Part shown: positions 1-27,378 of the stretch, piece by piece
Layout: the number at the start of each line of letters is the position of its first letter
Numbering within the stretch: the first letter of the stretch is position 1
NCBI GenBank assembly: GCA_021159525.1
Contig: JAGHEC010000092.1
Coordinates: forward strand, 1-27,378
DNA: 27,378 nucleotides
Reading direction: 5' to 3'
From: Deltaproteobacteria bacterium
Lineage (GTDB): Bacteria > Desulfobacterota > DSM-4660 > Desulfatiglandales > Desulfatiglandaceae
Position numbers and translations under genes: made by a program
Notes under the pieces: model-generated
Databases searched by the model: none
Told to the model about the DNA's origin: nothing
Seen by the model: the letters and a program-made list of their open reading frames with translations, nothing else

Positions 1-24
1 CGGGACGAAAGTCTTGGCAAGAAC

Positions 25-162
25 GCTCAATTGGCCTTGGCAGGCGGGTGTCCCCCGCAGATAAGTCACTGAAGAGACCAGCCCGGAGGCCCGGAGCGGA
101 AGAAAAATTCTTCTGCCCCGGCACTAGGTTCGCAGTTATCCCCCTAATTATTGAGGTGATAC
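25..162 (+). repeat. Dispersed MITE/REP-like intergenic repeat, copy A
   Basis: Core ctgaagagaccagcccggaggcccggagcggaagaaaaat...ctgccccgg...ttatcccc..aattattgaggtgatac matches copies at 2121-2250 and 15518-15638 (rc). Ends are gctcaat (25-31) and ttattgag (148-155). Confidence 0.8.
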
Positions 163-263
163 AAAATGACCTAAACTAAGACGCTGTAAATATCATCTTT
201 TTGTCGTTGGGACATTGGTGTTTTGGCCGTTGTTACCTATTTCGTGCTTCGGATTTCGAATTT

Positions 264-294
264 CTTGACCGAAAAAACAGGGTTTTCGATCAAG
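264..294. other. Intergenic hairpin
   Basis: CTTGACCGAAAA (264-275) / TTTTCGATCAAG (283-294): 12-bp inverted repeat with one mismatch and a 7-nt loop. Confidence 0.5.
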
Positions 295-378
295 CAGTAA
301 TTATTGGGTTGATACGATTGGGCATAATCTATTGAATGGCAGTTTGCTTCCGCCTCACGCCGGGCGCCTCAATTGACG

Positions 379-2040
379 ATGAAATCATCACTTTATAGAA
401 ACCTTCAGAGAAAGATCATCGCCGTTACCCTGGCGGTTTCGCTTGCGCCCCTGGTGATTCTCGGGTTAACCATTTACAGTGGGTTCGCTCAAATGGCGAG
501 GGACAAGATCGAGGAGCAGATCCGATACCGGGCCATGGCCCAGGCAGAGGCCGTTGATCTCTTTTTGAAGGAACGTACAGCAATCCTCTGCGCCATGGCA
601 GATACCCATACCCTCTGCGATATGAAAGACGAGCGAAAACTGTCGCGTATTTTAGAGGTCATGAACGCACGGGCCGGCGCCTTTGTAGATCTGGGCGTCA
701 TCTCCAATTCCGGTCAGCATCTCGCCTATGTGGGGCCATACGATCTCAGGGGACTCAACTACTACCAGCAGGCATGGTTCGGCGAGGTCATGACCACGGG
801 CCTGTATATCAGCGATGTCTATATGGGTTACCGGCAGCTCCCGCATTTCATTATCGCGGTCCGTCGTCAGGAAGGAAGCAACACCTGGATTTTGAGGGCC
901 ACTGTTGATCCCGATATTTTCGGGGGGATCGTCCGCTCGGCCCAGATAGGAAAAACAGGGGACGCATTTATCGTCAACCGGGAGGGGATCTTTCAAACCC
1001 GTCCGCGCTTCGGCGGGGACATTCTGTCTAAGTGGCATTTCAACCCCCGGGAATTTGGAAGAAAAACAACGGTTATAGAAGGCCTCAACGGCCGGGGCAA
1101 GAAGACCCTCTATGCCGGATGCTGGCTGCGAAACGGCAAATGGCTTCTTGTAACCACTCAGGAAGCGGCCGAGGAAATGAGCGGGCTCTTTGGCGCCCGA
1201 AATACCGAGATCGCCCTTGTGGCCTGCGGCATCCTGGCCATCATCCTGACAACAATCTTTACTGCCCGGATGACTGTCAACCATCTAAGGGAAACCGATG
1301 TGCGGATGAATGAGCTGAACGCCCAACTGGTTCAGTCGGACAAGATGGCGGCCCTGGGCAAGATGGCCGCAGGCGTGGCCCATGAGATCAACAACCCCCT
1401 GGCAGTCATCCTCCAAAAGACCGGCTGGATGGAAGACCTGCTGGAAGAGTCTGAGTTCAGGGACAGCGAAAACTGTCAAGAGTTCAGGGAGTCTTTGCAC
1501 AAGATCGAAGAGCATGTGGAAAGGGCCAGAAAGGTGGTCCACAATATGCTGGGATTTGCCCGCAAGATGGAACCTCATATGGAAGATGTGGATGTCAATG
1601 CCACCCTGAGGCAAACCATTTCGCTGCTGGAAAACTACGCCCGCAACAACAATATTGAGATCATCACGAACCTTTCCCAAGACCTCCCCATAATCGCCAG
1701 CGATCAATCCCGGCTTCAGCAGGTATTTTTGAACCTTCTGAACAATGCCATTGACGCTATCGACAAGAACGGAACCATCGAGGTGAAAAGCCAAAGCGGA
1801 AACGGATTGATCCATGTGGATATCAAAGACAATGGCCGGGGCATTCCCAAGGAAGAGCAGAAAAAGGTATTCGACCCCTTTTTTACTACCAAAGAGACCG
1901 GGAAGGGAACAGGGCTGGGACTGTGGGTAAGCTATGACATTGTGTCCAAGATGGGCGGCAGCCTCGGATTTGTGAGCCAGCCGGGCAAAGGAACCACCTT
2001 CACGGTGGCGCTTCCGGTGGTTGCCCCTGAAAAAAAATAG
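379..2040 (+). CDS. Membrane sensor histidine kinase (TM-Cache-TM-HisKA-HATPase)
   Basis: H-box AHEINNPL, N-box QVFLNLLNNAIDA, G1 DNGRGI, F box FDPFFTTK, G2 GKGTGLGL. Two hydrophobic segments flank a Cache-like region. ATG 379 preferred over TTG 373 by analogy with the paralog start (MKS...). Confidence 0.95.
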   Translation: MKSSLYRNLQRKIIAVTLAVSLAPLVILGLTIYSGFAQMARDKIEEQIRYRAMAQAEAVDLFLKERTAILCAMADTHTLCDMKDERKLSRILEVMNARAGAFVDLGVISNSGQHLAYVGPYDLRGLNYYQQAWFGEVMTTGLYISDVYMGYRQLPHFIIAVRRQEGSNTWILRATVDPDIFGGIVRSAQIGKTGDAFIVNREGIFQTRPRFGGDILSKWHFNPREFGRKTTVIEGLNGRGKKTLYAGCWLRNGKWLLVTTQEAAEEMSGLFGARNTEIALVACGILAIILTTIFTARMTVNHLRETDVRMNELNAQLVQSDKMAALGKMAAGVAHEINNPLAVILQKTGWMEDLLEESEFRDSENCQEFRESLHKIEEHVERARKVVHNMLGFARKMEPHMEDVDVNATLRQTISLLENYARNNNIEIITNLSQDLPIIASDQSRLQQVFLNLLNNAIDAIDKNGTIEVKSQSGNGLIHVDIKDNGRGIPKEEQKKVFDPFFTTKETGKGTGLGLWVSYDIVSKMGGSLGFVSQPGKGTTFTVALPVVAPEKK

Positions 2041-2120
2041 ATTCCGATTTGTCTCTAAGCGGGGGGACCATGGACCCGGTGCAAACCGCTGGACATCCGA
2101 TACAGAAATGCAGCGCAAGG

Positions 2121-2250
2121 GCTCAATAAATAAAGGCAGGAGGGTTTTTCTGACGCGTCTGCCGGCCTCCGGCCCCGGAGGGAGCGGAAGAAAAATCATC
2201 CTGCCCCGGTGGTACGTTGGCTGTTGTCCCCCTGATTATTGAGCTGATAC
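2121..2250 (+). repeat. Dispersed MITE/REP-like intergenic repeat, copy B
   Basis: Bounded by perfect 9-bp inverted ends GCTCAATAA (2121-2129) / TTATTGAGC (2236-2244), followed by the conserved tgatac. Interior matches copies A and C. Confidence 0.85.
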
Positions 2251-2320
2251 AATGTACCGTATTACAAATAACATCTTAGGCGCTTTAATTTACTTTACAT
2301 GCTTTATCAGGGAGGAGCAG

Positions 2321-2785
2321 ATGGACACGTTTAGAGTTTTAGTAGTGGATGATGAAGAAGACTTTCTGGAAACCCTTGTGAAGCGCTTGAACAAGCGGAA
2401 CGTCGAGGCCACGGGTGTCGCCAGCGGGGAACAGGCCCTCGATGTGATGAAACAAAAGCTTTTTGACGTCGTGATCCTCGATATCAAAATGCCGGGGGGA
2501 ATGGACGGGATTGAAGCCCTCAGGGAAATGAAAAAAATACAGCCCCTGGCAGAGGTCATTCTGCTGACCGGGCATGCATCCGTCGAGACCAGCATCGAAG
2601 GAATGAAGCTGGGGGCCTTTGACTATCTTCTCAAGCCGATCAAACTGGAAGACCTCCTTGAAAAGCTGGCCCAGGCTTTTGAAAAAAAAGACGCCCATGA
2701 TCAAAAGATCCGCAAGGCAAGGATCAGGGAACTTATCCGCTTCCCTGCAAGGGTTCTCGAACAGGAAAAGGAAGATAAGCGATAA
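2321..2785 (+). CDS. Response regulator, receiver domain with short C-terminal tail (no DNA-binding domain)
   Basis: VLVVDDEE, VILDIKMPG (phospho-Asp), LTGH, DYLLKP. GGAGGA RBS at 2311-2316 supports ATG 2321 rather than 2252. Confidence 0.93.
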   Translation: MDTFRVLVVDDEEDFLETLVKRLNKRNVEATGVASGEQALDVMKQKLFDVVILDIKMPGGMDGIEALREMKKIQPLAEVILLTGHASVETSIEGMKLGAFDYLLKPIKLEDLLEKLAQAFEKKDAHDQKIRKARIRELIRFPARVLEQEKEDKR

Positions 2786-2822
2786 TCCATATGCCTTGCC
2801 CCATGCTGCCTGATGTCTGCCT

Positions 2823-2861
2823 CCCCCTGAAGAGGGCTGGGCATTGCCATGCTTCAGGGGG
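2823..2861 (+). terminator. Hairpin after RR1, possible terminator or stability element
   Basis: Perfect 10-bp stem CCCCCTGAAG (2823-2832) / CTTCAGGGGG (2852-2861). No clean U-tract immediately after it. Confidence 0.4.
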
Positions 2862-3016
2862 GCCGCAGGCCTTTTGCAAGCCCTTCTCACCTCACTTTAC
2901 AATCTGAAAAAAACCCTGACACACCAGCGGCGCTCACGGCGGCCCGCTTTCCGAAGAGTGCATAATAAGCGTCACAATAACTGGTAGTTAAAGCATATCA
3001 TCGCTGTGCATGCCCT

Positions 3017-3031
3017 TGGCATGGAGCTTGC
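3017..3031 (+). promoter_or_regulatory. Sigma-54 (RpoN) -24/-12 promoter
   Basis: TGGCATGGAGCTTGC matches TGGCAYRNNNNTTGC with exactly 10 nt between GG and GC, 40 nt upstream of ATG 3071. Confidence 0.7.
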
Positions 3032-3070
3032 GAGACCGTGTCTTAAAAACCGTACAGAGATGCGGATGCT

Positions 3071-4753
3071 ATGAAATCGCCCTATGCAAAAATGAGGCGG
3101 ACTATTTTATCCAGCATGATCGTGGTCCCCCTCGCTACACTGATGGTCGTTCTCGGGATCGGGTATTATTACTTCACCACGTCTCTGGAATCCAGCACCA
3201 TTGAGACGGTCAAACGAATCGTGGGCGACCATCGCCACATGATCGACGCATTCCTCAGGAACCGGAAGGCGAACCTGGAATTTGTCCTCAATTCCTATCC
3301 CTTTCACGAACTCGCCGACCCTGAAACGCTCTACAAAATACTCTTCCACCTGCAAAAGGAATCGAGCGCCTTTGTCGACCTGGGACTCTTTAACGAGGAA
3401 GGAATCCACGTGAACTATCAGGGCCCCTACCGGTTGGGGGGAAAAGACTACGGCAAGGCCCCGTGGTTCAAAAAGGTCATGGAAAAGGGGTGTTATATCA
3501 GCGACGTCTTTCTCGGATACCGCCGCATCCCCCACTTTATCATTGCCCTCAGGAAGGAAGAAGGGGGCATACCCTGGGTGATCCGCGCCACTATTGACAC
3601 GCACATTTTCAATGATCTGGTCAAAAAGGTCCGCATTGGAAAAAGCGGCGAGGCCTATCTCCTGAACTCCGAGGATATCTTCCAGACCGAACGGCGTTCC
3701 GGCGGAAACCTCATGGAAAAGGATCCTGAGCCTGTCAAGCCGCCCCCGACGCCGGGGGCCATCCATACATTTATTGAGAAAGACAACAGAGGAGACGCCT
3801 ATCTGTATGCCACCACATGGCTGCAAGAAAAAGACTGGCTTCTTGTAGTCAGACAGGAAAAGGCCGATGCCTTCAGGTTCCTGCGCTCTGCGGTTTATAC
3901 CATTGTCCTTGCAAGTCTTGTCGGCGGGGCCGGCATCATCGGCCTTTCCTTTTTCCTGACCGACCGGATTGTAAGGCAAATGGAAAGGGTGGACGCTGAA
4001 AGAGAGAAACTGGACGGGCAGTTGATTCGGGCCAGTCGACTGGCTGAACTGGGCGAGATGGCCACAGGCTTTGCCCACGAAATCAACAACCCGTTGCAGG
4101 TCATAAAGAGCGAACATGCCCTTATAGAGGCAATTATTGCGGAGTTTAAGGAAAAGGGCGATCTGAGGGTTTCGGAGTCGCTTTCCGAACTGGAAGATTC
4201 TGTCCGACAGATCGACGTCCAGATCGGCCGCTGTGCAGCCATCACCCAGTCCATCTTGAAATTCGGGAGGCAGAGCGAGCCTGTGGCGGAGGATATTACG
4301 CTTCAGGAGTTTATTCCCGAAAGCACCCGGATGATCGAGCAGAAAACAGCAGTCCACGGCATTGTTATGAGGCAGGAGGTATCGGAAGACACCCCACGGA
4401 TTCATGCAGACCGGGGTCAACTGCAACAGGTCCTTCTAAACCTCTATAACAACGCCATTGATGCCATACTGGCAAGACACGGAAGCCACGGGGGTGAACT
4501 GACCGTGGGGGCCAGGCCGAATGGAGAGGGAAAGGTCGAAGTCTTTGTGACGGACAATGGAACCGGGATCAGCCCTGAGGACTTGAAAAAGGTATTCAGA
4601 CCGTTCTTTACCACCAAACCGGTCGGCAAGGGGACCGGTCTCGGACTGTCGGTATGCTACGGCATCGTGGGCAGGATGGGCGGCGTAATGACTGTCCAGA
4701 GCGAAAAGGGCGTAGGCACCACATTCATTGTGACGCTGCCTGCGGCCGGGTAA
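3071..4753 (+). CDS. Membrane sensor histidine kinase (TM-Cache-TM-HisKA-HATPase), paralog of 379-2040
   Basis: H-box AHEINNPL, QVLLNLYNNAIDA, DNGTGI, FRPFFTTKPVGKGTGLGL. The periplasmic region shares AFVDLG, GPY, YISDV.GYR..PHFIIA and W..RAT motifs with HK1. Confidence 0.95.
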   Translation: MKSPYAKMRRTILSSMIVVPLATLMVVLGIGYYYFTTSLESSTIETVKRIVGDHRHMIDAFLRNRKANLEFVLNSYPFHELADPETLYKILFHLQKESSAFVDLGLFNEEGIHVNYQGPYRLGGKDYGKAPWFKKVMEKGCYISDVFLGYRRIPHFIIALRKEEGGIPWVIRATIDTHIFNDLVKKVRIGKSGEAYLLNSEDIFQTERRSGGNLMEKDPEPVKPPPTPGAIHTFIEKDNRGDAYLYATTWLQEKDWLLVVRQEKADAFRFLRSAVYTIVLASLVGGAGIIGLSFFLTDRIVRQMERVDAEREKLDGQLIRASRLAELGEMATGFAHEINNPLQVIKSEHALIEAIIAEFKEKGDLRVSESLSELEDSVRQIDVQIGRCAAITQSILKFGRQSEPVAEDITLQEFIPESTRMIEQKTAVHGIVMRQEVSEDTPRIHADRGQLQQVLLNLYNNAIDAILARHGSHGGELTVGARPNGEGKVEVFVTDNGTGISPEDLKKVFRPFFTTKPVGKGTGLGLSVCYGIVGRMGGVMTVQSEKGVGTTFIVTLPAAG

Positions 4754-4832
4754 TCCCTCCACGATCCGAAAAACGGCATTCGAGCGCACAACAACGCAAC
4801 CATTTACATTTACCAACTGTTGAGGGGTAAAC

Positions 4833-5288
4833 ATGGAAAAGATGAAGATGATGCTCGTGGACGACGAGGAGCGGTTTTTGTCGACCACAAAAAAGCTCCT
4901 TGCAAGGAAAGGATACGAGGTCCTCACCGCAACGAGCGGGAGCGAGGCCTTGGAGAAACTCATAACCAACGACATCCATGTGGTGATACTGGATGTCAAG
5001 ATGCCGGGCATGGACGGCATTGAAACCCTCAAGGCGATTAAACGGACATATCCGCTGGTAGAGGTCATCATGCTAACAGGGCACGCCACGGTTGAATCGG
5101 CCATAGAGGGTCTCAAATCAGGGGCCACTGATTATCTCATGAAGCCCACCGATGTGGAAGATCTGATCGCCAAGGCCGAAGAGGCATTTGAAAAGCGAAA
5201 GGTACTGGAAGGGAAGATCCGGGTGGCCCATACCCGCAGCTTCATGAAATCTCCCAGAGAAATCATAAGGGAGACCTCGGAGAGCTGA
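4833..5288 (+). CDS. Response regulator, receiver domain with short C-terminal tail
   Basis: MMLVDDEE, VILDVKMPGMDG, LTGH, DYLMKP. No output domain. Confidence 0.93.
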   Translation: MEKMKMMLVDDEERFLSTTKKLLARKGYEVLTATSGSEALEKLITNDIHVVILDVKMPGMDGIETLKAIKRTYPLVEVIMLTGHATVESAIEGLKSGATDYLMKPTDVEDLIAKAEEAFEKRKVLEGKIRVAHTRSFMKSPREIIRETSES

Positions 5289-5438
5289 TCTCAATGGGAA
5301 CGCAACAGGTCATCTCATGTCGAACATTGAGATGTCAGGCGCCACTTTTTGGAATTCAGACATTTGCCTTTTATTTCCGGAAATGTCCGAACTCGACCAA
5401 GGTTAACCTTTTTTCGAGCACACATGGAGGTGCATGAA

Positions 5439-6344
5439 ATGGCTACAGCAATCAAGGTTCTCATGGTGGACGACGAGGCCCAGTTTCGCTCCACCACATC
5501 CAAAATCCTCTCCAAAAGGGGATATGAGACCACGGTGGCCGAGAGCGGGGAGCAGGCAATTGAAATCCTTAAAAAGGCCCCGCAGGACGTGGTCATCCTG
5601 GATATCAGGATGCCCGGAATGGACGGCCACGAGGCCCTCGCACGGATGAAGGAGATTGACCCGGACGTTCAGGTTATCATGCTGACCGGACACGGCGGCG
5701 GCGAATCCGCAAAGGAATCGCTCAAACACGGGGCCTTTGATTACCTGAACAAGCCCTGCGACATCGAACTCTTGTCCATGAAAATCCGCGACGCCTACGA
5801 TGCCAAGCGACAGGGGGTCAAGGAGGAAAAAAAGGCAGGGGACATCATGATCCCCATTGCCGATTATACCACTATTGATGCGGACAGCACGATCAAGGAC
5901 GGAATCGAGCGGTTGAGAAGGTCTTTTGAAACCGCGGCCGCCACGAGCCGGCTTATGGAGACGGGCCACCGCTCCATCCTTGTATTTGAACGCGGGGCCG
6001 AGCTCGTGGGGATCCTGAGCATCCTGGATCTGATCCAGGCCCTGCGGCCCGCCTATCTGTCGGCCCCCAAGCCGTCCATGGCGGACAGCATGCAGTATTC
6101 CCCCATGTTCTGGTCCGGACTGTTTACCACCCAGGCCAGGTCCCTGGTCAATAAGCGGGTGCGGGATGTGATGTCCAAGGCGCCTTTAAAGATCGATGAA
6201 AACACCAACCTGATGGAGATCGCCAACCTGATATACACCGAAAAGCAGCGACGCGTGGCGGTTACCCGCCAGGGGAAAGTGGTTGGCGTGGTGAGGGAAC
6301 AGGAGCTCTTTTTTGAAATGGCCAAGATCATACTTGCGGCGTGA
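5439..6344 (+). CDS. Response regulator with C-terminal CBS domain pair (REC-CBS-CBS)
   Basis: VLMVDDE, VILDIRMPGMDG, DYLNKP, then CBS-type motifs (AGDIMIP...LVGILS; VRDVMSK...VVGVVREQEL). GGAGGT at 5426-5431 supports ATG 5439. Confidence 0.9.
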   Translation: MATAIKVLMVDDEAQFRSTTSKILSKRGYETTVAESGEQAIEILKKAPQDVVILDIRMPGMDGHEALARMKEIDPDVQVIMLTGHGGGESAKESLKHGAFDYLNKPCDIELLSMKIRDAYDAKRQGVKEEKKAGDIMIPIADYTTIDADSTIKDGIERLRRSFETAAATSRLMETGHRSILVFERGAELVGILSILDLIQALRPAYLSAPKPSMADSMQYSPMFWSGLFTTQARSLVNKRVRDVMSKAPLKIDENTNLMEIANLIYTEKQRRVAVTRQGKVVGVVREQELFFEMAKIILAA

Positions 6345-6423
6345 TGCGCAGGATGCGCGGCACATGTCTTATAGCATCACTTCCCAAAAATGGTCCAATC
6401 CATAAAAAAGCGAGGTGAAAAAT

Positions 6424-8274
6424 ATGGCGGAAGCAAAACAGAAAGCCACAGGCTATGACAAGTACGTCAATTGGAAGCTGTTCGTCATTCCAGTGGCGCT
6501 ATTTTTTGCGATTTTGATCCTTCCCACGCCTTACGGGATGAAGGATGTGGGAACCGAATACAATGTGGGGCCAAAGGCCGTCGTTAATCTCTTAACTAAC
6601 GAGCTTTTCGGCCAAAAAAGCACTGAGGTCGCCCAGTGGCAGCTCCTCACCGCGCAGATGATGGAAGCAAACATGAGGATGGGCGCGCTTGCCAAAGACC
6701 GGTTCCTGAAACGCAACCTCAAATGGTGCAGGAAATACAAGATACAGGCGGATGCTGTAAATTTCGGCAAGGCTCATAATTATGTAAAGGATAACGTGAG
6801 TGATAAAAACTTCAAACATATCATGACCAAGGCCCTGCAGCTCAGGAAGGACGGCCTCAAGTACGAGAACCTCTCTGAAACGGACAGGAAGGCGGCGGAC
6901 AAAGGGGCCTGGCATATCAAGGTGGCCATAGCCATGATGGCCTTTGTGATCTTCTGTTTTGTGACCGAATGCATTCCCCTGCCGGGTGTTGCCTTTTGCA
7001 TTGGCCTTATTCTCGTATTCACGGGCGTTGTCACCAGGAAGCAGGTGGCCATGCTCTACTGGTCGGACGCCTGCTGGTTTATCATGGGCAGCCTCATGTT
7101 TGCGGCCGCCTTTGTAAAGACAGGGGTCGATAAACGCATGTGCATGATGATGTTCAAAAGGCTGGCCGTTCCCAATGCCAGGTGGATCACCCTGATCTTC
7201 TTCCTTATCATCACCCCTCTCGCGGCCTTTATCTCCGATCATGCCCTTGCAGCCATGTTCCTGCCCATCGGCATGCTCCTTTACCAGAACAGCCTGACAG
7301 AAGAGATACCCGAAGATCCCGAGCTTGGCAAGATGCTGATGATCGCCATTGCCATGGCCTGCAACATCGGAGGCCCCGGGGCCCCGTCGGGCGGCGCCAG
7401 GAACGTGATCATGATGACCTACCTGAATGACATGTTCGGCTTTGATATCGGTTACTTCCAGTGGGTCACCTATTGCTTTCCGTTTCTCCTCGTGATGATC
7501 CCCATCACCTGGTTTATGGTGAACTGGCGGTTCAAACCCAGGATAACGTCTCTTGCCCCCGCCATGAATCAGCTCAGGACGGAAATAGACAGGATGGGCG
7601 GGTGGAACAGAAAACAGATATGGGCGCTCATTATTTTCCTAATCATGGTGTACGGATGGTTCACCGAAAAGGTTTTTTATAACTTAGGCATATACCCCGT
7701 ACGCCTCGGGATAGGAGTGATCGCTGTTGCGGGCGCGGTGGCCTATATCCTGGCCGGTGTGGTCAACTGGCGCGACTACCAGGAAAAGGTGGACTGGGGC
7801 GTAGTATGGCTCTATGCGGGCGCTATTATCTTCGGCAGAACACTGGATCAGACCGGGGCCGCCTACTGGCTCGCAAGAACGGTCATCGACCTGCTTGCGC
7901 CCCTTGGGATGTCTTCAGGAATTCCGCTCATGGCCACGGCAAACGGGCTTACAGCCTGTCTCACCAACCTCATGGCGGACGGACCCGCGGCCGCGGCCGT
8001 CGGTCCCATTACCCTAAACATGGCAGGCCTTGTCCATCCGGGCTCCACGTTTCTGCCCTTCATGGCCATGTCCACGGCAATAGCCTCCTCCTTTGCCTAT
8101 TGTCTGATCATAGGGACGCCGCCGAACGCCATTGTGTACGCCAGCGGATACCTGGAGCCCAAGGACTACCTGAGGGTCGGAATCCCCATGTGGTTTATCG
8201 CCAATATAGTGATTGTTTTGCTTACCGCGGTATATTGGTCCTTCAGGGGGTTCGGCGGCCTGCCTGGGTTTTAG
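6424..8274 (+). CDS. DASS/SLC13 family (divalent anion symporter/exchanger) transporter with a large N-terminal loop insertion
   Basis: Multi-TM protein with CFVTECIPLP, FIMGSLMFAAA, WGVVWLYAGAI and IIGTPPNAIVYASG motifs typical of DASS. GAGGTG RBS at 6412-6417 supports ATG 6424. Confidence 0.88.
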   Translation: MAEAKQKATGYDKYVNWKLFVIPVALFFAILILPTPYGMKDVGTEYNVGPKAVVNLLTNELFGQKSTEVAQWQLLTAQMMEANMRMGALAKDRFLKRNLKWCRKYKIQADAVNFGKAHNYVKDNVSDKNFKHIMTKALQLRKDGLKYENLSETDRKAADKGAWHIKVAIAMMAFVIFCFVTECIPLPGVAFCIGLILVFTGVVTRKQVAMLYWSDACWFIMGSLMFAAAFVKTGVDKRMCMMMFKRLAVPNARWITLIFFLIITPLAAFISDHALAAMFLPIGMLLYQNSLTEEIPEDPELGKMLMIAIAMACNIGGPGAPSGGARNVIMMTYLNDMFGFDIGYFQWVTYCFPFLLVMIPITWFMVNWRFKPRITSLAPAMNQLRTEIDRMGGWNRKQIWALIIFLIMVYGWFTEKVFYNLGIYPVRLGIGVIAVAGAVAYILAGVVNWRDYQEKVDWGVVWLYAGAIIFGRTLDQTGAAYWLARTVIDLLAPLGMSSGIPLMATANGLTACLTNLMADGPAAAAVGPITLNMAGLVHPGSTFLPFMAMSTAIASSFAYCLIIGTPPNAIVYASGYLEPKDYLRVGIPMWFIANIVIVLLTAVYWSFRGFGGLPGF

Positions 8275-8391
8275 AGATGTACATGCAGCAGCAGTTGGAG
8301 GTCAGACGTCAGAGGTCGGAGTTTCAATCGCCAGTTACCAATTATAACGGATTTGAATAAAGATAGCTATTCAATTCTGGAGGCAGCATCA

Positions 8392-8547
8392 ATGGAAGCA
8401 CAAAACGATCGGAAGGTCCAAAAGAAGGCATTTTTCCACGCCGAGGGCGTGACCTATTTCGACAAAAGTACAGAGCGAACCATCTTCTTTGTTTTGACCG
8501 TCATCATGCTCGTCTGCGGCGTTTTCGCAAAGCTCGGGATATTTTGA
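8392..8547 (+). CDS. Small (51 aa) single-pass membrane protein
   Basis: GGAGG RBS before ATG 8392. C-terminal hydrophobic helix IFFVLTVIMLVCGVFAKLGIF. Confidence 0.65.
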   Translation: MEAQNDRKVQKKAFFHAEGVTYFDKSTERTIFFVLTVIMLVCGVFAKLGIF

Positions 8548-8741
8548 TTGATGATGAGTGATGCATGATTGTCAATGGGACGGGGCAAAGGAACGGGCAT
8601 GCCCCTCCCTTTGACATGCAAAAGGACAAGGGCAATCGTTGATTGCATCGTCCAAACACGAGCGCCATATCGATAACCGACTGTTAGTCGTTGACACAAA
8701 AGACATTCATAAAGAACCGGCACGGAGGTCAACCAAGCATC

Positions 8742-9284
8742 GTGGATCAACAAGCAATAATCGATAATCGTTTCTCCCTTGCCTTTTATTTACAGGCGCT
8801 CACCCGGTTGTTGAGTTCACCGGGCCGGTTTTTCAGCGAGCTTCCACGGGAATCCGGGGTCGTGCAGCCATTGGGCTTCTTGATCACATCCGCCCTGTTC
8901 AATGCAGGGGCTGGAATGACTACGCTCCAGGACGGCCGCCTGCTCATGGCCGGCATCTGGATCGTCAACGCCGCGGTCATGCCGGTGATCCTGGCAGGCA
9001 TCAGCTTTATGGCCATGACCATGTCCATGGGAAACCGGACATCCTTTCAGAGGCTTTTCTCCGTCTATGCCTTTGCCTCTGGCGTCACACTCCTGGCATC
9101 CTGGATACCGCTTTTGGTGTGGATTACTGAACCATGGAAATGGTGTCTTGCGACCATCGGCATGGTCAGGGCGTGCGGACTTAAACGGCTCCATGCCGTT
9201 CTCATTATGGCCGTTACCATCTTCATATCAATCCTTCTTCTTTGGTCTGTATGTCCCATCATCACCTTCCTCAAAAGCCTATGA
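8742..9284 (+). CDS. Yip1-domain-like integral membrane protein
   Basis: LLSSPGRFFSEL (P..FF motif) followed by about five hydrophobic segments. GGAGGT at 8724-8729 suggests GTG 8742; the track start 8691 is an alternative. Confidence 0.7.
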   Translation: MDQQAIIDNRFSLAFYLQALTRLLSSPGRFFSELPRESGVVQPLGFLITSALFNAGAGMTTLQDGRLLMAGIWIVNAAVMPVILAGISFMAMTMSMGNRTSFQRLFSVYAFASGVTLLASWIPLLVWITEPWKWCLATIGMVRACGLKRLHAVLIMAVTIFISILLLWSVCPIITFLKSL

Positions 9285-9320
9285 ATCCTCCCACGCCTGT
9301 ACATCAGGCGCCCACCCCAC

Positions 9321-9345
9321 GGGCGGGCCTCTTTGAGACCCGCCC
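9321..9345 (+). terminator. GC-rich hairpin after the Yip1-like gene
   Basis: GGGCGGG / CCCGCCC stem with inner ctc-ttt-gag. The tail is pyrimidine-rich rather than poly-U. Confidence 0.35.
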
Positions 9346-9482
9346 CCTCCTCTTCAACAGAATCTGTAAATATCCCCCCCCTGACAGGGATACCGGTTGA
9401 AAAAAACGTCAATGACCTGTATAAAACCGAATTGCGCCCATGGGGCGTTTGTTGTCGTATTTAAGCAAACCAGGAGGATTGG

Positions 9483-12431
9483 ATGAGCGAGCAATTAACA
9501 GTGAAACAATTGACCGAGCGGGTCAGGGCACTGGAAGAACAGATCGCAAGGCGCGAAGAGAGTGAAAGGACCCTTCAGGAAAGCAAGGCATGGTTGTCGC
9601 AGGTCCTCCAGGAGATACCCATTCCCACCTTTGTGATTGACCGCGAGCATCGGGTAACCCATATCAACAAGTCCTTCGAGACCCTTACCGGCATCTCCGC
9701 AAAGGATATTCTCGGCACCCGAAATCAGTGGAAGGCCTTTTATCCCACTGAGAGACCGACCATGGCCGACCTGATCCTGGATAATGCCTCGGAAGGCGAC
9801 ATCGCCAGGTATTACAAGGGTGGGTATCAGAAATCGGCCCTCCTGGAGGGAGGCTACCAGTCGGAACGTCTGTTTCGCCACCTCAGGGATGGGAGCCGGT
9901 GGCTCTTCTTTACTGCATCGCCCTTAAAGGATGCATCAGGAAAGCTGATCGGCGCCATTGAGACGCTTCAAGACATCACCGAACAAAAGAAGGCTGAGCT
10001 GGCCCTCAAAAAATCAGAGCGTCGCATGCGAACCCTTCTGGATTTTGTTCCCTATCCGATCGTGGTATTTACCCTGACAGGCCGGGTATACTACCTGAAC
10101 CCGGCCTTTACCGAAACATTCGGCTGGACCTTGGATGAATTGGAAGGAAAGACCATCCCCTATACGCCCCCGGGCCTTGAAGAAGAAACCGGCAAGGCCA
10201 TCAGGGAACTGCTGGAAAAGAAGGTCATTCTTCGACACGAAACCAAGCGGCTCACAAAAGACGGCCGGATCCTGGACGTGGTAATGAGGGCCGTGGTTTA
10301 CTCCGAGGACAAGAATGAACCGGCAGGAGAGCTGGTGCTGTTGAGGGATATCACCCGCGAGAAAAAGATCGCCCGCATGAACCAGACCATCCTCCGTTTC
10401 AGCACCTCTCTCCATGAGTATCCCGAGATGGAAAATCTCCTGGACTATATCAGCGCTGAGATCAAGCAGCTCCTGGATGCCGAAGGGGGCCTCGTGGTCC
10501 TTCTGGATGAAGAAAATCAGGAGCTTTACTACAAGGGCGCTGCATTTGACGACAATATAACCCAGGAGCGGATAAAGGAGATCCGATTCCCCGCGGACAG
10601 AAGCGTGGCTGGAAAGGTCATCAGGACAGGTGAACCGATCGTTGTTCCGGATACGTCAATGGAGCCGGATTTCTTTCCCGGCGTGGACAAAAAACTCGGC
10701 TATCATACCCGGAACATCTTAGAGGTCCCGCTGAAAAGCGGCGACCGGATTATCGGAGCACTGTGCGCACGCAACAAGAAGGACGGGAATTTCGACGAGA
10801 CAGATCTTGAATTGTTGAACATGATGGCCGGGACCGTTGCCCTGGCCATAGAGAACGCCAGGTTTTCCAAGGAAATCATAGAGGCCTACCGCACCAACGA
10901 AGCGCTCCTCAGAATCAGTCGTGCCCTCCCGGAATACCCTGAACTGGAGCCGCTCCAGGACTATATCAGCCAGGAGGTCAAACGGCTTCTGGATTCAGAG
11001 GGGGCGCTTGTGATCCTGCTGGATGATGAAAAACAGGAGCTCTACTTCATAGGCGCGGCCTATGATGATACAGCCACGGAGAAACGGATCAAGGAAATCC
11101 GCTTCCCCCTTGACGAACTGGTGGCAGGAAAGGTTATCCGGACAGGCAAGCCTCTCATCGTATCCGACACCGCCACAGATCGGAAGCTTCACAGTGAGAG
11201 GGACAAGAAGCTTGGTTATCATACCCGCAATCTGCTCCTGGTGCCCTTGAAAAGCAAGGATCGCATTATCGGGGTCTTGTGCGCCATCAACAAAAAGGGA
11301 GACGAGCCTTTTGACCAGGCTAATGTGGAGCTGCTCAGCATGATTGCCGGAACCGTGGCCCTTTCCATTGATAACGCCCGATTTGCCGAGGAATTGAAGC
11401 GGGCCTATATCGAGGTGAGCAGTATGAACCGGGCCAAGGACAAGGTAATCAACCACCTCTCCCATGAATTGAAGACCCCTGTGTCGGTCCTGTCAGGCTC
11501 CCTCAGCATACTTGAGAAACATCTAAAACAGCTTCCCACGGACAAATGGAAAAACACCATTGCCCGGAGCAAGAAAAACCTGGAGCGCATTATAGAAATT
11601 CAGGGTCAGGTGGAGGATATCATGCGGGAACGGCAATACCGGTCCCACGGTGTTTTGACCCAATTGCTTCGGGAATGTGCGGATGAGCTGGAAACACTGA
11701 TCGCGGAGGAGGTTGGAGAAAACGCGGTGGTTGAGACCGTCCGAAAGAAGATTGACGACCTCTTCGGCCCCAAGAAGCTGGAGCCCAAAGAATCGGCCCT
11801 GGACCGGACCGTCAACCAAAGGATTGAAGCCCTTGAGCCCCTGTTTTCACATCGACAGGTCCACATCGAGCGCCGACTCGAACCTGCGCCGTCTGTCTGC
11901 ATGCCCCTGGATCCTTTGCATAAGATCATTGACGGGCTTATCAAAAATGCCATTGAAAATACCCCGGACGAAGGAAAGATAGAGATTACGGTCAGGCAAA
12001 GGGACGGGGGTGCCGAACTGGTGGTGCGCGACTACGGAGTGGGAATCATCGAAGAGGATCAACGGCGCATATTCGATGGCTTTTTTGCCACCCAGGACAC
12101 AATGGCCTATTCCTCCAAACGGGCCTTTGACTTCAATGCCGGAGGCAAAGGAGCGGATCTGCTGCGCATGAAAATCTTCTCCGAACGATACGGGTTTGAA
12201 ATCCAAATGGAATCGACCCGGTGCCAATACATACCCACAAGCACCGATGTTTGCCCTGGACGAATCAGCGAGTGCGCCTATTGCAAAACCAGAGAAGATT
12301 GTTTCCAGTCAGGGGGGAGCGCCTTTACTGTTTATTTTCCGGCCAAGGGAGAAGCCGAATCGCTGTCTGCCTCCCATAATGCCTGGATCCGGCAGCTCTC
12401 CGACAGGGCCGTTGAAGAAAAGGCATCGTGA
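9483..12431 (+). CDS. Cytoplasmic sensor histidine kinase, PAS-PAS-GAF-GAF-HisKA-HATPase, with atypical G2 box and Cys-rich insertion
   Basis: Coiled-coil N-terminus. Two PAS/PAC units (HINKSFETLTG...QDITEQK; YLNPAFTETFGW...RDITREK) and two GAF repeats (VPLKS.DRIIG.LCA.NKK). H-box LSHELKTP, N-box LIKNAIE, G1 RDYGVGI, G2-like GGKGADL. No TM segment seen. Confidence 0.92.
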   Translation: MSEQLTVKQLTERVRALEEQIARREESERTLQESKAWLSQVLQEIPIPTFVIDREHRVTHINKSFETLTGISAKDILGTRNQWKAFYPTERPTMADLILDNASEGDIARYYKGGYQKSALLEGGYQSERLFRHLRDGSRWLFFTASPLKDASGKLIGAIETLQDITEQKKAELALKKSERRMRTLLDFVPYPIVVFTLTGRVYYLNPAFTETFGWTLDELEGKTIPYTPPGLEEETGKAIRELLEKKVILRHETKRLTKDGRILDVVMRAVVYSEDKNEPAGELVLLRDITREKKIARMNQTILRFSTSLHEYPEMENLLDYISAEIKQLLDAEGGLVVLLDEENQELYYKGAAFDDNITQERIKEIRFPADRSVAGKVIRTGEPIVVPDTSMEPDFFPGVDKKLGYHTRNILEVPLKSGDRIIGALCARNKKDGNFDETDLELLNMMAGTVALAIENARFSKEIIEAYRTNEALLRISRALPEYPELEPLQDYISQEVKRLLDSEGALVILLDDEKQELYFIGAAYDDTATEKRIKEIRFPLDELVAGKVIRTGKPLIVSDTATDRKLHSERDKKLGYHTRNLLLVPLKSKDRIIGVLCAINKKGDEPFDQANVELLSMIAGTVALSIDNARFAEELKRAYIEVSSMNRAKDKVINHLSHELKTPVSVLSGSLSILEKHLKQLPTDKWKNTIARSKKNLERIIEIQGQVEDIMRERQYRSHGVLTQLLRECADELETLIAEEVGENAVVETVRKKIDDLFGPKKLEPKESALDRTVNQRIEALEPLFSHRQVHIERRLEPAPSVCMPLDPLHKIIDGLIKNAIENTPDEGKIEITVRQRDGGAELVVRDYGVGIIEEDQRRIFDGFFATQDTMAYSSKRAFDFNAGGKGADLLRMKIFSERYGFEIQMESTRCQYIPTSTDVCPGRISECAYCKTREDCFQSGGSAFTVYFPAKGEAESLSASHNAWIRQLSDRAVEEKAS

Positions 12432-13393
12432 GGATCTCCGGGCAGAGGCGCCTGCACCCTTCCATGCAACGCTACAGAGATTTCAATACCTATCTGAGAG
12501 AGATCTTCGGCGAACGGGTCCAGAAGATATCCCTGGATGCAGGGCTGAGTTGCCCTAACCGAGACGGAACCATTTCCACGAAGGGGTGTCTTTTTTGCGA
12601 CCGCCGGGGATCGGGTACCGGCGCCTTCGCAGACAAAGGCCTCTCAATTGACGAGCAGATTATCCTGGCAAAGAAAAATATCCAGCGGCGCTACAAGGCA
12701 CGGAAATTTATCGCCTATTTCCAGTCATTCACCAATACCTACGGCCCTATCCCCCGACTCAAATCCCTTTATGACCGGGCCCTGGCCCACCCGGATATGG
12801 TGGGGCTGTCTGTAGCCACACGACCTGACTGTGTGGACAAGGACGTACTGGCACTCATCCGCTCCTATCAGAGGGATCGCCTTGTGTGGCTTGAGTATGG
12901 TCTCCAATCGTCTCACGATGCAACACTCCGGCGCATCCAACGAGGCCATGATGCGGCCTGCTTTGAAAGGAGCGTTCGAATGGCCGCGGCCCGGGGAATA
13001 AACATATGCGCCCACATCATCCTGGGACTTCCCGGCGAAGACCGCGACATGATGCTTGAGACCGCCCGGTATCTGTCGCGCCTTCCTGTTCAGGGGGTCA
13101 AGATTCATCTCCTGTACGTGGTCAAGGGAACCCCCCTGGCCCAGCTTCATGACCGAGGTGAATTCAGGTGCCTGGAGCGGGAGGAATATGCAAACCTGGT
13201 GGTGGACGTCCTGGAGCTGCTCCCCCCCGATATGGTGATTCAGCGACTCACCGGCGATCCCCCACGATCGGAACTGGCGGCCCCAACATGGGCGCTGGAA
13301 AAACAGACCAATTTAAGGTGTATCCAGGATGCCCTTGAAAGGAGAAGAACATGGCAGGGGAGGCTTTTTCAGGGATCTACTGCGCAAAGATGA
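12428..13393 (+). CDS. Radical SAM protein, TIGR01212/YhcC-like family
   Basis: KISLDAGLSCPNRDGTISTKGCLFC (CX11CX2C), YFQSFTNTY, ATRPDC, LEYGLQS, HIILGLPGE, QRLTGD. GTGA overlap with the kinase stop; ATG 12463 is an alternative start. Confidence 0.9.
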   Translation: MRISGQRRLHPSMQRYRDFNTYLREIFGERVQKISLDAGLSCPNRDGTISTKGCLFCDRRGSGTGAFADKGLSIDEQIILAKKNIQRRYKARKFIAYFQSFTNTYGPIPRLKSLYDRALAHPDMVGLSVATRPDCVDKDVLALIRSYQRDRLVWLEYGLQSSHDATLRRIQRGHDAACFERSVRMAAARGINICAHIILGLPGEDRDMMLETARYLSRLPVQGVKIHLLYVVKGTPLAQLHDRGEFRCLEREEYANLVVDVLELLPPDMVIQRLTGDPPRSELAAPTWALEKQTNLRCIQDALERRRTWQGRLFQGSTAQR

Positions 13394-13917
13394 CAATCGG
13401 CCGGCTCCACATCTATCTGGCATCTACAGAAAGGGGGGCGCTCCGGGTAGGCCTTGGGCTGGACGATCACTTGCCCCCTGCTCAGTTTTTCAGACGGGTA
13501 TTCCCGGACCTGCAGCTCATTCAAGATCTCCGGATGAATCAACCCCTCGCCGATGCCGTGGAGGCATGTTTACACAACAGGCCCCCGAAGAGACACCTTC
13601 CCCTCCATGTCTCCTTCACCCCGTTTCAGAAACGGGCGCTGGAAGCAGTGGCGGCCATACCCTTTGGCCAGACACGAACCTATGGGGCAGTGGCCTCGGC
13701 AATGGGAAGCCCCCAAGGCGCCAGGGCCGTGGGACAGGTTATGGGGAAAAACCCGCTGCCACTGATCTTTCCGTGACATCGCGTGGTGGCTGCCGGGGGT
13801 CTTGGCGGTTTTGGAAGCGGCCTGAATGTGAAACGCTGGTTGCTGGACTATGAGGCGGTTTTTCTTGAAGAACAGGGTTATTTATGTGGTTCGCCCAGCT
13901 TTTCCCGAAGGGCCTGA
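13351..13917 (+). CDS. ogt: Methylated-DNA-protein-cysteine methyltransferase (Ogt/MGMT family), probable selenoprotein with Sec at TGA 13774-13776
   Basis: FQKRALEAVAAIPFGQTRTYG...[48 protein letters not shown]. The TGA falls at the C of PCHRV and the conserved C-terminus continues in frame to TGA 13915-13917. GGAG RBS precedes ATG 13351; ATG 13390 is an alternative start. Confidence 0.85.
13788..13810 (+). promoter_or_regulatory. Candidate bacterial SECIS element
   Basis: GGCUGCCGG-GGGUC-UUGGCGGUU: 9-bp stem (4 G-C, 5 G-U) with a GGU(C)-containing apical loop, starting 11 nt after the UGA. Confidence 0.65.
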
Positions 13918-14423
13918 TCCAGGGCGATCTTGTATTCTGCAGACCCGGGGGTCAGCGACTGGTTTTGGGCCAATTGGACGATGATTTCACTTTCCACCTT
14001 TTCGAACTGACTGCGGCTCTGGCTGATGACGCGATCGACGGCATGATAGATTTCTTCATCCGTGCCGTAAATCTCAATAACATCCGGATCGTTGATAAGG
14101 ACTTCCATCAGATACTGGGTCATATACAGGGAATAGGGATTGGGGTGCGGAACCAGGTTACGGATGGGCGAAACAAAGTATCTGAAATCAAACTCGGAGC
14201 TGTTGAGGGCCATTTTCAGGCCTTTGAGGAGGGAGTCGGAAACAGCCGCTGCATTGTCGCTTTCAATGATTTTCTCTTCCAATAAGGTCTGACGCAGTTT
14301 ATTGTGGATCTCGGGAAGTTTGAACCGGAAAAATCTTCCTTGTTGAAAGGCCCTCTTTTTCTCCTGCCTCTCCAGCCTGTTAATTAACTTGTCCTGAACC
14401 CTGCCCGAATCTCGTGTATACAT
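13878..14423 (-). CDS. Hypothetical protein (181 aa)
   Basis: Long open frame with protein-like composition. ATG 14423 lies just downstream of the FmdB-like stop, avoiding the overlap implied by start 14486. Confidence 0.75.
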   Translation of the reverse strand: MYTRDSGRVQDKLINRLERQEKKRAFQQGRFFRFKLPEIHNKLRQTLLEEKIIESDNAAAVSDSLLKGLKMALNSSEFDFRYFVSPIRNLVPHPNPYSLYMTQYLMEVLINDPDVIEIYGTDEEIYHAVDRVISQSRSQFEKVESEIIVQLAQNQSLTPGSAEYKIALDQALREKLGEPHK

Positions 14424-14439
14424 GAAAACCCTTTGCCGC

Positions 14440-14745
14440 CTATTCCTTGCTCTTGGAAGGCGTAGGCGCTTTGCTTTTGGGCTCACTGGCCTGGGAGCTT
14501 ACGGTTGTATCTTTACCCCCCCCGGAACCCTTTTGCTTGCCTCCTCGATACCCGGTGTTCGACTTGGAGGCATAGTCAGTCACGTACCAGCCTGTTCCTT
14601 TCAGATGAAATGTGCTTTGGGAAATGAGTTTTTTGATCTGATGAGAATGACACGCTTCGCATTCGGTAATGGGCGGATCTGAAAATTTCTGTAAGACCTC
14701 CATATGGTGTCCGCATGCATCGCATTCATATTCGTAGATCGGCAT
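14440..14745 (-). CDS. FmdB-family zinc-ribbon protein (CxxC...CxxC)
   Basis: [13 protein letters not shown]...CEACHS...[13 protein letters not shown] is the characteristic family pattern, followed by a low-complexity S/K tail. Confidence 0.9.
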
Positions 14746-14762
14746 TCTGTCTTCTCCTTCCT

Positions 14763-15323
14763 TTATCCGGCTCCTATCTGGCAGATCCTGTGGCCCCGAT
14801 AGGAATCCAGAACATAATCCAGTTTGGCCAGCGAGGACCTCTTTAATATTTCATAAGTCAACGAGTGGACGATCTCTTCTTCCTCAGCCCGCTCTGTCTC
14901 CGTTGCCTCAAAACTTTGAAAGAACTTGGAGAATCTGACGATATGGACCAGTTCGTGGGTAAGGATATAAACCAAAAACGGCAGCAACGCCAGATTGTTG
15001 TCCCTCTTGAGAGCCCTGAGAATAAGGTGATCCTGAAGGCAGATAAAATAGAAATCGCGCGTCTTGCTCCTGGGTTCAAAATCTTGAAGCACTCTTACGC
15101 CCTTGCTCAATACGGCCAGCGCAAAGCTGCTGATCTCTTCTCCGTTCAAAGAGCAAAGGGTCTTGACATCATAGCCATACCGCTTCGCCTGCCCGATCGA
15201 TGTCTTGAAGAAATTACCCGTTGCATCTTCTGCAATGTCGAGGGCATCGCTGACGGTAACAATCTCATCCTGCCCGAAAAAGACCACTTCTAACGGCTCT
15301 TCAATGGGATGAAAGTCAGACAA
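14763..15323 (-). CDS. Hypothetical protein with HExxH zincin-like motif
   Basis: [12 protein letters not shown] followed by an acidic EEEE segment. The start (TTG 15323) is uncertain and may lie about 12 codons downstream. Confidence 0.7.
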
Positions 15324-15371
15324 AAAATAAGAGCATCCCGATATTTGTCAATATTTGATCAGGATTTTTGT

Positions 15372-15448
15372 TGGTGGCGGTGACTGGATTTGAACCAGTG
15401 ACTCTACGGATATGAGCCGTATGCTCTGACCAACTGAGCTACACCGCC
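15372..15448 (-). tRNA. tRNA-Met (CAT), probably elongator
   Basis: rc = GGCGGTGTAGCTCAGTTGGTCAGAGCATACGGCT-CAT-ATCCGTAGAGTCACTGGTTCAAATCCAGTCACCGCCACCA, 77 nt with encoded CCA. G1-C72 is paired and there is no GGG/CCC anticodon stem, so it is not the initiator. Ile2 (lysidine) identity is not formally excluded. Confidence 0.95.
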
Positions 15449-15470
15449 GTCTCCTTCGCCGCATTCTATA

Positions 15471-15498
15471 AATGTAGCTAAATTTTCTTTTTTGTCAA
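15471..15498 (-). promoter_or_regulatory. Sigma-70 promoter for tRNA-Met
   Basis: Minus strand TTGACA (15498-15493), 16-nt spacer, TACATT (15476-15471). Confidence 0.5.
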
Positions 15499-15517
15499 TC
15501 AAATAATGACAGAAGGC

Positions 15518-15638
15518 ATCAACTCAATAATTCGGGGGATAAGAGCGAACATACCACCGGGGCAGGGTGATTTTTCTTCCCCTCCGGGCCTCCGGGCCTG
15601 TCTCTTCAGAAAAACCCTCCTGACCCTATTTATTGAGC
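15518..15638 (-). repeat. Dispersed MITE/REP-like intergenic repeat, copy C
   Basis: rc reads gctcaataaatagggtcaggagggtttttctgaagagacaggcccggaggcccggaggggaagaaaaatcaccctgccccggtggtatgttcgctcttatcccccgaattattgagttgat. Inverted ends CTCAATAA (15523-15530) / TTATTGAG (15630-15637). Confidence 0.85.
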
Positions 15639-15693
15639 CAGGGCCCATCCACCAATAGATTTTGGGCGTCCGGATGGAGGGCGAATTGAACAG

Positions 15694-15727
15694 GACAGGG
15701 ATTGAAGGAGACTGCTCAACCCCTGTC
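15694..15727 (-). terminator. Likely terminator hairpin of the fadR-etfBA unit
   Basis: Minus strand GACAGGGGUUGA / UCAAUCCCUGUC, a 12-bp stem starting 16 nt after the etfA stop. Weak U-tract. Confidence 0.55.
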
Positions 15728-15743
15728 ATGCCCGTCCACTGCG

Positions 15744-16727
15744 CTATACGTACTTTTTGGCCTCTTCCGTCAATGCCGGAACCACGTCAAAAAGATCAGC
15801 CACCACCCCGTAGTCGGCCTTCTGAAAGATGGGGGCATCCGGATCCTTGTTAATGGCAACGATAATCTTCGAAGTGCTCATGCCTGCCAGGTGCTGAATC
15901 GCCCCGGAAATGCCGCAAGCCACGTAGAGATTGGGGGATACAACCTTCCCCGTCTGGCCCACTTGGTCTGTGTGGGGTCGCCACCCTGCATCCACGGCCG
16001 AACGGGAAGCTCCTACGCTGGCGCCGATGACATCTGCTAATTCTTCCAAAATATTGTAATTTTCAGGGCCTTTCATGCCCCGGCCACCCGATACGATCTT
16101 GTCCGCCTCTGTCAGGTCGACCTTGCCGCTTTCGTCCCTGAGCGCTTCCACCACCTTTGTCTTTAGTTCCGCATCGTCCAGAGTAAAAGTAGCATCCGAG
16201 ACCTCAGCGGTTCTGGAAGGATCAGGCTCGTTGACCGCCATCACCTTTGGCCTGGCCGTAGCCAGCTGGGGCCAGCTGTTCACAAAGGTGACTTTTGCGT
16301 AGGCCTTGCCTGCATAGATGGGCCGGGTAGCCACAAGGTTTCCCTCCTCAACGGCAAAGGCCGTGCAGTCCTGGGCCATGGCCACGTCCAGCCTGGCTGC
16401 CAGTCTGCCTGCCAGATCTTTTCCCTGGACCGAGGCGCCCAGCAGCAGCAGGGCCGGATCATTCGCCTTCACCAACTGGGAAATTACCGCGACGTAGGCA
16501 TCTGTTGTGTACGGCTCCAGCCGCGGATCATCTGCCACCAGGACCTTGTCTGCTCCATAAGCCCCGAATTCGCCTGCCTTGTCTTTGATATCGGCGCCAA
16601 GCAGCACCACTGTCAGTTCCTGACCCAGGGCATCGGCCAGCCGTCTTCCTTCACTAACCAGCTCATAACTTATCTTTCGAATCTCTCCATCCCTTTGCTC
16701 AGCAATTGTCCAAACTCCTTGTGCCAT
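15744..16727 (-). CDS. etfA: Electron transfer flavoprotein alpha subunit
   Basis: VSGGRG, GASRSAVDAGW, QVGQTGKVVSPNLYVACGISGAIQHLAGM, AINKDPDAPIF, YGVVADLF. AAGGAG RBS supports ATG 16727. Confidence 0.96.
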   Translation of the reverse strand: MAQGVWTIAEQRDGEIRKISYELVSEGRRLADALGQELTVVLLGADIKDKAGEFGAYGADKVLVADDPRLEPYTTDAYVAVISQLVKANDPALLLLGASVQGKDLAGRLAARLDVAMAQDCTAFAVEEGNLVATRPIYAGKAYAKVTFVNSWPQLATARPKVMAVNEPDPSRTAEVSDATFTLDDAELKTKVVEALRDESGKVDLTEADKIVSGGRGMKGPENYNILEELADVIGASVGASRSAVDAGWRPHTDQVGQTGKVVSPNLYVACGISGAIQHLAGMSTSKIIVAINKDPDAPIFQKADYGVVADLFDVVPALTEEAKKYV

Positions 16728-16803
16728 TTTTATCTCCTTACCTGTCTGTATTGATTCCACATTGTAACGCCACAGCAAGACATGTTCATATTCGGCAGAA
16801 GGT

Positions 16804-17598
16804 TTAGAGGACCTTTGCCTCTTCGTGGAGCAGCTTTGCTAACTGGGCGGCCTTTTCCTGCGGCGTTTCCCCTTCGATGATCTTCCCCGCGGCCCTGGCC
16901 GGAGGCGGCGTCAGCTCCAGGATCTTGAGTTTTCTTGCATCAAGTCCGAATGCACTGCTGTCCAGGCCCAAATCCCCGAGGGACTTCTCCGCAAGGGGTT
17001 TCTTCTTGGCCTTCATGATCCCGGGCAGTGAGGCATATCGAGGTTCGTTCAGGCCCTTCTGTGCGGTGATGAGGGCGGGGAGCGGGGATGTGATGACCAG
17101 GGTCTCCCCTTCAATGGGCCGTTCCACCTTGACTGAGTGGCCGTCCTCGCTTACCTCCACCTTAACAATCAGGGAAAGCTGAGGGATACCCAGGAACTCG
17201 GCGATAGCAGCACCCACAATACCCAGGTCATCGTCAACCCCCCGCTGACCGGTAAAGATCAGGTCGTATTCAAGTTCCTTGATAGCAGCGGCCAATGCCT
17301 TTGCATGGGCCAGGGAATCGCTCCCTTCCAGGGCATCGTCGCTGATAAGAATCCCTTTGTCCGCACCCATGGCAAGGGCGGTGCGTATGGATTCAGTGAC
17401 TCTCTTGGGTCCGAGGCCGATGACCGTGACCTCGCCCCCGTGCTTTTCCTTGAGGCGCAAGGCCTCTTCCACGCCGAATTCATCATAAGGGTTCATGACC
17501 CACTTGATATCGTCGGTTACAATGGACTGGTTGTCCCCTGCAATCTTGATCTGGGTTTCTGTATCCGGCACCTGTTTTAGACAAACGATAATGTTCAC
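16804..17598 (-). CDS. etfB: Electron transfer flavoprotein beta subunit
   Basis: IVCLKQVPD, NPYDEFGVEEAL, ALAMGAD, NEPRYASLPGIMKAKKK. GTG start with AAGGAGG RBS. Confidence 0.96.
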   Translation of the reverse strand: MNIIVCLKQVPDTETQIKIAGDNQSIVTDDIKWVMNPYDEFGVEEALRLKEKHGGEVTVIGLGPKRVTESIRTALAMGADKGILISDDALEGSDSLAHAKALAAAIKELEYDLIFTGQRGVDDDLGIVGAAIAEFLGIPQLSLIVKVEVSEDGHSVKVERPIEGETLVITSPLPALITAQKGLNEPRYASLPGIMKAKKKPLAEKSLGDLGLDSSAFGLDARKLKILELTPPPARAAGKIIEGETPQEKAAQLAKLLHEEAKVL

Positions 17599-17762
17599 GT
17601 TATCCTCCTTTCTTTAAAGCCCGTTAATTGATGGGTCGCCAACGAGAGCCCTGGACCCCATGATAGGAACGCCCGTTCTTTGCCCCCTGCTTCACTCATA
17701 GCTGAGAAATCAACGCGTCATATGCTGAGGTCCGCCGGCGACTTATACATGCAAATGTCGGC

Positions 17763-18380
17763 CTATGCCCGGCTGCGCCGCGAATCGGGACAAACCGTTA
17801 TCCCATCCAAAAAGTATTCACTGATTTGCCCCGCGACGGTCTTGATATCATATTGTCTGCGACTTGACAATACCCAACACCGCGACACTTCATCCAGTGC
17901 CCCAAAAAAGGCCCTCTTGGCCACATTGGGGACCACGCTTTTCTTAAAAAGCCCGCAATTCTGGCCCTCGACAATAATATCTTCAATAATGTTCAGATAT
18001 TGGCTGAATTTCTCATTCTTGTATTCTTTCATAAACTTGCCGCTCTGGCGCAGTTCCACCTGAATAATCTCCGCCATATCCCTGTTTTTCTCTATAAGAT
18101 TCAGATGGGTCCTCGCGAATTCTTCCAGCTTTTTTACCGGATCTGTCAAGACCCTGATGCGGGAGTTCATATTGTCCAAAACAACCTGCATCTGTTCCTC
18201 AAACAGGGAGATGAGGATATCGTCCTTGTTGTCAAAATAGATATAGATGGTCCCATCCGCAACCCTGGCCTCCCTCGCAATCTCTGATATCCTGGACTGA
18301 TAGAAGCCCTTTCGGGCAAAAACCCGGGTGGCCGCAGCAATAATTCTTCGATATTTTTCGTTGTTTTTCCTTTTTGCCAT
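17763..18380 (-). CDS. fadR: TetR-family regulator, Bacillus FadR (YsiA)-like
   Basis: HTH IAREARVADGTIYIYFDNKDDILISLFEE plus QVELRQS, YLNII and FGALDE..WV motifs as recalled for B. subtilis FadR. Lies upstream of etfBA with a matching operator. Confidence 0.85.
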   Translation of the reverse strand: MAKRKNNEKYRRIIAAATRVFARKGFYQSRISEIAREARVADGTIYIYFDNKDDILISLFEEQMQVVLDNMNSRIRVLTDPVKKLEEFARTHLNLIEKNRDMAEIIQVELRQSGKFMKEYKNEKFSQYLNIIEDIIVEGQNCGLFKKSVVPNVAKRAFFGALDEVSRCWVLSSRRQYDIKTVAGQISEYFLDGITVCPDSRRSRA

Positions 18381-18396
18381 GATGAATCACCGTTAA

Positions 18397-18414
18397 TGAA
18401 TGACTATTCATTCA
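18397..18414. promoter_or_regulatory. FadR-box operator
   Basis: Perfect inverted repeat TGAATGA-CTAT-TCATTCA, 16 nt upstream of the TetR start. Fits the B. subtilis FadR consensus WTGAATGAMTANTCATTCAN. Confidence 0.85.
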
Positions 18415-18419
18415 GGAAT

Positions 18420-18448
18420 TTAATACCATTCCATGCAGGCCTTGTCAA
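18420..18448 (-). promoter_or_regulatory. Sigma-70 promoter of fadR-etfBA
   Basis: Minus strand TTGACA (18448-18443), 17-nt spacer, extended -10 TG-G-TATTAA. The predicted +1 falls in the FadR box. Confidence 0.55.
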
Positions 18449-18615
18449 GCCATTTATGCATCAATCTCCGGGCCGACAGTCCCGATGCATGGCGTGGCCC
18501 CATACCGGTTGGCCCTCCCTGTAAGACCGATTTCCTTGGAGAATGTACATATTTTAAGACAATTCATTTCATGAAACTCTTTGACGCTTATTGAAAATTT
18601 GAAGCCAATAACTGC

Positions 18616-18645
18616 TTGACAAAAAAATCTGACTTGGATTAAAGT
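18616..18645 (+). promoter_or_regulatory. Sigma-70 promoter of the ABC operon
   Basis: TTGACA (18616-18621), 18-nt spacer, TAAAGT (18640-18645), in an AT-rich intergenic region. Confidence 0.5.
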
Positions 18646-18651
18646 GCCTCC

Positions 18652-18783
18652 ATGCACCGTCCAAGGAAGCCGAATTCAACGCAAGAAGCAATCCGTCAGC
18701 TTGTGAACAGGCTCATGCAGCGGCCTGTCGATTCAAATCCAACAATTTCAAAGCGAAAGGGAGGTGATCCGGTTAAGGCGTGA
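18652..18783 (+). CDS. Possible 43-aa leader peptide (leaderless uORF)
   Basis: ATG 18652 lies 7 nt after the predicted -10. Translation MHRPRKPNSTQEAIRQLVNRLMQRPVDSNPTISKRKGGDPVKA. No homology evidence. Confidence 0.25.
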   Translation: MHRPRKPNSTQEAIRQLVNRLMQRPVDSNPTISKRKGGDPVKA

Positions 18784-18832
18784 GGTGTTGAGCATGTAGC
18801 GAATTAACTCTTTAGTCCCAAAGGAGGAAATC

Positions 18833-20041
18833 ATGCGTAAAGGTCTTTTGTTGGCAACGATTTGTTTCGGTATCGCAGGCTTGATCGCTATCGGCATCCC
18901 CACGGGCGCTCTTGCCAAAGACATTAAAGCAGGGGCCGTCATCAACCTCACAGGTCCGGCATCCACTTGGGGCCAGTTCCATGCAAAAGGACAGCAGGAC
19001 TACTTCCGCTATATAAATGAGGTGAAGGGGGGCATCGCCGGCAACAAGATTAACTTGACGGTAGTGGACCATGCCTATAAGGTCCCCGAGGCCCTCAAAT
19101 ACGTAAAAAAATTCTGCACATCCGATAAAATGGACATGATCGCCACCTGGGATGCAGGCTCCGGGATCATGGCAAAACCCATCATTCAAAAATACAAAGT
19201 CCCCAACATCAACTACTCCACCTACCAGGGCATCCTCAAGCCCCCCGTCGCTTATGCCTATCTCCCCTTTGGAAGTTATGTCATGGATTCATACGCCGTC
19301 CTGGCCTATATCAAGGCCATCCATAAAGGGAGCGCCCCCCCCAAGGTAGGGCTTTTGACCTATAACAACGCTTATGGAAAATCGATCCACAAACCCAGCC
19401 GGGAATATGCCTCCAAAAACAACATAGAGATCGTCGCGATTGAGCAATTCCCGCCCAAGACCCTGGATCTCAATACCGAACTCCTGCGGCTGAAAGATAA
19501 AGGGGCCGAGTACATTTTCATGCAGTGTCTTCCCTCTGCCATCATTATGGCCCTCCAGTCTGCGGACCGTGTCAACTATGATGTTCCCTTCTTCGGGACC
19601 TGGACATCCACGGACCCGGATTTCTTCAAGCGGGGCGCGGGCCTGATCCGCGACCGGATGCACATGCAGTTCCCGGGATGCCTGCCGGGCGACGGCACGC
19701 CGGGTATCAAGCTGATTGAAAACCTCATGGCCCGGTACAAGACCGTGAAAAAATATGACGCCTCCTACTGGGAAGGCATCGTCATCGGCGCCATCATGGC
19801 ACGCGCCTTCCAGAGGGCCCATGACAAACTGGGCAAGATAGACAGCGAGTCCATCAATGTGGCCCTTGAAACCTTCCAAAATGAGGACTTCGGAGGGCTT
19901 ATTCCCAATATCACTTACACCAACACTGACCACGGAGGTTCTTTTACCGCCAGGATTGTAAAGATCAATGAAGATCAGACGCTGACACCGTTGACAAAAT
20001 TCTGGAACCCGAAAAAGGAAAAGGTGACGGTTCTAAAATGA
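18833..20041 (+). CDS. ABC transporter substrate-binding protein, Liv/HAAT type (periplasmic binding protein type 1)
   Basis: Signal peptide ending ALA, IKAGAVINLTGPASTWG, INEVKGGIAG.KINL.VVDHAY, VGLLTYNNAYG. AAGGAGG RBS. Confidence 0.9.
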   Translation: MRKGLLLATICFGIAGLIAIGIPTGALAKDIKAGAVINLTGPASTWGQFHAKGQQDYFRYINEVKGGIAGNKINLTVVDHAYKVPEALKYVKKFCTSDKMDMIATWDAGSGIMAKPIIQKYKVPNINYSTYQGILKPPVAYAYLPFGSYVMDSYAVLAYIKAIHKGSAPPKVGLLTYNNAYGKSIHKPSREYASKNNIEIVAIEQFPPKTLDLNTELLRLKDKGAEYIFMQCLPSAIIMALQSADRVNYDVPFFGTWTSTDPDFFKRGAGLIRDRMHMQFPGCLPGDGTPGIKLIENLMARYKTVKKYDASYWEGIVIGAIMARAFQRAHDKLGKIDSESINVALETFQNEDFGGLIPNITYTNTDHGGSFTARIVKINEDQTLTPLTKFWNPKKEKVTVLK

Positions 20042-20868
20042 AAGCCTTCCGCGGTGAACCCAGCATCTTCACCTCGGCTCGGCCCGAAGACCGACGGGCC
20101 GAGCTGCAGGTGAATGATCTGACCCTCAAATTTGGCGGGATTACGGCCCTGACCAAGATCGAGCTTAATGTCCGAAACGGCGAGCTGGTATCAGTGATCG
20201 GACCTAACGGAGCAGGCAAGACCAGCCTTTTAAACTGCATTACCGGCTATTACAAGCCGCAGGAAGGACAGATCCTGTTTAACGGGCAGGATGTGACTCG
20301 CCTTTCAACACATCACCTTACCAGGCTCGGCATTGGTCGAACCTACCAGAACATAGAACTTTTCCCCGGCATGACAGTCCTCTCCAACATGCTGTTAGCC
20401 CGGCACGTCCATTGCGGCTACCATGTGGGAAAGGCATCCCTCTTCCTGAAAAGCGTACAAAAGGAAGAGGTCCGCCACCGGAAGGTCCTGGAGGAACTCA
20501 TCGATTTTTTGGAGATGCAGTCGATTCGCAACCAGCTTGTCGGCTCGCTTCCGTACGGCATGAGAAAGCGGGTTGAATTAGGCCGTGCCCTGGCCCTGGA
20601 ACCCAAGCTGTTGGTCCTTGACGAGCCTTTTGCGGGAATGACACTTGAGGAAAAGGAAGACATGGTCCGGTTTCTTGTGGAACTGAACGAGGCCTGGAAT
20701 CAGACCATGATTCTGGTGGAACATGACATGTCCATTGTCATGAGCATCTCCAAGCGCGTGGTCGTGTTCGACTTTGGGGTCAAGATCGCAGAGGGCTCTC
20801 CGGATTTTGTTCAGGATCATCCTCAGGTCATCAAGGCCTACCTCGGGGATACCTCCAAAATAGAATAA
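20038..20868 (+). CDS. ABC transporter ATP-binding protein, LivG-like
   Basis: Walker A GPNGAGKT, GIGRTYQN, LPYG.RKRVELGRAL, LDEPFAG, LVEHD, AYLG. Confidence 0.93.
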   Translation: MKAFRGEPSIFTSARPEDRRAELQVNDLTLKFGGITALTKIELNVRNGELVSVIGPNGAGKTSLLNCITGYYKPQEGQILFNGQDVTRLSTHHLTRLGIGRTYQNIELFPGMTVLSNMLLARHVHCGYHVGKASLFLKSVQKEEVRHRKVLEELIDFLEMQSIRNQLVGSLPYGMRKRVELGRALALEPKLLVLDEPFAGMTLEEKEDMVRFLVELNEAWNQTMILVEHDMSIVMSISKRVVVFDFGVKIAEGSPDFVQDHPQVIKAYLGDTSKIE

Positions 20869-20958
20869 GGGGCCTCCATCAACCCATCCTGACCGGAAAT
20901 GTGCGCCGGGGCAATGAGGGGTGAGGAATGATGGAAGGGCAACAGGAAGAAGATATCT

Positions 20959-22905
20959 GTGAACGGCAAGAGCAAAATAGAACGTATTGATCAAGAGACA
21001 CTGTCTTCTTTGGGTCAATTTACTCTGCCCCAGATCCTGCTGAGACAGTCGGAGCGGCTGGGATCCGACCGGGTCGCCATGCGGGAAAAGGCCTATGGCA
21101 TCTGGCAGACCTATGACTGGAAGGATTATTTCCGGTACACGAAGCTGGTGGGGATGGGTCTGATCTCTTTAGGCCTCAAGAGGGGCGAGAATGTGGCCTT
21201 GATCGTGGATAACGGTCCGGAATGGCTTTTTGCAGAGCTGGGGGCCCAGTCCGCAGGCGCGGTGGTCGTCCCCCTCTTTACATCGGCCGTGGCCAAGGAG
21301 CTGGTCGAAGGGATCAACCGCATCCAGGCAGCGTATGTATTTGCACAGGATCAGGAGCAGGTGGACAAGGTCCTGGCCTGCAGGGGGGACCTTCCTAACA
21401 CGAGACGCGTGATCTACACGGACCCCACAGGCATGCGGACCTATGAAGACGATCCCTGGCTCATCAGTTTCAGCCAGCTGCTGGATCTGGGAGAGGAACT
21501 GGACAGTGAACAGCCCGAGCTTTACAATAAAGAATTGTGGGAGGGAAAGCCTGCCGATGTAGCCGTCATGCTCATGACATCCGGCACTACGGGGTTCCCC
21601 AAGCTGGTGATGTTGACCCATGCCAATTTTACGGATATGGCATCCAAATGGCTCCTGACCGCTCCCATCGGCATTGAGGACAACTGGATCTCCATCACTC
21701 CTACAGCCTGGATCGTTGATCAGATGTGGGGCGTGGGCGTGACGCTGTGCGGCGGCATGGTCATGAACTTTCCAGAGACCTTTGAGACGGCAGTGGACGA
21801 CCTTCGGGAGATCGGACCCACAGTAATCATCACTTCTTCCAGGTTCTGGGAGGATCTGGCATCCAAGATCCGTGTCAAGATCGACGATGCCGGATTCCTT
21901 AAGCGCCGGCTCTATGACATGTCACAGCGAATCGGCAAACAGATTCTGGATCTTCAATCCGATAAAAAAGAGATCCCCGCCATGCTCAGGCTGTTGCAGT
22001 GGCTGGGAATCCGAATCGTATCGCGGCCCCTGATGGATCGTGTGGGGTGCCTCAACTTCCGTGCGGCATACACAGGGGGCCATCCCATCAGTCCGGATGT
22101 AATCCGCTTTTTCAGGGCCAACAGCCTCAACCTGAAACAATGTTACGGACTAACAGAGACCTGCGGCATCTTTCAGGTGCAGCCCGATGAGGAGGTCAAA
22201 CCGGAGACCGTGGGGAAACCCCTTCCCGGCACAGAGATTCAGATCACCGAGGATCAGGAGGTACTGGTTCGAAGCAAGTCCATTTTTGTGGGATACTATC
22301 AAAATCCGGAAGCCACGGCCGAGGCCCTGAAAGACGGCTGGTTTCATACCGGAGATGCCGGATATTATGACGATGACGGCCATCTTCTCATCATCGGCCG
22401 CAAACAGGATATCATGCGGACCCGCGAAGGAGAGGCCTTTTCGCCTGATTTTATTGAGACCAGACTCAAGTTCAGTCCCTATATCAAAGAGGCGGTGATC
22501 TGGGGAGAAGGTCAGCAATATTTGACAGCCTTCATCAACATCGACTTTGGAAACGTGGGGAATTGGGCCGAAGACAGGAAAATCCCCTACACCACCTACA
22601 CAGACCTTTCCCAGCAGCCCGCGGTGGAGGAATTGATCCGGGGGGAGGTAGCCGAGGTCAACACCCAGTTGCCGGACCCGATGAAGCTGGTTCGCATCAT
22701 CTTGTTATATAAACTGCTGGATGCAGATGACGAAGAGCTGACCCGGACGGGCAAGGTGAGGCGTAAGTTTGTCTTTGAGCAATATAAGACCCTTATCGAC
22801 GCCATGTATTCGGACAAAACGGAAGTGCCTGTCAAGGGCCAGGTGCGATACAGGGATGGAACCGTAGGGACCATTGAAACAACCGTAAAGATACTAACGG
22901 TGTAA
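20959..22905 (+). CDS. AMP-forming long-chain acyl-CoA synthetase (FadD-like)
   Basis: P-loop MTSGTTGFPK, YGLTE, WFHTGDAG, IIGRKQD, terminal ELTRTGKVRRK. Confidence 0.9.
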   Translation: MNGKSKIERIDQETLSSLGQFTLPQILLRQSERLGSDRVAMREKAYGIWQTYDWKDYFRYTKLVGMGLISLGLKRGENVALIVDNGPEWLFAELGAQSAGAVVVPLFTSAVAKELVEGINRIQAAYVFAQDQEQVDKVLACRGDLPNTRRVIYTDPTGMRTYEDDPWLISFSQLLDLGEELDSEQPELYNKELWEGKPADVAVMLMTSGTTGFPKLVMLTHANFTDMASKWLLTAPIGIEDNWISITPTAWIVDQMWGVGVTLCGGMVMNFPETFETAVDDLREIGPTVIITSSRFWEDLASKIRVKIDDAGFLKRRLYDMSQRIGKQILDLQSDKKEIPAMLRLLQWLGIRIVSRPLMDRVGCLNFRAAYTGGHPISPDVIRFFRANSLNLKQCYGLTETCGIFQVQPDEEVKPETVGKPLPGTEIQITEDQEVLVRSKSIFVGYYQNPEATAEALKDGWFHTGDAGYYDDDGHLLIIGRKQDIMRTREGEAFSPDFIETRLKFSPYIKEAVIWGEGQQYLTAFINIDFGNVGNWAEDRKIPYTTYTDLSQQPAVEELIRGEVAEVNTQLPDPMKLVRIILLYKLLDADDEELTRTGKVRRKFVFEQYKTLIDAMYSDKTEVPVKGQVRYRDGTVGTIETTVKILTV

Positions 22906-22921
22906 GGGAGCGTTTGCAGGC

Positions 22922-23800
22922 ATGGAATTTTTTCTTCAGCTTCTGGTAAGCGGCATTTCACTGGGGTTTCTATATGCCCTTTCCGCACTCGGCTTTGTTA
23001 TGATCTTCAAGTCGAGCAGCGTTCTCAATTTCGCCCACGGCGAACTCATGGCCATCGGGGCCTTCCTGTTTCTGGCCCTCTCCGCCTGGGCAGACCTACC
23101 GATTGTTCTGGCCTTTGTGCTGACCCTCGCGGGGAGTTTTACCCTTGGGTTTATACTGGAGAAATTCTTCCTCCGGCCCCTTATCGGGGAGGCCCTCATC
23201 CAGGTCATCATGCTAACCCTGGGGCTGGCCCTCATGTTCAGGGGGCTGCTGCTCTTCATCTTCGGCGGAGACATCCACGATTACCCCGAATTCCTTCCCG
23301 AGGCCCTTTCCATGCAGTGGGGGAACATTCAGATCCCGGGCGTCTTTGTAGCGGCCATTATCATCGGGATCCTGTTTTTGATCCTCTTCGGATTCTTTTT
23401 TAAATATTCATCCCAGGGCATCTACATGCGGTCTGTGGCAGACAACCAGCCCGCAGCCCTCTCGCTGGGCGTACATGTGAGACGGGTCTTTGCCCTCTCG
23501 TGGGCCATTGCCGCCCTGGTCTGCGCCATGAGCGGCATTGTGCTGGGGATCATCAACGGGATCAATGTCCACGAACTGAGTTCCATCGGGCTCAAAGTGT
23601 TTCCCGTAGTAATCCTCGGAGGGCTGGACAGCATCGGGGGAGCCATCTTAGGGGGTGTCATTATCGGCCTGTTAGAGACATTCACCGGCGGTTACATCTC
23701 CACGTCGCTCAGGGAGATCATTCCCTATATCGTCTTGATCTTTATCCTTATGGTCAAGCCGTACGGGCTCTTCGGCCTGGTGGAAATCGAGCGGGTATAA
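22922..23800 (+). CDS. ABC transporter permease, LivH-like
   Basis: YALSALGF.MIFKSSSVLNFAHGEL, G.YMRSVADN..AA.SLG, VILGGLDSIGGA.LGG.IIG. Confidence 0.92.
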   Translation: MEFFLQLLVSGISLGFLYALSALGFVMIFKSSSVLNFAHGELMAIGAFLFLALSAWADLPIVLAFVLTLAGSFTLGFILEKFFLRPLIGEALIQVIMLTLGLALMFRGLLLFIFGGDIHDYPEFLPEALSMQWGNIQIPGVFVAAIIIGILFLILFGFFFKYSSQGIYMRSVADNQPAALSLGVHVRRVFALSWAIAALVCAMSGIVLGIINGINVHELSSIGLKVFPVVILGGLDSIGGAILGGVIIGLLETFTGGYISTSLREIIPYIVLIFILMVKPYGLFGLVEIERV

Positions 23801-23832
23801 TCGTCAACCATACATCCTGAAGAGACGTAGAC

Positions 23833-24903
23833 ATGCGTAAACTCCAGTTTCACCCCTGTGGCGCCTATAAAACAAGTTACTTTGAAGAACTGCACATCTT
23901 CAGCACGGATTTCGGCCGGCTCTGGATGTGGATCGGCATAGTCCTGCTCTTTGGGGTTCTGCCCTTCATCAGCAATGCCTATATCCTCTATGTTGTCAAC
24001 AACATGGGGATCTATGCCATTGCCGCGGTCGGCCTCAACCTGCTCATCGGGTTTACAGGCCAGATCTCGCTGGGGCACGGGGCCTTTTTCGGCGTAGGGG
24101 CCTATGCCGGCGCCATCCTGGCCACAAAGGCGGGGCTTCCCTTTTATATCGCAGTGCCCCTCGCCGGGGTTATGTCCGCGGCCGTAGGCATGGTCTTTGG
24201 TCTGCCATCGGCCCGTCTCAAGCACCTCTACCTCTGCATCGCGACATTGGCAGGCCAATTCATTATTGAATATGTCCTCGTTCAGTGGGAAAGTCTGACC
24301 GGCGGCGCCATGGGCATTGTAGTACCCAGCGCCTCCCTTTTCGGGATCGATTTGGGAAATGATCGGGCCTTTTTTTATGTGATATATTTCTGTTTTGTGC
24401 TCATGACATGGATCGCCGTCAACCTGATCCGTACGCGCATCGGCCGGGCCTTTATCGCCATAAGGGACAATGACCGTGCTGCCGAGGGGATGGGAATCCC
24501 CATTTTTCCCTACAAGCTCCTTTCCTTTGCCATCAGCTCCTTTTATGCCGGGTTTGCAGGGGCCCTCTACGCCTACTACACCATGAGCATCACGCCGGAG
24601 CCCTTCAATCTCTGGCTGTCTATTGAATATATCGCCATGATTATCATCGGGGGTCTGGGGAGTATTCCCGGCTCTGTGTTCGGTGCGGTATTCATCGTCT
24701 CCTTGAACGAGATACTGAGCCATCTCACCGAATACCTGATGAATGTGGGCGTCTCCACCGGTGTCGCCATTACCATTGCCCCGCTCAGGGAATTTGTGTA
24801 TGGCCTGGCCATTGTCCTGTTCATCATCTTTGAACCCAAAGGCCTGGCTGAGGTGTGGCGGATTGTCCGCTCCAGTTTTAGATTGTGGCCCTTTTCCTAC
24901 TGA
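23833..24903 (+). CDS. ABC transporter permease, LivM-like
   Basis: GLNLLIGFTGQISLGHGAFFGVGAY, SLTGGAMG, GRAFIAIRDND.AAEGMGI, IIGGLGSIPG. Confidence 0.92.
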   Translation: MRKLQFHPCGAYKTSYFEELHIFSTDFGRLWMWIGIVLLFGVLPFISNAYILYVVNNMGIYAIAAVGLNLLIGFTGQISLGHGAFFGVGAYAGAILATKAGLPFYIAVPLAGVMSAAVGMVFGLPSARLKHLYLCIATLAGQFIIEYVLVQWESLTGGAMGIVVPSASLFGIDLGNDRAFFYVIYFCFVLMTWIAVNLIRTRIGRAFIAIRDNDRAAEGMGIPIFPYKLLSFAISSFYAGFAGALYAYYTMSITPEPFNLWLSIEYIAMIIIGGLGSIPGSVFGAVFIVSLNEILSHLTEYLMNVGVSTGVAITIAPLREFVYGLAIVLFIIFEPKGLAEVWRIVRSSFRLWPFSY

Positions 24904-24918
24904 AAGGCTGTTGACACC

Positions 24919-25722
24919 ATGCAGGACAACATTCGACTCCTAATCAATAACATCAGCGTGGTCTATTCCGACGTTATACAGGTCCTCAAGGGAGTTTCGC
25001 TCACCATCCGGGAGGGCCAGGCGGTCTCCCTCTTGGGAAGCAACGGGGCCGGAAAGACGACCACCCTCAAGGCCATCTCCGGACTGCTCAAGCCTGAAAA
25101 CGGCAAGGTGACTGAAGGATCGATCGAATACGACGGCAAGCCGGTCCAGAATTCGGCTCCTGAAGAGATCACACGCAAAGGGATTATCCAGGTCCTGGAA
25201 GGTCGGCAGGAATTCAAATATCTGACCGTGGAAGAAAATCTTAGGGTGGGGACCGCCACCCGATGGGGAAAACCCTACCAGAAGGACCTGGAATTGGTTT
25301 ACAACTATTTTCCCGCCCTCTTGGCGAGAAAAAAGTCCATGGCAGGCTACTGCAGCGGCGGTGAACTCCAGATGCTGGTAATCGGAAGGGCCTTAATGGC
25401 CCATCCCAAGCTGCTCCTTTTGGATGAGCCCTCCTTAGGCCTTGCCCCGCTCCTGGTCAAGGAGATCTTCCAGATCATCAAACGGATCAACCAGGAGCAG
25501 GGAACCACCCTGATGGTGGTAGAGCAGAACGCCAATATGGCCCTCCAGATCGCCCACTACGGGTATGTCATGGAAAACGGCAAGATCGTTCTCGAGAGCA
25601 ATGCAAAGGACCTCATGGAAAACCCTGATGTAAAAGAATTCTATTTGGGCACGGCCGCCTCAGGGGCACTCAAATCCTATAAGAATGTCAAAGCCTACAA
25701 ACGTCGCAAACGGTGGCTGTAA
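24919..25722 (+). CDS. ABC transporter ATP-binding protein, LivF-like
   Basis: Walker A GSNGAGKT, SGGELQML.IGRALMAHPKLLLLDEPSLGLAP, VEQNA, YVMENG. Confidence 0.93.
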   Translation: MQDNIRLLINNISVVYSDVIQVLKGVSLTIREGQAVSLLGSNGAGKTTTLKAISGLLKPENGKVTEGSIEYDGKPVQNSAPEEITRKGIIQVLEGRQEFKYLTVEENLRVGTATRWGKPYQKDLELVYNYFPALLARKKSMAGYCSGGELQMLVIGRALMAHPKLLLLDEPSLGLAPLLVKEIFQIIKRINQEQGTTLMVVEQNANMALQIAHYGYVMENGKIVLESNAKDLMENPDVKEFYLGTAASGALKSYKNVKAYKRRKRWL

Positions 25723-25775
25723 TCTCACTGTTAAAAGAACCCTTGCTTGGACGAATATCTCAGGCGGTTCGCCGG

Positions 25776-25789
25776 GTGCCTTGCGGCAC
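25776..25789 (+). terminator. Weak candidate terminator after the ABC operon
   Basis: GTGCC-TTGC-GGCAC hairpin followed by agcctttactt. Confidence 0.25.
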
Positions 25790-25931
25790 AGCCTTTACTT
25801 CCCTGCCTGTTTCGTTCAGGCGCGGATGCATGCAATGTTCATGACCGGCCGCCGGCATCCGCCCCAGGCCTTTTGACGGTCTGGACCGGGCCCTGCCCCG
25901 CACTGCATCCATGACCGGAGTTTGGCGCCTT

Positions 25932-27378
25932 ATGGGTTCTATCAATCCCCACCCCCAACAGAGCCTTTCGCAAGAAGGCCCTTTTCAGTTCATCAACCCC
26001 GAGGATTTTCCATCATTGGGGATCGATCCCTCTTCCGTCCCATTAGGCACTTTTGCCTCATTCAAACATCCCTCCCAACTTCGGAGCAGATTCGGCGGCA
26101 ACGCCTATGGATTCGGCCTGTTTGAGGATTATGACCGGCTTAAACCCGGCGAAATCGGACGTCTCCAGTCTATCAATCTTCACAATCCGGACGAGATTCG
26201 CGCCCATTACAAGGAACTCAACGAGATCTACCGGAAGATGGGGCTGCTGATTCGGTTTTCCAGCCACGGGAAGCGCTACTACCTGATCCCTGTCCACCTC
26301 ATGTCAAGCTCCATTATTCATGTCATGGCCAAGGTGGATGAAATAAGCAAGACCGTCGGATTTCATCGGAAAAAATTCCTCAAGGAATACCACAAGATCG
26401 GGGTGTTGTGCCGGCCGGACGACCTGATCCTGGAGGAGCTGAACTTACGGCTCAAGGAACACCATTTCATTGTCCTTGATTCTTCAGAAAAGCTGTTGAA
26501 CCTCGATCAGAAACTGGATCTTGTCATATTGCCCGGTGATATGTACGAGATTGTTCTGATGGAGAAGTTCAGTCCCTTGGCCCGGGAGGCCCTGTCAAAG
26601 AGGCGCCTCGATCAGTACTGCGCCTATCTGCTCTGGAAAATCCGCAACGTATTGAAACCGGAGGAAGGCGAAATCCTGATCCTGGCCGACCACATCACGG
26701 CCAGAACCCATCAGAGCGTGGAGGTGACCTTCAAGACCGAACACGAAGAAAAAAACTTCCTGTTGTTCACCCATGTCTTCGGCACCCGCAAGCGGTATCA
26801 GATCAAGGATCACAAGGCCCGGGTAAATGTCTTCGATTTCCAGAAATATCTGAGCGCCTCTTTTGTGGAACAGGAAGGGATCAACCAGTTGCTCGGGGGA
26901 AGGTCTTTTGAAGAGTTGACGGTTGAGGAGATCCAGGATCTCCCCTACCTCAGTACCCCGTTCGAGGACTGGCCCTTTTTCATAGATCAAGAAAAGGCCT
27001 GGTCCAAGCTCTTGTCCCCCTTTTTTGACAAGGCATTTCTCAAGCCCGTGGTTCCTGATACAGTGAGAAGGGAGTGGGAAAAGCGATTTTCGTGCAAGGA
27101 TTATTCTCCCAAATACATGCTGATCTATCTGGGCCAGGAAAAGCCGGTAAAAACCACGGTAAGCGACGTCAAAAAGGATGTGGCCAAATCCAACCTCATG
27201 GGGTGCCCGATTGAACTGGTGGCGGATTACCGGAATTCTTTTGAATATCTTATACGTACCCTCAAGATCCTGGGGGGAAGGCTCAAGAGAGAGGGCCATC
27301 AGGCCCTGCCTCAGGTCTTTATCGACCGCCTGACCCTGCCCCTTGAAAGCAAGAGCAGGAGGTTCAGCGCCCTCAACG
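25932..27378 (+). CDS. Large hypothetical protein, 3'-truncated by the window edge (at least 482 aa)
   Basis: Read by hand: ATG 25932 (GGAG at 25917-25920) opens a frame with no stop to the end of the window, MGSINPHPQQ...SRRFSALN. It is absent from the ORF track, probably because no stop codon is in the window. Confidence 0.85.
   Translation, partial: MGSINPHPQQSLSQEGPFQFINPEDFPSLGIDPSSVPLGTFASFKHPSQLRSRFGGNAYGFGLFEDYDRLKPGEIGRLQSINLHNPDEIRAHYKELNEIYRKMGLLIRFSSHGKRYYLIPVHLMSSSIIHVMAKVDEISKTVGFHRKKFLKEYHKIGVLCRPDDLILEELNLRLKEHHFIVLDSSEKLLNLDQKLDLVILPGDMYEIVLMEKFSPLAREALSKRRLDQYCAYLLWKIRNVLKPEEGEILILADHITARTHQSVEVTFKTEHEEKNFLLFTHVFGTRKRYQIKDHKARVNVFDFQKYLSASFVEQEGINQLLGGRSFEELTVEEIQDLPYLSTPFEDWPFFIDQEKAWSKLLSPFFDKAFLKPVVPDTVRREWEKRFSCKDYSPKYMLIYLGQEKPVKTTVSDVKKDVAKSNLMGCPIELVADYRNSFEYLIRTLKILGGRLKREGHQALPQVFIDRLTLPLESKSRRFSALN

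Follow-up and report, generated by a model that had tools for sequence, protein, structure and literature searches.

Evidence for a UGA-encoded selenocysteine at the catalytic position of an O6-alkylguanine-DNA alkyltransferase in an uncultured Desulfobacterales bacterium

The gene at positions 13351-13917 of the forward strand is, with high confidence, a genuine selenocysteine-containing O6-alkylguanine-DNA alkyltransferase (Sec-MGMT/Ogt), in which a UGA-encoded Sec replaces the catalytic Cys. It lies in a stretch of 27,378 nucleotides, hereafter the window, which belongs to a metagenome-assembled genome (MAG) of 3.06 Mb, distributed over 476 contigs and 89.7% complete. A first-pass annotation of the window had read the gene as a Sec-MGMT with the Sec at residue 142 counted from the ATG at 13351, and this reading is now supported by the Sec machinery of the genome, the relatives of the gene, the selection acting on it, a downstream hairpin and independent assemblies. 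What the analysis shows, as described below, is a coding frame with a conserved UGA, a downstream hairpin, the Sec machinery of the genome, purifying selection and the AGT fold.

The DNA at 13771-13785 (+) reads CCG TGA CAT CGC GTG, and the TGA occupies exactly the place of the catalytic Cys in the PCHRV motif, in agreement with the motif and coordinates of the first-pass annotation. Translated from ATG 13351 with TGA taken as U, the frame yields an MGMT of 188 residues that terminates at a second TGA (13915-13917), with 46 codons between the internal TGA and this final stop, the same count as was originally given. Translation table 11 divides this frame into a 141-residue ORF (13351-13776) and a 44-residue ORF (13783-13917). 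The extent of the complete CDS (13351-13917, +; 188 aa plus stop, with the internal TGA read through) is based on this translation, on matches to PF01035 and TIGR00589, on an AlphaFold model and on the conserved N-terminus. The latter, M-A-G-x-x-F-x-x-I-Y-C among relatives, backs the start at 13351 and favours it over an alternative ATG at 13390 (in an ATGA overlap with the upstream stop), which was rejected. At the other end, a non-conserved tail of about 18 residues (171-188; 13861-13914, +), delimited by the stops of relatives and by a drop in pLDDT to about 50, overlaps by 40 nt the end of a convergent DUF507 ORF (13878-14486, -). In same-genus relatives the MGMT ends 2-4 codons past LLxYEA, which suggests that the ancestral stop has probably been lost here.

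Concerning family membership, the read-through protein matches PF01035 with 103.9 bits (cut-off 27) over residues 91-170, covering profile positions 1-81 of 81 and spanning the TGA, and TIGR00589 (ogt) with 92.1 bits (cut-off 46.4). The corresponding C-terminal DNA-binding and active-site domain (13621-13860, +), defined by the profile match and the alignments, carries Y111, R125, N134, U142, H143 and E168, equivalent to human Y114, R128, N137, C145, H146 and E172, with the register checked on PDB alignments. Y111, R125 and N134 do not vary in a 47-sequence alignment that includes full-length Cys homologues, and P141, position 142, H143, R144, V145 and E168 are conserved at 90% or above; the helix-turn-helix (HTH) and the arginine finger are thus intact, as had been claimed. 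The UGA codon (codon 142; 13774-13776, +) aligns to the catalytic Cys of 4wxc, 1sfe and 1eh6 (C145 of human AGT) and of 48 full-length database homologues, and its reading as Sec also draws on TGA, TGC or TGT in relatives and on the independent assemblies.

The PDB sequence search retrieved M. tuberculosis OGT, E. coli Ada-C (residues 15-169 aligned), Sulfolobus OGT and human AGT. The AlphaFold model of the read-through protein has a pLDDT of 92.1 and a pTM of 0.85, and its top Foldseek matches are 1sfe (E 5.8e-12, TMt 0.78), 4bhb, 4zye and 1t38, over 161-172 columns; the best structural matches are full-length two-domain AGTs, including M. tuberculosis OGT, Sulfolobus OGT and human AGT (1eh6). 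The N-terminal AGT domain (13375-13620, +) shows a beta sheet at residues 9-37 and helices at 43-48 and 61-74, as judged from the secondary structure of the model and from the full-length structural match to 1sfe, 4bhb and 1eh6. The protein therefore displays the features expected of an AGT: PF01035 above threshold, an acceptor residue within P-U-H-R-V, the HTH and arginine finger residues, and the two-domain fold, alpha/beta in its N-terminal and helical in its C-terminal half. By analogy with the family, the alkyl group would be transferred stoichiometrically from O6-alkylguanine DNA to the protein. An alkyltransferase-like (ATL) protein was considered and rejected, since the codon is TGA and not TGG or GCN, the N-terminal domain is complete and ATL structures give only weak partial matches.

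The host genome contains all four components that the first-pass annotation had proposed to look for. The genes selA (610.8 bits), selB (398.3 bits) and selD (366 bits) score above their curated cut-offs, as does a tRNA-Sec with anticodon TCA (73.6 bits) on contig C202. The selD gene (L018) has its own in-frame TGA (GSG-U-ASK), and three FdhA-like genes (L077, L078 and L079) and four MvhD/FlpD genes (L081, L083, L084 and L086) carry one in-frame TGA each, at classic Sec positions. The genome is hence rich in selenoproteins, with at least eight other TGA-bearing genes of the FdhA-like, MvhD/FlpD and SelD types. TGA is the ordinary stop of 6 of the 19 long ORFs of the window, which, beside the Sec machinery and the selenoprotein genes, argues for a standard code with Sec recoding; an altered code in which TGA means Trp or Gly was rejected on the same count.

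A sequencing or assembly error could have turned TGC or TGT into the TGA, a misreading at 13776 that had been raised as a concern, and the idea draws its plausibility from a source MAG that is fragmented and of modest coverage. Independently assembled Logan contigs from three other studies of hydrothermal-vent or marine sediment, however, span the gene with an identity of at least 99%; their differences lie at 13440, 13580, 13587 and 13748, with none at 13774-13776, where they keep the TGA. As the same codon is also TGA in about 27 other genomes, this explanation can be regarded as effectively refuted. A search of RNA-seq runs for the gene found none holding it.

Relatives of the gene were examined in 60 related genomes. 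Among the best 30 loci, codon 142 is TGA in 21 and TGC or TGT in 9, and the peptide downstream of it is conserved in all 30. A further six TGA forms were found in named MAGs whose label is Desulfobacterales, Desulfobacteraceae or Deltaproteobacteria, which brings TGA at this codon to about 27 relatives from several Desulfobacterales families. Given 21 of 30 best loci and six named MAG loci with the same codon, the TGA is not a chance event. The frame beyond it is maintained by selection: in 20 genes of the Sec clade, mean pN is 0.187 and mean pS 0.682 for the 27 codons that follow the UGA (pN/pS about 0.27), against 0.216 and 0.714 for the 50 codons that precede it (pN/pS about 0.30). Selection at the protein level is thus equally strong after the apparent stop as before it. 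The comparison that the first-pass annotation had called for accordingly finds TGA or TGC/TGT at codon 142 with a conserved downstream frame under purifying selection, and the case it had named as fatal, a TGA unique to one strain followed by relaxed selection, is absent.

These data also bear on the idea of a pseudogene, or of a true truncated protein of 141 residues devoid of an active site. Gene callers do stop at 13776, and among the 120 best database clusters the annotated protein breaks off immediately ahead of the active-site codon in 71, the very truncation by automated pipelines that had been anticipated. Against truncation stand the 27 in-frame codons past the TGA, which in 20 genomes are under the same purifying selection as those upstream, and the persistence of the TGA across several families. 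Furthermore, this is the sole PF01035 gene found in the host genome (89.7% complete), and same-genus genomes of 97-100% completeness likewise yield no second match. We consider truncation or decay extremely improbable. It should be noted that three of the truncated homologues (P0098, P0099 and P0112) terminate in ...LIFA instead of ...LIFP, which would correspond to an A-U-HRV active-site variant lacking the usual Pro.

In the maximum-likelihood tree a single clade (99/95 support) gathers 27 Sec and 3 Cys rows; the clade reaches across four or more GTDB families of the order and has a sister group made up solely of Cys forms. Across 250 evenly sampled genomes of the phylum, Cys forms predominate. 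The topology requires at least 4-6 changes of Sec/Cys state. Two further Sec forms fall in other, distant Ogt clades, each with a different downstream peptide and its own downstream hairpin: L067 (G154:C61), which reads …VP-U-HRVLGAGGALTGF, and L073 (G024:C1), which reads …VP-U-HRVIGSDGGLVGF and stands beside another alkyltransferase copy in the same genome. Their positions point to separate Cys-to-Sec changes. Conversely, L039 (G049:C58) is a Cys (TGC) form nested within the Sec clade that partly keeps the hairpin (GCUGCC...GGGCGGG), and this retention suggests a Sec-to-Cys reversion.

A SECIS-like hairpin lies at 13789-13809 (+), within the A-A-G-G-L-G-G codons, and was identified from pair counts, synonymous rates and the geometry of other selenoprotein genes. 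Its stem is formed by GCUGCCGGG and CUUGGCGGU, with the apical sequence GGGGUCU; it begins about 12 nt past the UGA and occupies nt 16-36 counted from the U of the UGA. Over 21 Sec forms, 88.9% of the cells are paired, versus 29-52% in slid registers, and three pairs show compensatory change, from G-C to A-U or U-G; in the Cys orthologues (n=7) pairing amounts to 60.3% of cells. In the Sec forms pS is 0.45 in the hairpin codons versus 0.83-0.86 in the flanks, and in the Cys forms 0.75 versus 0.74-0.88, so the suppression is confined to Sec forms. Such suppressed synonymous change is the signature of an RNA element overlaid on the coding sequence. The conservation of the hairpin is nevertheless partly confounded by coding constraint, since the GGF codons are conserved in Cys forms too.

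The geometry of the hairpin is comparable to that of the selD, FdhA and MvhD hairpins of the same genome, which in eight selenoprotein genes start 12-20 nt from the U of the UGA. The apical GGUCU is found at nt 22-26 in FdhA2 and FdhA3 versus nt 25-29 in the MGMT gene, that is, 3 nt farther from the UGA than in the host FdhA genes; E. coli fdhF has its GGUC at the apical position matching FdhA2 and FdhA3. Single-sequence folding downstream of the TGA gave structures no more stable than shuffled controls (z +0.84 and z +0.44), hence the support for the hairpin comes from the comparative data, i.e. pair counts and synonymous rates. An Rfam scan of the window returned one tRNA only and no SECIS family match. 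The gene thus shows what is expected of a selenoprotein gene, namely an in-frame UGA opposite Cys with the frame conserved beyond it, a downstream stem-loop (about 11 nt being the usual criterion, with a G-containing apical loop), and a host with the Sec machinery.

The mechanism that we propose would operate in an uncultured Desulfobacterales bacterium of hydrothermal-vent sediment. SelB carrying Sec-tRNA(Sec) would bind the hairpin about 12 nt downstream of UGA-142, inside the AAGGLGG codons, and Sec would be inserted at the usual catalytic Cys site to give P-U-H-R-V, so that selenium would actually be incorporated at position 142. From what is known of the family, the HTH and the arginine finger would then flip the alkylated guanine out of the helix, and the alkyl group would be moved irreversibly to the selenolate, yielding Se-alkyl-Sec in a single turnover. 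Compared with Cys, Sec may be more nucleophilic, have a lower pKa and rely less on activating residues. SelB-dependent decoding is usually inefficient. Such inefficiency fits poorly with a protein that is consumed stoichiometrically, and it counts against the Sec-MGMT reading.

A different product would result if the UGA were decoded mainly by a near-cognate or mis-acylated tRNA, with Trp giving PWHRV (the motif of the ATL damage sensors) and Cys an ordinary MGMT, or if an alternative product were made depending on selenium. The residue inserted at UGA-142 cannot be told from sequence alone, the fold is common to ATL proteins, which do turn up among the weaker matches (3gva), and the spacing of the MGMT hairpin is off by 3 nt from that of the host FdhA genes. 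On the other hand, the Sec machinery is complete and serves at least eight genes besides this one; only TGA forms combine a conserved hairpin with reduced synonymous change, and read-through with Trp or Cys would need no such element; lineages that want Cys encode TGC or TGT; and the N-terminal domain and full catalytic network of true AGTs are retained. We therefore regard decoding as Trp or Cys, or a selenium-dependent alternative, as highly unlikely, and keep insertion of Sec as the preferred reading. Sec could moreover alter the economics of the reaction, either because the Se-alkyl adduct is resolved and the protein or its selenium recycled (multi-turnover or selenium-neutral use), or because selenium supply switches the output between the full enzyme and a truncated or Trp-containing, ATL-like product; this is a speculative proposal to which we give little credence.

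The suspicion that a Sec-MGMT may not be wholly new proved justified. The first was predicted in 2005 in Carboxydothermus hydrogenoformans, CHY0809 (ABB14497.1), and was then called unique and 'most likely evolved very recently' (PMC1287953). Later surveys counted 2 Sec versus 8 Cys MGMT in Olavius symbionts (PMC1976440) and 1 Sec versus 2,879 Cys MGMT in GOS (PMC2398784), and Sec-MGMT is included among the computationally predicted selenoprotein families (PMC9312934, PMC13188914). In the literature it is hence a rare curiosity, known from one C. hydrogenoformans gene, two in Olavius and one in GOS (PMC1287953, PMC1976440, PMC2398784), and the main texts of BSepDB (PMC13326102) and of a paper on marine Deltaproteobacteria (PMC8318568) make no mention of the family. 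As in CHY0809, which we compared through its published description, the present gene combines PF01035/COG0350, a UGA at the catalytic Cys, a stem-loop just downstream (reported in the case of CHY0809) and a host with the full Sec machinery, and both are computational predictions only. The hosts differ, a Firmicutes for CHY0809 and Desulfobacterales here, and, in contrast to the view of 2005, the Sec form here fills a deep, multi-family clade and occurs in two further Ogt clades.

With the Cys AGTs (E. coli Ada-C 1sfe and Ogt, M. tuberculosis OGT 4bhb, human AGT 1eh6) the protein shares the two-domain fold (TM up to 0.78), the helix-turn-helix, the arginine finger, the Tyr, the Asn hinge, P-x-H-R-V and the Glu of the H-bond network, and by analogy a suicide, single-turnover mechanism would be expected for both. 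It differs from them in the nucleophile, predicted to be Sec here and Cys in theirs, in a post-active-site loop that is one residue shorter than the HRVIGASGKLTGF of Cys AGTs, and in the residue two positions before the nucleophile, which is Phe or Tyr in Sec-MGMT and Ile in most Cys forms. The ATLs (S. pombe Atl1 3gva, E. coli YbaZ) have in common with it the PF01035 C-terminal domain and damage binding by base flipping, but they have a single domain, carry Trp or Ala in place of the Cys and are devoid of transfer activity, whereas the present MGMT has two domains; their matches to it are far weaker (E 1.5e-6 in sequence, TMq 0.36 in structure).

The first-pass annotation knew of no biochemical test, and for natural Sec-MGMTs the literature indeed yielded none; the statement does not extend to the engineered human enzyme, AGT C145U, which protects ada/ogt-deleted E. 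coli from MNNG (Haruna et al. 2014, PMC4150793). This protection indicates that a selenolate is able to act as alkyl acceptor. The U145 enzyme also tolerates N137A, a change lethal to the Cys enzyme (PMC4150793), though natural Sec forms keep the equivalent Asn, N134, as an invariant residue. Both the engineered and the natural form carry Sec at the same catalytic position; the former is artificial, with Sec inserted at UAG by EF-Tu and no SECIS, unlike the natural UGA and hairpin.

Most known selenoproteins are redox enzymes with many turnovers. A natural Sec-MGMT is thus an unusual use of selenium, since MGMT is a stoichiometric, self-inactivating DNA-repair protein. The novelty of the present gene is modest, as the family has been predicted since 2005 and this is a well-supported new member. 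What is new, as far as the sequences tell, is a large, old and syntenic Sec clade of sulfate-reducer-type Desulfobacterales, a deep group throughout which the Sec form is the usual and apparently the sole AGT. To this come predicted Sec forms from two more Ogt clades, and a well-defined candidate SECIS within the AAGGLGG codons. New as well is the systematic mis-annotation of Sec-MGMT as a 141-residue fragment. An entire Desulfobacterales lineage would keep as its only alkyltransferase a Sec-MGMT, although inserting Sec is costly and inefficient and the protein is presumably spent after one use. The breadth and synteny of the Sec clade, and the Sec forms of the other Ogt clades, point to a lasting selective advantage of the selenolate acceptor. 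The clade supplies many natural sequences for a kinetic comparison of U, C and S variants, and may be of practical use for annotation pipelines and for the engineering of faster SNAP-tag-like labelling proteins.

A final point concerns the gene neighbourhood. An ordinary tRNA gene lies about 1.5 kb downstream (15375-15448, -; Rfam RF00005, 73.1 bits) and was rejected as the tRNA-Sec, which sits on another contig. Upstream, a conserved neighbour encodes a TIGR01212 MnmL/YtqA tRNA-modification radical SAM protein (12428-13393, +; 360 bits), and the last 43 nt of this neighbour (13351-13393) double as the beginning of the MGMT gene; to our knowledge the two genes have no functional link. The order MnmL/YtqA, MGMT and convergent DUF507 is conserved in Sec and Cys relatives alike.
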